Part shown: piece after piece, positions 1 to 64,000 of the stretch
How positions within the stretch are numbered: the stretch's first letter is position 1
Layout: every line of letters begins with the position of its first letter
Origin: a virus
DNA: 64,000 nt
Reading direction: 5' to 3' (one strand)
Virus record (IMG/VR): IMGVR_UViG_3300037258_000147
Location: 40,681-104,680 of that record
Made by a program: the position numbers and the translations under genes
Notes under the pieces: model-generated
Database searches by the model: none
What the model was told of the DNA's origin: nothing
What the model saw: the letters and a program-made list of their open reading frames with translations, nothing else

Positions 1-432
1 AACCCACTGGTAGGTGTCTACGTGGTCCGAGAAACTTTTAGCTCCTCCACGCGGCCAAAGCAAGACTCTGGTTTTTACGGGACTAAGTTTCTCAATAGAG
101 ACAGCGGGGTCTTTCTTGACATATAGGTCCCAAATGGAGTCGTATTGCGGGTCTAAAAATATGTTTTTCTCTATCGGTAGAATTCCACCGTCAGAAGCCG
201 GAATAGCGTCCCAGAGGAAATAATGAGCTAACCACCGAATGTCGAATACGCAGCGCCTACGAACTTCTTTCCCCAAAGACGAGGTAGGTACAGTATCTGA
301 TCCTAATTTAGAAAGATTCACTAAATCTTGTTTTATTTCCAGAAGAAAGGAGTATAGAATATCGTTTGGGATATTCTCTTTACTTCCATATTGATCCTGG
401 AGTGAGTCGAATCTATCTCGATTACCTGACAT
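1..432 (-). CDS. terL: Terminase large subunit, N-terminal part (runs off window)
   Basis: Own translation from ATG at 432: MSGNRDRF...RRRCVFDIRWLAHYFLW...KTRVLLWPRGGAKS, a terminase-type Walker A (PRGxxKS); not in the ORF track because the stop is outside the window. Confidence 0.7.
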   Translation of the reverse strand, partial: MSGNRDRFDSLQDQYGSKENIPNDILYSFLLEIKQDLVNLSKLGSDTVPTSSLGKEVRRRCVFDIRWLAHYFLWDAIPASDGGILPIEKNIFLDPQYDSIWDLYVKKDPAVSIEKLSPVKTRVLLWPRGGAKSFSDHVDTYQWV

Positions 433-442
433 AAACCGTCCA

Positions 443-709
443 TTAATTGGACAAATCGTCCTTGTCTTCCGGAGACCAGTATCGGCAACAGCCTTTTATC
501 GGGTCTATAATCTTGAACCCGGTTTTCTTGTCCGAAGGAACTTGCTTGTCTTTTGCGACTATCTTCTGTCGGCAAAGATTTTTTCCTGTTAAATACTCGC
601 AAGTTCCGCAGTGAATTCTGAGAGGGGTCTCGATATATTCAGATACACGAGTTCCTTCTCCGTGGGGTTCGGATTTACCCATCGCGGTTTTGGCTCTTGA
701 GTCCGTCAT
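443..709 (-). CDS. Hypothetical Cys-containing protein
   Basis: 88 aa, CGTC/CC motifs, TAATG coupling with upstream ORF. Confidence 0.6.
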   Translation of the reverse strand: MTDSRAKTAMGKSEPHGEGTRVSEYIETPLRIHCGTCEYLTGKNLCRQKIVAKDKQVPSDKKTGFKIIDPIKGCCRYWSPEDKDDLSN

Positions 710-879
710 TACTTTATTTTCTTTTCCAAAGCCAATCCGTGCATGTCAATTAGTGGAGATTCTTTTCCGTCTCCGTGAAAGCAGTGACCATACCCAGCCT
801 CGGTAAGTTTATCGTAAATCTCGTAGTAGGTTTCTTCGGAGACTGGCAGAGTTACGTAGGTGTAAGTGGAGGTAAGCAT
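709..879 (-). CDS. Small hypothetical protein (56 aa)
   Basis: Own translation MLTSTYTYVTLPVSEETYYEIYDKL...; TAATG overlaps at both ends. Confidence 0.6.
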   Translation of the reverse strand: MLTSTYTYVTLPVSEETYYEIYDKLTEAGYGHCFHGDGKESPLIDMHGLALEKKIK

Positions 880-1061
880 TACTTTTTTCGTTTCCGGGAC
901 TGGCCCGATTCGGACAGGGCGACTGCGATCGCCTGCTTGGGGTTTGTTACTTTCGGTCCTTTTTTAGAACCTGAATGTAGAGACCCGCTCTTAAACTCAT
1001 CCATTACCGTTTTTACGGCAGCGCGTTTTCCAGATTTTGTAGTAGGCTTTTTGTCAGGCAT
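879..1061 (-). CDS. DUF6496-like small basic protein
   Basis: VMDEFKSGSLHSGSKKGPKVTNPKQAIAVALSE pattern. Confidence 0.75.
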   Translation of the reverse strand: MPDKKPTTKSGKRAAVKTVMDEFKSGSLHSGSKKGPKVTNPKQAIAVALSESGQSRKRKK

Positions 1062-1231
1062 CTACCAACTCCTTAAGCAGTTGCTCACCATAAACAGCTT
1101 CGTTTTCTTTCTCGGATGCTATTGCAAGATAGCCGTTTAGACGAGAGTTGTTCGCCGACATTCTATCTTGGCGAATCTTTCCAGTCAGGTAAAATCGAAA
1201 CCGCTCGATAACGTCTGGTGTCATATTTCCT

Positions 1232-1951
1232 TTAAAATATCGCGGCGGAAATTTTAGCTCCCGCTGCTAGAAACGGATTAGCTATATTCCACGTTCTTAC
1301 AAAAGGATTCTTACTAGGGTGCAAATAAGTATAGGTTGCTTTGGTTTCTACTTGATCTCCAGTTTGGAGCATATGCTCCCCAGTTCCGGATATGGCTACA
1401 AAGTTTTTGCTTAACGGGCCGAGGTTATCCACAAAATCCGAAACCGCTTGTTTCTTTAACAAAGTATTTACGTTTGTTCCAATTTCCGTGTACTGGCTGA
1501 CCATCGGATTTACTCTACCTAGCATCCCGTGAAAATCATCAAAAATTGTTTCTTCTTGGGAGTCTAATACGGACAGGTTTTTGTCTTCGTGATTAGCAGC
1601 AATTTCTAACTGTCCGGCAGTTAATCTAAAAGTCCCTAGAGTTTTATTTACATCAGCCAAAGTTCCGCAAGGGCCGGGTACGCAATTCCGATTAATGGAT
1701 TGTAATGTGGTGTTAATTCCAACTGAGGTGCCCCCAAGTTTTTCGGAAGCACTGGACAAGGACCGCGAGGTTTTGCTGACCGCTGTATCTAGGTTGTTTA
1801 AACTCTTGGTAGTCTGGACCAAAACCGTGGATGCTTGGTTCCCTAAATTCTTAATAGCCCGAGTCGTAGTCCATAAGAAATACGACCCGAATCCTAGAAA
1901 TATAACTAGAGACAAGCAACAAACGATTTTGGACCAGTACAGGAGTTTCAT
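1232..1951 (-). CDS. Membrane-anchored helical protein (possible lysis accessory)
   Basis: N-terminal TM segment followed by a helical body. Confidence 0.6.
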   Translation of the reverse strand: MKLLYWSKIVCCLSLVIFLGFGSYFLWTTTRAIKNLGNQASTVLVQTTKSLNNLDTAVSKTSRSLSSASEKLGGTSVGINTTLQSINRNCVPGPCGTLADVNKTLGTFRLTAGQLEIAANHEDKNLSVLDSQEETIFDDFHGMLGRVNPMVSQYTEIGTNVNTLLKKQAVSDFVDNLGPLSKNFVAISGTGEHMLQTGDQVETKATYTYLHPSKNPFVRTWNIANPFLAAGAKISAAIF

Positions 1952-1960
1952 AGTTCCAAA

Positions 1961-2341
1961 CTACGAGATTTGTCCGGACAAGGCGTTCAGGAAGGATACG
2001 ATTCCGTTGGCTCCTGCTTGAATCTGAGCAGCAGTTGGAGTAGGGAGTTTATTCTGCTGTGCATACGCAAGTGCGGTTGGGGTGACTGCGGCGATTACTG
2101 CGGCCAGTTTCTGAGTTCCCGTGCCGTTCTGTTGTGCGGCTCCAGCAGCCAAAGCTTCCGTCTTTAGGGACTCGGTGATATAGGTGTTAGCAAGATTTAC
2201 AAGACCAGTGATTTCTGGGAACGCAGTTTCTGCCACACTTTCTCCTGCGGTAATAAGGGCCTGCCCTTGCGGGCTGCCGACATACGCGAATACTTTCTTC
2301 ACATCCGCGCCAATAGTTTCTAGTACGCTCTTAAAACTCAT
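1961..2341 (-). CDS. Holin-like/membrane-associated protein
   Basis: 126 aa, EALA...GTQKLAAV pattern reminiscent of LL-H-type holins; context. Confidence 0.45.
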   Translation of the reverse strand: MSFKSVLETIGADVKKVFAYVGSPQGQALITAGESVAETAFPEITGLVNLANTYITESLKTEALAAGAAQQNGTGTQKLAAVIAAVTPTALAYAQQNKLPTPTAAQIQAGANGIVSFLNALSGQIS

Positions 2342-2601
2342 TTTGTTGCTCCTTGGGGTTGGGCCGGGGGTACCGGCAAAATAGGATTTGAATTATTCCT
2401 CGATATTGGAAGTGCTGTTTGAACCGAATCCCGAATCCAAGTCCATAATTCCTGCGGGGACTTAGGAATGCTAGGAGGCATATTTTTGGCTATAGACAAG
2501 CCTCCCGCGATGGCTCCAGTTCCGTATGCCTCGGAATGTCGAGTGACATGGCCTCCAATAGTGGACCAGAAGTCGCAAAAGAATTTCCAAAAACAGTCCA
2601 T
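2338..2601 (-). CDS. Hypothetical small membrane protein
   Basis: 87 aa, ATGA overlap with downstream gene. Confidence 0.55.
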   Translation of the reverse strand: MDCFWKFFCDFWSTIGGHVTRHSEAYGTGAIAGGLSIAKNMPPSIPKSPQELWTWIRDSVQTALPISRNNSNPILPVPPAQPQGATK

Positions 2602-2602
2602 T

Positions 2603-2884
2603 TTACATTCCTGCGGGAAGTGCTTGGGCTTGGGCAGGTTCTGGCGGAGCCGCTGCGGGTGCCGCGCCCTGATCTCCCATTGTTTGGTCTAGGTGATCGT
2701 GCAAACTGTTCATATCGGGGACTACATGCTGCTCTGTTTCGGGCATACTGCCGTCTTCTTCGGGGGAGAAGTGGTGGTGAGCAATGAATCCTCCCGATTT
2801 TCCGCGATGAATTTCTAGGTGATGCGGCTTTTTGCCGGATTTACTTTTCGACTTTTTTCCGCCCATGGCAGACTTGGCTCTCAT
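2603..2884 (-). CDS. Hypothetical protein (basic N-terminus, His-rich)
   Basis: 93 aa; shares RAKxAMG N-terminal motif with 443..709. Confidence 0.65.
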   Translation of the reverse strand: MRAKSAMGGKKSKSKSGKKPHHLEIHRGKSGGFIAHHHFSPEEDGSMPETEQHVVPDMNSLHDHLDQTMGDQGAAPAAAPPEPAQAQALPAGM

Positions 2885-2986
2885 ATTTTTTCCTTGTCCA
2901 TTAAATGGACGATTAGATTGATTTTGTTAATTAACTGTCGCGCTCGCGAAGGTCGCGCCTTGTGCGTTGCTCACGGTTCCCCAAAC

Positions 2987-5230
2987 TCACTGTCCGGCGA
3001 GGAGCAACTGCGGCGGCGTGCTGCCCGTGCCACTCGTGGAGTCATTCTCAAACACCTTTTCGTCAAACTGCCGCACATCCGGCCAGAGCATCGTTCCAGT
3101 ACAAGAGCCCGGGTTTGAAGCAAGCGCATATTTGATCGTCGTCGTGGTCGAACCGGTCATAAACACTTCCGCTCCGGTAGCTGTCCCGGCTCCGCTGGTT
3201 GCGCAACTGCCTCCACTGATCTGGAGCGGGCCGATAATGTCGTTCGCATTGCCGGGGAGCCCGGAAACAGTCAGAGTCTCCGTTCCGCTGGTCCAGCTTG
3301 AGCCCGTGATGGTGTAGGAGTTCTGGTAGCTCGTGTCTACCGGTAGATGGTAGTAGGCCAGGGCCGCAGGGTTGTCATAGGCGAATCCATTGACGTGAGG
3401 GCCGCTAGTCACGTCAGGTCCAGCGGCGGGGAAAGGATTCGTCGTCGAACCGGAGCAAGAAGTCGGGAAAGTCGCCCAGCTTGTGCAAACCTTCCACCAC
3501 GAGAGGCCGGTCCCGCCGGAAGGATGGGCCGTAGCCGAGTTCATGAAGAACGATGCTGGAATGGTACCCGAACCTCCGCAGACCGCTGGTGTGGAGGGGA
3601 CCGAGTTTTCAAACGGCACCGCGTTCCCGCTCAAAGTTACGGGGACCTCGCTCGACTGGCACCGCACCGCATTGTTGACCGTATCGTAGTTGGCCCAGCG
3701 CATCAGGCTTGTGGGCGTCAACGTGTCGCCAGGACCATGATTCACGCGGAAGATTGCGCCGTCGGACGTGCCCTGATACACGGTGCATTGTTGCCCATTT
3801 GTATTGCCGAGCGCATTCGCAACGGCATTGTCGAAGCGGTGAAACGAGTCGAACGAAAGGCCGTCTCCGGTGATTCCTGCGCTATGGATAAACGGTGGAT
3901 CGGTGCAGGAATCGTAGTTCCTAAAGAAAGTGTTCAGGTCGCCGGTGCCCCAGGTATCGTCGTCGTCGATCCAATTCATCTCGTTGCCTTCGTTGAGGAG
4001 GAAGGAAACGCCGGAATTGAAATTGTCATGCTGGTAGTCGGTGGACTGTACGTAGTTCGCCGTGACGTTCTGCGCGAAGTTGTACGCGATCACGTCTCCG
4101 GTCGATGCTCCGTGGCCCTCAAGAAACAGACCGTTTTCAGCCAGATTGTTGATGATGAGGCTGTCGGAATCGTTCCACAGCACCACTTGGAATCCATTGC
4201 CGGACATCGTGGCCGGGGCCGCACCGAAGAAATAGCTATTGGCCAGGAGATTGTTTTTTCCTGCGGTATTGTTCCCAACGATGAGTGCGGTGCCGTTACC
4301 GCCAACGAACCGCACGCCTTTAATCCAGGAAGCGTAGCCAACAAGCGCGGTAGTGGGGCTGACGATGGTCAGGTCTTCAAGTCCGCTGCCAAATCCGCTG
4401 GTGCCGCTCGACCAGTAGAGGACGGCGGTGTTGGACGTTGACCAGTTGGGAAGATAGATTCCTGGCGCGAAGCCGAGAGTGTACGAGCCCCCGCCGTTAT
4501 TGGTGACGGAGGTTATGACCACGACTTGCTTTTGTGAGGTCTGTTGGCCGCTCCCCGAACCGCTGCCGGAGATATTGCAGACACTCGACCCTCCGCAGAC
4601 AAAGACCGCGCCGTTGTCCGTGATTGATCCTGTCGGGCAGGAATTGAAGCCGGAAGTGTTCTGCGCGCTTCCGCTGAATCCAGAGTCGCATTGGTTGAAC
4701 CACGCCAGCGCGTGAACCACCGGAGTTGCGCCGGAAGCACTGGTTACCGTGACTGAAGTGGCACCGGCGGATGGGCTGGCGTTCAACGTACCGCCTCCAA
4801 TTGATCCATTGCCTCCAACGCTTAGAGTTCCACCGGATTGCGTCAGAATGGTGCTCATCGGACCTGACCCGCGCAGCGTTGTGTAAGCAGCGTTGACGCT
4901 GAAATTGGAGCTCATGGAGAATGCCCCGGCGGCCAGCAGCAGGTACGATCCTGTCGGATTTGCGGAGGCGCAGGCCGATAGCGCAGTGGCAATCGTTGAT
5001 GTCGAAGTCCCTGCCGCAACCGGTACGGTGATTCCCGCCTGAGCGGAAGTACAGGCTGGACGTGTTGGCGGAGTCCAGGGGTTAGGCGGCATCTCACCGT
5101 CAGGCAGCGAAGCGGGGAGGCCCGCCGATCCCCAATCGATTGCGCGCGCGGGAGCGATGATGCCCGACCATGATTGTGCGGGAACAAGCGAACTAGAAAA
5201 CAACAGGGCCAGAAGCACAATCTTCTTCAT
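2987..5230 (-). CDS. Secreted-type pectin-lyase-like beta-helix protein (putative depolymerase/adhesin)
   Basis: Signal peptide MKKIVLLALLFSSSLVPAQ; LxAG..F...TLRGSG..TIL beta-helix start; Asn-rich repeats. Confidence 0.7.
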   Translation of the reverse strand: MKKIVLLALLFSSSLVPAQSWSGIIAPARAIDWGSAGLPASLPDGEMPPNPWTPPTRPACTSAQAGITVPVAAGTSTSTIATALSACASANPTGSYLLLAAGAFSMSSNFSVNAAYTTLRGSGPMSTILTQSGGTLSVGGNGSIGGGTLNASPSAGATSVTVTSASGATPVVHALAWFNQCDSGFSGSAQNTSGFNSCPTGSITDNGAVFVCGGSSVCNISGSGSGSGQQTSQKQVVVITSVTNNGGGSYTLGFAPGIYLPNWSTSNTAVLYWSSGTSGFGSGLEDLTIVSPTTALVGYASWIKGVRFVGGNGTALIVGNNTAGKNNLLANSYFFGAAPATMSGNGFQVVLWNDSDSLIINNLAENGLFLEGHGASTGDVIAYNFAQNVTANYVQSTDYQHDNFNSGVSFLLNEGNEMNWIDDDDTWGTGDLNTFFRNYDSCTDPPFIHSAGITGDGLSFDSFHRFDNAVANALGNTNGQQCTVYQGTSDGAIFRVNHGPGDTLTPTSLMRWANYDTVNNAVRCQSSEVPVTLSGNAVPFENSVPSTPAVCGGSGTIPASFFMNSATAHPSGGTGLSWWKVCTSWATFPTSCSGSTTNPFPAAGPDVTSGPHVNGFAYDNPAALAYYHLPVDTSYQNSYTITGSSWTSGTETLTVSGLPGNANDIIGPLQISGGSCATSGAGTATGAEVFMTGSTTTTIKYALASNPGSCTGTMLWPDVRQFDEKVFENDSTSGTGSTPPQLLLAGQ

Positions 5231-5970
5231 TTGAACCCCGCCGCTGTTCCGGCAAATGATTGGAAGCCTGCGCCGATTTGACCGGTAATCGAAGTCTGCG
5301 TGCTGCTGAATATGAAATCCTCACAACCAGAATCGGTAGCTGTAGTCAGGGTTGCTCCAGAGACTCCTCGCAATGTCGCTGATGATGCGCCTATCGTGCC
5401 TGCCGTCCATGCGGCCCCTGATCCCGAAGCGCCTGCGCACACAATAACCAACTCCGCAGATGCGCCCGTGGAGAATGCTGGCGAGGTCCATTGCGAGGCT
5501 GCCGTGGCTTGGTAGCTTCCCGTTTGAACGTCGAAAGAGGGCGAGCCAGCGACGGTGTAGTGCAGCACGACCAGGCTTGAAAATGTTCCCGCGCCGGTCG
5601 CGCAACTAAAGGTTGTGCTGCCTGTTGAAGTCATCCTACTCCAGGCACCTTGCAACGTTCCCGGACCACCACCCGTAGCTTGCGGCGTTAACGTATTCCA
5701 TGTAGAGGACGGCGAACTGGTGAAGGTGAAGGAAGCGACAGCCCCAAAGGTTCGACAATACTGATATACGAAGTCTCCGGCGGTAACAGAAAGGGCCGGG
5801 CTGGTTATGGTGCCTCCGCCCGCCACTTCATCCACAAAAGTGTAGTTGACAAAAGTGTAGGTCGCACCGCCGCCGCCAGTCGCTTGGGGGACGAACGGGA
5901 ACGGCATCACCGGAGACTGTGCCGCGCACGATGCACAGAGGACGAGCAGAGCCAGCATCACTTTGCTCAT
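5227..5970 (-). CDS. Signal-peptide-bearing beta-rich fibre-associated protein
   Basis: Likely start MSKVMLALLVLCASCAAQ at 5970 (ATGA overlap); Thr/Ser/Gly-rich. Confidence 0.7.
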   Translation of the reverse strand: MSKVMLALLVLCASCAAQSPVMPFPFVPQATGGGGATYTFVNYTFVDEVAGGGTITSPALSVTAGDFVYQYCRTFGAVASFTFTSSPSSTWNTLTPQATGGGPGTLQGAWSRMTSTGSTTFSCATGAGTFSSLVVLHYTVAGSPSFDVQTGSYQATAASQWTSPAFSTGASAELVIVCAGASGSGAAWTAGTIGASSATLRGVSGATLTTATDSGCEDFIFSSTQTSITGQIGAGFQSFAGTAAGFK

Positions 5971-8300
5971 CGCACCACTCTCCAGTTGAGTGTCAAGGCT
6001 CCGGGCGTGATCGATGCGGAAGTAGAATTGCAGACTTTGAAATTGACGTTGCCAGAAGTCGGATACGGATAGATACTCAAGACCGCACCCGTAGATGACG
6101 CGCCGTAGCCCGTCACTGCCGTGGGGTCGCCGTTGAAGCCCACTGTGATGGTATCCGTGGTCGCCACGCCGGTTGCCGAGACCGTGACTACTGTTTCGCA
6201 AGCTCCAGAGGCTACCGCGCCGGTGTTCATGGCGGCTGTCCCGCTGGCTATCAGCACGCCGAACGCGCCCGCCGTTCCTGTGTTAACGGCAAGCGCCGTA
6301 GCAACGCCAGTGCCGAGACCCGTAACCGCGCTCAGCGGAGCCGCCGCAACTGTCGTGGCGCACGAACCTGCGGAAGTGGTCACGTTGCCGGTAAGTGCGG
6401 GCTGTTGCGCGCACGGCACTGTGCCGCTGTTGATCTGTGCACCGGAAATGCTCTTGTTGGTCAGCGTCTGCGTGTCGCTCGTGCCGACAATCGCTCCCGA
6501 TGGTGCAGACTTCCCGGCGAGCGTGCTTGCATTGCCCCACGCCGCGTTAAAGTTGGTCCCGTCGGTCAGGATAGTGAAGCTGGCAGGACCGAGAACTGTT
6601 GAAGGTCCGTTGTACGTCACCGTCCCGCTAGTGACGGTCAGTGTGCTGCCGCTGGTAACCTGAAAACTCATGATCCCGCCTGTGCACACAGCAGAAGGCA
6701 GCGTCACCGTCACGCTTGCGGTCACGTAGTAGGAGTTCCCCGCGCAGGATGCGGAGAACGAAGTCCCTTCCGTAGTCTGGTTTGTGTTCGCAGCAGCCGC
6801 GCCCATGTCGCCGAGAGCCTGCGTGGGCGTGCGGTACTGAATCAGGTGGAGCGTCGAAGTCGATTCGGCAAACTCCGGGGTTGTAGTTGTGCCAGAGCCG
6901 TCGCTGACATTGCCGCTGCCGCTGGCGTTTGCCAGTACGAACGCATCGGTCGCCAACTTGGTCGTGTTGTCGCCCACGGTTTGCGTAGTCGCCGCCGTGC
7001 CGTTCGGCAGCGCGGGTGTGCCGCTCAAGTTCGAGGCAGTCCCGCCCACGTTGCACGATGTGCAAGTTCCCGTAAGATTAGTAATAACTCCAGATGTTGG
7101 GGTTCCGAGCAACGGGCTAACTAAAGTAGGCGAGGTTGCAAATACTGCCGCACCCGAACCGGTTTCATCAGTCAAGGCACTTGCTAAATTCGCGCTGGAA
7201 GGTGTTGCTAGGAAGGTAGCGACTCCAGTTCCTAATCCAGTAATTCCAGATACCGGAACACTAGTAGCTGCAATAGTTCCGCTTCCGGATACCCCAAGAG
7301 AAGCCCCAGTTCCAACCACCATCGCAGCGGTAGTATTAGTGCTGCTGGTAAGAGCAGAGAAAGCCGAAGAACCAGAACCGCAAGACCCCCAAGTTGGAGT
7401 AGCAGCAGGACCTGCTGAAAGAAAACAATTCCCTAATGTTCCAGCAGAACCGGCTACCTCTAAAGGAGAAGTAGTTCCAGAAAGATTTATCCCAGCAGAA
7501 TAAGTATTTAGTGCGCTGAATGTCTGGGCAATTCCCAAGCCTGCTACTGTAGCACTAGTAGCCGGGAACGTCATTGTAGTAGCGTCTGTTCCGGCAAAAG
7601 TAAGGCTGTTACTTATAGTAAGGGTCTTGGAAGTAGTTCCGCCAGCAACCGAAAACCCTGTTGCGCGCGCAGTGAAAGTCAAACCATTTACGGTAGACGG
7701 AGTAATCGCCCCGAGGGTGATAGTTAGATTAGGAGTCGTTCCTCCAGAAGAAGTACCAGACACTCCGTTTGCTGTGGCTACCCCAATTGCTGTTACTGTC
7801 CCGGTTCCCGGGGCTCCGCCGTCTGTCAACGTGCAAGTAGAACCAGATACTGTACAGGTAACGACGTGGCCGTTTGTCGGAACCGTAACGAAACCTAAAA
7901 TTGTGTTTGAAGTAGTAGCAGCACTTCCCCAAATCGTATGGGCTGCGGAACCCCCGTTAGCTGTCTGAAGAGTTCCCGCACTTGTTCCGTCGATTCCTAA
8001 AACTGGGGTAAATGTTAATGCTGGGGTTGCTCCGGCCATAATCTGACCAACAGAACCTGCAAGGTCTAGCGTAGTCGCGCCCGCACTTCCCCCAACCGCA
8101 ATAGTAGAATGGGGAGAAGTAATCGCATCTCCGCCGCCGCTGCTACTAAACGTAAAGGTCTGCCCCGATTGACTAACTCCCGTGCCGTTAAAGATATACG
8201 GGGGCGGAACTCCGTTGATCGTAGGAGATGGAGTCTGCGCACTCGTCCATTTTATGGACAAAAAAGCGAGCGCGATAAATAATAGATTTCTTGCTTTCAC
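5967..8300 (-). CDS. Gly/Ser/Thr-rich tail-fibre-like protein with signal peptide
   Basis: Fibre-type repeats TGLGTGVATFLATPSSANLASALTDETGSGAAVFATSPTL, DNTTKLAT, QTLTNKSI. Confidence 0.75.
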   Translation of the reverse strand: MKARNLLFIALAFLSIKWTSAQTPSPTINGVPPPYIFNGTGVSQSGQTFTFSSSGGGDAITSPHSTIAVGGSAGATTLDLAGSVGQIMAGATPALTFTPVLGIDGTSAGTLQTANGGSAAHTIWGSAATTSNTILGFVTVPTNGHVVTCTVSGSTCTLTDGGAPGTGTVTAIGVATANGVSGTSSGGTTPNLTITLGAITPSTVNGLTFTARATGFSVAGGTTSKTLTISNSLTFAGTDATTMTFPATSATVAGLGIAQTFSALNTYSAGINLSGTTSPLEVAGSAGTLGNCFLSAGPAATPTWGSCGSGSSAFSALTSSTNTTAAMVVGTGASLGVSGSGTIAATSVPVSGITGLGTGVATFLATPSSANLASALTDETGSGAAVFATSPTLVSPLLGTPTSGVITNLTGTCTSCNVGGTASNLSGTPALPNGTAATTQTVGDNTTKLATDAFVLANASGSGNVSDGSGTTTTPEFAESTSTLHLIQYRTPTQALGDMGAAAANTNQTTEGTSFSASCAGNSYYVTASVTVTLPSAVCTGGIMSFQVTSGSTLTVTSGTVTYNGPSTVLGPASFTILTDGTNFNAAWGNASTLAGKSAPSGAIVGTSDTQTLTNKSISGAQINSGTVPCAQQPALTGNVTTSAGSCATTVAAAPLSAVTGLGTGVATALAVNTGTAGAFGVLIASGTAAMNTGAVASGACETVVTVSATGVATTDTITVGFNGDPTAVTGYGASSTGAVLSIYPYPTSGNVNFKVCNSTSASITPGALTLNWRVVR

Positions 8301-8304
8301 TCAA

Positions 8305-8655
8305 TCACACTGTCCAGTAAAGATACAAAACGGTTCCAGTCGCAGTTAAACCTGTGACAGCGAAATCTCTCCAAGTAAAAGTTCCGAGCGGTTCTGTCGG
8401 TTCGTCCGAATATAAAATAGAGCGCGCGCCTACGGAGGCGGCCACGGGCAGCGGTGGGTACAAATTAATCGAATCGGATGGGGCCGTAATGGTTACAGTT
8501 CCAGCAGACGAGGCTCCGCCCGTCCCGACTACGAGAACTAATTTGTAGACACGAATTCCTGTGGTATACCCGGCATTTTTGACAGCCGTTATATTGCGCC
8601 ATGACGTGGTATCAGTATCCAGAGTCATGGGCTGGTTCAAAGGTTGGTTAGCCAA
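8305..8655 (-). CDS. Hypothetical virion-type protein
   Basis: 116 aa beta-rich, GAGG RBS. Confidence 0.65.
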   Translation of the reverse strand: MANQPLNQPMTLDTDTTSWRNITAVKNAGYTTGIRVYKLVLVVGTGGASSAGTVTITAPSDSINLYPPLPVAASVGARSILYSDEPTEPLGTFTWRDFAVTGLTATGTVLYLYWTV

Positions 8656-8664
8656 GGTTACCTC

Positions 8665-8874
8665 TTATAAATCAAAATGATGGCGGATAGCTTGCTTCAG
8701 TTTGGATATAACCGCCTGAAAGTGTACCTGAAGACGCGGCTCAGCCAAATCTCTGGCAACCAACAGATCGCCGAGCCAGTCTTTTAATTCTTGTTCTACG
8801 TCGGAGAGAATAAGGGTTCGGTCCCAAGCCCATAGACAGGCTAAAAGTGCTATGACTAAAAATACGAGCCACAT
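8665..8874 (-). CDS. Small membrane protein
   Basis: N-terminal hydrophobic helix, GGAGG RBS. Confidence 0.6.
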   Translation of the reverse strand: MWLVFLVIALLACLWAWDRTLILSDVEQELKDWLGDLLVARDLAEPRLQVHFQAVISKLKQAIRHHFDL

Positions 8875-8898
8875 ATTCCCTCCGACGGTTGGGTTTAA

Positions 8899-9552
8899 TT
8901 ACAGACGGTTGATAACAAATTCGGTCAATGTTAGGGAAGCCCCAATAGTAGTAGCCCAAGTAAACGTCGGGAAGAAGTTTAGGTCGGACGATCCTACGGA
9001 AGTAATGCTGGCAGTCGTAATTGCTCCGGTTCTTGTTGCCCCGATGGAATAGAACACGGGAAGATTGGCCGAATTCAATTGCTGCGAAGCCGAATCCCAG
9101 ATAAGCTGAGTCGTGAAACTGAAATTGGTGGAAACGGAGGTACTAACCGTAGTTGCCCCAGCCGAAGATACACCATTAATTCCAGTACCGCTTGGACCGT
9201 GAGTCAACAACTGAGCATATGTTGAAGACGTAACTCCGCTGGTAAGAACCGCATTGGACGCCTGATACAGCTTAACGGTTAGTGTGCTGGTTCCCGCTGG
9301 TCCGGTTACTTTACCGGCAATCTTAACTTCAAACGGGTGACCATCAAATTCTCCGCCCGCAATATCAGGAGAAACTCCCTGCCACAAGACTACGGGGTAG
9401 GTTGAAGTTCCTAGGGGGAGAGTAGGAGAAGGAAGTCCCGGGTAGTATCCGGAAGTGTTAGGAGCAAGCAGTGCTGTTTCTGTCAGTCCGGAGTATTGAG
9501 ACAGCGGAACTGGGTAACTGTAAATGCCGACTACGGTGTCTTGGCGTGCCAT
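8899..9552 (-). CDS. Hypothetical virion-type protein
   Basis: Probable start MARQDTVVG at 9552; Ser/Thr-rich beta protein. Confidence 0.65.
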   Translation of the reverse strand: MARQDTVVGIYSYPVPLSQYSGLTETALLAPNTSGYYPGLPSPTLPLGTSTYPVVLWQGVSPDIAGGEFDGHPFEVKIAGKVTGPAGTSTLTVKLYQASNAVLTSGVTSSTYAQLLTHGPSGTGINGVSSAGATTVSTSVSTNFSFTTQLIWDSASQQLNSANLPVFYSIGATRTGAITTASITSVGSSDLNFFPTFTWATTIGASLTLTEFVINRL

Positions 9553-9715
9553 TTTTATTATCCTTTGTGGGGTTTTTGACCGACTTGAAGAAGGGGCTCG
9601 GCCTGCCCCACGGTGGTGCAAAACGCCCGCATACTGGGGGCTAATATTTTGTCCACAAAAATGGACAATGTTGTATTGCAAAACTCTAGTTTTAAGGGGG
9701 TTTTGTTATGGAAGA

Positions 9716-9790
9716 TGGAGCGAAGCAGGGGAATCCGACCCCTTTCTCTGGTTTGGAAGACCAGGGCAACAAGCAATATACCAGCTTCGC
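9716..9790 (-). tRNA. tRNA-Gly(TCC)
   Basis: GCGAAGC/GCTTCGC acceptor, CTGGT-CTTCCAA-ACCAG arm, CCA. Confidence 0.85.
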
Positions 9791-9794
9791 AAAT

Positions 9795-9872
9795 TGGTCC
9801 CCGAAGGGTGAATTGAACACCCGATCTTTCGATTATCGGTCGAATGCTTTAAGCCAACTAAGCTATTCGGGG
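9795..9872 (-). tRNA. tRNA-Ile(GAT)
   Basis: TTCGA-CCGATAA-TCGAA arm, cloverleaf, CCA. Confidence 0.85.
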
Positions 9873-9873
9873 A

Positions 9874-9951
9874 TGGTACCAGAGACTGGATTCGAACCAG
9901 TGAAATTTTCTTTGTAGGAGAAACGGTTTAGACCACTCACACCACTCTGGC
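9874..9951 (-). tRNA. tRNA-Val(TAC)
   Basis: TTTCT-CCTACAA-AGAAA arm, TTCGAAT loop, CCA. Confidence 0.85.
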
Positions 9952-9956
9952 AAATA

Positions 9957-10032
9957 TGGTGCTCTCGGCTAGGCTCGAACTAGCATATCCATTTACGGTA
10001 CTTACCTTCGGAGGGTAAGCCGATACGGGAGC
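9957..10032 (-). tRNA. D-armless tRNA-like gene, anticodon CCG (Arg)
   Basis: GCTCCCG-TATCGG-CTTACC-CTCCGAA-GGTAAG-16 nt-GCTAG-TTCGAGC-CTAGC-CGAGAGC-ACCA. Confidence 0.7.
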
Positions 10033-10040
10033 AAAATTTT

Positions 10041-10130
10041 TACAGCGGGCCAATGCAATCCAGAACTCGTCAGTTCTTCGTGCCCCTAAGTCGTTAGACA
10101 TGGACCATTGAATTATGCGCCCCCGCTGTA
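10041..10130 (-). ncRNA. Orphan structured RNA
   Basis: 9-bp closing stem TACAGCGGG/CCCGCTGTA with internal hairpins, between tRNAs. Confidence 0.45.
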
Positions 10131-10133
10131 ACT

Positions 10134-10209
10134 TGGAACCGCTGGCCAGACTCGAACTGGCATCTCCTCTTACTCTGTCTCGTTTAGGAAACGAGTGAGA
10201 TACAGCGGC
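10134..10209 (-). tRNA. D-armless tRNA-like gene, anticodon CCT (Arg)
   Basis: GCCGCTG-TATCTCA-CTCGT-TTCCTAA-ACGAG-17 nt-GCCAG-TTCGAGT-CTGGC-CAGCGGT-TCCA. Confidence 0.7.
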
Positions 10210-10213
10210 AAAA

Positions 10214-10289
10214 TGGAGGCCCCGGAGAGATTCAAACTCCCGACCAATCGGGTAGAAACCGATGACTCTGTTCACTGAGTTACGAGGCC
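10214..10289 (-). tRNA. tRNA-Arg(TCT)
   Basis: ATCGG-TTTCTAC-CCGAT arm, cloverleaf, CCA. Confidence 0.85.
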
Positions 10290-10293
10290 GAAA

Positions 10294-10806
10294 TTAATAA
10301 GTTCTAAGAAGTCTAATGATTTGGGCAGAGTCGGCGAACTTTATCCATTCCCCTTCAGCTAGGTGAACATCAAATCTTTCTAGTAGCCCCTTTTCTGCGG
10401 AGCGTCTATCCAAACAAAACTCGTAGTTCTTGATGTAAAAAGCCTTATGCGGATCGTAGGTTTGATACGAAGCAAGCCTATCCTCAGTGTCAACCGTCAT
10501 TCCAATCTTCAAATAATCTGGCCATGTCGGGTTGGCAATGATGTAGACTTGGCCTTCTTTGCAATCTTTCGGCTTGCATCCTCTGGAGAATTTCAATTTT
10601 AGTAAATTTAAGCCGTGTATCTTCCTAGCCAAATTATAATCAAATTTTTTATTTCCTCCGATGCTCAAAGTTCCGTAAACTTTAACAGACTCAGATATCA
10701 TCTCTTCTGTTATATCAAAAGCAGAATATGGAGGTATTATACCGCGTTCGGACAGAATTTCTATCGTCTTTAGGCTTTTTTCACTAGGATTGCTCAAAGG
10801 ACTCAT
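10294..10806 (-). CDS. T5orf172/GIY-YIG-like endonuclease
   Basis: GQVYIIANP..YLKIGMT...RL..YQT...GEW motifs. Confidence 0.8.
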   Translation of the reverse strand: MSPLSNPSEKSLKTIEILSERGIIPPYSAFDITEEMISESVKVYGTLSIGGNKKFDYNLARKIHGLNLLKLKFSRGCKPKDCKEGQVYIIANPTWPDYLKIGMTVDTEDRLASYQTYDPHKAFYIKNYEFCLDRRSAEKGLLERFDVHLAEGEWIKFADSAQIIRLLRTY

Positions 10807-10835
10807 CCCTTTTCTAAAGTTAAACCAACTAGAAT

Positions 10836-10909
10836 TGGTACCTCGCTAGAGAATCGAACTCTATCCAACCGGGGTAAAAACCCGATATGCACCATCACAC
10901 TCACGAGGC
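10836..10909 (-). tRNA. tRNA-Lys(TTT)
   Basis: TCGGG-TTTTTAC-CCCGG arm, CCA. Confidence 0.75.
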
Positions 10910-10949
10910 GTCTTTTATCACTCTCGGATTTTGGTGTCATAACTGCTTC

Positions 10950-11174
10950 TCAGCCAACTAGGTAGTCCGTGGTTTTTAATCCCTGTTCGATACGGAACGC
11001 TTCATTCCGTTTCCACGTCTTGCTTATCGACCAACCTAATAGCCTAATCAAACAATATTGAAATTTTGAACCGGAGAAAGCTGTACCATCGTTTGTCCCA
11101 AACAAAATTACATGGGCCGGATCAGCCACAGACCCTCTCCAAAATATTCTTGCCTGCGTTGGTCCTGTGTACAT
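10950..11174 (-). CDS. Hypothetical protein within tRNA array
   Basis: 74 aa, TAGGAG RBS. Confidence 0.55.
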   Translation of the reverse strand: MYTGPTQARIFWRGSVADPAHVILFGTNDGTAFSGSKFQYCLIRLLGWSISKTWKRNEAFRIEQGLKTTDYLVG

Positions 11175-11192
11175 TTTTAACTACTCCTAAAA

Positions 11193-11267
11193 TGGTGGGT
11201 TGCCAGATAATCGAAATCTGTTCTTCCGGGTAAGAACCGGATGCTTCGCCAGCAAAGCTTGCAACCC
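11193..11267 (-). tRNA. tRNA-Lys(CTT)
   Basis: TCCGG-TTCTTAC-CCGGA arm, CCA. Confidence 0.85.
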
Positions 11268-11273
11268 GTTAAC

Positions 11274-11714
11274 TTACGGTATTGTGGTTACGGTAACAGT
11301 AACTGTTGTAGTAGTTCCACTTGGGGTAGAAGGAACGCCTGGAGTTCCGGGGACTACTACGAAAGCTGGAGCAGAAGAACCGCTTACTGCCGATGCTTGT
11401 TGAGTTTGAACTACGTAACAATAACTCGTTCCTGATGTTACGGATGAATCGACATATGCGGTTGCCTGCGGAGCAGAAACCCCAACTGAAGAATAAGACG
11501 ACGCAGTTAGTGGGCAAGTTGTTCCGGTAACTGGGGTTTTAGAAACCAGAAAAGTACAAGGTGCCGAAGTGCTGCATCCGGACCAACCAGGGGAAGCAGC
11601 AGGAACTGTCCAACTCAAATTAACCTGAAAAGAAGTCTGAGTTATCTGAGACTCGGCAGAACTTCCAAACACCAGCAGTCCAGCAAAAACCACAAACAGG
11701 AATATCTTCTTCAC
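11274..11714 (-). CDS. Secreted fibronectin-III-like protein
   Basis: GTG start KKIFLFVVFAGLLVFGSSAESQ signal peptide; VNLSWT...YVDSSV.SG.SYCYVVQ FN3 pattern. Confidence 0.75.
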   Translation of the reverse strand: MKKIFLFVVFAGLLVFGSSAESQITQTSFQVNLSWTVPAASPGWSGCSTSAPCTFLVSKTPVTGTTCPLTASSYSSVGVSAPQATAYVDSSVTSGTSYCYVVQTQQASAVSGSSAPAFVVVPGTPGVPSTPSGTTTTVTVTVTTIP

Positions 11715-11757
11715 GTGTTTTAGCCTTTCATGTCGTTCAAAATTCTTGAATATCGAA

Positions 11758-11849
11758 TGGTGGGCGACGAGGGAATCGAACCCGTCTGGCATCTCTCATC
11801 TAGAGACTACAGGGTTTATAAGGCCCCGCCCCGTCCTACGGCATCGCCC
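11758..11849 (-). tRNA. Atypical long-variable-arm tRNA, anticodon TAT (Ile/AUA)
   Basis: GGGCGAT acceptor, tiny CCGT-AGG-ACGG D hairpin, CTTATAA loop, ~23-nt variable arm, bulged T-stem, ACCA. Confidence 0.65.
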
Positions 11850-11870
11850 AAACTTGTCCATTTAATGGAC

Positions 11871-11941
11871 TGGTCCCGAAGCGTGGAATCAAACCACTCA
11901 CCTGGTCTTATGAGAACCAGTGCTGAATCATCAGCCTCGGG
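11871..11941 (-). tRNA. Short atypical tRNA, anticodon CAT (Met/Ile2)
   Basis: 71 nt, reduced D-arm, CTGGTT-CTCATAA-GACCAG, CCA. Confidence 0.65.
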
Positions 11942-11948
11942 TAAAACA

Positions 11949-12022
11949 TGGCAGGAGATGAAGGATTTGAACCCTCGAATCCCGGGTTGGAGCCGGGCGG
12001 TTTCCGTTAAGCCTAATCTCCC
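11949..12022 (-). tRNA. tRNA-Trp(CCA)
   Basis: CCCGG-CTCCAAC-CCGGG arm, GCCA end. Confidence 0.85.
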
Positions 12023-12441
12023 AAAAGATACTCGGATGCATTTTTTAGTAGAGAAGGATCGTCCTTAAAATGACCAATCCCTAGATTGCAACTCCTGCAC
12101 AACAATCCTCTTACTTTTCCCGTAAGATGATCGTGATCAACATGCAAAGGTTTGTCGTCTTTCTTACCACAAATCTTACAAATCCCATTCTGCTGCGAAA
12201 ATAAGAATAGGTATTCCGCTCCCGTCATCCCATATCTATTTGCTATTTTATAGCTAGGATGTGCTTTGTTCCATTTGTTTGCTTTAGAAATATATTTTTC
12301 TATGTTTCTGAGATAATGTTCTCTACGATAGTCGGCCTGGCAATCTCGGCATTGTTTATGCCTTATCCCTCTCGCTTCATCTCTAAAAGCAAAATCTTGT
12401 TCTTCGTCTTTAGAAGTATGACATTTAGAACAAATACTCAT
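12013..12441 (-). CDS. Endonuclease VII-family (His-Me) homing-type endonuclease
   Basis: YGMT..EY...QNGICKIC...LHVDHDH.TGKVRGLLCRSCNLGIG. Confidence 0.9.
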   Translation of the reverse strand: MSICSKCHTSKDEEQDFAFRDEARGIRHKQCRDCQADYRREHYLRNIEKYISKANKWNKAHPSYKIANRYGMTGAEYLFLFSQQNGICKICGKKDDKPLHVDHDHLTGKVRGLLCRSCNLGIGHFKDDPSLLKNASEYLLGD

Positions 12442-12456
12442 TTTATTATCAAGAAG

Positions 12457-12533
12457 TGGTAGCCCTAGTAGGATTCGAACCTACACTATGACTCGTTCGT
12501 AGCGAGTATGACTTTCCAGTTGCCGATAGGGCC
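12457..12533 (-). tRNA. tRNA-Arg(ACG)
   Basis: ACTCG-CTACGAA-CGAGT arm, CCA. Confidence 0.85.
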
Positions 12534-12541
12534 GTAAAACT

Positions 12542-12615
12542 TGGTCTCCGAGCGGGGATTCAAACCCCGGACGCCGCGCCCCAAACGCGGAATGTTTTCA
12601 CTACACTACTCAGAG
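12542..12615 (-). tRNA. tRNA-Pro(TGG)
   Basis: CCGCG-TTTGGGG-CGCGG arm, CCA. Confidence 0.85.
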
Positions 12616-12620
12616 ATAAA

Positions 12621-12699
12621 TGGTGCGGGTGGCAGGATTTCAACCTGCGATCTCCTGTTCCCGAAACAGGCGCGTTAAGGCAAACTTCGCTACACCCAC
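12621..12699 (-). tRNA. tRNA-Pro(CGG)
   Basis: CCTGT-TTCGGGA-ACAGG arm, CCA. Confidence 0.8.
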
Positions 12700-12710
12700 T
12701 TAAACTTTTC

Positions 12711-12805
12711 GGCCACGATAAAACTCTGTTCCCCCGCTTCCGACTAGGTTCGAACCTTCTGGGCGTTGGGTGTCTTGTTTTATCTTCGCTCTTTCGAACT
12801 AGGCC
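12711..12805 (-). ncRNA. Orphan rod-like structured RNA
   Basis: GGCC ends, GATAAAAC/GTTTTATC stem, apical AGG-TTCGAA-CCT. Confidence 0.45.
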
Positions 12806-12814
12806 AAAACTTTA

Positions 12815-12889
12815 TGGTGGACTCGGGCGGACTTGAACCGCCATCGCGCAAGGCTTCAACATGCCGCTCTACATTGGAGCTACGAGTCC
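12815..12889 (-). tRNA. tRNA-Phe(GAA)
   Basis: GCATG-TTGAAGC-CTTGC arm, canonical D/T arms, CCA. Confidence 0.85.
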
Positions 12890-12898
12890 GAATTTTGA

Positions 12899-13007
12899 TA
12901 TACGACTTGAGGTCGCTGCGACTCCCGTAGGGGCCACTCTTTCTTGTGGTGTCAGCCAAAGCAACCCGATAGACATCTGACAATGCCCGTCAAATTACTC
13001 CCGTATA
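12899..13007 (-). ncRNA. Orphan structured RNA
   Basis: TATACG/CGTATA closing stem; TGTCAG/CTGACA and CCAC/GTGG internal stems. Confidence 0.4.
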
Positions 13008-13070
13008 AACTTGGTGGACCTGTTGTCATCCCTCCGCGCTTTCGCTACGCGGCCCTATGAGGGTTTACGA

Positions 13071-13146
13071 TGGTGGACCCGGAGGGATTGCAACCCTCAA
13101 AACTACATTGCAGGTGTAGTATGATCGCATGTTTCATCACGGGCCC
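13071..13146 (-). tRNA. tRNA-Ala(TGC)
   Basis: G3:U70 pair, CTACA-CCTGCAA-TGTAG arm, CCA. Confidence 0.85.
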
Positions 13147-13396
13147 GTTTAAATCCAGTATACATTCCATCTTTTGCTAGAAAATGTTCAAGATCGTGGC
13201 AATTAGGACACAAAATTTCCAAATTGGACGGATCATTATTTGCGTGACTACGATCCTTATGGTGAACCTTCAAAATTCCAACTTGTTCATCATATCCGCA
13301 TCGATTGCATTTCGAGGGATAGTTTCTTCTTGCAATTTCCCGATAAGTCCCCTCTGGGGGGGGGGGGGGCGACCACCGAAGCAAGATATCCACCAT
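13103..13396 (-). pseudogene. Truncated HNH endonuclease with a C14 run at its 5' end
   Basis: CNRCG...VHHKD....NN...NLEILCPNCH; G14 at 13356-13369 on +; 3' end runs into tRNA-Ala. Confidence 0.6.
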
Positions 13397-13471
13397 CTGT
13401 AGAACTTCTACGCTACAGAACGTTCGTCACTCCAGAGTTTAGCATCCTCTGACACTTTCAAAAAGTCCCGC

Positions 13472-13626
13472 TGGTCCTCACCAATACCCGAGTCGAACGG
13501 GAAAGCGGGTTTGTCGCAGCCTACCATTAGAAGACGGTCCAAAGACCGGAGAGATTCGAACTCTCATTTACGACCCACATCAAGCCAGACATCCTATCCA
13601 CTAGACGACGCTCCGACTCGGGGACT
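13472..13626 (-). ncRNA. Degenerate/compound tRNA-like element (two D/T-like modules, ends ACCA)
   Basis: T-arms GAGAG-TTCGAAT-CTCTC and CCCG-TTCGACT-CGGG; D-like GTCTAGTGGATAGGAT and TTCTAATGGTAGG; no paired anticodon arm. Confidence 0.4.
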
Positions 13627-13699
13627 GTTTACTCGTGTTTGCATCCACGTCAGTCCTTGCTCAGAACGGGATGATTCGAACATCCGTCCTCTGGCACCT

Positions 13700-13775
13700 T
13701 GGAGGGAAGGGAGCGAGTCGAACGCTCTAAAGACATGATCCACAATCATGCGCCGCACCGTTTGGCTTCCAACCC
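13700..13775 (-). tRNA. tRNA-His(GTG)
   Basis: CATGA-TTGTGGA-TCATG arm; two U-U mismatches in acceptor. Confidence 0.75.
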
Positions 13776-13994
13776 AATTTTTGTTGTCCATTTTATGGAC
13801 TAAATTTGAGGACCAGACCGTTGGACACCTCGTTGCTTATTGCGGTCGGCTTGATCTCTTTTATGCGGAAGCCGAGTGGTAATCTTCCGCAGAGCCAAAC
13901 TCACGGTGTAAATTTGTCGGTGCTCTCCCTGGTGTCACACCACTGGTTAGGCAAAAGGTATTAGCTCTGCTACCGGGCAAGGTGTCGCCCATTA

Positions 13995-14065
13995 TGGAGC
14001 CGATGTACGGAGTTCAACCGTCAGGAACTCTTTACAGGAGAGTGCCGCTTGCGAAGCACATCGGC
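13995..14065 (-). tRNA. Short tRNA-Thr(TGT) with reduced D-arm
   Basis: GCCGATG/CATCGGC acceptor, GCTT-CGC-AAGC D hairpin, ACTCT-CCTGTAA-AGAGT. Confidence 0.65.
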
Positions 14066-14149
14066 TAACTTTTCGGTGGTATCTTCCCTCAAACCCTGAT
14101 ACTAGGTCCCTCATCTGAGTCCTTGCAGACCCCAGCACCGATGAAATTC

Positions 14150-14308
14150 GAGTGATGACGAATCGGACTTGATACCGATTCCTACTTTCGCGGTTGCGCC
14201 GCTACCATGCCACTAGGGAATCTCTTAATGTACACTCAGTTCTACCCCGGTAGGAGAAGCCCTAACACCTTCAAAGCTGCACGTCCATCCGTGCGGATCG
14301 TCATCACC
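14150..14308 (-). ncRNA. ~160-nt tRNA-like RNA with expanded interior
   Basis: 9-bp GTGATGACG/CGTCATCAC stem, GCACG-GATGGA-CGTGC D-like arm, AATCGG-TATCAAGT-CCGATT T-like arm; begins just after a promoter. Confidence 0.6.
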
Positions 14309-14314
14309 AAATAC

Positions 14315-14343
14315 ATTGTCTCACAACTCTAAAAACTTGTCAA
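14315..14343 (-). promoter_or_regulatory. Sigma70-type promoter inside tRNA array
   Basis: TTGACA-N17-GACAAT. Confidence 0.65.
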
Positions 14344-14355
14344 CCTAAATTTTGT

Positions 14356-14664
14356 CTAAATCGTATCGTTTTGTTCTAAAGACTCTAACAGCCACAAATC
14401 TACAGACAGTTGGGTCCGATCTTCTTGGTACCCGATCTCCTGTCCATTTTCTGGAAGCAGTTTTTCCGCCAAGATTAGAGTTGGTTCTATTAAAGAATCT
14501 AACCAAGGGTAGTCTGTTCTGGCCCGATCAAGTTCGGCCATATCCGCTAAAATCAGATTGCCGCTGTCCATTTGTGAAAATATATCAGGAAGAGGCGGCG
14601 CTGGTTTTTGCGCTTTGTGGTGATGGAAGCCGAGGATCACATATAACAAACCTACTGAAATCAT
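14356..14664 (-). CDS. Hypothetical protein with N-terminal hydrophobic segment
   Basis: Probable start MISVGLLYVILGF at 14664, since the upstream in-frame part overlaps tRNA-Thr. Confidence 0.55.
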   Translation of the reverse strand: MISVGLLYVILGFHHHKAQKPAPPLPDIFSQMDSGNLILADMAELDRARTDYPWLDSLIEPTLILAEKLLPENGQEIGYQEDRTQLSVDLWLLESLEQNDTI

Positions 14665-14682
14665 AGCTTCCTTTTCAAAGAG

Positions 14683-14754
14683 AGGTCGAAGTCGGAACTG
14701 CCCCGACACCGTATCCATACCAGGGATACATTCTTCTAGTTAAACTATTCGACC
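14683..14754 (-). tRNA. tRNA-Thr(GGT), no encoded CCA
   Basis: GGTCGAA/TTCGACC acceptor, TATCC-CTGGTAT-GGATA arm. Confidence 0.75.
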
Positions 14755-14758
14755 AAAT

Positions 14759-14834
14759 TGGAGCACCTGACCGGAGTCGAACCGGTGACTTCCTCTTTAC
14801 GGGAGAGGCGCTGTGCCGTCTGAGCCACAGGTGC
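14759..14834 (-). tRNA. tRNA-Thr(CGT)
   Basis: CCTCT-CCCGTAA-AGAGG arm, CCA. Confidence 0.85.
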
Positions 14835-14836
14835 AG

Positions 14837-14891
14837 TAAGGTATCATAAAAGTGACCTTAAGTAGGTTAAGGTGTCATATATGACACCTTA
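14837..14891. repeat. Tandem pair of 24-bp palindromes
   Basis: TAAGGTATCATAAAAGTGACCTTA (14837) and perfect TAAGGTGTCATATATGACACCTTA (14868). Confidence 0.7.
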
Positions 14892-15047
14892 GTCCATTAT
14901 ATGGACTGAAATTTATGCCAACTCGGTGGACGAAAGTTCGAGGGGGGTGTCTAATCGTCTACCTCTGGTCGCGACTAGTTCTAGGCCGCTGGCTGGAGCT
15001 TCTTCGCCTTATCACAGACCCTTATCCGCAAAAAGGTTGAATAGAAA

Positions 15048-15122
15048 TGGAGCGGGCGACGGGTCTTGCCCCCGCAACCTTTGCATTGGCAACGCAATGT
15101 TCTGCAATTGAACTACGCCCGC
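15048..15122 (-). tRNA. tRNA-Gly(GCC)
   Basis: TTGCG-TTGCCAA-TGCAA arm, CCA. Confidence 0.85.
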
Positions 15123-15126
15123 GAAA

Positions 15127-15202
15127 TGGCAGGGAGTACAGGAATCGAACCTGTCTGGGTGGGTCCAAAGGCCACCGCCTGAAACCAATCGGCCAACTCC
15201 CT
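15127..15202 (-). tRNA. tRNA-Gln(TTG)
   Basis: CTTTGGA loop, GCCA end. Confidence 0.8.
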
Positions 15203-15210
15203 GTAAAACT

Positions 15211-15284
15211 TGGCACCCCGTCGTGGATTCGAACCACGATACTCTGCTTCAGAAACAGAAGTCCTGCCGTTGAACGAACGGGGT
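15211..15284 (-). tRNA. tRNA-Gln(CTG)
   Basis: TCTGT-TTCTGAA-GCAGA arm, GCCA. Confidence 0.85.
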
Positions 15285-15289
15285 AAATT

Positions 15290-15364
15290 TGGCTCCTCCC
15301 CTCCGACTCGAACGGAGACCTTTTTGGTTAACTGCCAAAAGCAATGCCATTATGCTAGAGAGGA
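15290..15364 (-). tRNA. tRNA-Asn(GTT)
   Basis: TCCTCTC acceptor, TTTGG-CAGTTAA-CCAAA arm (A33). Confidence 0.8.
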
Positions 15365-15370
15365 ATAAAA

Positions 15371-15889
15371 TCAAAAAGTGCGAAGAGTTCTGATGATTTC
15401 CAGGGAATTAGAATGCTTAATCCATTCTCCCTCTTCGAGGTGAAAACCAAAATCATCCAACAACTTCTTTTCTGCTTCTCTTCTATCAAGAACGAATTCG
15501 TAATTCTTGATGTAAAAAGCCTTGAAAGGATCATACGTCTGATACGAATCCAGTCTCGCTTCCGAATCTACAGACATGCCTATCTTGATGTGATCCGGCC
15601 AGGCTGGGTTACCGATCAAGTAGATTTGTCCTTCTTTACAATCCTTCGGTTTGGCTCCTCGATGAAACTTCAATCTTAAGAGTTCTAGGCCCGCTAATTT
15701 TCTGGCGTACCTATATTGGAATTTTCCATTACTTTTCGGGGCAAGACTACCATAGATTCGGATGTACTCGGAAAGCATTTCTTCTGTAATATCGAAGGTT
15801 GTGTACGGAGGGACAATATCTGCATCCGAGAGAAGTCTTACAGTTTCTGCAATTCTTTCTGTTCTTCCTATTTCTTTAGGGTTGCTCAA
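15371..15889 (-). CDS. T5orf172/GIY-YIG-like endonuclease, paralog of 10294..10806
   Basis: Shared PPY..FDITEEM.SE, KPKDCKEGQ.Y, YQTYDP.KAFYIKNYEF, EGEWIK. Confidence 0.8.
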   Translation of the reverse strand: MSNPKEIGRTERIAETVRLLSDADIVPPYTTFDITEEMLSEYIRIYGSLAPKSNGKFQYRYARKLAGLELLRLKFHRGAKPKDCKEGQIYLIGNPAWPDHIKIGMSVDSEARLDSYQTYDPFKAFYIKNYEFVLDRREAEKKLLDDFGFHLEEGEWIKHSNSLEIIRTLRTF

Positions 15890-15912
15890 CGGCTCTCCCC
15901 TTTTGAATTTTA

Positions 15913-15989
15913 TGGTAGGGATGGTGAGGCTCTAACTCACTAGGACGTGGGTGAAGGCCACGGCACTCGAACACTTTGTATTCATCCCC
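15913..15989 (-). tRNA. tRNA-Glu(TTC)
   Basis: CGTGG-CCTTCAC-CCACG arm; atypical D and T loops. Confidence 0.7.
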
Positions 15990-15997
15990 ATAAATTT

Positions 15998-16126
15998 GTG
16001 CGACTTACTCGGTGATCGAGTCGAACGATCCCCCGCTACTTTTGCATTCACGGGTGACAACCAGGGTTCCGTCCTCAGCATCAGATTTGCTGTCTTCCGC
16101 CTTGTAGTCCTAATGGACAGCCGCAC
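15998..16126 (-). ncRNA. ~130-nt RNA with tRNA-type T-arm (tRNA mimic/Y-RNA-like candidate)
   Basis: GTGCGGC/GTCGCAC closing stem, GATCG-TTCGACT-CGATC T-arm, several hairpins, no CCA. Confidence 0.5.
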
Positions 16127-16142
16127 AAACTATTTTAAAACT

Positions 16143-16823
16143 TTAAAACGCTACATCACTCCAGGTCAGTTGAATATTTTTGTACAAAGTATTCAATCCT
16201 CCAGGTACTAAAGTTTCTGTTTGCAACTGAATAGCCGCGACTGAAGACCAGTTTGAGGTTTGACTAGGTAGTTCTTGCAAATTACTCGGGACTGAAAATT
16301 CTGTGGCTCCCCAAGTAGTAGACAGCATACTGAACTTGTTGTTCGGTACGTCTATGAAATATCTGAAACTTATTGGCGTCCAAGTGTCAGGAGCCAGAGT
16401 TGGTTTAAACCCAGTGTCTATCCAGCCCGGAGGGGATGTGTCGATCTGCCAGCTTCCGGTAGACAAATTCAACTGTGAACTAAAGTTGAAGACATTAGGA
16501 ATCTGTGTACTTGCGTTGGGGGCTGATTGCGAAACTACTTTTACGTCAATCTCCAGCCGTCCCAAAACAGGAAGATCAAAAGACGAAACGTAAACTTGTA
16601 AATCCAATCCCAGATATGGTAAAAAAATTCCGGGGATACTAGGGACCGGGCGCTTATTGGTTACTAACGCCCCACCAAAAGCTGAGGTACTTACGTTGGT
16701 TACCTTCAGAGCCCCAGACGGAAGTAACGTCGGGATAAAAGCTGAAGAAGGAATAGGATTTACGCTTGCTCCGGTTTGTACTACCCACGTGCCTTTTTCC
16801 AGTCCATCATCAATTACCCGCAT
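16143..16823 (-). CDS. Hypothetical beta-sandwich (lectin-like) protein
   Basis: 226 aa, TAGGAG RBS, beta-rich composition. Confidence 0.65.
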   Translation of the reverse strand: MRVIDDGLEKGTWVVQTGASVNPIPSSAFIPTLLPSGALKVTNVSTSAFGGALVTNKRPVPSIPGIFLPYLGLDLQVYVSSFDLPVLGRLEIDVKVVSQSAPNASTQIPNVFNFSSQLNLSTGSWQIDTSPPGWIDTGFKPTLAPDTWTPISFRYFIDVPNNKFSMLSTTWGATEFSVPSNLQELPSQTSNWSSVAAIQLQTETLVPGGLNTLYKNIQLTWSDVAF

Positions 16824-16834
16824 TAGTCTCCTAT

Positions 16835-16909
16835 TGGTAGCCTACCAGAGAATCAAACTCTGTTCTCGATCTTGAGAAAATCGCATCCTAATCAGTAGAA
16901 GAGTAGGCC
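16835..16909 (-). tRNA. tRNA-Glu(CTC)
   Basis: CGATT-TTCTCAA-GATCG arm, CCA. Confidence 0.8.
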
Positions 16910-16955
16910 GTTTTATATTCCACGCCAACGAATTACTGTCATGGTTACTCCTAAA

Positions 16956-17030
16956 TGGCGGGACCGACGAGAATCAAACTCGCATCTTTCTCCTCGACAG
17001 GGAGACATCTTATCATTAGACTACGGTCCC
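16956..17030 (-). tRNA. tRNA-Asp(GTC)
   Basis: TCTCC-CTGTCGA-GGAGA arm, GCCA. Confidence 0.85.
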
Positions 17031-17033
17031 AAT

Positions 17034-17111
17034 TGGTTGCGGCTCTCGGGAGTTGAACCCGGTATCCCAAGGGTATGAGTCTTGGATGGTCATCCGTTCC
17101 ACTCAGCCGCA
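17034..17111 (-). tRNA. tRNA-Met(CAT), initiator-like acceptor
   Basis: TGCGGCT/AGCCGCA-ACCA, CTCATAC loop. Confidence 0.75.
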
Positions 17112-17726
17112 TCAAAATTTAAAAATTCCTGCATCATATTCCCAATGATGATTTGGACACAAGGGTAGGAGGTTATCAATATCATTGATCTCTCTTATCA
17201 AAGTGTCAGTAGAAAAAGAGGAAACTGATCTAATATGAGCAACGTCAACGTGATTCGAATACCCGCAAACACAGCATTTCTTCTCTTTACCCCCGTCTAG
17301 GTATGTCTGTCTGGCATGTCGTTGAATCGAACTTCTAGCAGATTGATACCCGCCTCTTCGACCAAACAACTCGCCTTTCGTCCACCCCGAAAGTTTCCCA
17401 GTTCTAGTTTTCTTTAAGCCTCGAACTTTCTTGCACTCTTCAGAACAAGTAAACTTTCTTTTAGGAACAGGAGCCCCACAGACCCGACATCTACGAGAAA
17501 TATTCTTGTTTCGTTTCCTTTTCTTAGGAAATTTTGCATTGTTAAAACTCGCAGAACAAGTTCTGTTACAGAACTTCTTTTGTCGAATTTCAGATACTTT
17601 CCTTTTTGGATCAATAGTAATCATTGACAAACAATGCTTACAAAAATTAGGGTTTGCTAAGTACCTTTCCTCCGCTCTCTGCCTTTGCAGTAAAGCGGAG
17701 ACTATCGAACCACTTGATTTTGCCAT
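17112..17726 (-). CDS. HNH endonuclease with Zn-finger repeats
   Basis: FCNRTC, CRVCG...TCSEEC, CCVCGY...VAHI......N...NLLPLCPNHHWEYD. Confidence 0.85.
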   Translation of the reverse strand: MAKSSGSIVSALLQRQRAEERYLANPNFCKHCLSMITIDPKRKVSEIRQKKFCNRTCSASFNNAKFPKKRKRNKNISRRCRVCGAPVPKRKFTCSEECKKVRGLKKTRTGKLSGWTKGELFGRRGGYQSARSSIQRHARQTYLDGGKEKKCCVCGYSNHVDVAHIRSVSSFSTDTLIREINDIDNLLPLCPNHHWEYDAGIFKF

Positions 17727-17805
17727 ACCTAAACGTAAGTTTCCTTTCTCGTATGTTTTATCATACCACAGAAGTCCAGATAATGGAAATCTTTTCTGTG
17801 AAAAA

Positions 17806-17892
17806 TGGTGGGTTGTGTAGGGCTTTAACCTACCATGCTCGAAGGAGCGCCACTTTTACAGAGTGGGAGCCGTACGCCCGGCAATACAACCC
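17806..17892 (-). tRNA. tRNA-Tyr(GTA)
   Basis: CCACT-CTGTAAA-AGTGG arm, long variable arm, CCA. Confidence 0.8.
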
Positions 17893-17897
17893 AAAAA

Positions 17898-17982
17898 TGG
17901 AGGAGAGCAGCCGAATCGAACGGCCATCCCGAAGGAGCCCCGGTTTTCAAGACCGGATGTATCACCATCAACAGTGCTCTCC
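17898..17982 (-). tRNA. tRNA-Ser(TGA), probable 8/4 fold
   Basis: GGAGAGCA/TGCTCTCC 8-bp acceptor, GCCG/CGGC 4-bp T-stem. Confidence 0.8.
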
Positions 17983-18065
17983 GAATATAACATGACAAGT
18001 TATAAAAAGTCAAGGTCCTATATATGGGTCGTTAATCCACTATACGACCTATATATGAACCAAAA

Positions 18066-18153
18066 TGGCGGAAGATGAAGTAATCGAAACCTTGTCCATT
18101 TAATGGACAGCATCGGGTTCGAGCCGATTTGACCGCCTTGGTCGCCATCTTCC
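18066..18153 (-). tRNA. tRNA-Ser(CGA), probable 8/4 fold; variable arm is the GTCC-N7-GGAC palindrome
   Basis: GGAAGATG/CATCTTCC, ATCGG-CTCGAAC-CCGAT, variable arm TGTCCA-TTAAA-TGGACA. Confidence 0.8.
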
Positions 18154-18189
18154 GTTAACTTGGCCATGTTAATTATCATGGCCGTGATA

Positions 18190-18277
18190 TGGCGGATGGG
18201 ACAGGACTCGAACCTGCACATGCTTTCACATGAGCCGACTTTCCAAGCCGGTGCGATACCGTTCCGCTCACCCATCC
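18190..18277 (-). tRNA. tRNA-Ser(GGA)
   Basis: CCGGC-TTGGAAA-GTCGG arm, CATGT-GAAA-GCATG variable arm. Confidence 0.85.
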
Positions 18278-18299
18278 AATTTTTACTGTACAGCAAATA

Positions 18300-18392
18300 T
18301 GGCGGAGAGTGAGGGCTTCGATCCCCCGTGTCCAAATAATGGACAGCCTCTGTTTAGCAAACAGGCACAATACCGGGCTCTGTCAACTCTCC
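18300..18392 (-). tRNA. tRNA-Ser(GCT); variable arm is the GTCC-N7-GGAC palindrome
   Basis: GGAGAGT/ACTCTCC, TTGCTAA loop, variable arm TGTCCA-TTATT-TGGACA. Confidence 0.85.
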
Positions 18393-18398
18393 AAAAAT

Positions 18399-18578
18399 TT
18401 AAACTTTCATTCTCCGGTAGTCTGTCCAAGCTTCTTTTCTTGTACTTCCTATTCCCAGAACTTGTTCCCAACGATCACGGCCTCCTATGGAATAGGGTTT
18501 GGGAGGCAAAAAACCACCAAAGCATACTACGAATCCACTGTTGTCTTCTAAACTACGGCAATAAACTTTGTCAGACAT
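18399..18578 (-). CDS. Small hypothetical protein
   Basis: MSDKVYCRS... with GGAG RBS. Confidence 0.5.
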   Translation of the reverse strand: MSDKVYCRSLEDNSGFVVCFGGFLPPKPYSIGGRDRWEQVLGIGSTRKEAWTDYRRMKV

Positions 18579-18591
18579 TGTTTCTCCAGCT

Positions 18592-18692
18592 TGGTGCGGC
18601 TTCGAGCCGTCAGCGCCAACGGTTGACTCTCCGTAAAACTTTCTTAGTCTAGACTTTGAGTCTAGCAATCTGGACCTTTCGCCGCCGGTCGC
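18592..18692 (-). pseudogene. Degenerate tRNA-Leu(CAA)-like sequence
   Basis: CTAGA-CTCAAAG-TCTAG arm and ACCA end, but poor acceptor and T arm. Confidence 0.4.
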
Positions 18693-18810
18693 CCAGTGGG
18701 GGTTTAGCGCCCAGATAACGCCCCTATCTCGTAACCGTGATTGGCCGCTCCACAATCCTTCGGACTCGGTTATTTGATAATCTATGTGTCAAACACAGTG
18801 CTAAGAAACT

Positions 18811-18886
18811 TGGTCCCCGCGCCCAGATTCGAACTGGGAAAATTACTGGGTTTGAGCCAGTCGCTCTGCCGTTTCGCTACGCGGGG
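18811..18886 (-). tRNA. tRNA-Leu(CAA) with short variable loop
   Basis: ACTGG-CTCAAAC-CCAGT arm, 6-nt variable loop. Confidence 0.8.
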
Positions 18887-18892
18887 GTGATA

Positions 18893-18978
18893 TGGTGGGC
18901 ACGGCGAGACTCGAACTCGCAATCGGTTTTACCCTTCCGGTTTCTAAGACCGGCGCTTTGCCATTTTGCTACGCGCCC
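18893..18978 (-). tRNA. tRNA-Leu(TAG)
   Basis: CCGGT-CTTAGAA-ACCGG arm, long variable arm. Confidence 0.85.
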
Positions 18979-18986
18979 GTAAAATA

Positions 18987-19062
18987 TGGAGGTCCAGATC
19001 GGACTCGAACCGACGATTAAGAGTTTTGCAGACTCTCGCATTTGCCGCTTTGCTACTGGACC
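18987..19062 (-). tRNA. tRNA-Cys(GCA)
   Basis: AGAGT-CTGCAAA-ACTCT arm, U73. Confidence 0.85.
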
Positions 19063-19063
19063 A

Positions 19064-19138
19064 TGGTGCGATAGGAGGGACTCGAACCCTCAGACGCTGG
19101 GTTTTAAATCCAGATGATTTGCCATTCTCTACTATCGC
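19064..19138 (-). tRNA. tRNA-Leu(TAA) with short variable loop
   Basis: TTTAAAA loop, 5-nt variable loop, CCA. Confidence 0.75.
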
Positions 19139-19162
19139 GTGTCCATTATTTGGACTAAATTT

Positions 19163-19390
19163 AACGTCAAACGTCGGAAAAGAAAACCGACAGGACAATA
19201 TTCGAAGTCCGATAAGCGAAGTCCAAAGTGCAGAAATGCTCCATACTTCCCGCGTCAATATGCAGTCGATTCTAAGAATCTAATATTAGCGGGCGTCACA
19301 AAGCGTCAATGCTGGCGGAGTGTTAACTCCAAGCGATCCTATTTTTTAGGTAGGGTCAGCCGGTTGTCCTTCTCTTCGGTTTGACGGGGA
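19163..19390 (-). ncRNA. ~230-nt structured RNA with 7-nt periodic tract, downstream of 19411..19980
   Basis: Closing helices CGTCAAAC/GTTTGACG, GAAGAGAAG/TTTCTTTTC, AGGACAA/TTGTCCT; heptamers TGCACTT TGGACTT CGCTTAT CGGACTT CGAATAT. Confidence 0.6.
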
Positions 19391-19410
19391 TGGCCGAGGC
19401 CGTCCCAAGC

Positions 19411-19980
19411 TTAGATGAGATCGTATTTCTTGAGGACAGTTTCTTCCTCTTCAGATAGTTCGATCTCATGTCTGATGTTCAAATCAAGTAGCTTGTCGCT
19501 TAGACTTTGCTTGCGCTTGCGGAGATCAGACACTTCCTTAAGATACGTCGGAATCCATCCTTGCGGAATAGCCCCCGTTGTGAAAGAGTTGGACCGAGGG
19601 GAATAGGAATTAACCGGTTGTTCCTTCTTCAGATCGGCGTGTGCTTCGAATAGCACGTTCTCGTCCGGAGCGAAAGACGAGACGGAAGCAAGAGGCTTCA
19701 AAACTGCGGCCAGTTTGTCAATATGGGCGACTTCGGAAAGAATCGCCGATACCCCCGCTTCGTGGCTCTCGTTCGAAACCTTCTGCCGGATCGAGTACAA
19801 TACCGCTAGCAAATATCGGGTCTTATCCAAAGCCGCTTGGAAAATACTCGCCGCGTGGATAATTGCCAGCTTGGGATCATCGTACTTCCCAATCGATACT
19901 TGGGTCGAAATCGAAGTTGACCCGATGCTCTCGTTGATCAACAATTGAAGTGCATTTGCTTTTCTCAGCGTTAGTTTCAT
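19411..19980 (-). CDS. All-helical/coiled-coil hypothetical protein (MKLTLRKANALQ type)
   Basis: 189 aa, GGAG RBS, heptad-like helices, C-terminal LSDKLLDLN...IEL. Confidence 0.8.
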   Translation of the reverse strand: MKLTLRKANALQLLINESIGSTSISTQVSIGKYDDPKLAIIHAASIFQAALDKTRYLLAVLYSIRQKVSNESHEAGVSAILSEVAHIDKLAAVLKPLASVSSFAPDENVLFEAHADLKKEQPVNSYSPRSNSFTTGAIPQGWIPTYLKEVSDLRKRKQSLSDKLLDLNIRHEIELSEEEETVLKKYDLI

Positions 19981-20014
19981 GACATTCTCCAGCTTTCGCT
20001 CGGGGTTTTAAAAT

Positions 20015-20130
20015 TTAGTGGTTGGTCAGGCGACTCCGTCTGATGTCGTTTCGGGGAATCCACTCGACTGGCTCGAACAGGTAACTGACCTCGTCCCTTG
20101 AGTTTCATACATCCGCGCTGCAACCACTAA
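20015..20130 (-). ncRNA. Structured 5' leader or small RNA
   Basis: 10-bp closing stem TTAGTGGTTG/CAACCACTAA, starting ~5 nt after an extended -10 TGTGG-TATAAT (20135-20145). Confidence 0.55.
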
Positions 20131-20164
20131 AGACATTATACCACAGATTTTTGTTTTGTGCGGA

Positions 20165-20707
20165 TCAGCAGAAAAGATATTTTTTCCACCGTTGGTCCTC
20201 ATCAAGTCCCACAAGTCTTAATAACATACGCGACGTGTGGATCGTTAGCCTACCTGGGATATGCAGCAACGGCATGTCTGCTTCTTCGGGGGTTCGATCC
20301 CCTTTCTTCAAATTACAAAATTTGCAGGCAGACGCTAGGTTATCCCAAAAAAATCCGCCGCCGCGAGACTCCGGAAGAATGTGATCTAGCGTCAAAACCA
20401 CTTTGGTGGGTTTACCATTTATGATTTTGATGGACCCCTCCTTTGCCCCGCAATACAAACACAAGTAGTGATCTCGTGCATATATGTTTGGCCGAGTCAA
20501 GAGCGAAATCCGAATAGGAATTTTTTTATAATTCCGGAGCCTGATAACGCAGGGCAAGGGGATTCCGGGGTAGACTTCAACTCCGTAGTCTTCTTCTGCT
20601 ACTGCCGCTCCTTTAACCAATAGCTTTAAAGCGTTCTTGGCCCGAGTGATTGAAACGGGCTCAAAACTCGCGTTCAAAACTAAAACAGCTTTATTAACCA
20701 GTGACAA
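20165..20707 (-). CDS. HNH endonuclease (McrA-like)
   Basis: VLVLNASFEP...RDHYLCLYCG...LTLDHILPESRGG...WDNL..ACKFCN.KKGDRTP. Confidence 0.9.
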   Translation of the reverse strand: MSLVNKAVLVLNASFEPVSITRAKNALKLLVKGAAVAEEDYGVEVYPGIPLPCVIRLRNYKKIPIRISLLTRPNIYARDHYLCLYCGAKEGSIKIINGKPTKVVLTLDHILPESRGGGFFWDNLASACKFCNLKKGDRTPEEADMPLLHIPGRLTIHTSRMLLRLVGLDEDQRWKKYLFC

Positions 20708-20732
20708 TTGGTTTCCTTCTTAAACTGAAACC

Positions 20733-20760
20733 ATTATACCACAGAATTCCGAAATGTCAA
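20733..20760 (-). promoter_or_regulatory. Sigma70-type promoter
   Basis: TTGACA-N16-TATAAT with TGTGG extension. Confidence 0.75.
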
Positions 20761-20976
20761 AATCATTCCATCATGGAACTAAAGAACCCAGTCTTTGTCC
20801 ATTTTATGGACTAAACTTTGTGAATGAGAAGCCCGTTCTCTACTCGTTCTGCTACTAACTTATACGAGCGAAAGGTACAGTAGACTTTATCTAATCCAGT
20901 GTGTTCAAGGAGTCCAACCATACTCTGAAAGTTTCAAGTTTAATAGGACGTGGTTTTCTTTCAAGTTTTTTAGCCA

Positions 20977-21198
20977 TTACGCCTCCAAAAAATATCCGCG
21001 CCTCAGCAACTCCCCGTACGCAAGTTGTCTAATGGCTTTGTCTGCTAGGTTAACATCATCTTGGTCGTTGCTTATCAACAATTTAAGGAGAATAACGTCG
21101 GAAGGTTCTTTGCACCGGAGAGCGGCTCGAACTTCGTCAGTCTTTCGAATTACCTTTTTGTGTCCAGCGACAAAGATTTTTCTTCTGTCGAATTTCAT
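20977..21198 (-). CDS. Hypothetical protein
   Basis: TAATG coupling to upstream gene. Confidence 0.55.
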   Translation of the reverse strand: MKFDRRKIFVAGHKKVIRKTDEVRAALRCKEPSDVILLKLLISNDQDDVNLADKAIRQLAYGELLRRGYFLEA

Positions 21199-21548
21199 TA
21201 CCAAATAGTCCTAAAAGCTCCGACTATAGCCAGACGCTTCATTTCTTTTTGCCACAAAAATCCGTGACCCGCGAAAACTCGGGTTGATTTTCCTTGCACT
21301 CTTAAATGTAGATGACACATCTCATGAAGCAGGGACTGGAGGGCACGACATTCGGCTCCCAATTTCTTCATCATAGGGTTTAAACAAATCTCTGTATCTT
21401 CCAGAGTATGAGTCCAAACTAAGAGTTGCGCGGCTCTTTTATGAGTAGTTTTGGAACTCCAGATTACAGCGGCATCTACAGGTAATTTATTCCCAAAGTA
21501 CCTTTTGTTGAAAATATCGTACTGCAACTTCAACCAACGATTAGTCAT
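21198..21548 (-). CDS. SprT-like zinc metalloprotease
   Basis: YDIFNKRYF...LLHEMCH...GHG..W. Confidence 0.8.
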   Translation of the reverse strand: MTNRWLKLQYDIFNKRYFGNKLPVDAAVIWSSKTTHKRAAQLLVWTHTLEDTEICLNPMMKKLGAECRALQSLLHEMCHLHLRVQGKSTRVFAGHGFLWQKEMKRLAIVGAFRTIW

Positions 21549-21859
21549 TGGGTAAGATACTCAACTAAACTTGGATTCTCTTGCAAGACCTGAAGCAGGA
21601 CCGGGGCCGTTGCAGTCACAAAATTTTCTTCATCAAACACATTACCAGGGACTTCTGAAATATCTCCGCAGGCGTGTAACAATTCGTGAACTAATATTTC
21701 CTGCGCTTTAGACCGTTTGAGTCTTTGAATTATCCATATTTCCAGGGAATTAGAATCTACGTGCCCGTTGTCATTTGGCATCGTACCTGCGGGCTTCCTT
21801 AAAATCGAGTAGGTGTGTGGACCTACTTTAACTGAAGCGGGCATGGGTTTGGGCTTCAT
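21545..21859 (-). CDS. HEXXH metallopeptidase-like phage protein
   Basis: PASVKVGPHTYSI...EILVHELLHA...EE.FV...LLQVL.ENP. Confidence 0.75.
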   Translation of the reverse strand: MKPKPMPASVKVGPHTYSILRKPAGTMPNDNGHVDSNSLEIWIIQRLKRSKAQEILVHELLHACGDISEVPGNVFDEENFVTATAPVLLQVLQENPSLVEYLTQ

Positions 21860-21938
21860 TGTCCGTCCAGAAAATGGAATTCTTTTTAAAGGCCAGAGAA
21901 TTACTCGGCCCCGCACAGATTTGTTTATTTTGTCAAAC

Positions 21939-22490
21939 TCAAACCACGAACACGTCTTTATGCGCGTTATAAGTCTGGATTACGGACAAGCTTCTTTTGG
22001 GATCAGTAGACCATCTGCTAGTATTAAACTGCCAGGAACCTGAGGGGAACGTCACTACCGGGTGGGATATAGTATCATTTAGGGTCCCCTGCTTAACCCA
22101 AGACGCCGAAACCAAACGGACAAAATCTTCGCCGGTAGTAGCTTCAAGAGCTTCTGAATAATAATTAGGCAGAGATTTTAAAACTCTGATCCGGGCAGAA
22201 AAGCAGTCCGCGTAAGATTCGAAGACCGGCCACTTCGCCGAGACCATTACTGAGACGCCGTGTAAAACCTCTCTGGTCTGGATTTCGTCTACTTGCCCAG
22301 TCCACCAGCCTGGTTGCTTTAAACCGAACACGTCTTTGTCCCTATAGGCCAACCCAGACTGTCCATTAACGGAGGAGTATGACGCAGATTCCAGAAAGGC
22401 TTCTGCCGCAGCGTATCCAGGAAACGGGTGGTCAGAAGTCTTGGCTTCTGAAACCATCAGGCGCGCGAATTCTAGTTCTGGTTCAGTCAT
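21939..22490 (-). CDS. GH73/FlgJ-like glucosaminidase (endolysin)
   Basis: AEAFLESA...GLA....VFGLK...TRE...F.SY.D......Y...STDP motifs. Confidence 0.75.
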   Translation of the reverse strand: MTEPELEFARLMVSEAKTSDHPFPGYAAAEAFLESASYSSVNGQSGLAYRDKDVFGLKQPGWWTGQVDEIQTREVLHGVSVMVSAKWPVFESYADCFSARIRVLKSLPNYYSEALEATTGEDFVRLVSASWVKQGTLNDTISHPVVTFPSGSWQFNTSRWSTDPKRSLSVIQTYNAHKDVFVV

Positions 22491-22581
22491 ACAAAATCCG
22501 AACAACTCATGTAGTAATTACAAACCGGACAGACTAGCTTGCATTTGAATTCGGTTAACGTACTGGAACAGTTGGGGCAAA

Positions 22582-22923
22582 TCAGGCAACATGCTCTAAT
22601 TCTATTTTTTCTATTTTTAGATTCTCGGGGGCCATCATCCGGTCTACCAGTTCGTCTATGTTCTTCCACCTCCCCAAACGCTTCAGGGACTCTAATCTGT
22701 GCCATGCTTTGAAAGTAGGAGACTCTACACATTTAAGAAAAGCCGCTTCCTTGTTCTTGCGTTGATCTCGACCGTCTCTGTGCTCGGCCCGGGCTCCGGA
22801 TTCGGGATGGATACATCGGACTCCGTTCTGCTTGGCGTTTCGGTGCTGACCGCCGTTACCTCCAGTGCAGAAGGTCTGAAACTCGAAGTTTTTTGCGGTC
22901 AAAGAAAATAATAGAGTTTTCAT
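22582..22923 (-). CDS. RF-1-domain (GGQ) peptidyl-tRNA hydrolase/ArfB-like protein
   Basis: GGNGGQHRNAKQNGVRCIHPESG...R.Q..NK..AF. Confidence 0.85.
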   Translation of the reverse strand: MKTLLFSLTAKNFEFQTFCTGGNGGQHRNAKQNGVRCIHPESGARAEHRDGRDQRKNKEAAFLKCVESPTFKAWHRLESLKRLGRWKNIDELVDRMMAPENLKIEKIELEHVA

Positions 22924-22924
22924 T

Positions 22925-23500
22925 TTCAGGTTCTTGTGTTAACTACTTAAATAACATTTGAATTCATTGTTATTTATTTAATTACTAATTTTTATTTTAA
23001 GTTGTTTGTTATCAGCGAGTCGATGATTAGGGGTTATTTAAATTTGGTGTTTACTATTTAAATAACATTGTTGTATTTCTGATTGGGGATTTCAAAAGTG
23101 TTTTCCCGAGTTTTTGGAGACTTTTTAAACTTTTTTGTTTATAACAAAGAAGTTAGGATGTGTTTATCAATTAGTTACTAGGGTCCACTGAGATGAAAGA
23201 GAGGTTGCTAGGTCACTGGTAGCCGCTCGGCACTCCTCAAGGGGGTTAGGCCGCCCGTACCTGGCTTCTCAATCTAGGGTCCCCTAAGTCTTTTGTACTG
23301 AGCAACTTAAAACCTTGTCGAGTGTACTACTAGACATACTCTCTGTCTATACCTCGACCTAGTTCCGTCACACTTTCGTCTCAATCGTGCGTATATCATT
23401 GATATAAAAGGCCGATTGATAACGAACGTTGTAGATGGCCGATTGGGCCGTCTGTCCGATACCCTAGTTGCTCTAGGCTATTCTGTAGAAAATATAGTCA
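22925..23500. other. AT-rich non-coding segment before the strand switch
   Basis: No ORF of 60 aa or more; very AT-rich at 22940-23160. Confidence 0.6.
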
Positions 23501-23507
23501 TGTAACC

Positions 23508-23753
23508 CTATCCCCGCGTCCCCAGGACATTAGGTCTATCCCCTGCTACCGTCTTAATGCGTGCTAATCGCGGTTTACGGTAGGCTTTAACCCGTTTGAT
23601 GGCGGACAGTTGACGTGTAGCGTCTAGTATCTGCTCTGTTGAGGACGTCATATCCTCTATTATCCTAATCAGAGCTAGTTCCATTCTTTGGGTTAGGGTT
23701 TTAGGCATTATGGGCGCTATAGGGTGCGTGCGGTAACGGGCTGGTAGAGCCAT
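23508..23753 (-). CDS. Hypothetical basic protein
   Basis: First leftward ORF from the divergence point; start uncertain. Confidence 0.4.
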   Translation of the reverse strand: MALPARYRTHPIAPIMPKTLTQRMELALIRIIEDMTSSTEQILDATRQLSAIKRVKAYRKPRLARIKTVAGDRPNVLGTRG

Positions 23754-23912
23754 TGCGGTTCGGCGCGGGAGTGGTCCCTGAATGTACGATAGTACGCGCG
23801 ATTGCCAGCCCGAGCTTAAGGTTGTCATATACTTATACGGTAATAGCGCGCGGATTTTTCACTATTCCGGTAGTTTTCCACAAACTATTTTCAAACTATT
23901 TTCAGAATTCGC

Positions 23913-23941
23913 TTGACACGTGGCTTGGACTAGCCTATATT
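23913..23941 (+). promoter_or_regulatory. Early sigma70-type promoter
   Basis: TTGACA-N17-TATATT at the start of rightward genes. Confidence 0.7.
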
Positions 23942-24209
23942 CGCTCTTGTCAGGCGCAGTTATGGCTTGCAGGGAATAGGAGTAAGAAGGGCACAAGCAA
24001 AGTCTTTCGACCCGTACGATTACGCGGTCGAGTTGGGAGCAACGGAATTCCGTGGGGGAATCAATTGGACTTGGGTAACCTTCACGGAAGAGGATACACG
24101 GCAGAAATTCGATGCCGAATGCAGGCGGAATGGTTATCGGGTCCGGGATTACGGCGAGTGTAAGACGCAATACCATCATTATCAAGACTAGGATGAAACC
24201 GGCCTAGTG

Positions 24210-24264
24210 CCGTAACGCGCCTATGTCCAGTCTCCAGTCTGGAATGAGAGAAAGCGGAGAGCGG
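24210..24264 (+). ncRNA. Putative twister (P1-type) ribozyme
   Basis: CCG-TAA-CGC...TCCAG-TCTCCAGT-CTGGA...GCG-GAGAG-CGG; P1/P2/P4 and L4-L1 pseudoknot TCTC/GAGA. Confidence 0.6.
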
Positions 24265-24272
24265 AGGAAAAC

Positions 24273-27042
24273 ATGAAATTAGTAATCGAGATCGACTTTG
24301 GCAATGACGCTATGCAGCGGTATTCACAAGCGCGCGCCGTTATCCAAGACGCGGTAGGCACGTCCGGGTACCGCGCGAAACCGCATATAGGCGATTCCGG
24401 ATCATTGCGGGACGTGAACGGGAATCGGGTAGGATTCTGGGAAGTAGAGGAAAACTAACATGCAGCGCTTTGAATATGTGATATGGGGTTTGCCGAAAGA
24501 TTCGACAGACCCGATTGACGAAAAGGTGCTATACACTCAAGCTAAGAATGAGGCGGATATTGAACGGGTTAAAGAGCGTGCGGCGCAGATACGGCTGGCA
24601 CTCCTTTCGTATCCAGATTCTGGATTTGAAAGATATTCCCGATTTTTCAGACCCAAAGCTCATTAGCTAACGGAGGAAAACATGCAAGCAACTTACCACG
24701 ATATGACTCCGGCCATCGGGCAGAAGGTAGTGGTCCGATTTGAAGAGATCGGTGTTAGCTGCCAAGTAGTCAATGTCAAGTCATCCTACGGTCGTATCCG
24801 GTTACTCGTTTCCCCGGAGCTTGGAAATGGGGAGCAATGGGTGGAATTATCCCGGGTCAGGCCACGATCTAACGAAACGGCTATTGTAGCCCGCTAACCC
24901 GTCCATTTTGTGGACAAAATCGAGGAAACAAAGGAGTTACGGAGATGAACGGAATGAATCCAAAGGAAATGGGGTATTCGGATGCGGCAAACTCTGTCGC
25001 ACCGAATTCCAATCAAGCCCTGTTTAACCGTCAAGAGTATATCGACGGGTACGCACAAGGCAGTATAGATAGAGATGCCGACAATTCCATTCTGTACGAG
25101 GTAATCATTGGAAACATCGGCACAGTGTACAGCGGAAAGGATGGGTTTGAGGCATTCAAGCGGTTTCAAATCTATTCAGGACAATCTAAGGGTAATTATG
25201 GGCGTGCAACGGGCGAAGACGTTACGCTCATGAAAAATGGGGAAATACGCAAGGAATTTATCGGATCAACGTCACGCGAACAGACGGAGGATTAACCGGG
25301 CCTTGCCCGTAACGCACCATTGCCCGATTCCAAGCTCGGGATGAGAAAGACGGAGGACGGAGGAAATATGGATTACTTGGACACTAATCGAGTAGTGAAG
25401 CGGGTCATCTCGGAGGTGGGAGGAACAATCGCCACTAACGGGATACAGGAATTGTCGCGCGAGGAGCGTGGCGGAATCAGCACGTTTGGGTACGTCCGCA
25501 CATGCCTCTATGCCACGGCATACAACGCGGTTAGGGCAATGCCTGGGTTTGATATGTCCTATAACGAGTTTTGCATGGCGGTCGATCAGGAAACGAAATT
25601 AAGTCTGAGTTTTTATCCGGCAAACGCTAGACGATAACATGAAATCTCCCCTATTAGCAATCTCAGCTTTTATCCTTGCGCGCATATTGTTTGTTTTGAT
25701 GACGCGTAAACGTAAACTCTAAACCTTGTCCAGAAAATGGACGGCGCGCGCCGGAGAAACCTTGACACTCTCAGTAGACTCTCTAGCATTTATTGGAATC
25801 CTTACCTGTTTGGGATTCTTGGCGGCCATCGGCTTGGGTAAGCTGTATGGCTGGATTTTTAACTAGTCCAGAAAAGCGAGTAACCATGCCTAAGCTCCTA
25901 CGCGGCGTCTTCTACGCTCTAACCTTCGAGCTATCGGCAGCCGGTTTCCTGTATGCTGTCTACCGGTTTTTCCTAAGTCTGAATTAGTCCGAAAAATGGA
26001 CTGATTCCTAACAAGAGAATGTCTCACGGCGCAATGAAAGGACCATCAAATGATAGCACGTAATAGGTTTATGGCTGCATCGAAAGAACAAGCACTAGAG
26101 CGGATGGAATATCAGTCTGTAATGTGCTTGGACCAAGTAGCAGCGGTAAACGAATGGCCGTGGATATACACAAACGCGCAGGTACTCGCCGAAGCTTGTG
26201 CGCATTGGGCTTTTGCGGCATATCCCGAATTGCGAGTGAATGACGATTTTTGGCAAAATTAATTCACCTTACGGCGAAAGAGAGAGAGACTGTATGCGTC
26301 TGACAATTCAAGTTTTTCAAAATGGGGAAGCGGTCGGGGAATATGTAGCCAATTTTCCGAAGGAAACAGAGACGGAAGCCGTTGACTTGTTTCTGCAACA
26401 TGCACGCATCGATCTACGGTATCGCTTTCTAGGGGAATACGGATTCGTCCAACCGTCGGAAAAGTATTATCTGGTGCTGGCATGAAACCACCGAAGAAAT
26501 GCAATTGCTACGTCCACGCAACGGCAGATTACACTAAGCATTCGCGGGATGCGGTTTTAATCCGTAGGGTTCGACGCGCTGGGCTAGAGCAAGCAAGAAA
26601 GTGCCGAATCAGAGCACAAAGCGAGAGTGACCAGAAAGAGAAAAACTATTTGGAAACCGTTGCTATCTGTGCCGAATGGGAGGCTTGGGTCTGCTTAGTT
26701 CATCTCCGAGACATCAAGGCAAACCGGGCATACGAGAAAAGTTAGTCCATTTAATGGAAAACCTGGAGTTTTATGGGTCATTCCGCGCGCAGCATATTGC
26801 CTGACCGCCACCGGGCGTTAACCCGGTACACTACCGCAGAGGCAATCAGCCTCATGGAGACGGACATGACATACACGCTGATCATGATCAACGAGCAGGG
26901 CGCATCGGAAGAAACCCGCTACCTTATCAGCAAGGCTGATGTGCGCCGCCAAATTCGCACATGGGACGCCAAAGGCATGACAGCCCGCGTTTACACGAGC
27001 GATGGTGAGTGCGTATATGACGGCTCAGCGCTCTCGTTTTAA
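24273..27042 (+). other. Cluster of small early hypothetical genes (24273-24458, 24460-~24690, 24682-24897, 24945-25295, 25368-25637, 26050-26262, 26294-26485, 26482-26745, 26866-27042)
   Basis: Co-oriented short ORFs, most with GGAGG-type RBS. Confidence 0.7.
25307..25360 (+). ncRNA. Putative twister (P1-type) ribozyme, second copy
   Basis: CCG-TAA-CG...CCCGA-TTCCAAGC-TCGGG-ATGAGAAA..CG-GAGGA-CGG; covariant with the first copy. Confidence 0.55.
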
Positions 27043-27366
27043 CCTTCGCCGCGCGGTATCCACCGTAAGCGGAGCGTCCGCCGTGGTAGGCGGGGCCGGT
27101 AAATTTAGTCCATTTTTCGGACAAAACTCGTTGACAAGTCTATTTACCCATGATAGGGTGTAACCAAACGAAAAGGGGAAACCATGTTCCTGCTTCTAGT
27201 TGTACTGTTAACCTTCGGCGGTATGCACGGGCCGGTAACTCACCCGAAAACCCCGCCGCTTACCTTTCGCTGGAAATAGACCGTTGCCGGATCGTAACCG
27301 GCTCTCAATGCAGCCGCCTTACGGCGAGAGTCACAAGCCTCTATAAATGCAGAGTGGGGAGGAAAT

Positions 27367-27780
27367 ATGGAAACGGAGAAGGATTTTCAAACGGAAGCTA
27401 ACGAGGCAGGCGAAAGGTTTGTTGAGGCGGCCCGTGTGCTGCTCGAAACGCTACGCAAGGCTGAAGAAAAAGAGGACGAAGAGGTCCAAGACGATATTAC
27501 CCAAGAAATTGAGGAGTATCCGCTTTCTGTCTTGGTACGGTCTGGATGGTACGTTCCCGGCCAAAACACCGAAGACAACAAGCCAGAAGAATACGAGATT
27601 TTGCTTGGGACGGGCGGCCCAGCTTCTCGGATCGTGGGCCGGTTGGATGAATATCTACAGCCCGGGACAGCAACCTTCGAATACCAAGACTGGTTCAAGC
27701 CTTGGACGGCGGCGAAATTGAGCGGGGAGCAGAAAGGCATATTGCTTGAGTTCGCCTCTCATTTCTGGTTCGGCGAGTAA
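27367..27780 (+). CDS. Acidic conserved phage hypothetical protein
   Basis: YEILLGTGGPA.RI.G.L......EYQDWF..W pattern; GAGG RBS. Confidence 0.75.
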   Translation: METEKDFQTEANEAGERFVEAARVLLETLRKAEEKEDEEVQDDITQEIEEYPLSVLVRSGWYVPGQNTEDNKPEEYEILLGTGGPASRIVGRLDEYLQPGTATFEYQDWFKPWTAAKLSGEQKGILLEFASHFWFGE

Positions 27781-27815
27781 CCCAACTTTGTCCACAAAAT
27801 GGACGGAAAAGAGGA

Positions 27816-28499
27816 ATGAAAATGGATATCAAGAATCTAGAGGATGTGGTTATTTACACATCCGCACTGCTCACAATCAAAGACGCTCTAGTAGAGGCTG
27901 TGTTAAAACGCGCGAACCTGTGCGGCGCGAACCTGTACGGCGCGAACCTGTGCGACGCGAACCTGTGCGACGCGAACCTGTGCGGCGCGAACCTGTACGG
28001 CGCGAACCTGTACGGCGCGAACCTGTGCGGCGCGAACCTGTACGGCGCGAACCTGTACGGCGCGAACCTGTGCGGCGCGGACCTGCGCGGCGCGAACCTG
28101 CGCGGCGCGAACCTGTACGGCGCGGACCTGTACGGCGCGTACCTGAGCGGGACTAAAAATTCAGACATTGCTTTATCTCGGATTCAATTCATCCCGGAAA
28201 CGGGAAGTTTTGAAGCGTGGAAGAAATGCGCGGACGGGGTTATTGTGAAGCTGCTCATCCCCGAAGATGCGGAACGTTCCCACGGAGCAGAACGGAAGTG
28301 CAGAGCCTCCAAAATTGTCGTATTGGATGTATTCGGAGCGGACTACGGCGTATCTGGCGGTGAATATGGAAAGATTGAATACCGCAAAGGGCAAACGGTG
28401 GAGCCAAAAAACGGATGGAACGAGGACCGTTGGACAGTCTGCGGGGCTGGTATCCATTTCTTTCTCACTCGGGCGGAGGCCGAAAACTACGAGTTTTGA
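27816..28499 (+). CDS. Pentapeptide-repeat protein with DUF5758-like C-terminus
   Basis: (ANL[CY]G)n from 15-bp repeats at ~27912-28150; GSF.AWKK...IPEDA.R...RKCRAS...C..GIHFF. Confidence 0.9.
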   Translation: MKMDIKNLEDVVIYTSALLTIKDALVEAVLKRANLCGANLYGANLCDANLCDANLCGANLYGANLYGANLCGANLYGANLYGANLCGADLRGANLRGANLYGADLYGAYLSGTKNSDIALSRIQFIPETGSFEAWKKCADGVIVKLLIPEDAERSHGAERKCRASKIVVLDVFGADYGVSGGEYGKIEYRKGQTVEPKNGWNEDRWTVCGAGIHFFLTRAEAENYEF

Positions 28500-28520
28500 T
28501 CTACCCCGCTGCGGCGGGTA

Positions 28521-28594
28521 TGCTCCCAATAACCAGCGTCCGGCCTAGAACGTCACGCGGGGGCGGGCAACACTAACGTTAGTGGCTAATGGTT
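28521..28594 (+). ncRNA. Putative HDV-like ribozyme with enlarged L3
   Basis: P1 TGCTCCC/GGGGGCG, P2 AACCA/TGGTT, P3 GCG/CGC, P1.1 CC/GG, P4 CACTAA/TTAGTG, J4/2 GCTAA. Confidence 0.5.
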
Positions 28595-28605
28595 CGAGGT
28601 GAGGA

Positions 28606-30789
28606 ATGAAACTCGTTTCAAACGCAACTACAATCGCAGAGTTCCGCGCAGATGTTCTCCAATACATCGAACTTCGCGCCGAGCAAAACCGAGCGGCTGA
28701 AAGGTCGGTCACCGGAAAGAACATCAAGAAGATGTATATTCATGCCGCGTCTGAGATTCAGTCTATCGCCGATGATCTGCGCTATATGGACTCTGGGAAT
28801 AAGGTAGCGTAATGCGTATTTTCCGGTCTCCAATATCCCGGATCAGTTGGAGGAGCGGGAATTTTCTTACATCCCAGGCGCGATCCTTGTCTGAGGTAAT
28901 CAAGGGTCCGGCTAGACACCTTACGGCAAAGCCGGATTTTGTCTGCGCTGCCTGTACAAAGAATATGCACTACGCATGTGTTAGTAAAAGGTGCGAGTGC
29001 GGAAAGAAGCATTTATGACCCAAAATTTTTCCTTGACAGACCAACTAGGGTTGGCTATAATCATTGTAGCAATTTTGGAGTTGTGGTTTTTGTGGTAACT
29101 GGAATCTGTCCGAAAAATGGACAAAAGAGGGGTTATGGAAATCAAAACCAGCACACTAGGGCCGTCTTGGGACGACTTTGAAACCGCAAGAATGAAAAGG
29201 GAAGACGAAAACGTAGCGCGGCGGGTAGCAGACTACCAGCGGCGCGGCGGATGGTTCGACCAAACCGAAGAGGAATTGTGATAGTCCCTCTGCAATACTG
29301 CTGTGACGCGCCCGGATGTACGCAGGTTCGGACGGATACGAACCGATGGTGGGTCGTCTACACGGGATACCCCAGCCATATCGGAGTGTATACGTGGGAT
29401 CACGCCGAGGCGGATCACAAACTGGACAGCACGGACTCCCGCCACTTCTGCGGCCAAACTCACGCTCTGCAATTCGTATCATCTGAGATGGGGGTAAAAT
29501 GAAACTCTCCTTCGAGGATTTTGTCTACTACTCGGAATGGCTTGAGATAGTTCGGATGGGGAATTTTGTCGGCGAGTATGAATTACGAAAAATTATTCTC
29601 AAGAAAATCCGAGAATTCAGACGAGGCCGCCCACTTTTTGCCGGACCCTACGGGGATAAATCCGCGTGGGCTGGAATGGTCCGCAATTGGTACAAGGCAT
29701 ATGTGGAGGAAGCATGAAACACACGGAGATATTTTATTCTCTCTGCGAGGCCCACACTATTCTGTGTCTAGCCTGCGATAGGGCCGGAAACGCGGCGGAT
29801 GTTTGGTGGATTCCCTTTTTCGGGCGGAACCGCTGGCGAGCCTACCGCACTGCACTCCATGCTATGGAGTACCTGCAAAAACAGGTAGGCGAAGAATACT
29901 CGCTGGCTGTTGAGGAGCTTTGCCAATGACCAATCTTTCAACCAGAAAGTCAAAGTGTATTGTCCAGTTTTCGGACACGATTCGGGAGCGGGGCCGGTTA
30001 CGTGAAGTCATTATGGAGTTCTCACCCTACGGTATTAAAGTCCGACTCAAGGGCATGAGAAGTTCATACGATATTTCCCCGGCCTCTATCTACAACTCTG
30101 CTGTGCTTAAGTTTGTGGCAGCACAAAAATCTGAGAAGAAGGCCAAGAAAGCGGGGAGGAAATGAGGCAAGTGCGAAATAAATTATGGCTGCATAGTGGC
30201 TACCGGATCGGAGAAAACGGATTCATATTTAACCGTCCAGCCTGTCGGTTGTGTAAATTGTTCGACGCCCGAGTTTGCGAAAATAAGTATTGCGTTTTTT
30301 GCTTTGTCGGACTCTTGGAGATTCGGGGGATATGGGGATCGAGACGACGGCGGACTACGGGGGCTATCGTGCGCAGGACTCGAAAGATTTACAGGAACTC
30401 AGTTAGTCCGAAAAATGGACAACCTGAATGACCAATCAGCTAGGCGATCTAACAGCCCGACAAGAAGCCTTACGGCATCTACGTTCCAGATGGATGAAAT
30501 TATTCTTGACTAAGCCCTGGACTTCGGATAACGTAAGGGAGAGAGCTTTGATTTGTGAGAAGATTGTTAAGTGGGGTGCAAAGTGAAAACCTACGAAGTA
30601 AAAGTACCGATTGCCGGACACGCTTATGTTTATGTCGAGGCTGACTCGGAAGAAGAGGCTATCACAACGGCTGTGAGTGCGGCTGAGTTGCAGGATTTAG
30701 GCGGCTGGGAAGCCCTGCGGAAATTCAACATGGGCAACGTCTGTTACTGCCCGCAACCTTGGGAAGCAGAAGCTGCGGAAATGGAATAA
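28606..30789 (+). other. Cluster of small hypothetical genes (28606-28812, 28812-29018, 29135-29281, ~29278-29502, 29499-29717, 29714-29929, 29926-30165, 30162-30431, ~30571-30789)
   Basis: Tightly packed ATGA/TAATG-coupled ORFs. Confidence 0.65.
29033..29061 (+). promoter_or_regulatory. Sigma70-type promoter
   Basis: TTGACA-N17-TATAAT. Confidence 0.8.
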
Positions 30790-30791
30790 CC

Positions 30792-31865
30792 GTGACTACC
30801 AAGCGCCGAGCAACATACCAATATGACGGAACCGTAGGCGGGAAACGTCTACGGTTTTCGCTCGGAACTACTGACTCAAAATCTGCCGCGAAGTTAGAGC
30901 AGCGGATTGGGTTTGCTATCGCAGAAGGCCCGAAACCCGAAGTCTGGGAGAGCCTGAAACCTTCATTACCTCTAAGGAGCTATCAAGTCTTGACCTCAGT
31001 TATCGGCCTTACGGCGTTACCAAATCTACGTGAATTTGAAGACACTTGGGAAAAACATTTAGACACGAGAAGGCGGCTTGGAGAAATTACCGAGTCTACT
31101 TACGACCTTTACGCTAAAGCGTCCAGGGATTTCTTCGCCCGAATGATCGAACTGAATGTCGGGAAAATGGACGAACTTACTCCAAGCGCCGTAGACGAGT
31201 ATCTGGTTTGGAGACTTGAAAGCATAAAGGCAAAGGGAGGGTCTGGCCGAGGAGTAGTTACCATATCCAAGATACTTGTCCAGATTTTTGAATTGGGTAT
31301 TAGGGACGGGCTGCTCAAAACGTCGCCACTTAAGCACAAGTATAGACCAGACACAGACCCGAAAGCTCCTGATCCGTTTACCGATTCCGAAGTCCAGAAA
31401 ATGGAAAATTCAGCGGATGGAATTGACCGGCTTGCTTTTCTTTTGTTGAAATGGACAGGACTAAGAAAGTCGGACGCGAGTTCGGTTACTTGGTCGGCCA
31501 TAAACTGGGAGAAAGAAACTCTGACGTGGGAAACTAAAAAGCGCCATAAACAAGTCATAGTACCTTTACATGCCTCGTTAATGGCCGAGTTGAAAAAATA
31601 TCGGGACGATTCAGATGTCCAAATTTTACCAATGGCCCAGAACCGGCTGTATCAACTCGTAGTAAATCTCGGAAAGAAATCTGGGGTCGAAAACTGTCAC
31701 CCTCACAGATTTCGGGCATGGTTTGTATGTCGTTTGCTGGCTAAAGGTGCGAGTTTATTTGACGTGTCCAAAATGATCGGAGACTCCCACCAGGTTGTGG
31801 AAAAATATTATTCTGCTATTACCGATGGACAACAAGAACGGGTCCGTGGTATACTAGCGGCGTAG
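30792..31865 (+). CDS. int: Tyrosine recombinase/integrase
   Basis: TGLR, K, HRFR, IGDS......YY motifs; N-terminal RFSLGTTD arm-binding-like region. Confidence 0.85.
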   Translation: MTTKRRATYQYDGTVGGKRLRFSLGTTDSKSAAKLEQRIGFAIAEGPKPEVWESLKPSLPLRSYQVLTSVIGLTALPNLREFEDTWEKHLDTRRRLGEITESTYDLYAKASRDFFARMIELNVGKMDELTPSAVDEYLVWRLESIKAKGGSGRGVVTISKILVQIFELGIRDGLLKTSPLKHKYRPDTDPKAPDPFTDSEVQKMENSADGIDRLAFLLLKWTGLRKSDASSVTWSAINWEKETLTWETKKRHKQVIVPLHASLMAELKKYRDDSDVQILPMAQNRLYQLVVNLGKKSGVENCHPHRFRAWFVCRLLAKGASLFDVSKMIGDSHQVVEKYYSAITDGQQERVRGILAA

Positions 31866-32056
31866 GGCGGATTTAGTCCACAAAATGGCCCGGAGGAAAG
31901 CATTGGTACGCTTCGGTCGGCGGAACCTCAGTTACTCGGCACGGAGAGTCCAAGTGGAGCAGCAAAGCCATGGCGGAACTCAATGCCGAAAAATGGGCAC
32001 AAGAAAACTGTGTGATAATCGAGCCCTCCATTTAATGGACTCAAGAAAGGACTGAA

Positions 32057-32594
32057 ATGGTAACTTGGATCAAAGACGCAAACGGCAATAAATGTTCTGT
32101 CGAGCATTGGGGGTCGGAAGAGGCGGCGCAGAAGGCGCTGGACTCCCTCCAGGACTGCAAAAACTGTATTAACTGCTCCTACTGCTCCGGCTGCTCCGGC
32201 TGCTCCGGCTGCTCCGGCTGCTCCGGCTGCTCCGATATCGCCTTTGAGCGATTCTTTATCGCTCAAAGGCGATCCGGAATCGAAGTGGGCCGGACCGCCT
32301 GCGGTGCCAAAAATAGAGAACATCCACAAGAAAATCTACGAGGCCGCTTCGATTCCGCCAAAAGCTTTAGATATGGGCAACTGGCATGCCTGCGGAACCA
32401 CTCATTGTCGCGGCGGATGGGCGGTGCATCTGGCCGGTGATGCTGGATACGCCTTGGAGCAGTTTCATGGGACGTTGCTGGCCGCGCAACTCATCTACCG
32501 CGAGAGTGGCTGCCCCATCAGCCCATGCCGGTTCTTCGACAGCAACGCCGACGCCTTAGCCGACATGAAGCGGCTGGCCGAACAGGATTCATAG
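32057..32594 (+). pseudogene. Cys-Ser-Gly repeat protein split by a 1-nt frameshift near 32243
   Basis: TGCTCCGGC x5 (32183-32227); removing one T in GCCTTTGAGC joins 32057.. to the PKIENIH...WH.CGTTHCRGGW frame. Confidence 0.6.
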
Positions 32595-32912
32595 TGCAAG
32601 AAAGGACTGCAATGACAAAGTACCAGGAGATCGCAGCGCAAGCGTGCACATGTTTGAAGGAAGGCAGCGCGCGTTGCAAGTTTCCGCATCCATGCCGCCG
32701 CTGCGGTGAGTATCATCCGGGCGTCTCCTGCTATTGGCACGCTCATGGAAAGACGGCGGAAGATAAACCGGCTGCTGGGCGCGTGTTCCAGCGCTCAGGT
32801 GGATCGCTGGGATGCGATGAGTGCTGCAACGGAGACCGCTGTGATGATCGAACACACAAAGATCGGGATAATTGCCCATTTTGCTTGGGAAGCGGTGAGC
32901 CGAGGGGAGAAC

Positions 32913-33563
32913 ATGCTGAGTGCAAAGTACCGGAAGATCGCAGATGAAGCGTATGAGGACGACGCAAGGTTCGATCTTTACGCCGCCTGCGAAGCCGTAG
33001 GCGCGGCCATGCTGGCGGACGCGACGGAGCCGGGAGCGCCGATGAGCGAGGCGGACACGGAGTCGGTGAGCTACGCTCTTGCGCAGATGGAGCGGTGCTA
33101 CACCTTCCTGCCTTCTCACGGCAGCATTGGCGAGGAAGGTAAGGACAATTACGCATGGGGAATGCGCCGCTTAAAGGAAATCCTCGCCAAGCGCAGGCAG
33201 CCACCCGCGCAGGGGGATGCGCCACCGGAGCGCGGGCTGGTATCGCTGGATGCAGTGGAGAAGGCCATACGGGATCAGGGCAACACTTCTGGCGGCTGGA
33301 ATGCATTTATCGCTGGCGTCCGCGCGCGCCTCGCCCCGCCTGCGAAGAAGACGGCGGAGGAACGGGTGACCATACGCGGACGGTCACCGCGCTCGCGTGT
33401 GTCGGAATACTGGGAAGTCCTCCTTGACGGCGCGCCTGTGTACAGGTTCGACCAGCGCGAGTGCGCAGAAATCTACCGCGCTGGCCTGATCGCCAAGTTG
33501 GAGAAGGAGGCGGGCAAAGATGAAGGTCAGTGGGATCGAAGTCAATTTCGCAAGGCCGGTTGA
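32913..33563 (+). CDS. Hypothetical protein (GC-rich block)
   Basis: GGGGAG RBS before MLSAKYRK. Confidence 0.55.
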   Translation: MLSAKYRKIADEAYEDDARFDLYAACEAVGAAMLADATEPGAPMSEADTESVSYALAQMERCYTFLPSHGSIGEEGKDNYAWGMRRLKEILAKRRQPPAQGDAPPERGLVSLDAVEKAIRDQGNTSGGWNAFIAGVRARLAPPAKKTAEERVTIRGRSPRSRVSEYWEVLLDGAPVYRFDQRECAEIYRAGLIAKLEKEAGKDEGQWDRSQFRKAG

Positions 33564-33990
33564 ATTGACAGACAACCAGCGGCGCTCCATCCACGCTGTA
33601 GTAGGAGAAGCCGCGCGCAAGACTGAAACATTTGAGTTCGTTCATTGGGCTGCGGGAACTGGCTGCAAGCCCAATTGGTCAAAAACCGATTGCGCCATTT
33701 TGGGTATGACGCTGACAGCAGATTCTCCCGAGAGGGGAGAGCCCGCATGGGATGATTCTGTGTTCTACATCGAAACCGCAACGCGAGAGCGCTACGCTTC
33801 AGAACCGTTTAAGCCGTACGCGAGAGCAAAGACCAATGCGGATAGATTCTGCGAACTGTTAGAGACCATCGATCAGCGTTGCACATCTGTCGATGGTCCT
33901 GTGACGCCGACGCTTACAGAAGCCACAGCAGATGAATTACGCAAACTGTATTTGTTTGCCGACAGGATCAGGAAGGAGGGGCAGCAGTGA
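33520..33990 (+). CDS. Hypothetical protein
   Basis: 156 aa, AGGAGG upstream. Confidence 0.65.
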   Translation: MKVSGIEVNFARPVELTDNQRRSIHAVVGEAARKTETFEFVHWAAGTGCKPNWSKTDCAILGMTLTADSPERGEPAWDDSVFYIETATRERYASEPFKPYARAKTNADRFCELLETIDQRCTSVDGPVTPTLTEATADELRKLYLFADRIRKEGQQ

Positions 33991-34352
33991 GTATCACGTC
34001 TGAAATAAGAGGCCGTACGGTTACGGCGGCGGAGGCGCGTGAATCTGTGCGACGCCTTGTCAACTCCCACTTCCATAACCCAGACAGCGCGCGCGTTAGC
34101 ATCCCAGCAGATGTGCGCGACGATGATCTGATTGCGTCTGACTACGTGGAAGAATCTGCGGCCCTGTCCGAGTCCCACAGAGAACTCAGGGAGGCCGCGA
34201 AAAAAGCTGAAAGGTGCCTCACCGAGTTGTACCCATCGGACCCGACAGCGGTTGAACACGAAGCTGAATACTACGCCGTGAACAAAGTATTGAACGAATT
34301 ACGCGCTGCTCTCTCGCGTGCATCTCTGGCTCTGGCACTGGAGGTTGACTAG
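33987..34352 (+). CDS. Hypothetical protein
   Basis: GTGA overlap, GGAGG RBS. Confidence 0.65.
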   Translation: MSITSEIRGRTVTAAEARESVRRLVNSHFHNPDSARVSIPADVRDDDLIASDYVEESAALSESHRELREAAKKAERCLTELYPSDPTAVEHEAEYYAVNKVLNELRAALSRASLALALEVD

Positions 34353-34501
34353 GTTTGTCCATAAAATGGACGGTTTGCTGTGTCAACAACCTAGTTCACA
34401 CGACTAAACAGCAAGTCCATTTTCCGACTTTTTTGGGCAACCTTGGGCGGCCTTGGTTCATCTTACTAACTAACCTCCCCCGAGGAGGAGAAGGAGATGA
34501 C

Positions 34502-35161
34502 ATGAGGACTAAACAGATTTCAGATGCTCCCCCCGAAATGTTCCAAGGGTGGGAAAAGTTGGAACCCAACGAGCAAACCAAGATTACGGTCGAAACCCAT
34601 GCTCTCGAAAAGGCGGCTAACACTCTCGAAATGTCCAATTTGGAAATCGGAGAGCATCTGGACAACATCAGTCTGGTCTTAGCCCCCAAACGCCAGTTCA
34701 ACAAGTGGCTGCTGTGGTGGCTGGACAGCCGGAAGAGGGCCAAGAGCCGGTCATGGGCCTATCAAGCTCTGGCCGAGTATCAGGCTATTAAAAACCATAT
34801 CCCCAAACCAGTTCTTGAGGTAGCCAAGGAGCGGGGAGTCAAATTAAGCCCCTTGGTGTTGGCCCAAAACCCTCCGCCCAAGACCCAGGACAAGGGGAAG
34901 ATTCTGGAGTATGTCAACAACCTGAAGCCCTCACGAGTCGAAATTGCCAAGTCCCCAGAGACCTTGTTAAAGGAGTGCGTGAACTTTGTTGGCACCAGAT
35001 GGGCGCAACTGCCCAACAACCACAAAACCAGAACAGCCTTTATGAGATCGCTGCTGGGAATGCTTCTGGGCAAATTTGGGGTGGCGTCTGAGCAGAGTTT
35101 TGCTCCAATGGCGATCCCGGACAACTTCAAGGTACAGAGGGGGCGTCCCAAAGCAGCATGA
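34502..35161 (+). CDS. Putative DNA-binding protein (DUF3102-like helical region, C-terminal AT-hook)
   Basis: LEIGEHL...FNKWL...SRSWAYQAL; ends RGRPKAA; AGGAG RBS. Confidence 0.6.
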   Translation: MRTKQISDAPPEMFQGWEKLEPNEQTKITVETHALEKAANTLEMSNLEIGEHLDNISLVLAPKRQFNKWLLWWLDSRKRAKSRSWAYQALAEYQAIKNHIPKPVLEVAKERGVKLSPLVLAQNPPPKTQDKGKILEYVNNLKPSRVEIAKSPETLLKECVNFVGTRWAQLPNNHKTRTAFMRSLLGMLLGKFGVASEQSFAPMAIPDNFKVQRGRPKAA

Positions 35162-35360
35162 GCACTTTGCTTATCAGCTTCCGAGACGGTAATCGGTTTT
35201 TGTCTTGTGAATCCTGCGGAGGGGCTGGAACAAAAACAAATGCAAGGTGTCCTGACTGCGGGCTGAGGTTCCTCAGGATTCGAGTCAAAAACGAAGACGG
35301 AAAAATTATCCACCATGAGGGGTCTGAGAAATCGGACCCCCTTATTTTTTAATTATTGTG

Positions 35361-35387
35361 TTGACAAAACCAAAATCATGCTATAAT
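35361..35387 (+). promoter_or_regulatory. Promoter driving a structured RNA
   Basis: TTGACA-N15-TATAAT with TG extension. Confidence 0.65.
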
Positions 35388-35393
35388 AAACGT

Positions 35394-35536
35394 GGTTGCG
35401 ATGGCGTGTTCAACACGCACCTATTCTCGGTGGTAGCCGAATCGTATGTCGGGTAGGAACGAGGGTAGCGACGGGGTTCGATTCCCCTAGTAGAGCGCGG
35501 GCGGCTCACGCTGCTGCGGGTCTGGTGCTCGCAACC
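35394..35536 (+). ncRNA. ~143-nt RNA with tRNA-type T-arm
   Basis: GGTTGCGA/TCGCAACC closing stem, GGGG-TTCGATT-CCCC, TCGGT-GGTA-GCCGA; starts 6-7 nt after the -10. Confidence 0.6.
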
Positions 35537-35582
35537 AAAATTTTTAGTCCGTTTTCTGGACAAAACATGGTATAATGCGCTC

Positions 35583-35762
35583 ATGGAACCTGACCAAACA
35601 CAACTTGCCTGTATCGAGGAATATGCCCAGAAAACCGGACGCGGCGCTGCCGACTGTTTATTCGAAGCTATTGACGACTGGATTAAAGTAGTCGCCCTTA
35701 CTGTTTCTCAACCAGAGAAGTTCAATGTAATACAATTTCCGTTGCAGGTAAGCGTGAATTAG
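35583..35762 (+). CDS. Small leaderless protein, ribbon-helix-helix-like helices
   Basis: Own translation MEPDQTQLACIEEYAQKTGRGAADCLFEAIDDWIKV...; TGG-TATAAT 6 nt upstream of the ATG. Confidence 0.5.
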   Translation: MEPDQTQLACIEEYAQKTGRGAADCLFEAIDDWIKVVALTVSQPEKFNVIQFPLQVSVN

Positions 35763-35787
35763 TCCATAAAATGGACGGAGAGGTGCG

Positions 35788-36030
35788 ATGAAAATCACGG
35801 TAACTCAGACGCACATTAAGAACGCCAAGAGGATGAATTTAGGCAAATGCCCTATCGCTCTGGCGTTGCATAATTACGGGTGGAAGAAGCCTTTGGTACG
35901 CTACAATACGGTCTCGGAAGGTCCCTGCGGACTACCCCACCGTCTGCCCCCCAGAGCATCCGCTTTCATCTGCCGTTTTGACCGAGGCAAGCCTGTTAAG
36001 CCTTTTACTTTCGAACTGGACACTGACTAA
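35788..36030 (+). CDS. Paralog family protein 1 (HI..G...CPIALAL...FD.G..V.PF.FE)
   Basis: Motif shared with 36741, 40370, 46826. Confidence 0.75.
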   Translation: MKITVTQTHIKNAKRMNLGKCPIALALHNYGWKKPLVRYNTVSEGPCGLPHRLPPRASAFICRFDRGKPVKPFTFELDTD

Positions 36031-36218
36031 TGACCCAAGACGAACTATTCGTATCCTTGTTTTGTGACCAACTATCTAATATAGCCAAGGGTATAAGACA
36101 AATGAGAAGTTGGTATGTTTTTTCGGACAAACGTCTGGGGGGTTTGGAAGATATTTTCAGGAAAGACGCGGCGGATTTTTCCGAGTACCAGAAAATGTTT
36201 CAAGTTTAGGAGGATTTT

Positions 36219-36744
36219 ATGACCAAACGATATTCCGCAGGGGCTATAGCGGACTATTATGATTACACAAACCTCGAATCTTCAGAAGACGGCAAGTTTG
36301 TCCTTTTTTCGGACTACGAAATCCTTCTGACGGCAATTCGTGAGGCCCTTATTGCCATTAGAGAAGGATACACCTATAATGCCCAAGCCCAATTGGAATG
36401 TGGGCTGAAAAATGTAGGGGAGAAAATATGACCCAAATGTCCAAACAAGAGTATCATGATACCTGTTTCCAGCAGACCAAACCAGAGCCTGAGGTAGACA
36501 CAAGTGTGCCCTTGTGGGTGTGGTTTATTGGTCTTGGCTTAGTAGCTCTGGTCTGGATGATTTTTTCTCAAGGAGTTCACTAATGCACAAAACTTTCTGG
36601 ACGTTACTCCACGATCCGGCTCATCGGGAATTTGAAATTTTCCTGATGGTAGTATTTGGCGGAGTAGTAGGCGCGGCTTTGTGGCCTTGGATTAAGAAAC
36701 ACTGGGGCCATCATGTTTCTAGGGATAAAAAGGAGGGGGTATGA
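36219..36744 (+). other. Three small hypothetical genes (36219-36431, 36428-36583, 36583-36744), two with TM helices
   Basis: Coupled ORFs with RBSs. Confidence 0.6.
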
Positions 36745-36980
36745 AGGTTGTAGTTACTCGGCAGCATATTTTGGATGGAAAGAAAGTCCGCACCCGGGCG
36801 TGTCCAGTCGCCTTGGCTCTCAGAGACTCTGGATGGAAAGAACCGGTTGTGGGGGTTTCTATTTGCTGGGAGGACGGAGTGGGGAAGCCTTTTGTTCTTC
36901 CTCTAAAAGTGCAGAGTTTTACAAACAGATTTGACAACGGACTTCCAGTCGAACCTTTTGAATTCGAGTTGTCCGATTAA
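36741..36980 (+). CDS. Paralog family protein 2
   Basis: HILDG...CPVALAL...FDNG.PVEPFEFE. Confidence 0.75.
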   Translation: MKVVVTRQHILDGKKVRTRACPVALALRDSGWKEPVVGVSICWEDGVGKPFVLPLKVQSFTNRFDNGLPVEPFEFELSD

Positions 36981-39169
36981 TGGACAAAGTGTGGTTGGAC
37001 TACGAAAGCCGAAGTACGGTTTCTCTAGAAGAAAAAGGATTGGATAATTACGTCAAGGGGCCTACTCAGGTCCTGCTTGCGGCCTACGCCTTTAATGACT
37101 TGGCTCCTAAGCTGTGGCAACCACACCTTAGCCCAGAGATGCCTAAGGACCTGAAAGACGCCCTACTCGACCCCTTCATGCAAGTCTGGAGTTGGAACAC
37201 GAGTTTCGAACGACAGGTAACCAAGCACGTTTTAGGCATTGACAAGCCGATTGAAGAATGGCGGGACCCGATGTGCAATGCTCGGTATCTGGGACTTCCT
37301 GGATATCTGGAAGACGCCGGAAAAATCCTCGGGCTCAAAGACTCCCAAGCCAAAATCAAAGATGGTAGCCGACTAATAAAGTTGTTTTGCGAGCCTGTTG
37401 ATTCGGGTGGCCGAGAAACTCTGTTTGGAATCTCAGAGCCGACATTCAATAGCTGGCACACCCACCCAAAGGATTGGGAATTGTTCTGTAAGTATTGCAA
37501 ACAAGATGTGGTTGCGGAAAGAGTGCTTGCCCAAAAAATGTCGAAGTTTCCTCTTCCTCAGGAGGAACTAGAGACTTGGTTCTTGGATCAGCATATTAAT
37601 GCACGGGGATGGCCGGTAGATTTACCCACGGTCGAAGGTGCTCGGAAAATTGTCGAATTAGAATTGAAACCCTTAGTAGCCCGTCTGAAAGAACTAAGTG
37701 GATTGGACAATGTAAATTCTAGAAACCAAATCCTGGAATGGGTTTCGGAGCGCGGATACGTCTTCTCAAGTCTTGGTAAAGATTTTGTTGCGCGCGCGCT
37801 TGCTGGGGAATGTAATCTAACCCCAGAGTGCCGAGAGGTTCTCGAAATCCGAGGACAAACCGCAAAATCTAGTGTGTCTAAGTACACAGCTTTAGCCGAT
37901 ATGACCTCCTCAGACGCTAGGATACGTCACCAGTACACCTATTACGGGGCACATACAGGCCGATGGGCCGCGCACGGCGTAAACATGGGTAATTTGTTTA
38001 AGCCGACAAAAGAAGTTGAAAATAAACTGGGCTTGGCCGTTAATCTTGTCCGAAAAATGGACTTTGAGGCAATACGAAAAGAATTTAGCAAGCCTATGGA
38101 AGTCGCTGCTTCGGTCCAGCGGTCGGCCTTTCGAGCCCCTGAGGGTTTTAAATTCGTGTGGGCGGACCTCGCGGGCATCGAAAACCGGGGGCTAATGTAT
38201 CTCTCTCATTGCGAGGCCCTAAAGAAGGTCTACGAAGGAAAATTTACCTACTACGGACCCGACTGTCCAGAAAAAGAAATATTAAACGGACAAGAGTTCG
38301 CGCTAGACCCGTACCTAATGTTTGCTGTTCGCATGTTTAATATGAGCTACCGCGATTTATGGATAGAGTGGAAAATCAAGGGGGACAAGACCAAGAGAGA
38401 TTTGTGCAAAGCTCCTGTACTGGGCGGAGGATACGCTCTCGGAGCCGGAGAAGAAGAGATAGATAAAAAAACTGGACTACCATACTGGACCGGTTTGATG
38501 GGCTACGGAAGAAAAATGGGAATCGAAATCCCCCACGACTTAGCCGAGCAATCTATCAAGGTTCTCCGCGAAGAATGGAACGAAGTTGTCTGGCTCTGGA
38601 AAGACATGGAAAAAGCCTTCGCATTTGCTGTCCGGCATCCTGGTCATTTAACCGGGGTTGGGTTGCCTCATACCAAGCGAGAGGAGGAATATTTCGAGGA
38701 AAAGGGCCGGAAAATTTATGAGCCGATAATCTCGTTTCTGTGTCATGGTGCCAAAATCCTTGAAATGATTCTGCCGTCTGGACGGTCTTTATTTTACTTT
38801 GACCCCCGAGTAGCGTTTGAAGAAAAAGAATGGAAGGGAAGAAAATACCAGCAAGACACGCTGTACTACAAATCCAAGGACCCGAAGACCAAACAATGGG
38901 TGGAAATGGATACGTTTGGGGGCCACTTGGTTGAAAATGGGGATCAGGCTATATGCCGAGATGTGCTGGTCCATGGGATGAAAAAAGCGGATAAAATGGG
39001 ATTTGAAATATGCGGGTCTACATATGACGAGGTGATTACCTTAGTTCCTTTAAACAGTCCTCTTGGGGTAAAAGAACTTTGCGAGTGCCTTACCGACCCG
39101 CCTCTGTTTTGTGGACTAGATTTGCCGTTAGCCGCCGAAGGAATTGAGGATTTCATCTACCATAAATAA
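36980..39169 (+). CDS. Family A DNA polymerase with 3'-5' exonuclease
   Basis: LDYES exo I, YC.QDV exo III, HTGRW, ADLAGIENR (A), K..VLGGGY (B), TYDE (C). Confidence 0.9.
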   Translation: MDKVWLDYESRSTVSLEEKGLDNYVKGPTQVLLAAYAFNDLAPKLWQPHLSPEMPKDLKDALLDPFMQVWSWNTSFERQVTKHVLGIDKPIEEWRDPMCNARYLGLPGYLEDAGKILGLKDSQAKIKDGSRLIKLFCEPVDSGGRETLFGISEPTFNSWHTHPKDWELFCKYCKQDVVAERVLAQKMSKFPLPQEELETWFLDQHINARGWPVDLPTVEGARKIVELELKPLVARLKELSGLDNVNSRNQILEWVSERGYVFSSLGKDFVARALAGECNLTPECREVLEIRGQTAKSSVSKYTALADMTSSDARIRHQYTYYGAHTGRWAAHGVNMGNLFKPTKEVENKLGLAVNLVRKMDFEAIRKEFSKPMEVAASVQRSAFRAPEGFKFVWADLAGIENRGLMYLSHCEALKKVYEGKFTYYGPDCPEKEILNGQEFALDPYLMFAVRMFNMSYRDLWIEWKIKGDKTKRDLCKAPVLGGGYALGAGEEEIDKKTGLPYWTGLMGYGRKMGIEIPHDLAEQSIKVLREEWNEVVWLWKDMEKAFAFAVRHPGHLTGVGLPHTKREEEYFEEKGRKIYEPIISFLCHGAKILEMILPSGRSLFYFDPRVAFEEKEWKGRKYQQDTLYYKSKDPKTKQWVEMDTFGGHLVENGDQAICRDVLVHGMKKADKMGFEICGSTYDEVITLVPLNSPLGVKELCECLTDPPLFCGLDLPLAAEGIEDFIYHK

Positions 39170-39182
39170 TCCAGATCGCGGA

Positions 39183-39209
39183 TTGACAACTCGAAACATG
39201 TGGTATAAT
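39183..39209 (+). promoter_or_regulatory. Sigma70-type promoter
   Basis: TTGACA-N15-TATAAT with TGTGG extension. Confidence 0.65.
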
Positions 39210-39227
39210 GCGAACAAAGGAGAAAAA

Positions 39228-40190
39228 GTGGAACATATCCCTTTCCCCGAAATTCATCAATTTCGGAACACGATTAGAACTGTGCGAGAACGAGCAGAAT
39301 GCGACGGAGTTCCTCTTCCAATCATTACTTTTGTGGGATCGGTGAAATTGCACGGAACTAACGCTTCGATTGTGTTTCCCGAATCGGGAGGGTACTATTG
39401 TCAGTCTCGCTCTCACGTAATCACACCAGGACAAGACAACGCTGGATTTGCTCGTTGGGTCGAAAACAACAAAGAATTGTTCGAGCGTCTAGAGAAGTCC
39501 GGAGTGATTCTATATGGAGAGTGGTGCGGGCAAGGAATTCAAAAGGGCGTGGCCATATCACATATGCCGAAGAAATTCATCGTGTTTTCTGTCCGAAAAC
39601 TGGACAATTTGTCTTGGTTTTCCAAACTGGGGGTCTGCGTCCTGCTGGAAGGGTTACTTTGTATCTATGATTATCCAAATTGGACCTTGGATATTGACTT
39701 TTCTCGTTCCGAGGACTCTCAGAATCGCTTGGTAGAATTGACCACTGCTGTCGAAACCGAGTGCCCTGTAGGAAAGGCTTTCGGGGTTTCTGGAGTAGGA
39801 GAAGGCGTAGTTTGGTGGCCTGAATCTCATCCGACATTCAACACCGAGGGGTTGGCCTTCAAGGTAAAGGGAGAAAAACATTCCGAATCCAAAGTAAAGA
39901 GTCTAGCTTCCGTGGATGTGGAAAAATTGGAAACCGTCAAGGAATTGGTAAACACAATCATAACCGATCACCGTTTGGAAAAGAAACTAGATTCTCTCCA
40001 AGAGCGAGGCATTTCTTTTGACATCAAAAATACTGGGCAGTTTCTAAAGCTGATAGGGGCCGACGTTTGGAAGGAAGAATCTGACACCATTCTGGCCTCT
40101 GGATTCAAAGAAAGCGAGATCATGGGAGCCGTCCAGAAACGGGCGAAACAGTGGTGGATGGAGCAACTAGCGAATGTGGCCGTGGTCTAA
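39228..40190 (+). CDS. RNA ligase (Rnl2-like)
   Basis: KLHGTN (motif I), YGEWCG.GIQK, GEGVVW, FKVKGEKH; GTG start after AGGAG. Confidence 0.8.
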   Translation: MEHIPFPEIHQFRNTIRTVRERAECDGVPLPIITFVGSVKLHGTNASIVFPESGGYYCQSRSHVITPGQDNAGFARWVENNKELFERLEKSGVILYGEWCGQGIQKGVAISHMPKKFIVFSVRKLDNLSWFSKLGVCVLLEGLLCIYDYPNWTLDIDFSRSEDSQNRLVELTTAVETECPVGKAFGVSGVGEGVVWWPESHPTFNTEGLAFKVKGEKHSESKVKSLASVDVEKLETVKELVNTIITDHRLEKKLDSLQERGISFDIKNTGQFLKLIGADVWKEESDTILASGFKESEIMGAVQKRAKQWWMEQLANVAVV

Positions 40191-40407
40191 AATCCAGAAA
40201 CTCGAAAAAGATATCGAGGTACTATGCCAGACTCAGAATAATCTGGTGGATTATATCGACCGGTTAACCGGAATTCGGCATGTTGTTATGGGCCGAACTT
40301 TGTACAAGATATCTCATGGCGGCTTGTTTGAAGTCAAATTTAAACACAAGTTCAGAATTAGGAGCGAACATGGCGGCGAAGAAACTGAAAATTCGAGTAT
40401 TGGCTAG
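40174..40407 (+). CDS. Hypothetical protein
   Basis: 77 aa overlapping ORF. Confidence 0.5.
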   Translation: MWPWSKIQKLEKDIEVLCQTQNNLVDYIDRLTGIRHVVMGRTLYKISHGGLFEVKFKHKFRIRSEHGGEETENSSIG

Positions 40408-40624
40408 ACACATCGAACACGGGAAAAGAGGCAGCGAAAGTTGCCCCATTGCGTTAGCCTTACGGGAAAACGGGTTTAAAAGAGCTTGGGTATCTTCCGA
40501 CTCTTGGTCCAAAACGAGCAACGGTCAGGAACGATCTTTACCCAAAGAAGCGCACAAGTTTATCAACGGATATGACTCTGGCAAGAAGGTCTTGCCCTTC
40601 ACCTTCGAAATTGACCCCAATTAG
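40370..40624 (+). CDS. Paralog family protein 3
   Basis: HIEHGKRG...CPIALAL...YDSG..V.PFTFE; AGGAG RBS. Confidence 0.75.
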   Translation: MAAKKLKIRVLARHIEHGKRGSESCPIALALRENGFKRAWVSSDSWSKTSNGQERSLPKEAHKFINGYDSGKKVLPFTFEIDPN

Positions 40625-40632
40625 GAGAAAAA

Positions 40633-41016
40633 ATGGACTATACAATGAACCGGCTGGCGAATTGCACAAACCGGTACCAAGGAAAGTATAAGCGGGTTTT
40701 GTGCGTGTGCTCCGCCGGGCTTTTGCGGTCGCCTACTATGGCTTGGGTCTTGTCTCAAGAACCATACAACTTTAATACTAGGGCCGCTGGATTATCCAAA
40801 GAATTCGCCCTGATTCCAGTAGATCAAGTCCTGTTGACGTGGGCAGATGAAATCGTGTGTGCGTCTCCGGACCAAGCAGAAAAAATCCGGGAAATGATGG
40901 AGGAGGACCGGCCTATTGTGGTTTTGAATATCGAAGACAACTACCGGTATCGGGACCCGAATTTGGTAGAGGCTATCAAAGCGGCGTACCCAGACCCTAA
41001 CGAATTGTCCAGTTAA
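40633..41016 (+). CDS. Low-molecular-weight phosphotyrosine phosphatase-like protein
   Basis: VLCVCSAGLLRSPT (CX5RS), WADEI. Confidence 0.85.
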   Translation: MDYTMNRLANCTNRYQGKYKRVLCVCSAGLLRSPTMAWVLSQEPYNFNTRAAGLSKEFALIPVDQVLLTWADEIVCASPDQAEKIREMMEEDRPIVVLNIEDNYRYRDPNLVEAIKAAYPDPNELSS

Positions 41017-41031
41017 TGGACCAGGAGGAGC

Positions 41032-41737
41032 ATGTCAGACCCCAGAGAAGTAGCCGCCGAAATTATCGACTTGATTTTCCACCAACCGCACGTTGACGCA
41101 GACACCCCGCTTGAAGAAGTCCATTTATTGGAATCAGTAGCCGATATTTTGGAAGAAGCGTTTGGGGAAGTAGAATCCGATCTTAACGAGGCTTTAGCAG
41201 ACGAACGGGTGACAGAACTCGAACGTGAGACAGACCTTCTGCGGGACGATGCAGATAAATTAAGGGAAGAACTTGAGGAAGCAAACAGAAAGCTGGAAAT
41301 CTTGGTATGACTAAAAACGAATATAGAATTTACGGAGCCGTCTGTACCATATTCTGCCTGATATTTGCTTGTTTTTCAGACACTAGTGACGTGGCTGCCG
41401 GGGTGTCTATAGCAATTGGAATTCTTGGAATCTTGTCATGGGGGCGGTACATGTGGCTGGATTATACGGACAACGAACCGCCGGGACCTTTGGGGATGGC
41501 ATGACAGACTCAGAACTTATTTTAAAACAGCAGAAAACCATAGACAAGCTCGAACGTAAACTAGCTCGGTTGGAAAAACGTTTGATGGCTAAACAGAAAT
41601 ACGAAACCGCGCTACTGATTAATACCGGGGCTACTCCGAGATATGTAGCAGAAATTCATGAGAAGGATCGGGTTGCTTTGTCCGATGAGGAGAGAGAAAA
41701 ATGTCTGGATTTAAAGCGAAAACTATCAAAACGATAA
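41032..41737 (+). other. Three small hypothetical genes (41032-41310 acidic coiled coil, 41307-41504 membrane, 41501-41737)
   Basis: ATGA-coupled ORFs. Confidence 0.65.
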
Positions 41738-42642
41738 TTTCTAAAAAGATTAACAAGTGGATCGAAACTATTGAGGACGAATCTCTGCGCGAAAAGGTGC
41801 GAGAGAACGTCATCGTAACAGGAGGTAGCATTGTTTCCATGCTTCTCGGAGAGCCGGTCAATGATTTCGATGTGTATTTCCGAGATCACGATACTACCTC
41901 GGCTATAGCAAATTACTACGTGGACCGCTTCCCCGATAAGAAAGGTAATACCGATTTTAAATTGGTGGTGACCGACGACGGAGAAAGAGTCAAGGTTCAC
42001 GCGAAGTCCGCAGGAGTTGTCAGCGAAACTACTCCCGCAGGGGAGTACAGATATTTTGAGGGATTCCCCGACTCGCAGGGGTCCGATTATGTTGCCAAAG
42101 TCTTGGATAACCCCGAGGAAATCGAAGACACGCATGAAGACACGCAAATCGAGGTCTCCAAAAACCCCCTGGAGGGGAAATTTCGACCTGTCTTTTTGAG
42201 CAGCAACGCCATTACTCTAAGCGATAAAATTCAAATCGTTTTGAGATTCTACGGAGAACCGGACAAGATTCACGAGAATTACGATTTTGTCCACTGTACG
42301 TCTTATTGGCAAAGTTGGGATGGGAAATTGGTCTTGCGCCCAGAGGCTCTGGAAAGTTGCTTGTCCAAAGAACTAAAGTACGTGGGAAGCAAGTATCCTA
42401 TCTGCTCGGTAGTCCGACTGCGAAAATTTATTTCTCGCGGATGGAGAATAAACGCGGGACAGATTCTGAAAATGTGCTTGCAAATCAGCGAACTAGACCT
42501 TACTGATGTGTCTGTTTTGGAAGATCAATTGACTGGGGTGGATACAGCGTATTTCTTACAGGTAATAGACCGACTTAAGGAAAAGGACCCGGAGAAAGTC
42601 AATACTGCGTATTTGGTTGAAATTTTAGATCGGATGTTTTAA
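41701..42642 (+). CDS. Pol-beta-superfamily nucleotidyltransferase-like protein
   Basis: IVTGGSI......VNDFDVYF (GG/DxD) and YDFVHC. Confidence 0.7.
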   Translation: MSGFKAKTIKTIISKKINKWIETIEDESLREKVRENVIVTGGSIVSMLLGEPVNDFDVYFRDHDTTSAIANYYVDRFPDKKGNTDFKLVVTDDGERVKVHAKSAGVVSETTPAGEYRYFEGFPDSQGSDYVAKVLDNPEEIEDTHEDTQIEVSKNPLEGKFRPVFLSSNAITLSDKIQIVLRFYGEPDKIHENYDFVHCTSYWQSWDGKLVLRPEALESCLSKELKYVGSKYPICSVVRLRKFISRGWRINAGQILKMCLQISELDLTDVSVLEDQLTGVDTAYFLQVIDRLKEKDPEKVNTAYLVEILDRMF

Positions 42643-42650
42643 GGAGGTAT

Positions 42651-42827
42651 ATGAACATAATCGAAGCCGCAAAATTGTTGAAGAAAGGCGAACTCCTGAT
42701 GCGTGAATTGGGGTTCGTTGCTACGATTGGCTGGGATGGAATGCTCGTAAACGTAGAATCCGGCGAAGAGCCTTTCGGGTTCTTCATAGAGGAACTTTTG
42801 TCCGAAAAATGGACGGTGGTTCAATGA
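42651..42827 (+). CDS. Small DUF2829/Tad2-like protein (58 aa)
   Basis: Own translation MNIIEAAKLLKKGELLMR...EELLSEKWTVVQ; AGGAGG RBS. Confidence 0.45.
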   Translation: MNIIEAAKLLKKGELLMRELGFVATIGWDGMLVNVESGEEPFGFFIEELLSEKWTVVQ

Positions 42828-43756
42828 GTAACCTCGCCCTAGAACTCCGGCCTCAAAAACTCGAAGACGTGTTGGGAAATGAAAACACCAAAAAAGCCAT
42901 CAAGTCTTTCATAGAGAAAGATAATCTCCCGAACGTGTTTCTGTTTTCGGGACCTCCTGGTACTGGAAAAACTACGTTAGCCGAGATTGTTGCTAAATCC
43001 ACGGGAGGAGATGAGTCCTCGATTCATAAGATTAACGGGTCCGTCCGAAACAAGGTAGAAGACGCCAGAGAAATTTCGGAGATGGCTAATAGTAGTCCAT
43101 TAAATGGACGACGACGTGTGTTCATTATCGACGAATTTCATCGATGGACTGACAGCGCACAGGACGCCATTAAAGACACCATGGAAAAAACTCCGTGTTT
43201 GTGGCTTCTGACTACGGACCAGCCCGAAAAAATTTCTTCTGCCGTCTTGTCTAGAGCTTCTGCGGCTACTTTTAAGCTGAAATCTCTGAATCGTGGAGAA
43301 ATCTCCAAATTGATTCTATCAGCCGCCCCCAGTCTCGCCTCTGGTACTGGAGTTGGAATAGGAGACTTTCTGGACAGCAAGGGCGTGACCTCTCCCCGAG
43401 AAATCCTAGGCGTCCTAGACCAGGTGCTTGCTGGGGTGCCTATTGAAGAGGCTATCCATGGGGCCGAACACGAGCCTTTATACAAAGACATTGGCGGGGC
43501 TGTATTAAGAGGCGATTGGGCTAAGACCTCCTCTCTCTTATCTCAAGTAAAAACTGCTGATTCCCGTGGCATGATTTCGGTAGTGTCCGCGTTTTTACGA
43601 TCTGAGATTTTAAAAAATCCTATTGGGGGAAGAGCAGATGCTCTAGCTACGTGCTTAGTTGGGGTTGATTCTTTAGGATTTGCGGATGGTACGGCTTATG
43701 GGGCTGTTACTGGACTTTTGTATAAAACATGCAAGGCTCTTGGAGGGGCGAAATGA
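42824..43756 (+). CDS. Clamp-loader AAA+ ATPase (DnaX/RFC-like)
   Basis: LRPQKLEDVLG, GPPGTGKTT, IIDEFH, SRA. Confidence 0.85.
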   Translation: MSNLALELRPQKLEDVLGNENTKKAIKSFIEKDNLPNVFLFSGPPGTGKTTLAEIVAKSTGGDESSIHKINGSVRNKVEDAREISEMANSSPLNGRRRVFIIDEFHRWTDSAQDAIKDTMEKTPCLWLLTTDQPEKISSAVLSRASAATFKLKSLNRGEISKLILSAAPSLASGTGVGIGDFLDSKGVTSPREILGVLDQVLAGVPIEEAIHGAEHEPLYKDIGGAVLRGDWAKTSSLLSQVKTADSRGMISVVSAFLRSEILKNPIGGRADALATCLVGVDSLGFADGTAYGAVTGLLYKTCKALGGAK

Positions 43757-43999
43757 GTAATTTCGTAGAAGTAGAACAAGCCGACTATAAGGCTTTTGTA
43801 AACGCAGACCACGTAGCCCTGATTACTCCGACCAAATTAATCGGAGAAACTGGACTGATTTTGATTAACGGAGTTAGCCTGCAAATTAAAGGCACGATGC
43901 ACGAATTCCTGGAAAAATCCAAAGGAAATACGGGCCGATTCTTGGAATTGTGATATAATGAGTTTGATGCTGGACATTAGTTACTGGTCGCAGCAGGGA

Positions 44000-44053
44000 C
44001 GGCGTACCGTGCTTAGAGGCACAACCCGGGAATCCGGATCAGGAGGTACGCCG
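44000..44053 (+). ncRNA. Small three-way-junction structure
   Basis: CGGCGTACC/GGTACGCCG enclosing two hairpins, downstream of TG-A-TATAAT at ~43951. Confidence 0.4.
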
Positions 44054-44085
44054 CTATTTTGTCCATAAAATGGACTAGGAGAAAA

Positions 44086-44310
44086 ATGCTGATTTTAATC
44101 GTACTCTCCAGTATTTTCTGGGTTGTCTCCGGAATCTGGGGATTTATCTATTGGTGGACGCCCGAATATGATCTTAGGCTGAAAGACCTCGAATTGTTTT
44201 TGGTATCCGGCCTCCTCGGACCATTTTCTTGGTGGGCTGGATATGATATTCACGGAAAACATAAACACGAACCCGCAGTATTAATTAAAAAAGAGAGTGA
44301 AGTAAAATGA
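44086..44310 (+). CDS. Small membrane protein
   Basis: Two hydrophobic segments, AGGAG RBS. Confidence 0.6.
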   Translation: MLILIVLSSIFWVVSGIWGFIYWWTPEYDLRLKDLELFLVSGLLGPFSWWAGYDIHGKHKHEPAVLIKKESEVK

Positions 44311-45605
44311 AATTTACTGAAGAAGAACTGAAAGCGTTTCGCGCAGAATATGCTAAGGGCGCTACAGACAGCCAGTTTTCGTTGTTCATTGCTGAGTGCG
44401 AGGCTAGGAATCTACGACCTGGACCTCATCTCGTATTTCAATTGAGAAACGCCAAGGAATGGGATGCTACTGTCGGAGCCAAGGTTTTTGTAAAGAAACC
44501 TTATTGGATTACTACCGTGTCGGCCCTGCGGCTAATTGCCCAAAGAACTGGCGAATACCTCGGGCAGGGTCCGGGGGAGTTTATTTATCTGGACAAGGAC
44601 GGGAATCCGTCGGTCACCTCAGAAATTCCTCTGCCCGACCCAGAAGACAAACGGTATCCCAGAGTTCCGTGGGTAGTCCGGACCAAGGTTTACCGTAAAG
44701 GTTTTGCCGAACCAATGATTGGATTGGCTAGATTCGACGCCTATGCCGGTACCATGACCGTAAACAACGAAACCGTGTTGACTGACATGTGGTCTAAGCG
44801 TGGACCAGAGCAACTGCAAAAATGTTCGGAGGCGCTTGCCCTGCGCAAAGCCTTTAGCGAGGAATTAGGATCGCTTTATCTGGCCGAGGAAATTAAAGAC
44901 GAGGAGACTAATCTGACTCCCTCCGAAGTAACCCCGGCTAGTTCAATTCCTCTCCCTCCCCCAGCGCCAGCAGTCAACCAAGTTCCCGCAGTTGGTACCG
45001 AAACCCCAAGACCGAACGAACCCGTAAAAGTCGAATATCACACTGATAAAGTTCCGGCGACTTTGCCCGAACATAGTGGAACTAGTTTGGTTGTTGCGGC
45101 GGACTCGGCAGCGACTCAAATTCCGGCGGTTTCCGAGTCAAAACCAAGTTCGACAAAAGAGAAAAAGAAACCAGGGCGCAAGCCGAAAGATAAAGAAAGT
45201 CCGGAAAATGGACAAGACCCCGCGCTTATGGTAACTGACGCGGATTTTGAGCCGAGTACTTCCCCGGCACCGGTTTTTGATTCGTCTGCTAACCAGAAAG
45301 AGGCTAAGGAATTCGTAGAAGCAGTATCGTCATTTACTGCGGACGATGCTGTCTCCCGAGGCTTACCAGTTCCAGAAGACCCGTTACCCGATGAAATTCA
45401 GAAAAAGGATTTCGCTAATCGAGCAAGACAGTATGCTAAGGAGGCTGGAGTTGACAGTTCAATTCTAGGGGCGTATGCTCTTAAGTTGTCCGACAAAACT
45501 TCTTCGAAATACATGACTGTTGGGAATTGGAATCTAGTGTTTTCCAACCTCGAAAAGTCCAAGACCGAAGGAAATCTCAAGGAACTTCTGAAAGGCGGCG
45601 CATGA
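44307..45605 (+). CDS. Bet/RecT-family single-strand annealing protein with long disordered tail
   Basis: ATDSQF.LFI..C...L.P; LR.IAQRTGEY.G; MW.KR...QL.KCSEALALRKAF...L..LY..EE. Confidence 0.85.
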   Translation: MKFTEEELKAFRAEYAKGATDSQFSLFIAECEARNLRPGPHLVFQLRNAKEWDATVGAKVFVKKPYWITTVSALRLIAQRTGEYLGQGPGEFIYLDKDGNPSVTSEIPLPDPEDKRYPRVPWVVRTKVYRKGFAEPMIGLARFDAYAGTMTVNNETVLTDMWSKRGPEQLQKCSEALALRKAFSEELGSLYLAEEIKDEETNLTPSEVTPASSIPLPPPAPAVNQVPAVGTETPRPNEPVKVEYHTDKVPATLPEHSGTSLVVAADSAATQIPAVSESKPSSTKEKKKPGRKPKDKESPENGQDPALMVTDADFEPSTSPAPVFDSSANQKEAKEFVEAVSSFTADDAVSRGLPVPEDPLPDEIQKKDFANRARQYAKEAGVDSSILGAYALKLSDKTSSKYMTVGNWNLVFSNLEKSKTEGNLKELLKGGA

Positions 45606-45822
45606 ACCACTTTGAAGTCTATCTGAAATCTACCAGCACTCCGGTTCCGGTAGAAGCCGAAAACTACTTTTGTGAAAAAGACAGCCAGACAGTGTTCTAT
45701 ACCGGCGGTGACGAAGTAGCCCGATTTGGATCGGAAAATGTACGAAATATCGAGAGGCTAGTTCCTCTTGTCTACCCGAAAACTTAAATTTAATTTGTCC
45801 ATAAAATGGACGGGAGAATTGA

Positions 45823-46383
45823 ATGCCAATTTACTATGTAAAATCAGCCACTTATTCCGGCGACCAAGGTCCTCAGTCCCGGGTCATTGCAATCGAAGCG
45901 GATTATTACGTTACCTCAGAACACGGTGACTACGAATTTATCAAGCGTGGCGTAGGTTCTCAAGACAACCGAACCGTGGCCACAGTCCAAGGTCGAGATG
46001 TATTTGCGGTATTTGAAGAAGGCGCGCGTCGAAGCGAGTTTTTGGAAGACCTTGCTGTAGAAGACGTTGAAGACTCCGACGACGTTTGTCTAGATTGTAG
46101 ATTTTCAGAACTTCTAGAGTCCGAGGAGTTCTTTGATGCGGTTTGCAAAGCATATGACGTTATCCAACAAGCCGACGCAGAGTCCGAGGAGCTTCCTACT
46201 ATCCACAAGCGTAAGTATCGGGGCGACGAATATTGGGGCTTTCTAAACGACGACGGGAATTTTGTCCCTTTTTTCAGCAGGTTGGACGCCGAAGACGGGT
46301 GGAAAGTCCGTCCGGAGTTAAAGACCCGTTGGTCTACCCTTCCCATCCACGAAACCGAACTTGTTAAGGAGACCGTCCAGTGA
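45823..46383 (+). CDS. Acidic hypothetical protein
   Basis: 186 aa, GGAG RBS; N-terminus resembles the 45602..45787 ORF. Confidence 0.65.
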   Translation: MPIYYVKSATYSGDQGPQSRVIAIEADYYVTSEHGDYEFIKRGVGSQDNRTVATVQGRDVFAVFEEGARRSEFLEDLAVEDVEDSDDVCLDCRFSELLESEEFFDAVCKAYDVIQQADAESEELPTIHKRKYRGDEYWGFLNDDGNFVPFFSRLDAEDGWKVRPELKTRWSTLPIHETELVKETVQ

Positions 46384-46823
46384 GCGGATATTGCAATGTG
46401 ACAGTAGTAGGGGGTCTGGGCAAGGACCCTGAGGTCCGGGCCACGCCCAACGGTAAAAAAGTAGCTAATTTTTCAGTAGCTGTGGACCAAGGATTTGGAG
46501 ACAATAAGAAAACCGAATGGGTTAACGTAGTAGTTTTTGACAAACTCGCTGAACTTGCTGAGAAGTATCTCAAAAAGGGTAAGCAAGTAGCCTTGTCCGG
46601 GACCCTCCGAACCACTTCCTGGGACGACAAGCAATCTGGACAGAAGCGGTACAAAACCGAGGTTGTGGCCAGGGACTTGACTTTTATGGACACTCGTTCC
46701 GGCTCGACTGAAAACCGGGCGTCAGCCGCGCCTCCAGCCCGCCAACAAACCGCTCCCCCGGTCAGGGGTGCCCAAGACCCGTTCGCGGATACAGAAATCT
46801 CGGATGACGATATACCCTTTTAG
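46380..46823 (+). CDS. ssb: Single-stranded DNA-binding protein
   Basis: G.LGKDPEVR...VANFSVA...TEW...; DDDIPF tail. Confidence 0.95.
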   Translation: MSGYCNVTVVGGLGKDPEVRATPNGKKVANFSVAVDQGFGDNKKTEWVNVVVFDKLAELAEKYLKKGKQVALSGTLRTTSWDDKQSGQKRYKTEVVARDLTFMDTRSGSTENRASAAPPARQQTAPPVRGAQDPFADTEISDDDIPF

Positions 46824-46825
46824 CC

Positions 46826-47071
46826 ATGAAAATCCAAGTTATTGAAAAACATATTACCGACGGCAAGCGGGGGTCGTGTACGCACGATCCTGTTGCCTTG
46901 TCCCTATTAGATGCCGGATTCCAAAAACCCTGGGTCAGCCCCGGATACCTTGCCTGGAGGTTTGAAAACAAAGATTACTTTCAGGCTATACCAGAAAACG
47001 TGCTAGAATTTATGAAACAATTTGATAACGGGCAGTTGGTATACCCGTTCGATTTTGAGGTGGATGGATGA
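46826..47071 (+). CDS. Paralog family protein 4
   Basis: HITDGKRG...DPVALSL...FDNG..V.PFDFE. Confidence 0.75.
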   Translation: MKIQVIEKHITDGKRGSCTHDPVALSLLDAGFQKPWVSPGYLAWRFENKDYFQAIPENVLEFMKQFDNGQLVYPFDFEVDG

Positions 47072-47397
47072 AACTTCTATGTAAAATATTCGGGTGCTGC
47101 CTGGAAGAAAACGGTCCTGCGTGCCGCCGATGCGGTGTTTGGCTATACGATTGGAGATTCGTTGACCGAGAAATGTCGTGGCTAGGTCCTTGGTATTCTA
47201 CTACTTGGTGGGTTTCTTGCAATCGAAATTGGATTTCTCACGCTTGCGGAAACACAGACTGCGGGAAGAGATTATTTTTCACTTCAAAAGCGTGTTGCTC
47301 AGATAAATGTTATGATAGTTGGATACCATTCTGATTAGCCGATCCCAATAACCACAGCTGTGGCTGAAATTCAAGAAGAATTGGTTAAAAAATCCAC

Positions 47398-48426
47398 ATG
47401 GTAAAAGCTAACAAAAAGATACCCTCAAAACCAATATCCCTGAATGACGAGCAACAGGCCGTGGTGTCGGCCCGATCCGGGGTTTTCCAAGTCCAGGCAG
47501 GCCCGGGAAGTGGAAAGACTTTTGCTTGTACCCAGCGTATGGCCGGAATCCTGAAAGAAGGGGTTTCGCCAGACGATTTACTTTCTTTGTCCTTTACCTC
47601 AACCGGGGCGAAAAACCTAAAGACTAAAATCGAGGAAATTACCGGGGCCTTGTCCATTAATCGGACAGCCGGTACAATGACTTTTCACGGAATGGGGTTG
47701 AGATTTGCCCAAGAAGAAAGAGATGCGTTTAATTTTAAGGTTGCTGAATTCCCTCTTGCTACGGAGCCCGTGGCGTGCAAGCTGTCTGCCGAGGCCGCAA
47801 GACGATATGAAATTGATCCCCGCCTACTCCGGTCCCAGACAAGCCTATATAAGCGGAACCGGATTTCTCCTGCTGAGGCTGTCAAGAGAAGTGAGGCTTC
47901 ACTCAAACCCCAGGAACTGAAACTCGCTTTAGCCTATAAGAACTACGACGCCAAAATGAAGGAAAACGGGGTTTTGGATTTCGACTCTCTAATGTACGAA
48001 ATGGTGGAACTTCTAGAGAAACCAGATGTCCGGAAAAGATGGCAGTATAAATACGTAATTTGCGACGAGGCCCAAGACTGTTGTATTACGGACTGGCAGT
48101 TACTGAAGCTCATTACTGAGAAACACGGAAACTTAATGTGCGTAGGGGACCCCGGCCAGTCGGTTTTCGGATTTCGAGGAGCTTCCCCAGACTTGTTTTT
48201 GAATATGGAAAAAATGTTCCCCGCAGTTCGGAAATTGTTTTTGGCCGCGAACTACCGAAGCACCCCAGAGTTAGTGTCTTTCTTGAAAGAAATCGGACCA
48301 GTTCCTGAGTTGGCTGAAAAATTTCATACGTTAAACAGTTCAGGACCTGCGCCCGAAATAAAAGGTTTTGGAAACCAACAAGACGAAATAAACTGGATAG
48401 TTGGCAAGATCAAGGAGTCCATTTAA
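47398..48426 (+). CDS. UvrD/PcrA-like helicase, N-terminal half
   Basis: LNDEQ, AGPGSGKT, TFH, DEAQD, VGDPGQS.FGFRGA, NYRS. Confidence 0.9.
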   Translation: MVKANKKIPSKPISLNDEQQAVVSARSGVFQVQAGPGSGKTFACTQRMAGILKEGVSPDDLLSLSFTSTGAKNLKTKIEEITGALSINRTAGTMTFHGMGLRFAQEERDAFNFKVAEFPLATEPVACKLSAEAARRYEIDPRLLRSQTSLYKRNRISPAEAVKRSEASLKPQELKLALAYKNYDAKMKENGVLDFDSLMYEMVELLEKPDVRKRWQYKYVICDEAQDCCITDWQLLKLITEKHGNLMCVGDPGQSVFGFRGASPDLFLNMEKMFPAVRKLFLAANYRSTPELVSFLKEIGPVPELAEKFHTLNSSGPAPEIKGFGNQQDEINWIVGKIKESI

Positions 48427-49241
48427 TGGACAAGTCTGTCGCTATTTTAAACCGAACAAATCGGGGACTCCGGCCCTTTGAAGACGCTTTGTCCGAGGCT
48501 GGAGTGAAATACTACCTCGTAGGCCGAAGTGGTTTCTGGAGCCAGCCTGAGATTCGGGCAGTCGTTTCAATCCTGGGCTGTGTTTTGTACCCGGCAGACC
48601 ACTATCTCATGGGGGCTGTTTCCTCTCCGTTCTGGCCAACAAAATTTCTGCCAAAAACGAAAATTTTATCCAGACTAAAAGAAATTAGAGGAGAGCAACC
48701 TAAGGAATCTGCAATATCTCACTGGCAGATGCTTACCACAAGACCGGAATCGGTAGTAGAATCGAAAAACCTAGGGGCACTTCGAGAGTTTACTCAGTTC
48801 GTACACTCGCTCTCCCGATACCGGGATTTAAGAGCAGTAGACGGACTAAAGTCTGTTATGGCGACTCTAAAAGTCGGGGATTATTTTTCTGAAATAGAGG
48901 AAACCCCAGACTCAAGTCCTCTCGACAATCTCCAGGAACTCTTAAGGTTGTCCGAAAAATGGACAAATATCCGGGAGTTTATGGATTACACTAGGCGAGC
49001 TTCGGCGGCTAGTAAGGGTCGTAAAGGAGTGGCTTTAAGTACGATCCACGGATTCAAAGGCATGGAGTCTGATATTGTGTTCCTGGTAGGGTGTCAGGAA
49101 GGCCAAATGCCTCACTCTAAATCAACGGACTTACCTGAAGAAAGAAATCTGTTTTTCGTCGGGTGCTCTCGCCCGAAACAGGGACTTTACATTACTTACA
49201 CTGGGGTCCCTTCACAATTTTTGAAAAAGGAACCCTCATGA
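48426..49241 (+). CDS. UvrD/PcrA-like helicase, C-terminal half
   Basis: AILNRTN, STIHGFKGME, EERNLFFVGCSR. Confidence 0.9.
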   Translation: MDKSVAILNRTNRGLRPFEDALSEAGVKYYLVGRSGFWSQPEIRAVVSILGCVLYPADHYLMGAVSSPFWPTKFLPKTKILSRLKEIRGEQPKESAISHWQMLTTRPESVVESKNLGALREFTQFVHSLSRYRDLRAVDGLKSVMATLKVGDYFSEIEETPDSSPLDNLQELLRLSEKWTNIREFMDYTRRASAASKGRKGVALSTIHGFKGMESDIVFLVGCQEGQMPHSKSTDLPEERNLFFVGCSRPKQGLYITYTGVPSQFLKKEPS

Positions 49242-51363
49242 CCAAAAATCTCGCAGATACCACCCCCGAAATTCACAAACGTTGGTTTGCGGGCAAGAAA
49301 TTGATTGATGTCGTCGGCTTCGAGCCGTACATCCGCTATGTGTTCGAGGGCGGCGGATATTTCGAGCAATACCGGCGTCTCGGCGAATTAAACTGGGTCA
49401 AGGTTGAAAACGGACTGCCTCCTAATAGCCCCGTAGGTCCAGAAACCGATCTGGTTCTTGTCCACACGAATCGAGAGTATCTTCCCAATATCACTACTGC
49501 TTCGGGAGAATACACAGAAGATGGATTTCAGTGGACCTTAGATAATAAAAGGGTCCTTGAGCCAGTATGGGGAGGACGCGACCCCCTTAAAGTAACCGAG
49601 TGGGCCGCTATTAGCTTACCAATAAATCATGAAGGAAAGGTTTCCGAATGCACAAAAAACACATAACTTATGATCTGACTTGTGATCGATGCGAGCACCC
49701 TGTAGATCGTTTGAGTCAGTTGTATCTTAAGACTCCGCTGGTCGTTCGGGAGCACGGCTACGAAAATTCTCGGGATGAGACTATCTCTGAACTTTGTGAC
49801 GACTGCTGGGATACATTGATGGCGTTCTTGGGTAAAGAAACTAATTGGTGGAGAAAACTTTTCCATTTTCAAAAGAAGGAGATACCATGTCCCTGATGTC
49901 TCGTTTATCTGAAATAATGCCCAAGAAATCAGAATCTCTGTTTGCTGGTAAACTACGTATTAAACAATATCCTATTCGACACTCTGCGGATGCCTTTCTA
50001 GGTTGGCTTGGGGACGACTTACCAAAAACCAGAGAAGAAGTACACGCGAGTCTTTGGGTATTTGGAGAAATGCTTTGCGGAGATATGGAAAAACAGGTCA
50101 ACCATTCCATGAAACTGGTTGAGGACGTTATATCCAAGCATGTAAACCCAATATATGTAATAAAGAAGGAGAAAAATGAAACCAGTATCACCAGTTATTA
50201 AGGGTTTTGAGGAACATGAATTTCTCTTAGCCAAAGACCAAAAACAATACCTCCCAATCCCAACTTTGGTTGCCGAGGGAGATGAAAAGAGTTTCATAAG
50301 TCGCTGGGAATTTACTCCAGAGGAAAAGGAGTTGATAGCAGCGGGAGGAACTCTGCTCTACCACCAACTTACTTTTGGAAACGATTTTCAGCCGATTTGT
50401 TTTGAAATCGTCGGTCCTAAGGAGAAGTTATGACTTGGTGGAATAAAGTGGCATTAAAAGAACCAGAAATACTTGGGTACAGCAGGCTTGGGGAGATGAT
50501 TCCTTGCTCCAATCCCGAAAATGTTGTACTGATTCCCGTAGCCCCACCTCCCGATCTATCCACCAAACCCGAAGATAAAATCGGGTATTGTTTTGGATAT
50601 GTCTGTCCAAAAAAGCATGTCAACGAGACTTTTGACAGCATTACTATAGATGGATACAAGGAACGCAGAGCTTGTCAGACGTGCGGGGGTGTTGCGAAAC
50701 CGGCTGTGGTGAAGAGGATTAGCGAAGCTCGGTGGGTAAATCACGACCGATCCTCTTCTTATGGTCTCAAACCAGACCCCGATTGGAGGTGGAGGCATGA
50801 AGTTTTCGCAGGTAGGTTCTCCGACGCGAATTGGATGATTCAGTGGACCCGACGTGAATTCTTACATTATCTGGACTCTCCAAGGTCCGCTAGGAAGAAG
50901 AAATGAAGCAAAAGCAAAAGACCGAAGTTCTTCAGGAAATCAAGCACCCAATTACCGGTAGGGAGCCTTTTCTAGCATTCAACCAGCCTAAATTGATTAT
51001 AAATATTCACGATTATTCCGGGCGGTCTCATAATTTCTTGGACGGATGGTGTGCCTCGTTTCACCCTTTCCGGAGAGGAGATACTCTAAAGTTCCAACTA
51101 TGCCGAGAATATCAGGTCGAACTAACTTGGTGGGAGCAATTGTTGGCTTGGTTTAGAGAGGTAAAATGAACGCTATCGGCGTCCCTTTGAGCTCTCCAAA
51201 CTGGTGGAAGAATTGTGTAGACCAAGACGGAAACCCTGTCCACATCCTTACCATGAAAGATTTGGAGGAGATGATTCCTAAAGAGATTATAGACAGGCTG
51301 GCTGCGGAACTCGGCAAAAGACTGAATGAGACGATAACTAAGATAGGGAGAAATATGCTATGA
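49238..51363 (+). other. Run of small hypothetical genes (49238-49666, 49648-49896, ~49887-50201, 50176-50433, 50430-50906, 50903-51169, 51166-51363)
   Basis: Overlapping coupled ORFs with RBSs. Confidence 0.65.
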
Positions 51364-52523
51364 GTTTGTACACTAGTGCTTCGGGGAGGGCCGTCAATCA
51401 CGCTTCAAGTTCCAGTTTGGATACCTACAGGCTGTGCCGACGGAAATTCAAGCTGTCCCGCATCGATGGCTGGCGGCAGAAATCCAGGAAAGCTAGTCTA
51501 GAAATTGGCAAGTGCCTTGAGACCGCTTTACAGTATTATTACGAAAATGGCTGTAAGCCTGATGATTTTTCGGACGAGTGGAAACGCTTGTGGCTGAAAT
51601 TCGAGTCGATTGAACTCGTCTATACAGACCAGGAACAAGACTGGAAAACCGTTTACCAGTTAGGTACCGAGTGGGCGAAATTATTCCACGTAATCCGCGA
51701 TACTCTGCCCATCCGAAATCCTAAGTGGCAACTCCAGTTTTTGAAGGAACTGTGGCCGGGTGACTTGAATCTTGGCGGCATCAACTTCATGGGATATGTG
51801 GATATCCTTTCGATTTTAGCAGACGGGACTCGGTTAATTATCGATGTAAAAACTGCGAAGTCTAGTTTACCCATAACCTCGGGAATGATGGCCCTTGACG
51901 GGCAGCTTCGTAAATACGCTTGGCTTTCCGGAATCCGAGAAGTCGGGTTTTTGAACTTCGTTAAGTGCGACCCAAATTCTTTCCGTAAAGGAGTTGGGGT
52001 AACACTACTAGAAGATACTAGAGACTGGAAAGCCGGTCAGGTTCTGGTAGTCGCTAAATATTCGGCGGCAAAAGAAGATTCTGCGGAGTTATTTTACTTA
52101 GGTACCGAAGAAACCGTCCATAAAATGGACGAAGAACTTGACGCGATTTCTGGAAAAGGGGCTAAAGAAAAAACAGAGGCTGTTTTCTCCGGATATCTGG
52201 CAGACGGGAGACTTTGCGTAATAACAAGATCGGCGCTCACCAAAGTTAAAATCCAGTTTGTTCGTGGTACAATACCCGAAGAAGACCTGCCCGAAATTGG
52301 CCAGCAACTAGGTACAGATACCTATGCTATATTTCAGGCGCAGAAAACCGGATATCCGGCAGATGGGGGAGTAAGATTTCCAAACGCGATCTGTGGATGG
52401 TGTGAGATGCGTGGAATTTGCCTAAAGGACAACAGGCTGCGGGACGAACTTCTCGTCCAAATAGGCCCCAAAGTTGAAGAGGATGACTGGCTAAAGGAAC
52501 TGGAAACAGAGGAGACGGAATGA
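51360..52523 (+). CDS. PD-(D/E)XK exonuclease (AddB/Cas4-like, Fe-S Cys pattern)
   Basis: S.SSL.TY..C.RK; G.VD...IIDVKT; QL..Y; CGWCEMRGIC. Confidence 0.85.
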   Translation: MSLYTSASGRAVNHASSSSLDTYRLCRRKFKLSRIDGWRQKSRKASLEIGKCLETALQYYYENGCKPDDFSDEWKRLWLKFESIELVYTDQEQDWKTVYQLGTEWAKLFHVIRDTLPIRNPKWQLQFLKELWPGDLNLGGINFMGYVDILSILADGTRLIIDVKTAKSSLPITSGMMALDGQLRKYAWLSGIREVGFLNFVKCDPNSFRKGVGVTLLEDTRDWKAGQVLVVAKYSAAKEDSAELFYLGTEETVHKMDEELDAISGKGAKEKTEAVFSGYLADGRLCVITRSALTKVKIQFVRGTIPEEDLPEIGQQLGTDTYAIFQAQKTGYPADGGVRFPNAICGWCEMRGICLKDNRLRDELLVQIGPKVEEDDWLKELETEETE

Positions 52524-53437
52524 TCGACAAACCCTATGACGAATACTCGGGCAAGGTCATAAAAAACCTGCTGACTTGGCAACAGGTCGGTTACATAAAC
52601 AGAAAAGTTGTGTTCTCAGAATCCTGTGTTGGCAATTTGTCCGTCCGAGAGCTTCGTGGTTTGCTCGCCGACGCTTGGTTAGCCGGACTCGCGTACAGCT
52701 TGAATCTGATTGAAGGGGAGATGTGATGTTCACTCGGCTTAAAAGAGTTTGGAAGGTCCTGCGCGGGAAGGAATATGGCTATCCCCCGTCAGAAGTCATC
52801 TACGTGAAATCCGGAAAAGCAGAAAATCAGTTTGTCCAGCTTCTCGCTTGGCGGGATACAGTTCTCGCTCTGGATGCGCAGGGTAAGATTTGGGAACTTC
52901 GAGAGCAGGCAGGATATCCCTATGGATTTGTAAACCAACTTGTTCAGGAAAGTCCGAGGAGCTACTGATGAAAGAAGAATACAAAGCATCTTGGAATGAA
53001 GAAATTACTGACTGCTGTGAGGTTAGTCCTCAGTACGGAGGAGGATATCCGGAATATTACAAGAAGTGTCCACAATGTGGGGACGGCTCTCTATTTTGGC
53101 CCACAAAAACCCATTACGTCTATCATCCTAGCAGCTACGAGAAGAATTTGGAAGATAGGATCAAAAGTTTGGAGCAAGAGGCATGAGTCTATCCAGACGT
53201 GGTTTCTTTGGTATGCTGGCTGGTCTGGCGGCTTGTCCATTATTCGGACTAAAAAGCCTATACGCTGGTCCTATTCCCGGGCATAATTACGTCTTCCACT
53301 ATAAGAATTTTATCTGCGACGACGTAGTCTCCCCCAAAAATAGTATTGACCCCAAAAATTACGATGACTACTGCCGAGTATTTACGTGGAAACATGAACC
53401 CGGAATTCTTTGGTGGTCTAAGGAGAGTCATGACTAA
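52520..53437 (+). other. Small hypothetical genes (52520-52726, ~52723-52968, ~52968-53186, 53183-53437 with Tat-like SRRGFF)
   Basis: Coupled ORFs. Confidence 0.6.
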
Positions 53438-54062
53438 ACTCGTACTAATTTCTGACACCCACGGTAAGCACAGACAGTTTGATGTTCCAGACGGAGATAT
53501 TTTGATCCACGCCGGGGATATTATGACCTCTGGCTGGGACGTATCGGAAGTCATAGATTTCGATGTCTGGTTAGGGTCTCTACCCCATCCGTTTAAAATC
53601 GTAATCGCTGGTAACCACGACTGGATTTTCGAGAAGTATTACGCTACTAGACAGCATATCACCAACGCTTTGTACCTAGAAGATTCTGGCATCGAAATGA
53701 TGGGTCTGAAATTTTGGGGATCGCCAGTCCAGCCGGAATTCAATAATTGGGCCTTCAACCGAAAACGCGGCGAAGATATTCAGAAACACTGGGACAAAAT
53801 CCCGGACGACACGGACGTTTTAATCACCCACGGACCTCCTAGTGGGATTTTAGACTGGACCAAACCTGGACGGGAAAGTTTAGGCTGCCGAAATCTACGT
53901 AAAACTATAGATCAAATCAAACCAAAACTTCACGTGTTCGGGCATATTCATGGGGGTTACGGGGTGAGTAGAGTAGAAGATACCACTTTTGTAAACGCCT
54001 CTTTGCTAGACGAAGCCTATAGACCTGCTAATGAACCGGTTGTCGTGGAGTTGTCCGATTAA
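53430..54062 (+). CDS. Calcineurin-like metallophosphoesterase
   Basis: ISDTH, HAGD, AGNHD, THGPP, FGHIH. Confidence 0.9.
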   Translation: MTKLVLISDTHGKHRQFDVPDGDILIHAGDIMTSGWDVSEVIDFDVWLGSLPHPFKIVIAGNHDWIFEKYYATRQHITNALYLEDSGIEMMGLKFWGSPVQPEFNNWAFNRKRGEDIQKHWDKIPDDTDVLITHGPPSGILDWTKPGRESLGCRNLRKTIDQIKPKLHVFGHIHGGYGVSRVEDTTFVNASLLDEAYRPANEPVVVELSD

Positions 54063-54562
54063 TGGAATTATATAGGGAAGCAGTAGTCAGTGACGACCAG
54101 AAATACCGCTATACTCTTTACCGGGAATGGCGGGAGGATATTTTCGACCCGCTGAAAATTCTGAACTTCGTCATGTTGAATCCTTCCAAGGCAGACGGGC
54201 TGGTAGACGACCCGACTATCCGAAAATGTATTGGTTACGCAAAAATCGGCGATTTCAACGCAATTCGCGTAGTTAATTTATTCGCTCTGCGCTCTACTGA
54301 CCCTAAACAGTTACAATACGAGTACGTTAACGGAGGTGATACAATAGGCCCGTTGAACGATTCCTATGTCCGAGAACTGCCTTCGGAAGAAACTGTTTGT
54401 GTGGCTTGGGGTTCTACCTTCCAAAACAAACCTTGGGTCCAAAACAGAATTGCTAAAACTTTCCAGTTTCTAAACAGGAAACTATACTGTCTCAAAAAGA
54501 CCAAAGACGGCCATCCGTGCCATCCAGTGATGCTCGGATACGGACCTTTAATCGAATTTTAG
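54062..54562 (+). CDS. DUF1643 family protein
   Basis: YRY.L.R.W...MLNPS.AD...DDPTIR.C...VNLFA.R.T.P...AWG...P.HP. Confidence 0.9.
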   Translation: MELYREAVVSDDQKYRYTLYREWREDIFDPLKILNFVMLNPSKADGLVDDPTIRKCIGYAKIGDFNAIRVVNLFALRSTDPKQLQYEYVNGGDTIGPLNDSYVRELPSEETVCVAWGSTFQNKPWVQNRIAKTFQFLNRKLYCLKKTKDGHPCHPVMLGYGPLIEF

Positions 54563-54584
54563 TCCGAAAAATGGACGGAAACAC

Positions 54585-55151
54585 ATGAGCTTATCAAAGA
54601 AAACCAGATTCGAAATATTCAAGAGAGATGGGTTCACTTGCCAGTATTGCGGGCAGCGGCCTCCTGAAGTCGTGCTTGAAGTAGACCATATTCACCCCTC
54701 TTCCAAGGGTGGTTCTGACGACGAAATCAACCTCATAACTTCTTGTTTCGACTGCAATCGTGGGAAATCTGATAAGAAGATTGGGGACATCCATCCACGC
54801 CCGGACGCAGACATAAGGTATCTTGAGACTCAGCAGGAAATCGGAGAAGCAAAGAGATATCTCACATCCCAAGAACAACTTGCCGTAGTCCAAAAACAGA
54901 TTAAAGAGCGCCTCAAGGATTTGTGGACTGAGTATTTGACCCCAACCTACGCACCTTCAGATAAACAGTTCGGGGCTTGGTTAGCGTGGCATAGTCCAGA
55001 AGACTTAGACTTTGCAATTCGTAGGGCTTCAGGAAAATACCAAAGCGGGTCCCTTCAAAGAGGAAACGAAAAGTACTCCTGCGAAAGCTGTATCCGATAT
55101 GTCAGCGGCATCATGAAGAGCGTAGCACAAGAACGAGAAGCCAATGGATGA
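54585..55151 (+). CDS. HNH endonuclease domain protein
   Basis: RFEIFKRDGFTCQYCG...LEVDHI.P.SKGG.....NLITSCFDCNRGK. Confidence 0.9.
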   Translation: MSLSKKTRFEIFKRDGFTCQYCGQRPPEVVLEVDHIHPSSKGGSDDEINLITSCFDCNRGKSDKKIGDIHPRPDADIRYLETQQEIGEAKRYLTSQEQLAVVQKQIKERLKDLWTEYLTPTYAPSDKQFGAWLAWHSPEDLDFAIRRASGKYQSGSLQRGNEKYSCESCIRYVSGIMKSVAQEREANG

Positions 55152-56361
55152 AGAAAAAACGCCGTATAAAAACCCACTGGCTGGTCTTGACTTGCGAGGA
55201 GTCCAAGCTCTCTTGAAAGAGCGGCTCTCTGTATTGGCGCATGGGTACAAATTACCCTACATGCAGTGGTATGAAGACGATTTCAAGAGTTCGGAGGGCG
55301 TCGAGGAGATGGCCCCGCTGTCCCGTCTGATGTATCGCCAGCTTCTGGCAAAGGCTTGGGTGTCGCGGGACGCTCCCTATCTCCCTGCGGACAAGGAAAG
55401 GCTCTTTCGGTTGGCTGATTGCCCGAACGAAGAGTTGTGGGAGAAACATAGTGGTCAGGTTCTGGCGATGTTTGAGAAGACAAAAGACAAGAAAAGGTTG
55501 TTCCATTCGCGGCAACTTTTGGATTATGTCACACAAATCGTGAAAATTTCTGCTAATACAATTAACGGAAGAAAAGGTGGTCGTCCTCCCAAATCAAAGA
55601 AAATAAAAGACATACCAGAAACCCAAATGAAACCCGATCCAAACCCAACGGAAACGCAATCAGAACTAGAACTAGAATCAAAACTAGAATCAAAATCACA
55701 AGCAGAAATATACGATTCCAGCGAACAAGGGGAAGCTATGAAAACCGAGAGACAGATCGACATCCTGACACAGCAGTTCTTCGGAAAGAAAGCTTATCTG
55801 CGAGGACGTAACGGGGGAGAACTAAAAACCCTTATCTTGCTGCACAAGGGATCGTCCGTAGAACGGGCTTACATCGAGTGGTGCCAGTCCAACCAAGGCA
55901 ACCCTGATATCCACGATCCCGTGGCCGTCTTTCTTGAAGCCGCGAACGAGTGTCTTGGCGCAGAAACCCCCCTCCAAGCCGTTTTGAAAGACCCAGAGGT
56001 AGTTTCCCTTGCCCGAGAGCTTTCCTACCTCGCCTCGGGTCAAATAGCGTTCTTAGACAAGCAACGTGTGAGGCTAGCGGAAGTCCTGAAAGAGTTTTCG
56101 GCTCCTGAAATCATTTCGGTGTTCGGAGTCTGGCTCGGAGAACAAGACTTGTCTGACCCCAAAAACGTGCCTTACCTCCCGGGAAAGTTTGTCCAGATTG
56201 TGGACGGATTAGCGTACGCGGCCCGAAAAAAGTCGATAGAATCCGAGAAAACCCGTTTAACTCGGGAAGAAACCGCCAAGAAACTCCAAAAGCAAGCGGA
56301 AGACGAGCGGGCAAAAAAACCAGTGGAATCTGACTTCGATCCGCTGGCAGATGTGGTATAA
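55144..56361 (+). CDS. DUF1376/YdaU-like replication initiator
   Basis: PYMQWY.DDF...Y..LL..AW...LP; NG.KGGRP linker. Confidence 0.7.
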   Translation: MDEEKTPYKNPLAGLDLRGVQALLKERLSVLAHGYKLPYMQWYEDDFKSSEGVEEMAPLSRLMYRQLLAKAWVSRDAPYLPADKERLFRLADCPNEELWEKHSGQVLAMFEKTKDKKRLFHSRQLLDYVTQIVKISANTINGRKGGRPPKSKKIKDIPETQMKPDPNPTETQSELELESKLESKSQAEIYDSSEQGEAMKTERQIDILTQQFFGKKAYLRGRNGGELKTLILLHKGSSVERAYIEWCQSNQGNPDIHDPVAVFLEAANECLGAETPLQAVLKDPEVVSLARELSYLASGQIAFLDKQRVRLAEVLKEFSAPEIISVFGVWLGEQDLSDPKNVPYLPGKFVQIVDGLAYAARKKSIESEKTRLTREETAKKLQKQAEDERAKKPVESDFDPLADVV

Positions 56362-56369
56362 TACAAGAA

Positions 56370-56900
56370 ATGGCAAATTTGTTTGTAATCTCGGACACCC
56401 ATTTTGGGCACGCTAATATCCTGAATTTTCAACGGGAAGACGGGTCACCGCTCCGAGATTTTTCTTGTGCGGAAGAAATGGACCAGCACATCGTGGATAA
56501 ATGGAATTCTACGGTTCGCCCCCAAGACCATGTTTATCACCTAGGGGATGTGGCTATGAGAAAAGAACATCTTTCCACGGTAAAACGGTGTAACGGACAC
56601 AAGAGGCTGGTTCGGGGGAACCATGATATTTTCCGGACCAAGGACTACTTGGAATATTTTGACGAAATCTACGCAAGCCGAGTTCTTGACGGACTGATTT
56701 TTACACATATTCCTATTCATATCAATAGTTTGGGGAGATTTACAGCCAACGTACACGGGCACACTCACACTATGCCACAAGGAACTTTCGGCCCGAATTA
56801 TTATAATGTTTCCGTGGAAATGATGAATTATACTCCAGTTTCTCTCGAAGATTTGAAGATTCTGGTTCACGACTTTCAACACCCGATTGAGGAATTATGA
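56370..56900 (+). CDS. Phage metallophosphoesterase
   Basis: SDTHFGH.NI, YHLGD, GNHD, THIP, HGHTH; leaderless after TGTGG-TATAAT. Confidence 0.9.
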   Translation: MANLFVISDTHFGHANILNFQREDGSPLRDFSCAEEMDQHIVDKWNSTVRPQDHVYHLGDVAMRKEHLSTVKRCNGHKRLVRGNHDIFRTKDYLEYFDEIYASRVLDGLIFTHIPIHINSLGRFTANVHGHTHTMPQGTFGPNYYNVSVEMMNYTPVSLEDLKILVHDFQHPIEEL

Positions 56901-57125
56901 AACCGGAAAGAATTTACACGGACGCGGAGTTGCTGGACCTCCAAAATTCTACTGTCAGAGCATTAGCCTCGGACCTGTGGAATACTAGGAATTATCCGCA
57001 AGTAGAAATTAAGATAACCCAACCTGTCCATTTTGGTTTTACAACGGAACAACCGCTTCCGGAGTAGATTGGATTTGTGAAAGATGCGGAAAAGACCAGT
57101 ATTTTGAGCACGAGGTGTACGAATA

Positions 57126-57995
57126 ATGAACTTTTCTTACATTAGTGTTTGCAGTGGTATAGAAGCCACCACCGTCGCTTGGGAAGATTTGGGTTGGAAA
57201 GCCAAAGCCTTCGCGGAGATTGAGAAATTTCCGAACCAAGTTCTTTCTCATCATTACCCCAACATCCCAAACGTAGGGGATTTTACCAAGATTCAAGGAG
57301 ATGAATATGGCAGCGTTGACCTGCTTGTTGGAGGAACCCCATGCCAAGATTTTAGCGTTGCCGGACTCAGAGCGGGTCTGGATGGACAGCGTGGTCAACT
57401 CGCAATTGAATTCGCACGACTTGCTGCGAGACTACGGTCCAGATGGCTTGTTTGGGAAAATGTTCCCGGAGTTTTGTCTATTGAAGGAGGACGAGCGTTT
57501 GGAACCTTCCTCGCCACGTTGGGGAAATTCGGGTATGGGTTTGCTTACAGAATTCTCGACGCTCAATACTTCGGAGTACCCCAAAGACGCCGTCGTGTTT
57601 TCGTTGTCGGATATCTTGGAGACTGGAGACCCGCCGCAGCGGTACTTCTTGAAAGAGAAGCATTTGCAAACCACACTAAAGGAAGCAATAATAAAAGGAG
57701 GAGCTTTCCTGTTCTCAGTTGCAGAAACGCGGGAAATGCAAACGCAAGAGGTCTTGTCCTTTATCAAAACGGAAACTTTCGAGCGTGTACCCCAGAAGAA
57801 GAAGAGGCGCGTCAAGGATTTCCAAAAGGATATACCAGAGTAAATAAATCTTCTGATACTCAGAGGTACAAAGCGCTCGGGAACTCAATGGCGGTTCCTG
57901 TAATGCTATGGATAGGACAGAGGATCGAGTTGGTCGAAACAATGATCCGAGAAGAACACGATTGGCTCACAGAACTCGAAGAGTCTGTGGTATAA
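57126..57995 (+). CDS. C5 cytosine DNA methyltransferase
   Basis: GGTPCQ, WENV, PQRRRRVF, YKALGNS. Confidence 0.92.
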   Translation: MNFSYISVCSGIEATTVAWEDLGWKAKAFAEIEKFPNQVLSHHYPNIPNVGDFTKIQGDEYGSVDLLVGGTPCQDFSVAGLRAGLDGQRGQLAIEFARLAARLRSRWLVWENVPGVLSIEGGRAFGTFLATLGKFGYGFAYRILDAQYFGVPQRRRRVFVVGYLGDWRPAAAVLLEREAFANHTKGSNNKRRSFPVLSCRNAGNANARGLVLYQNGNFRACTPEEEEARQGFPKGYTRVNKSSDTQRYKALGNSMAVPVMLWIGQRIELVETMIREEHDWLTELEESVV

Positions 57996-58217
57996 TAGGG
58001 TTTTAATTCCGAATAATGGACACGAGGTGGTAATTGAATATCAATCAGAGACTGCGGAACAACTTTGAGGAAGAGGTGCTGGTTCCGGCGTTTAACATCC
58101 TTGACGACGTTATTGAGTGGCTCGCGGACAATGTCGCCCCAGAAGACGTAGTTGCAGACGTCCAACTAGAAACTTGGGCCTACGATAATGGATTTAAGAA
58201 ATTTGAATAGGGGGAAC

Positions 58218-59075
58218 ATGGGAGGAAAAGTGAAGCCTTTAGTCATATACCACGGTAACTGTCAGGACGGGTTTACCGCCGCTTGGGCCTGCTGGTCTAA
58301 GCATCCTGATTGGGATTTTTACCCAGCCAAGCACGGAGAACCGCCGCCCGAGGTGCTTTATCGAGACGTGTACATGCTGGACTTCTCTTACAAGCGGCCT
58401 GTAATTGAAAAGATGTTGGGAGAGGTTCGGAGTTTGACAATTCTGGACCACCACAAGACAGCAGAAGCGGATTTAAAGTTTCCGTTTGACTCGGACCCGC
58501 ATAATATGGTGGATGTTAAAATCATCTTCGACATGGACAAGTCCGGGGCGCGGTTAGCCTGGGAGTGTTTTCATCCTAACGAACCAATTCCAGTCCTCGT
58601 TACGCGGGTTGAAGATCGGGATTTATGGAGATTCCGCTATCCAGATACCGAGGGAATCTCATCATACCTCTTCAGTTGTAACTATGATTTTAAGGAGTGG
58701 GGTTGGTTGGCTCACTTAGCCGAAGACCCCCACGATTTGGAAGAAATGGAAGGATATGGAAATGTCATTCTAAGGAAACAGAAGAAAGACACAGACGAAC
58801 TCCTCCAAAACAAATTCAAGATGATAATCGGCGAACACGAGGTTTGGGCTTGTAACCTGCCCTATACTTTTTCATCAGACGCCGGAAATATTTTGGCTCA
58901 AGGACAACCGTTCGGAGCGACATTTTACGTAGACGAAAACTCTGCTTATTTCAGCCTTAGGTCCACTGAAGAAGGAATAGACGTGTCTGATATCGCAAAA
59001 TCTTACGGAGGCGGAGGACACAAGCACGCTGCGGGATTTAAAGTTCCTCTTGCGACTCCTGTATTTCAAATATGA
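58218..59075 (+). CDS. DHH/DHHA1 phosphoesterase
   Basis: YH.NC.DG, LDF, LDHH, EDRDLW, SLRS, GGGGH.HAAGF. Confidence 0.9.
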   Translation: MGGKVKPLVIYHGNCQDGFTAAWACWSKHPDWDFYPAKHGEPPPEVLYRDVYMLDFSYKRPVIEKMLGEVRSLTILDHHKTAEADLKFPFDSDPHNMVDVKIIFDMDKSGARLAWECFHPNEPIPVLVTRVEDRDLWRFRYPDTEGISSYLFSCNYDFKEWGWLAHLAEDPHDLEEMEGYGNVILRKQKKDTDELLQNKFKMIIGEHEVWACNLPYTFSSDAGNILAQGQPFGATFYVDENSAYFSLRSTEEGIDVSDIAKSYGGGGHKHAAGFKVPLATPVFQI

Positions 59076-59302
59076 AAATCCGAGAATGGGCTACTACTCA
59101 ATCCGAGCACTTTATTGTCTCTGAAGTCATAGACGCGGGTGAAATTCTCGAACATTACGGAGAGGTCTTAGGACAGAATTTCAATGTAGGAAATGCTATA
59201 GACAGGGCCGCTGAAATGCTTTGTGTATTCTTCGATGAAGAAGAAAACTGGGAAGACCGGATTAAGAAAATAAAGGAAATTGGGTATTCGGATTGGACAT
59301 GA
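59072..59302 (+). CDS. Hypothetical protein
   Basis: ATGA overlap. Confidence 0.55.
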   Translation: MKIREWATTQSEHFIVSEVIDAGEILEHYGEVLGQNFNVGNAIDRAAEMLCVFFDEEENWEDRIKKIKEIGYSDWT

Positions 59303-60059
59303 TGGAAGACAAGATTAAGTTATATCAAGGCGACTGTCTGGAAATTATGAAGCAAATTCCGGATAAGTCGGTGGACTTTATTCTTTGCGACTTCCCTTAT
59401 GGAACTACTCAGAATAAATGGGATTCGATTATCTCTCTCTCTCCGAATTGTGGAGGCATTATAACAGAATCTCTTCGGGACCGGTGGTGCTAACAGCCCA
59501 ATCTCCGTTTGACAAAATATTAGGGGCGTCGAACATATCTTTATACAAGTATGAATGGATATGGAACAAATCAAGAGCTACCGGACACCTGAACGCCAAT
59601 CGTCAGCCACTAAAAAATCACGAAAATGTTTTGGTATTTTACGACCGGCAATGCCCGTACAATCCGCAAGGGCTTTCTCGGAAGATAATACCCACCGTCA
59701 GACGCGGAAGGGATAACGGAAGCAATTATGGAAAGTCAGATAAAGACGCGGTGCAGGAATTCGAAAACTACCCCCGAAGCGTTCTTAATTTTCCCAGCGA
59801 GGCAAAGCCCGTACATCCAACCCAAAAACCAGTCCAATTAATGGAATATATGATTAACACTTATACAAATAGAGAAATGACCGTCCTAGACAATTGCATG
59901 GGTTCAGGAACAACTGGAGTAGCTTGCGTAAACACGGGACGAAAATTCATCGGGATTGAAAAAGATCCCGTGTATTTTGAACTAGCTAAGAAAAGAATTG
60001 AGGAAGCACAGAACTCTCGTTTAGAAACGGATTGGCTCGCCGAATTGGAGACTGATTAG
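59299..60059 (+). pseudogene. N6A/N4C DNA methyltransferase (beta class), frameshifted at (TC)6
   Basis: GDCL...CDFPYG in frame 1; HPTQKP...VLDNCMGSGTTG in frame 2; deleting one TC at 59432-59443 fuses them (IISLSELW). Confidence 0.85.
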
Positions 60060-61903
60060 TGGATGATCTCGACAAAATTAAATCGGACCCGGCGGTACTA
60101 AGAGTCTACAATCAATACGTCCAGCTAAAAAAGAACGGGGATAAGTATCAAGGGTGCTGCCCAATTCATCAGGAAAAAACTCCGTCGTTTACAGTATTTC
60201 CGGATATGCGCGCGTGTTGCTTCGGCTGCGGAACAAATCTCAATATTTTTCAACTTGTCCAGAAAATGGATAACTGCGATTTTCAGACAGCGGTACAAAA
60301 AGTGAAAAAAGAAATTGGGGGCTGGGAGTCTACAAAACAAAAAGTAGAATCTATATTTAAGCCGGTCGCCGAGCAAAAAGTTTACAAAACAATTCCACTT
60401 TCTTCTTGGCCTAGGGTAGAATCTGCCCTAAAGAGCAGCAAAGAAGCGATAACCTACCTTCAAGAGCAGAGAGGAATCGGAGTAGAGACTGCCCAGAAAT
60501 TAAGGCTTGGATTTGTCCAGAATATCGGGATACTAGCAGGCGAACAAGGCGCGGACATTGCCGACAAGGGCTGGTTAGCCTTTCCGTGTATTGAAGGCGA
60601 CAAAATTGTCTCGGTTAAGTACCGTTCAATTGTTAGGAAAAAGCCCGGAGGATTTGCCCGCCAGCCTGGAATGGCTACCGCTCTCTGGAATACCGAGACT
60701 ATAGACCCGTTTGAGCCGCTGTACGTTACCGAAGGAGAATTTGATGCGACATGCCTAGAGGCTGCTGGTTTTCGAGCCGTAAGTGTTCCCTCAGCCGGTA
60801 CAAAACTGACTCCGGAGATGAAGGACCAGTTGATGACCGCCTCCTGCGTTATATTATCAGGAGATTCGGATACTACGGGCGCGGGATATATGAACAAGCT
60901 TTGGAGAGAATTATCCGAACGGGTATATCTTTTGACATGGCCGTCTGGTTTGAAGGATGCAAATGATGTTTACTTGTCGAACCCTCAGCACTTCCGCAAA
61001 ACTGTAGAGGAATTGACACAAAAAGCTAAGTCCCAGCCGGTCCCAGACGTTTATAGTATCCAGGAAGTCCTGTCAAACGGAGAGGATAAGAGTTTGTCAG
61101 ATCGAGAAGACCGGCTTAGGTTTCCCTGGACGGAAGTAGACCAAGGAGCTATACTTTTACCCGGGTCTTTGCTTGGAGTGATGGCTACAAATACGGGACA
61201 AGGAAAGACAGCTTTTACTCTTCAATACAGCCTGTACGGGGCGCGGAAATATAACGAAACTGTAGTAAACTGGCAGTGCGAGCTATCCCCATCCGAGATT
61301 GCGGTTATGGTAGCTGCGCAAGTCTTGAGAAAAAATAGGAATTTTCTCACAAAAGACGATCTAAAACTGGCCGCAAACGAGCTAGAAGGTATACAATATT
61401 ATATAGGAAATAATCCTTCTGTAACGAATATCATGGACGTGTTTGACCTGATTGAAGCGGCTGTCCGTAGAATAGGGGCAACACACTGGGTTCTCGACAA
61501 CCTGCATTTTTATACCACGGGAATCGACGATGAAGTTCGAGTACAAGCCGCCGCCATGAAACGAGGCAAACAAATATGTGTTACTTACGGGTGTAAGGGA
61601 ACCATAGTTTTTCAACCACGTAAAGCCACGAGTCAGTCGAAGGGAAAAAAGACCCACATCTCCGATGTAAAAGGATCGGCATCCGCCGGAGACACTTCAG
61701 ACGCTGTGGTAGCTATTCACCGAGAACTGTCCAAAGAAGACGGAAAAAACGATATTTATGAGGAAAAAACTTTGGTGGAATGGTTAAAAACCCGTTCTAA
61801 AGGAATTGGAAAAGCGTCTTCGTTCTTGCATTTCTTCGGAGAATTTGCCTGCTTCGAGTCGTTGGAATCGAACTACGGAAGTCCAGAAAATGGACAAAAC
61901 TGA
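60059..61903 (+). CDS. Primase-helicase (CHC2 Zn finger, TOPRIM, SF4 helicase)
   Basis: CPIH.EKTPSF...CFGC; TEGEFDA; DSD..G; KDAND; TGQGKT; LDNLH. Confidence 0.88.
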   Translation: MDDLDKIKSDPAVLRVYNQYVQLKKNGDKYQGCCPIHQEKTPSFTVFPDMRACCFGCGTNLNIFQLVQKMDNCDFQTAVQKVKKEIGGWESTKQKVESIFKPVAEQKVYKTIPLSSWPRVESALKSSKEAITYLQEQRGIGVETAQKLRLGFVQNIGILAGEQGADIADKGWLAFPCIEGDKIVSVKYRSIVRKKPGGFARQPGMATALWNTETIDPFEPLYVTEGEFDATCLEAAGFRAVSVPSAGTKLTPEMKDQLMTASCVILSGDSDTTGAGYMNKLWRELSERVYLLTWPSGLKDANDVYLSNPQHFRKTVEELTQKAKSQPVPDVYSIQEVLSNGEDKSLSDREDRLRFPWTEVDQGAILLPGSLLGVMATNTGQGKTAFTLQYSLYGARKYNETVVNWQCELSPSEIAVMVAAQVLRKNRNFLTKDDLKLAANELEGIQYYIGNNPSVTNIMDVFDLIEAAVRRIGATHWVLDNLHFYTTGIDDEVRVQAAAMKRGKQICVTYGCKGTIVFQPRKATSQSKGKKTHISDVKGSASAGDTSDAVVAIHRELSKEDGKNDIYEEKTLVEWLKTRSKGIGKASSFLHFFGEFACFESLESNYGSPENGQN

Positions 61904-61909
61904 GGTACA

Positions 61910-62968
61910 ATGAACATCTCCGCACCAATCTTAAAAGCCGCTCTCAAGAAACTTGGGCCTGTAAAGACCGAGGTTTATACGGTCTCAGACAGATATATCC
62001 TGGGCCGGGATACGGACGTACTAGTTCTAGAATCCTGTTCCCTCGGCCTAGGTGAATTCAATATCAACGGAAAAAAGTTCTCGCAAGTAATCAACAGAAT
62101 GTCCGGAAATATTGAGATTACTCGGGACGACAAAAAACTGGTAATAAAGTCGGCCAAGGCAAAAATTGAACTTGAGATTTTCCAGATCAAGACCCCAGTT
62201 CTTCCTGAAATTCCCGCCAAGACTTTTAGGTTGGATGCGGAAAAATTCAAGTCCGCGCTGGCCTCCGCGTCAGCCTACGCCTCGCCAGCAAAATCCGCTG
62301 CGTTTGGAGACGTGGTTTTGATTCAAAGTCTGCCGTTGGGCATTGAAGAAACTTCTCCATCAGGATATAGAATTGTCGGGACGGACAGTATTATCGAGGG
62401 AATTGCTGAGGTAGAATACCCCCTGCCTAGTGAGTTCAAAATCTTACTTAATTTAACAGCGGCCTCGGCTGTCCGCTTAATGGACTCGGATAAAATTAGC
62501 TTTGGGGAAACAAATACCGCGCTGTATTTTGAAAGTCCTGATACCAAGGTTTTTGCGGCTAAGCCCCTGAAGACTTTTCCAGACCACGATAAACTCTTGG
62601 CGCTTCCAACTGTCGTGAAATACGGATTCGACCCAGAGGAACTCCTGTCTGCTCTAAAAACTATAGAACCTTTAATCGACGAATCCGTAGATGATGGGGC
62701 AATTTCTTTACATTTTCGGGATAATGTGGTAGAATGTTCTTCAGTCGGAGTTGGAAGCACTGCATTAGATCAAGCTGGCTGCGAGCAGATAGACCCCGAT
62801 CCTATATTCGATCCAAGGGAAATCAAGATTAAAATGCTGCATAAACGCTTGTCAGGATTTTTGAGCAAGACTAAAGGGCAGGCAAGCCTAGGATTAACTT
62901 CTCACCCAGTTAGGCTGGAATCAAACGGAGTTGTTGTTCTTACTATGCCGGTGAAGGACCGTAAATGA
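61910..62968 (+). CDS. Sliding-clamp (DNA pol III beta)-like protein
   Basis: 352 aa, VGTD, FPDHDKL and C-terminal LTMPV, as in the beta-clamp pattern; clamp loader in the same window. Confidence 0.65.
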   Translation: MNISAPILKAALKKLGPVKTEVYTVSDRYILGRDTDVLVLESCSLGLGEFNINGKKFSQVINRMSGNIEITRDDKKLVIKSAKAKIELEIFQIKTPVLPEIPAKTFRLDAEKFKSALASASAYASPAKSAAFGDVVLIQSLPLGIEETSPSGYRIVGTDSIIEGIAEVEYPLPSEFKILLNLTAASAVRLMDSDKISFGETNTALYFESPDTKVFAAKPLKTFPDHDKLLALPTVVKYGFDPEELLSALKTIEPLIDESVDDGAISLHFRDNVVECSSVGVGSTALDQAGCEQIDPDPIFDPREIKIKMLHKRLSGFLSKTKGQASLGLTSHPVRLESNGVVVLTMPVKDRK

Positions 62969-63657
62969 CCGAAGCCATTATTTTAGCGCCGATAAACCAA
63001 GAAGCCGCCCTGAAAATTGGGGAGGAAATTGACGTACTACTAAGTCATATATCCACCAACGAACTTAAGCTGTCGAAATCCTACGCCCGTTTAGGCAGTA
63101 AGTTGAAAGAAGTCAAGGTAAACCAGTATTGGATATCGCTTGGATACGAAAAATTCACAGGTTATTTAGAACACGTTCGAGCTAAATTAGGAAAAGAGAG
63201 GTCGCATTTGTACGCTATTTTGTCCGTAGCCGAGAGTCTACTTCCTCATATCTCCGAAGAAAAACTTGAGCAGATCGGAATAAGCAAAGCTCACGAACTA
63301 AGGCGGCTGATACAGCAAGGCGGAAGCGTAGAAACAGACGTAGACTCCGGCGACTCGGATCAACCTGTCCATTTATTGGACTATGCCTCGGACCCCAAGA
63401 CTACAGCAAAAGCTCTTAGGGTAAAGGTAAATGAAGCCCTTCATATTTTCGAGCAGCCTAAAGGAAACTGGTTTGACATCCAAGGATTTTACGCAACCCC
63501 AGACGAGAGAAAGGAAATTGAAGAGTTCTGGGAGATTGGTAGGAAGGTTTTGCAAATTGAGGCGGAGCAGGAGCACGAAGTCCGCAAGCAAGTTTTCTTA
63601 GCTTCAGTCCGAGAATCTACAAGTAGCTGGGTCGTGGAGGTGGAAAATGGACGGTGA
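62965..63657 (+). CDS. DUF3102-like putative DNA-binding protein
   Basis: LG..L.EVK....W...GY.KF..YL...LG.ERS.LY...IGISKA.EL. Confidence 0.6.
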   Translation: MTEAIILAPINQEAALKIGEEIDVLLSHISTNELKLSKSYARLGSKLKEVKVNQYWISLGYEKFTGYLEHVRAKLGKERSHLYAILSVAESLLPHISEEKLEQIGISKAHELRRLIQQGGSVETDVDSGDSDQPVHLLDYASDPKTTAKALRVKVNEALHIFEQPKGNWFDIQGFYATPDERKEIEEFWEIGRKVLQIEAEQEHEVRKQVFLASVRESTSSWVVEVENGR

Positions 63658-63844
63658 TTACGACTTGATTAATGTCTGTGACGAGTGTTTTCAGGCTTCT
63701 TGCTGGGCCGGTAAATTTTACTGTGACGGGTATAAAACCGCTGGGATTGCAACAATCCCAAAGTGGGTAGCTCGAAGGCTTGGATTAGAGCACGAGGACT
63801 ACATAAACCTCCCCGAGGTCCAGGTCAGTAATGTCAAAATCTAA
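63647..63844 (+). CDS. Small Cys-containing hypothetical protein
   Basis: VCDECFQASCW.G.FYCD...LEH. Confidence 0.6.
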   Translation: MDGDYDLINVCDECFQASCWAGKFYCDGYKTAGIATIPKWVARRLGLEHEDYINLPEVQVSNVKI

Positions 63845-64000
63845 AAAGCCCAAGATTGTCCACGTACTAATAGGTCCAGAAGGCAAGCCAACTAGGATTT
63901 TCCGAACAAAAGACTGGCTGGATTTTCCGACAAATCAGGTTGTTTTAATGGACAGGGGTTTGGCAGTTCGGCGAATTCGGGAACAGGTTTTTGACAGAAC

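Follow-up and report, generated by a model that had tools for sequence, protein, structure and literature searches.

A Conserved Structured RNA and a Linked Helical-Protein Gene in Phage tRNA Islands: A Candidate Ribonucleoprotein Module

The Locus

The window analyzed here is a 64,000-nt stretch of viral DNA (IMG/VR record IMGVR_UViG_3300037258_000147, positions 40,681–104,680), and coordinates refer to its numbering. An open reading frame at 19411–19980 (−) encodes a protein of 189 aa with the N-terminal start MKLTLRKANALQ. We treat it as the partner gene of the RNA described below, a helical member of an unnamed family, based on the list of open reading frames, its homologues and an AlphaFold2 model. 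Its stop codon is separated from a tRNA-Leu(UAA) gene (19064–19138) by a gap of 272 nt (19139–19410, −), which folds with a z-score of −4.1 relative to shuffles. Most of this gap is taken up by a structured RNA of ~245 nt (19165–19410, −), which runs from a 5′ flank and the hairpin H0 through the 3′ strand of helix P1, as outlined by a match to the covariance model R2 (see below). The remaining 26 nt (19139–19164, −) form a spacer with a small hairpin, GUCCA-AAUAA-UGGAC, that is preserved in the related loci L026 and L031.

An earlier note on this DNA, made from the sequence alone, had placed the gene and the RNA at the head of a tRNA operon. Indeed, an array of 28 tRNAs follows over 9.7 kb and is interrupted by homing-endonuclease genes only. 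ARAGORN, which found these 28 tRNAs in the window, reported no tRNA or tmRNA within 19139–19410. Upstream of the protein gene we read a candidate TG-extended −10 promoter, TGTGGTATAAT (20135–20145, −), from which the protein gene, the RNA and the tRNAs of the array are probably transcribed. The box TGTGGTA(T/G)A(A/G)T is also found about 35 nt ahead of the ATG in two related loci (L001 and L027).

Structure and Covariation of the RNA

The RNA begins 5 nt past the stop codon with the hairpin H0 (19387–19406, −). It is closed by P1, whose 5′ strand CGUCAAAC (19379–19386, −) pairs with 19165–19172, and by P2, whose 5′ strands (19359–19374, −) are P2a, GAGAAGGA (19367–19374), and P2b, AACCGGC (19359–19365). 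The 3′ strands of these helices lie together at 19165–19191 (−), with P2b at 19185–19191, P2a at 19177–19184 and P1 at 19165–19172. Enclosed by them are the variable hairpins of P3 (CCUA..UAGG and GGAGU..ACUCC; 19317–19350, −) and the nested helices P4 and P5. The 5′ strands of the latter are at 19297–19304 (P4) and 19289–19293 (P5), spanning 19289–19304 (−), and the 3′ strands at 19249–19253 (P5) and 19238–19245 (P4), spanning 19238–19253 (−). A small hairpin, GAUUC-UUA-GAAUC (19268–19280, −), sits in the P5 loop. H0, P3 and the spacer hairpin were taken from the predicted fold, the other helices from an alignment of the window's subfamily. Most lineages of the family carry an additional hairpin, P6.

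Three pairings between the ends of the segment had been proposed from the sequence, and all three can be found in it. Comparison supports the first, CGTCAAAC (19386–19379) with GTTTGACG (19172–19165), as well as the second, between a purine-rich strand (19374–19367) and 19184–19177. The third, AGGACAA (19370–19364) with TTGTCCT (19198–19192), is not supported: in L030 and L031 it is broken at 3–4 positions that show no compensating change, and forming it would compete with conserved helix P2, whose pairing is preserved in the same two loci through GGAAAA/UUUUCC and CCGAC/GUCGG.

In the alignment of the window's subfamily 93.4% of cells are paired, against 41–49% when the partners are slid, and 12 pairs have changed on both sides. 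The alignment of a sister subfamily holds 19 covarying pairs. Across the family (57 sequences) 94.6% of cells are paired, against 32–45% when slid; this alignment (A6) was fitted to the structure of the model, which inflates the percentage paired, but the same picture emerges from the slid controls and from A3 and A5, which are independent MAFFT alignments. None of 500 shuffles attained the family-wide values. The counterpart of H0 (helix 1 of the family model) has compensatory changes in 7 of 7 pairs and 97% of cells paired. For P1, 95% of cells are paired with 2 covarying pairs within the subfamily, and family helices 2–3 covary at all pairs; for P2 (helix 2) the figure is 92%. P4 and P5 (helices 4 and 5) reach 98% and 100%, and family helices 6 and 7 have compensatory changes in 6 of 9 and 5 of 5 pairs. 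The P5-loop hairpin (helix 6) is paired in 100% of cells and occurs as GAUUC/GAAUC, GGUUC/GAACC and GGCUC/GAGCC, while the P3 hairpin GGAGU/ACUCC becomes GGUGC/GCACC in L001.

These changes also bear on the question of whether conservation acts on the DNA itself, as iterons, operators or promoter elements, with the protein being a DNA-binding regulator. The repeated TTG-containing words do look like −35 boxes, and promoter-like hexamers overlap the element. However, family-wide 47 of 56 helix positions have changed on both sides with Watson-Crick or G-U pairing kept, G-U pairs are tolerated and the conservation is strand-specific, all unlike DNA sites, and we give a DNA-level explanation hardly any weight. 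The covariation in two independent subfamily alignments and across the family establishes the window segment as a genuine structured RNA.

Family Membership

We used two covariance models, R1 from an upstream-type subfamily and R2 from the subfamily of the window. With a model from a single subfamily, full-length copies were recovered in nearly all of the others. R2 matches the window at 19135–19404 with 291 bits, a match that arises by construction as the window was in the R2 alignment; it is the sole copy in the 104.7-kb phage genome. Elsewhere R2 matches L040 (E = 4e-18), L036 (E = 9e-8) and more than 10 further subfamilies at the same places. R1 gave full-length matches at 41 loci of other subfamilies, among them L001, whose RNA is 82% identical to that of the window; the R1 search gave no direct match to the window. 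Neither model matches the GC-rich Brevundimonas variant L106, which we assign to the family by its synteny, its own covarying fold and its UG heptads.

The earlier note could assign no named family, and our searches agree. Rfam 15, whose families include GOLLD, ROOL, 6S, tmRNA, RNase P RNA, Y RNA, HEARO, group I intron and self-cleaving ribozymes, gave no match to 19139–19410 at E ≤ 1 or at gathering score. The RNA in eight diverse family members likewise had no Rfam match at E ≤ 1, in scans that did recover the adjoining GOLLD, tmRNA, CyVA-1 and tRNAs. The RNAs form one large family across subfamilies that is absent from Rfam.

Several other identities were considered and dropped. As a tRNA-Met comes directly after distant homologues, we considered a tRNA-Met with an intron, but the acceptor/T-arm geometry is unfit and neither ARAGORN nor Rfam reports anything there. 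No test favored RNase P-like, 6S-like, K-turn or box C/D-like and PUF-like readings.

A Period-7 UG Motif

The RNA contains a run of five consecutive heptamers, already pointed out in the earlier note and confirmed here. Read as NNNNTYG, the five copies occupy 19230–19196 (−). With both strands of the window searched, the pattern TYG(N4TYG)x4 matches once, where shuffles lead one to expect 0.01 matches. The 7-nt tract is conserved across the family. The whole tract (19196–19233, −) reads CUG-CACUUUG-GACUUCG-CUUAUCG-GACUUCG-AAUAUUG followed by UCC. It represents motif sites 2 and 3 fused, and aligns with the family junction tracts CUG-N4-UUG-N4-UUG and UUGCAnAUUGUCC. Motif site 1, UGCAUAUUG (19256–19264, −), is single-stranded and lies immediately 5′ of the P5 3′ strand; its family consensus is UUG-N4-UUG, with the triplets retained in at least 90% of sequences. 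A shorter echo of the heptamers that had been noticed at 19264–19254, TGCATATTGAC, turns out to be one of the family's conserved motif sites. Tandem Repeats Finder (TRF; 19100–19450, minimum score 30) found no tandem repeat, because the periodicity is limited to the UYG triplet; the RNA has a degenerate 7-nt period only.

Family-wide, the single-stranded conserved core of the RNA consists of three or four tracts with (Y)UG triplets every 7 nt, carried by the helices H0, P1, P2, P4 and P5, and the conserved UG/UUG columns fall at unpaired positions. In most loci the heptad tracts adjoin the gene on the gene's strand.

Evenly spaced triplets are recognized, for instance, by HutP, whose UAG triplets are set 4 nt apart and thus have a period of 7, and by TRAP, which binds 11 (G/U)AG triplets, one triplet per subunit. 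Both are beta-rich ring oligomers of cellular operons and control attenuation. The new RNA resembles their targets in showing (Y)UG every 7 nt in unpaired tracts next to the gene of a partner predicted to self-associate, which is a likeness in possible mechanism and not in membership. The protein described here is a helical bundle, and its RNA is not a leader tract but forms a large, closed scaffold. The 189-aa protein has no Pfam match, and neither HutP nor TRAP is among its listed fold matches. The CsrA sponges CsrB and RsmZ are likewise structured RNAs showing several copies of a short single-stranded motif. However, theirs is GGA in hairpin loops instead of UG at period 7, there is no homology, and the candidate binding protein of the new RNA is phage-encoded by an adjoining gene.

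Repeated words in an RNA beside a small gene also brought type III toxin-antitoxin systems to mind, and the earlier note had suggested a type III-antitoxin-like RNA. As in ToxIN, CptIN and TenpIN, an RNA gene adjoins, usually upstream, a gene of ~170–200 aa (here ~190 aa), and short words repeat in the RNA. In contrast to these systems the module has no 34–36-nt tandem repeats (TRF) and no ToxN-type protein: neither Pfam, PHROG nor PADLOC links it to the ToxN/AbiQ, CptN or TenpN endoribonucleases, and the model of the protein is helical and not ToxN-like. Such systems are mainly cellular or plasmid-borne, whereas the present family is nearly phage-limited, with 1 match among 185,579 prokaryote species (one genome each). 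We therefore regard a type III-like toxin-antitoxin system, or another RNA-protein pair for abortive infection or counter-defence, as very unlikely. Nothing was found in favor of a guide-type RNA, which had also been proposed.

The Protein Family

The homologue search placed the 189-aa protein in a family of 1,905 clusters at 50% identity (E ≤ 1e-3). Nearly all clusters are of phage origin, on contigs from about 60 kb to 374 kb. Among the carriers of the module are seven cultured Brevundimonas jumbo phages, in which it is unannotated. The protein had no counterpart in Pfam, PHROG, NCBIfam and PADLOC. Profile searching against PDB sequences returned a designed protein only (E = 0.008), BFVD matches were limited to uncharacterized phage and giant virus proteins (CcrColossus, Erwinia pEa_SNUABM_47, Vibrio Vp_R1 and Catovirus), and those in the ESM Atlas to unnamed viral clusters.

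The protein had been described as all-helical, and the AlphaFold2 model is indeed mainly helical (mean pLDDT 87). In fold searches it came closest to the Corynebacterium protein 3kdq, which has no known function (Foldseek E = 0.019; VIA Z = 9.6 over 142 residues); the remaining matches are generic helical hairpins and uninformative. Fold searches revealed no recognizable RNA-binding fold, and the family is not basic overall (median pI 6.6, net charge about 0). The earlier suggestion that the protein is oligomeric agrees with a predicted homodimer, which scored an ipSAE of 0.70 against 0.01 for the best of three controls, a value attained by 20 of 30 proteins solved as one-chain pairs vs. 1 of 23 solved as single chains. 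Three homodimer runs had at least 97% of contacts in common, with a partner pLDDT of at least 89. The best-conserved polar and basic residues (K2, R6, K7, N9, Q12, R154, K155, K157 and N168) lie outside the predicted dimer interface. According to these models the protein is a stand-alone helical bundle and probably forms a symmetric dimer.

Linkage of the RNA to the Protein Gene

The RNA and the protein gene, a pairing that recurs in thousands of environmental phages, are always neighbors on the same strand, and their order flips among lineages. In every locus with enough flank on both sides, the motif cluster is found either within 700 nt upstream or within 450 nt downstream of the gene, never both. 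In a search that started from the RNA, 23 of the 24 matches have the gene 40–72 nt downstream, and for the 24th the sequence ends before the gene position. Genomes carry one copy of the RNA, and no other gene is consistently near the module. The earlier note had expected homologous genes to have a conserved structured RNA downstream. A conserved adjoining RNA is what we found, mostly on the other side: the RNA is upstream of the gene in most lineages, whereas the window shares the downstream order with at least 12 others. The order differs even inside one closely related RNA group (downstream in L074, upstream in L080 and L094).

This tight linkage makes a ribonucleoprotein the leading reading. 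Autoregulatory leaders show strict pairwise linkage as well, so we also considered that the RNA is a cis-regulatory operator, i.e., a structured leader or 3′ UTR of the protein's mRNA that the protein binds to limit its own synthesis, with its main target elsewhere, e.g., a tRNA or rRNA mimicked by the leader. In most subfamilies the RNA ends 20–70 nt ahead of the start codon on the same strand without an intervening terminator, as such an operator would. The downstream position of the RNA in the window and the other lineages argues against it, and so do a strong intrinsic terminator after the RNA in L008, L012 and L017 and the presence of another ORF between the RNA and the gene in several loci. 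Some upstream-type members moreover appear, on sequence reading, to have a TTGACT-17-TATAAT promoter inside the RNA 3′ strands, from which the gene could therefore be transcribed without the RNA. Finally, with 250–290 nt, nine helices and abutting tRNAs, the RNA is far more elaborate than known protein operators. We judge a cis-acting operator to be unlikely.

Association With tRNA Islands

As a rule the module lies within a tRNA island, where it often directly abuts tRNAs and is close to GOLLD RNA. The tRNA comes first in L060 (tRNA 77–149, RNA 150–426), L047 (938–1009 and 1009–1283) and L102 (2426–2496 and 2495–2786), and the RNA comes first in L074 (RNA 2238–2502, tRNA 2500–2570). Rfam GOLLD sits 70–1700 nt upstream of the RNA in at least nine related loci, an ORF for RNA polymerase omega (Rpb6-family) adjoins the module in six loci, and tmRNA and an RF-1-domain gene also belong to its genomic setting. 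Among 20 viral loci, however, seven lack a tRNA within 3 kb, and the tie to tRNA islands is therefore frequent but not obligatory.

Such a setting could point to a transcription device, in which RNA and protein make RNA polymerase termination-resistant across the tRNA array, like nut/boxA-boxB, put RNA or EAR RNA. The window RNA does head the 9.7-kb array, a sigma-70-like promoter lies directly ahead of the RNA in several lineages, and the omega ORF would fit. Against this, same-strand tRNAs lie upstream of the RNA in many loci, the RNA of L008, L012 and L017 runs into its terminator immediately with no tRNAs, the seven loci mentioned above lack nearby tRNAs, and the protein resembles none of NusB, N and Q, either in sequence or in fold. 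We consider this function distinctly improbable.

GOLLD and ROOL are among the closest parallels to the new RNA. They are large phage or prophage RNAs with an elaborate fold and of unknown function, typically encoded amid tRNA genes, with which they are probably co-transcribed (PMC5737381; PMC12286853), as we find or suspect for the new RNA. The latter matches neither Rfam model in sequence or structure, is about 250–290 nt long compared with about 580 and >800 nt, has a core of periodic UG tracts and comes with a strictly linked protein gene. The likeness raises the possibility that the RNA acts without the protein, as an RNA-only assembly, a ribozyme or a host-factor sponge, as thought for GOLLD and ROOL, the protein being separate or accessory, e.g., in folding or turnover. 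GOLLD and ROOL, phage RNAs near tRNA islands, form RNA-only cages (PMC12286853), and the new RNA has its habitat in common with GOLLD; the junctions contain highly conserved unpaired nucleotides, as in ribozymes and aptamers, and the protein is not basic. However, the RNA is linked to one protein family in both directions and independently of order, unlike GOLLD and ROOL, which have no known protein partner (PMC12286853), and single-stranded periodic triplets are typical of protein-binding sites. An RNA that works without its protein thus seems improbable to us, to about the same degree as a cis-acting operator.

The T4 species 1 and 2 (rnaC and rnaD) are also small stable RNAs of unknown function that lie inside a phage tRNA cluster, butt-joined to tRNAs. 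This lead was not borne out: R2 gave no match at E ≤ 1 to the T4 tRNA region (L107; searched in one direction only), and the 189-aa family shows no relationship to the T4 proteins e.5 and e.6 encoded nearby.

Discussion

In our view, the gene and the adjoining ~245-nt segment make up, somewhat more probably than otherwise, a single conserved phage module that has not been described before, in which a structured non-coding RNA and its dedicated protein form a ribonucleoprotein. Neither RNA nor protein belongs to a described family, and literature searches found no description of either; the module therefore resembles an unrecognized phage RNA-protein machine.

How the RNA folds, its motif, its linkage to the gene and its distribution were directly established, and from them we infer its binding, processing and function. 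The RNA would be part of a longer transcript that also covers the protein gene and, for the window, the tRNAs of the array, and most likely be trimmed to a stable form by the enzymes that excise the flanking tRNAs. It folds into a closed multi-helix scaffold, with the 5′ hairpin H0, closing P1 and P2, a variable P3, nested P4/P5 and, in most lineages, P6, that presents three or four single-stranded tracts with (Y)UG every 7 nt. The protein may bind these tracts to form a ribonucleoprotein. The setting among tRNA islands, GOLLD, tmRNA, the RF-1-domain gene and omega-like genes suggests that this particle acts on island tRNA, translation or transcription during infection.

A bolder form of this proposal is that the module represents a new class of phage ribonucleoprotein, in which the helical protein, as a dimer, recognizes a UG code with a period of 7 that is displayed on a ~250-nt scaffold, and the particle is cut from tRNA-island transcripts and works with phage tRNAs, GOLLD cages and tmRNA, for example to protect, mature or deliver phage tRNAs or to capture a host RNA-binding factor. 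We hold this, example roles included, to be a serious possibility, but put its chances slightly below even. If true, it would be the first protein-partnered structured RNA of phage tRNA islands and would provide an experimental handle on roles of these islands beyond codon supply. To our knowledge, no protein partner is known for GOLLD, ROOL or the T4 stable RNAs.

Since the module is widespread, covaries strongly and includes a dedicated protein, it should be tractable by pull-downs, gel shifts, cryo-EM and phage knock-outs. At a minimum, the annotation of phage genomes gains one RNA family and one protein family that are new, and the helical dimer with UG triplets 7 nt apart may represent a new mode of RNA recognition. 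The purpose of the RNAs of tRNA islands, GOLLD, ROOL and the T4 stable RNAs, has been unexplained for decades, and the function of this module could reveal what they do.

A structured RNA family next to the 189-aa protein gene

The 189-aa ORF is located at 19980–19411 on the minus strand of the window, which is the final 64 kb of a 104.7-kb virus record that is 97% complete. On its 3′ side, 5 nt past the stop codon, 272 non-coding bases reach the first of 28 co-oriented tRNA genes. Neither a tRNA (ARAGORN) nor an Rfam family match was found in this segment, and its fold has a z-score of −4.1 relative to shuffled sequence. The complementary words listed in the earlier note are all present, and the five consecutive heptads it described are real. 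They are best written NNNNUYG (19230–19196), and both strands of the window together contain no second run of this kind (1 found against 0.01 expected).

Close protein homologues from metagenomes (66–89% identity) carry the same downstream segment. In an alignment of 8 sequences of this subfamily with a curated structure, 93.4% of cells were paired, compared with 41–49% when the 3′ partners were slid by 1–3 columns. Twelve pairs were altered on both sides, such as GAUUC/GAAUC to GGCUC/GAGCC and GGAGU/ACUCC to GGUGC/GCACC. Such compensatory changes contradict a DNA-level element, which is the least probable of the explanations that we weighed. Comparative data also support the first two of three closing helices proposed earlier, but not the third (AGGACAA/UUGUCCU): its 3′ side is invariant, whereas its 5′ side is destroyed in two related loci (L030 and L031) without compensation. 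Of the unpaired motifs that the family conserves, UUGUCC is the last.

Distant homologues (29–43% identity) often have a tRNA directly 3′ of the gene, which at first resembled a refutation of a downstream RNA accompanying the protein. While the downstream position does not hold for them, the same RNA architecture is found upstream instead, as their flanks show for most lineages. A MAFFT alignment of 24 upstream-type elements contained 19 covarying pairs. The covariance model built from it (R1) matched over its full length at 41 loci belonging to other subfamilies; each match lay on the strand of the gene, and L001, a member of the window's own subfamily, was among them. In a 57-sequence alignment 94.6% of cells pair vs. 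32–45% when slid, a percentage that leans high as the alignment was fitted to the model, although two independent MAFFT alignments agree. Both sides changed in 47 of its 56 pairs, and none of 500 shuffles reached any observed measure. R1 has no direct match in the window, which is joined to the family through L001, whose RNA is 82% identical, and through a second model (R2) built on the window's subfamily. R2 has a single window match (291 bits) and also finds L040 (E = 4e-18), L036 (E = 9e-8) and members of more than 10 other subfamilies at the same places as R1. We conclude that the non-coding segment is a real RNA and a member of a large family.

Unpaired UG motifs at a period of 7 nt

From its 5′ end, the RNA comprises a conserved AAGUUUUG, hairpin H0, helix P1, an unpaired GAGA, P2, the variable hairpin region P3, and P5 nested in P4, the P5 loop ending in UUG-N4-UUG. 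A junction tract, CUG-N4-UUG-N4-UUG, is followed in most lineages by the variable hairpin P6, then by UUGCAnAUUGUCC and the 3′ strands of P2 and P1. Most of the nucleotides with at least 90% conservation in the family belong to these UG/UUG triplets, which without exception are unpaired and recur at a 7-nt spacing. P6 is missing in the window; thus, tracts 2 and 3 are fused into the five-heptad run.

The protein was also found (25–29% identity) in seven cultured Brevundimonas pondensis jumbo phages: Domovoi, Kikimora, Gurke, Papperlapapp, Bambus, Marchewka and Kabachok. Domovoi, Kikimora, Kabachok and Bambus, the four that were folded, have an unannotated 285–315-nt gap after the gene (L106:4598–4910, L133:1477–1762, L134:1498–1808 and L135:1498–1811) with H0, a long covarying P1 and UG heptads. 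The Kikimora tract reads UGUGCAC-UGUGCCG-UGUGAAC-UGUGCUC-UGUGAUG, and we therefore define the invariant feature as UG at period 7.

Linkage and transcription of the module

Wherever a locus had enough flanking sequence to both sides, the motif cluster was located on one side of the gene only, at most 700 nt upstream or at most 450 nt downstream; all loci lacking it are truncated on one side. The order of RNA and gene flips between lineages, even inside one closely related RNA group (L074 vs. L080/L094). Searching from the RNA pattern yielded 24 viral contigs, 23 with the protein gene 40–72 nt downstream and one whose examined sequence ends before the gene position. The module is present in one copy per genome where this could be checked. 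No other neighbour protein family recurs, the next most frequent being seen in 8 of 88 loci.

A sigma-70-like promoter stands immediately 5′ of the RNA in some lineages, and in others a strong terminator immediately 3′. These terminator-flanked arrangements, together with the downstream ones, weaken the idea of a purely autoregulatory leader, which we regard as unlikely. In the window, a TG-extended −10 box (20145–20135) lies upstream of the 189-aa gene and is kept in the close relatives L001 and L027. No terminator was found between gene, RNA and tRNAs, which therefore probably share one transcript; that the module serves as an antitermination device for the untranslated array seems improbable to us. 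Many relatives have a tRNA butt-joined to the RNA at one end or the other, implying that the ends of the RNA are set by tRNA-processing enzymes, as in the case of the T4 stable RNAs.

The leader of the window's gene contains a ∼116-nt extra segment (20015–20130, minus strand; GTGGTTGC...CAACCAC stem). L001 and L027 lack it, and their ATG follows the same promoter by ∼35 nt; the segment looks like an inserted element outside the conserved module.

Genomic neighbourhood

The module resides in a translation island of tRNA arrays, permuted tmRNA and, in the window, an RF-1-domain ORF; 7 of 20 viral loci have no tRNA within 3 kb. This 113-aa ORF (22582–22923, minus strand; GGQ domain, PF00472, E = 5e-9), near the tRNA array, might function on its own, as a peptidyl-tRNA hydrolase or in ribosome rescue. 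HNH endonuclease genes (17112–17726 and 20165–20707, both minus; PF13391 and PF14279) flank and interrupt the array. In gaps of the array that are empty according to ARAGORN there are sub-threshold tRNA-like matches of 23–26 bits (17038–17110, 13541–13615 and 11761–11850, minus) that may be degenerate or unusual tRNAs. ARAGORN lists no CAU tRNA among the window's 28; in relatives a CAU-anticodon tRNA (Met, fMet or Ile2) is very often the direct neighbour of the protein gene (L002:3574–3647, L004:3578–3654, L005:3575–3653, L007:3620–3693, L010:2904–2979). Permuted tmRNA lies 1–1.5 kb downstream of the module at L002:4437–4948, L044:2937–3448, L094:2828–3128 and L080:3414–3570.

An ORF with an RNA polymerase Rpb6/omega domain adjoins the module in six loci, for example a 75-aa ORF at L061:1458–1685 (PF01192, E = 4.5e-10); in L092 and L094 it sits between RNA and gene. 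A phage-encoded omega subunit is unusual. Two Rfam motifs whose function is not known lie directly 3′ of the RNA in two subfamilies, CyVA-1 (L001:3821–3896, 54.6 bits) and freshwater-2 (L017:3900–3970, 55.3 bits). In L001, three matches to group I introns also precede the protein gene.

At least nine related phage loci have Rfam GOLLD RNA (190–213 bits, often with a nested tRNA) lying 70–1700 nt 5′ of the new RNA; examples are L076:656–1123, L046:352–812, L005:1800–2260, L047:295–762, L002:2142–2606 and L008:1467–1929; the window has none. It seems that GOLLD and the new RNA occupy the same habitat. That the new RNA works as an RNA-only device in the manner of GOLLD or ROOL, the protein being an accessory, is about as unlikely as the leader.

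A helical protein predicted to dimerize

The protein family comprises 1,905 clusters at 50% identity (E ≤ 1e-3), all members being stand-alone proteins of ∼185–191 aa. The 189-aa protein has no match in Pfam, PHROGs, NCBIfam or PADLOC. One genome from each of 185,579 prokaryotic species gave a single match, on an 11-kb MAG contig, so the family is essentially restricted to phages. AlphaFold2 predicts a confident helical bundle (pLDDT 87) with short N- and C-terminal strands that pair together. The fold matches listed comprised only 3kdq (function not known), generic helical hairpins and uncharacterised proteins encoded by large phages and giant viruses.

Modelling of two copies supports a symmetric homodimer, with an ipSAE of 0.70 compared with 0.01 for the best of three controls. 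Among proteins with solved structures, 20 of the 30 that are pairs of one chain reached this mark, as did 1 of the 23 that are single chains. At least 97% of the contacts were common to three runs, and partner pLDDT was at least 89. The predicted interface consists of the long central helices. Outside it lie the most conserved basic or polar residues (K2, R6, K7, N9, Q12, R154, K155, K157 and N168), a candidate RNA-binding surface. A mild argument against RNA binding is that the protein lacks an overall basic character (median pI 6.6).

A putative ribonucleoprotein of a new kind

In habitat, the known systems that the module most resembles are the GOLLD, ROOL and T4 species 1 and 2 RNAs, and in its probable binding logic HutP and TRAP. 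The module could be assigned to none of these, no description of either component was found in the literature, and the region is unannotated in the cultured Brevundimonas phages. On this basis we regard the module as undescribed in kind, made up of a new RNA family and a new protein family; we call the kind new because nothing known matches it, not on the strength of a mechanism.

A pair resembling type III toxin–antitoxin systems appears very improbable. The reading that we favour, with somewhat better than even confidence, is a ribonucleoprotein: the RNA would be processed into a stable scaffold, whose period-7 UG tracts would be bound by the neighbouring helical dimer.

Follow-up and report, generated by a model that had tools for sequence, protein, structure and literature searches.

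Candidate twister ribozymes between the cistrons of a small-gene operon in an uncultured phage

Three elements on the plus strand of a phage operon have the architecture of twister ribozymes, and we put at roughly 80% the probability that all three are self-cleaving ribozymes of the twister class, situated in operon spacers or in a leader for uncoupling neighbouring cistrons. Selection acts on the fold, and the unit is located between cistrons. Judged from the sequence, the most likely activity of the first two elements is self-cleavage at U24213/A24214 and U25310/A25311, by which the operon mRNA would be cut.

The elements in their operon

Copies 1 and 2 belong to an operon of small genes in an uncultured phage (about 105 kb), within the stretch of 64,000 nucleotides that was analysed (the window), and the third twister lies in the same operon (Table 1). 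The first-pass annotation had described the first two as homologous elements, and both are present as it stated: each begins with CCG-UAA and ends in a CGG that runs into AGGAAA(A)-N-ATG, and the two differ by compensatory changes in P4 (UCCAG/CUGGA in copy 1, CCCGA/UCGGG in copy 2) as well as between the loop and the strand opposite it (UCUC opposite GAGA in copy 1, UCC opposite GGA in copy 2). It was also right that P2 and T2 are weaker in copy 2, where two pairs accompany a bulged A25350 in P2 and an A.C occurs in T2, traits that are both encountered in relatives as well. It had placed the elements ahead of "early genes", a label that is plausible as judged from position. The upstream P0 hairpins, the third twister and an off-consensus C24235 in the loop of copy 1, a position occupied by A in 44 of 46 relatives, were missing from that annotation.

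Each of the three twisters is preceded by a P0 hairpin and has its 3' end 7-8 nt upstream of a start codon. The 3' strand of the P0 of twister 1 holds the CCG of P1, and its last nucleotide is the one before the cleavage-site U. Twister 3 has a P3 (27315-18/27323-26), a P2 of 4 bp (UGCA/UGCA), a Watson-Crick T2 (GC/GC) and an L4, UCACAAGC, opposite GAGUG. Its A27307 is preceded by C27306 rather than U, which can be accommodated because the -1 nucleotide is non-conserved in the literature (PMC6154101, PMC5408937).

Table 1. Positions of the candidate ribozymes and of associated features in the window
Feature	Position	Strand	Remarks
Sigma-70-like promoter candidate	23913-23941	+	TTGACA-17-TATATT; heads the rightward operon of small genes; 11/12 consensus positions, consensus match only
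P0 hairpin of twister 1	24200-24212	+	CGGC-CUAGU-GCCG; in MFE fold, -4.2 kcal/mol
Twister 1 (copy 1)	24210-24264	+	P3-less type P1; predicted cut U24213/A24214
Twister 1, helices	P1 24210-12/24262-64; P2 24216-18/24254-56; P4 24226-30/24239-43; L4 24231-38
Twister 1, core	T1 24232-34/24259-61; T2 G24219.U24238 + C24220-G24237		predicted catalytic G24257-A24258
Shine-Dalgarno GGAGG and ATG 24273	24263-24275	+	61-aa ORF 24273-24458; SD overlaps last two nt of P1
Upstream copy of ACGGAGGA	25284-25291	+	within last codons of ORF 24945-25295; read from sequence
P0 hairpin of twister 2	25297-25309	+	CGGGC-CUU-GCCCG; overlaps 5' strand of P1; -7.0 kcal/mol
Twister 2 (copy 2)	25307-25360	+	P3-less type P1; predicted cut U25310/A25311
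Twister 2, helices	P1 25307-09/25358-60; P4 25323-27/25336-40; L4 25328-35
Twister 2, P2	25313-14/25351-52 + C25315-G25349		A25350 bulged
Twister 2, core	T1 25329-31/25355-57; T2 A25316.C25335 + C25317-G25334		predicted catalytic G25353-A25354
Shine-Dalgarno GGAGG and ATG 25368	25359-25370	+	89-aa ORF 25368-25637; SD overlaps P1
P0 hairpin of twister 3	27286-27302	+	GCCGG-AUCGUAA-CCGGC; -7.5 kcal/mol
Twister 3	27302-27360	+	nearer canonical form; then GGAGG and ATG 27367 (137-aa ORF)

The ACGGAGGA upstream of twister 2 is identical to the P2-3'/GA/T1 strand of that element (25350-25357) and might be the vestige of a type-P5 layout or a product of chance; it stands 5 nt from the hairpin, unlike the layout required of type P5. 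A possible degenerate copy at 27221-27260 (GGGCCGGTAACTCACC) was rejected as a further element, being without P4 and L4. PHROGs assigned no function to the flanking small ORFs, and positions 23500-26500 had no blastn match among 50,697 phage records.

Relatives, conserved core and covariation

Relatives were sought with a fixed pattern in which P1, the 3' strand of P2, P4 and the 3' strand of T1 were left free. In the window, a pattern that covers the conserved parts of the element finds exactly the two sites of copies 1 and 2, with 0 matches in 100 dinucleotide-preserving shuffles. In IMG/VR and metagenomes the free-helix pattern finds 106 distinct sites with a bimodal distribution of P4 complementarity (5/5 pairs in 51 sites, 0-4 in the rest), and its 39 matches in 596 Gb of prokaryote genomes, none of them with 5/5 P4 pairs, represent background only. 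In contigs of phages and metagenomes, pattern and covariance-model searches together uncovered ~48 distinct relatives, and several contigs hold 2-3 copies. With their own covariance model (R1), twisters 1 and 2 score 74.1 and 77.5 bits. A fourth P2 pair involving R10 was considered and rejected, its partner being mismatched in most members.

The search with the Rfam twister-P1 model (RF03160) that had been proposed as a check turned out negative for the first two elements, since copy 2 scores 17.2 bits (E 1.9; full model aligned, P3 deleted) and copy 1 gives no match at E<=10. Twister 3 scores 52.2 bits (E 8.6e-9 for the whole window), and none of the three reaches the gathering cut-off of 67.2 bits; aligned over the full model, one relative, L008, reaches 21.7 bits. 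The Twister-P5 model (RF02684, cut-off 37.6 bits) finds no match above 10 bits in this phage's own genome. L024, which belongs to a related set found with the same pattern, is a type-P5 twister that exceeds this cut-off with 54.2 bits, and the relatives grade into such Rfam-positive type-P5 twisters. Over the whole window, Rfam detects only tRNAs at gathering thresholds and no other ribozyme class at E-value thresholds. Nested MFE folding of the three elements gave z-scores of 0.1-0.25 and did not reproduce P2 and P4 of copies 1 and 2, a failure that is expected because of the double pseudoknot and that gives no support either way. The twister fold claimed at first pass is upheld by the compensatory changes among the ~48 distinct relatives, by the type-P5 relatives that pass in Rfam and by the third twister in the operon.

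No type-P1 member departs from UAA or from the catalytic G-A, and little or no variation is seen in L4 at its U and A or in T2 at the inner C-G pair (present in 47/48); these residues match the ones named as conserved in PMC6154101 and PMC5408937. In known twisters T2 is formed between a conserved GC that follows P2 and the GC of L4 (PMC5408937). Among the members with a 3-bp P2, the outer pair of T2 is G.U in 23 (as in copy 1), A.C in 18, A-U in one and G-C in none, and this near-exclusive use of G.U and A.C is unusual for twisters. The A.C state occurs in 18 diverse relatives, copy 2 included, and a tree shows at least about 7 switches between it and G.U. In a large in-vitro survey, most mismatches of the 2-bp pseudoknot other than wobbles proved harmful (PMC11662667); twisters tolerate G.U in this pseudoknot, A-to-C at the A.A pair, a P2 with bulges or mismatches and the loss of P1 (PMC11662667, PMC5408937).

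Such departures from the canonical form might be taken to mean that the elements are derived from twisters but do not cleave, or that only one of copies 1 and 2 is active, and that they serve as structured leaders that stabilise the mRNA or place the ribosome. The 2-bp P2 with its bulge and the A.C of copy 2, the C24235 of copy 1, and the reduction of in-vitro cleavage by non-wobble pseudoknot mismatches and by P0 hairpins (PMC11662667) would all be in keeping with this explanation. We nevertheless consider it unlikely, because the invariance of the catalytic G-A and of UAA across ~48 distinct relatives is hard to explain without catalysis, and because the recurrence of A.C and its switching with G.U in diverse relatives indicate a selected state and not decay; A-to-C at the A.A position is moreover tolerated (PMC11662667).

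Covariation was computed on 48 distinct sequences. Paired cells amount to 95.5%, versus 73.3% in shuffles (0/500 shuffles as high) and 32-47% with the partners slid, and cells with double changes number 180 versus 49.7 expected. Compensatory changes are found at every pair of P1 (3/3; 95% paired), P4 (5/5; 100% paired) and T1 (3/3), and alignment pair 7-49 in P2 is CG in 32 and UA in 15 sequences. The T1 pairs are CG 38/UA 9 (24-54), CG 24/UA 20/AU 1 (25-53) and CG 42/AU 2/UA 1 (26-52); because T1 was outside the search model, the alignment is unbiased towards it. The P0 of twister 1 co-varies among relatives, and that of twister 2 co-varies with copy 1 and with the relatives. G.U pairs in the helices occur on the sense strand only.

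The gene context of the relatives is similarly uniform. The element invariably points the same way as the genes on either side of it. In 41/51 contexts the ribozyme is followed by a start codon at a distance of 7-37 nt (median 10), and in 37/51 an upstream ORF stops 5-45 nt before the cut. In most relatives the order is stop codon, hairpin, ribozyme, Shine-Dalgarno sequence and start codon, so arranged that the gap between two same-strand ORFs is filled. This close abutment on the Shine-Dalgarno sequence and start codon, together with a CGGAGG end that is invariant in the largest class, might suggest that the element serves chiefly as a longer signal for translation initiation, or as an operator on the Shine-Dalgarno sequence to which a protein binds, with an incidental likeness to twisters. 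That is highly improbable in view of the covariation in favour of five helices, two of which would be pseudoknots, arranged exactly as in twisters, the conservation of the whole fold where the start codon is 20-37 nt off or where none is nearby, and the relatives that pass the Rfam twister cut-off. The possibility of a repeat that acts as DNA, in recombination or regulation, or of a chance resemblance, which the abundance of another DNA palindrome (GTCC-N7-GGAC) in the window might bring to mind, is effectively refuted by the lack of matches in shuffles, the sense-strand G.U pairs, the orientation with the flanking genes and the finding that 596 Gb of cellular genomes gave nothing beyond non-pairing background.

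The P0 hairpin and comparison with known systems

The closest precedent is the P3-less type-P1 twister Osa-1-4 of Oryza sativa (Roth et al. 2014; RF03160; structure 4OJI), as portrayed in two reviews (PMC6154101, PMC5408937). It shares with the phage elements the order P1-UAA-P2-(G/A)C-C-NNU-G-P4/L4-J-P2'-GA-T1'-P1', an L4 of the form U-YYC-A-A-G-Y, the catalytic G after P2' and A after the scissile bond, two pseudoknots, predicted ones in the phage elements, and a short junction in place of P3. The phage elements differ in having a P2 of 3 bp (not 4), an outer T2 pair of G.U or A.C in place of the conserved G-C, a T1 that is often C-U-C/G-A-G, a P0 nearly always, and Rfam scores of 17-22 bits against the cut-off of 67.2. 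From the hairpin on, their sequence also nearly equals that of the type-P5 twisters of phage contigs (RF02684), with hairpin-UAA-YGC-RCC-NNUG-P4 and UCCCAAGY. In type P5, however, the hairpin is P1 and has the P2'/GA/T1' strand on its 5' side, whereas this strand is found 3' of P4 here, where the hairpin is an extra (P0) or competes with the 3-bp P1. Both layouts exist in one phage lineage (L023, L024 and L060 versus L053, L117 and L060:2300).

A P0 is present in about 45/51 contexts, directly after the stop codon of an ORF, and its near-universal occurrence, often overlapping P1, is an unusual feature. The natural twisters with P0/L0 that were tested by CHiTA (PMC11662667) likewise have the hairpin immediately 5' of the ribozyme, and tolerance for G.U wobbles, bulges and P1 defects is a further point in common, but only about 10% of the candidates in that survey had a P0. 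There, P0 hairpins lowered cleavage in vitro (0.40 versus 0.85), and their role was called unclear (PMC11662667). In the competition for the common CCG, P0 is favoured over the 3-bp P1 by 2.3 and 4.9 kcal/mol in copies 1 and 2. Because P0 thus out-competes P1, control of the Shine-Dalgarno sequence through P1 is doubtful, and the coupling of folding to translation through P1 that had been suggested at first pass is weak; P1 is in addition dispensable for cleavage (PMC5408937). We rejected P0 as an intrinsic terminator, there being no U tract downstream, and also as the true P1, which fits the type-P5 members L023 and L024; in L008, L027, L100 and others a hairpin and a co-varying 3-bp P1 coexist.

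Insulators of the RiboJ type are a further analogue of a ribozyme just upstream of a Shine-Dalgarno sequence. In synthetic 5'-UTR devices with twisters or hammerheads the ribozyme is likewise directly upstream of, or overlaps, the Shine-Dalgarno sequence, and a type-P1 twister with this sequence in P1 gave 5-fold more reporter when active than when inactive (Felletti et al. 2016, PMC5052635). In these devices the RNA ahead of the cut is lost on cleavage and a structured 5' end remains, as is proposed here; they are engineered to mask the whole Shine-Dalgarno sequence, whereas in the phage only two of its nucleotides can pair and the 3-bp P1 is probably displaced. Small self-cleaving ribozymes between or ahead of genes, as here, are known from the vicinity of phage genes and from polycistronic mRNAs of bacteria, with roles in processing and in differential stability or translation that are proposed only (PMC6765202). 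Hammerheads in the 5' UTRs of RNA viruses are required for translation (PMC13725137), a eukaryotic, cap-independent case that differs from ours.

Proposed mechanism and significance

For twisters 1 and 2 the following sequence of events can be proposed. After transcription, L4 would dock on the GA-NNN strand (T1) and on the RC dinucleotide after P2 (T2), and transesterification at the predicted sites would be catalysed by the invariant G (24257, 25353) together with the A that follows the scissile bond. The upstream RNA would end in a 2',3'-cyclic phosphate one nucleotide past P0, and the downstream RNA would have a 5'-OH and would begin with the folded ribozyme, 3 nt ahead of its Shine-Dalgarno sequence. 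The 3' end of the upstream piece might then be shielded by P0, and the 5' end of the downstream piece by the ribozyme fold with its ribosome-binding site free, as in synthetic ribozyme insulators. The roles suggested for P0 and for the 5'-OH fold draw on general knowledge of RNA decay; a role in intercistronic processing would fit the gene context, and cleavage in vivo is presumed, as is the timing of expression.

A more specific proposal, which we offer tentatively and think has the odds against it, is that in this phage lineage P0, P1 and the Shine-Dalgarno sequence form a compact intercistronic cassette with shared nucleotides, in which the CCG swaps from P1 to P0 after the cut and makes cleavage irreversible, and that the outer T2 pair is required to be a wobble (G.U or protonated A.C, with Watson-Crick pairs avoided). 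If such a cassette exists, the upstream mRNA would receive a 3'-terminal hairpin with a one-nucleotide cyclic-phosphate overhang, and the downstream mRNA a 5'-OH folded cap beside a fully free Shine-Dalgarno sequence. If the wobble rule holds, the rate of cleavage could be tuned to pH or Mg2+, and the rule would be a structural one not described for twisters.

The intercistronic arrangement of twisters is already known, and the phage family adds a clean new case of it, in which a few details are unusual. Its existence means that the Rfam twister-P1 cut-off overlooks a whole P3-less subfamily in phages. The natural T2 series, with G.U, A.C, one A-U and no G-C, can be used to ask what the T2 pseudoknot needs, and since dozens of natural variants of one fixed layout are at hand, the idea of processing and insulation is directly testable. 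The family thereby bears on the role of bacterial and phage twisters (PMC6765202) and on that of P0 (PMC11662667).

Twister identity of the two homologous elements

The window covers bases 40681-104680 of a 104,680-b IMG/VR virus record with a completeness estimate of 97%. Its two homologous elements, copies 1 and 2 (twisters 1 and 2 in the table), lie where the first-pass annotation placed them, are ~80% identical in pairwise alignment, and carry the 5' CCG-UAA and 3' CGG-AGGAAA ends that it described, with ATG codons at 24273 (copy 1) and 25368 (copy 2), 7-8 nt past the element end. The compensatory differences that it noted are also present, both in helix P4 (UCCAG/CUGGA in copy 1 vs CCCGA/UCGGG in copy 2) and at the P4 loop, L4 (UCUC...GAGAG vs UUCC...GAGGA). 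Copies 1 and 2 were the sole window matches to a pattern over the conserved blocks, which had 0 matches in 100 shuffles.

The proposed match to twister-P1 was borderline when examined with Infernal. A search of the whole window at Rfam gathering thresholds returned about 20 tRNAs only. In a second Rfam search (E-value mode, 1.27 kb), copy 2 aligned end to end with RF03160 (twister-P1), with the P3 of the model deleted, but at 17.2 bits (E 1.9) vs a cut-off of 67.2 bits, and copy 1 had no match. Relatives were therefore sought. Apart from the twisters, a tRNA-Sec-like match (17901-17983, minus strand; 44.7 bits vs the Rfam cut-off of 47) lies inside the tRNA array.

Two exact-pattern scans of IMG/VR yielded 6, then 8 loci. 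A fixed-length pattern, TAAYGCRCCNNTGNNNNNTYYCNAGYNNNNNA, in which P1, P4, the P2 3' strand and the 3' strand of pseudoknot T1 were left free, yielded 29 loci in IMG/VR and at least 120 in metagenomes. Among the 106 distinct sites in the matches listed, pairing between the two unconstrained 5-mers on either side of L4 was bimodal, with 5/5 pairs at 51 sites and 0-4 at the rest. The 39 matches of this pattern in 596 Gb of prokaryote genomes, at best with 4/5 pairs, serve as a negative control; they also show a subfamily confined to viral and metagenomic contigs. A covariance model (R1), built from six members, gave 55 matches over 49 loci, 48 of them distinct (alignment A4), and picked up further copies (second or third on their contig) that had been missed by the pattern. 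On the whole virus genome, R1 found copies 1 and 2 only (74.1 and 77.5 bits, respectively). Pairs and triplets of twisters lie 400-1500 nt apart on related contigs (for example, L068 at 982-1037, 1354-1407 and 1844-1899; also L148 at 23-76 and 1553-1605, and L001 at 6938 and 7886), and subtypes are often mixed within one such contig (A.C with G.U, or 3-bp with 4-bp P2).

When the twister structure, with both pseudoknots written in, was tested on A4, 95.5% of cells were paired, vs 73.3% in column shuffles (0/500 reached the observed value) and 32-47% with slid partners, and there were 180 double-change cells vs 49.7 expected. Compensatory changes occurred at every pair of P1 (CCG/CGG, UCU/AGA, UCC/GGA, CUC/GAG, CUU/AAG, UAC/GUA, GCU/AGC and CCCUG/CAGGG, among others), of P4, and of T1 (CUC/GAG, UCC/GGA, CCC/GGG, CCA/UGG, CAC/GUG and UCU/AGA), which lies outside the R1 model. 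Complete or near invariance in A4 was seen for UAA, for the G-A that follows the P2 3' strand, and for two L4 residues, U and A. In published descriptions (PMC6154101, PMC5408937) their counterparts are the scissile U-A step, a general-base guanine (Osa-1-4 G45) and the U.A pair by which P4 is extended. P3 is missing, as in ~20% of twisters, Osa-1-4 among them (PMC5408937). Copy 1 has C24235 at the A.A pair of T1, where 44/46 relatives have A; the CHiTA survey found this A-to-C change to be tolerated (PMC11662667). Copy 2 does have the weaker P2/T2 ascribed to it, with a bulged P2 and an A.C in pseudoknot T2, both traits being found in relatives as well. The covariation in A4, together with links to Rfam-recognised twisters, strongly supports the twister architecture of both copies.

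Features of the twister operon and its downstream gene block
Feature	Position	Strand	Evidence or remark
Promoter candidate, sigma-70-like, good	23913-23941		Consensus match; heads rightward operon
Twister 1 (copy 1)	24210-24264	+	
Twister 2 (copy 2)	25307-25360	+	
P0 hairpin of twister 3	27286-27302	+	
Twister 3	27302-27360	+	RF03160, 52.2 bits, E 8.6e-9 over whole window
15-nt tandem repeat, ~16 copies	27850-28194		Inside ORF 27816-28499
RNA ligase family gene	39144-40190	+	PF09414, E 1.6e-15; same rightward gene block

A third twister, the wobble pair of T2 and the type-P5 layout

Twister 3 is more canonical: P3 is present, P2 has 4 bp and T2 is Watson-Crick. It also has a P0 of its own and a C at -1, which is not a conserved position (PMC5408937). 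It lies within the ~230-nt leader of ORF 27367-27780, and no copies beyond the three were found in the virus genome with R1 and the Rfam twister models. The 21 nt upstream of it (ACCGTTGCCGGATCGTAACCG, window 27280-27300) are common to the related locus L007 (6095-6135, minus strand), where they are followed by a P3-less, copy-2-like twister in place of the P3-bearing one; this sequence comparison suggests that ribozyme cassettes may have been exchanged at one locus.

Canonical twisters have a conserved G-C at the outer T2 pair, whereas the 42 distinct subfamily members with a 3-bp P2 have G.U (23), A.C (18) or A-U (1) and never G-C, although all four states were permitted by the search pattern. 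At least 8 changes of T2 state are needed on a rough tree, computed from ~55 nt with both T2 columns left out. Given that the two wobble pairs, G.U and A.C, are alike in shape, the position seems to be under selection for a wobble.

Locus L008 scored 21.7 bits against the full RF03160 model. Three others retrieved by the same pattern (L023, L024 and L060) have GCA-GAGGG 5' of a long hairpin ending at UAA, and L024 scored 54.2 bits against Twister-P5 (RF02684), above the 37.6 cut-off; the hairpin-UAA-P2-T2-P4 body is therefore common to both permutations, and both are present in one phage lineage, which is marked by the CTAGAAAGGAATGGAAC start region that its members have in common. ACGGAGGA (25350-25357), which is the P2-3'/GA/T1 strand in twister 2, occurs a second time at 25284-25291, upstream of the twister 2 hairpin and within the end of ORF 24945-25295. 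L040 and L113 (GGAGGA) and L001:7886 (GGAGAG) likewise carry similar strings upstream, in each case agreeing with the T1 type of the locus itself, and at L024 the strand is present on either side. Such repeats hint that permutation might proceed through a duplicated strand.

The P0 hairpin and the Shine-Dalgarno sequence

A GC-rich hairpin (P0) lies directly upstream of the ribozyme in ~45/51 contexts. In one arrangement (L008, L027, L100, L049, L117 and others) 2-4 nt separate its end from the U, and a co-varying P1 is also present; in the largest class, which includes copies 1 and 2, its 3' strand ends in the prospective CCG of P1. CCG/CGG is invariant in that class because P1 overlaps GGAGG. 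By nearest-neighbour energies computed for the nested parts, P0 is the favoured conformer relative to P1, by 2.3 kcal/mol for copy 1 and by 4.9 kcal/mol for copy 2. Twisters do not need P1 to cleave (PMC5408937). Formation of P0 would therefore probably leave the ribozyme active and the Shine-Dalgarno (SD) permanently unmasked, which weakens the earlier proposal that folding is coupled to translation. P0 occurs in 10-21% of twisters and lowers cleavage in vitro, and its role is not established in the literature (PMC6154101, PMC11662667). In the present subfamily it is nearly always there, directly behind a stop codon, which suggests that P0 would terminate the upstream product as a 3' hairpin.

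Operon context and proposed role

The promoter candidate is followed by a 74-aa ORF, twister 1, three small ORFs, a 116-aa ORF, twister 2, more small ORFs, the leader with twister 3, a 137-aa ORF and a pentapeptide-repeat protein (ORF 27816-28499, ANLYG/ANLCG repeats; phrog_7713, E 6e-37), and further downstream by integrase-family, PolA-like, RNA-ligase, RecT, nuclease and primase-helicase genes. The small ORFs around the twisters belong to no known families; from their arrangement, the operon genes can reasonably be guessed to be early. In 41/51 distinct contexts, the distance from the ribozyme to a downstream start codon (ORFs of 35 codons or more) is 7-37 nt (median 10), and in 37/51 an upstream ORF stops 5-45 nt (median ~15) before the cut site. 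A palindrome, GTCC-N7-GGAC (GTCCAnnnnnTGGAC), is abundant throughout the window, mostly in intergenic spacers of the twister operon and elsewhere (for example, 24899-24922, 25721-25753, 25976-26004 and 27106-27129, the last followed by TTGACA); at L139 it directly follows the ribozyme, replacing SD and start codon.

The genome that carries the RNA ligase gene also has more than 20 tRNA genes. RNA ends are the substrates of RNA ligases, and ribozyme cutting leaves 5'-OH and 2',3'-cyclic-phosphate ends; a connection of the RNA ligase gene with these ends is speculative. The best reading is that self-cleavage by the twisters would punctuate the operon mRNA, a role suggested, not proven, for bacterial and phage ribozymes (PMC6765202). 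Comparable behaviour is shown in E. coli by an engineered twister of type P1 whose P1 stem contains the SD (PMC5052635). Added interest comes from a subfamily that falls below threshold, from the overlap of P0, P1 and SD, from a T2 pair that is wobble-only, and from the presence of both the P1 and the P5 permutation.
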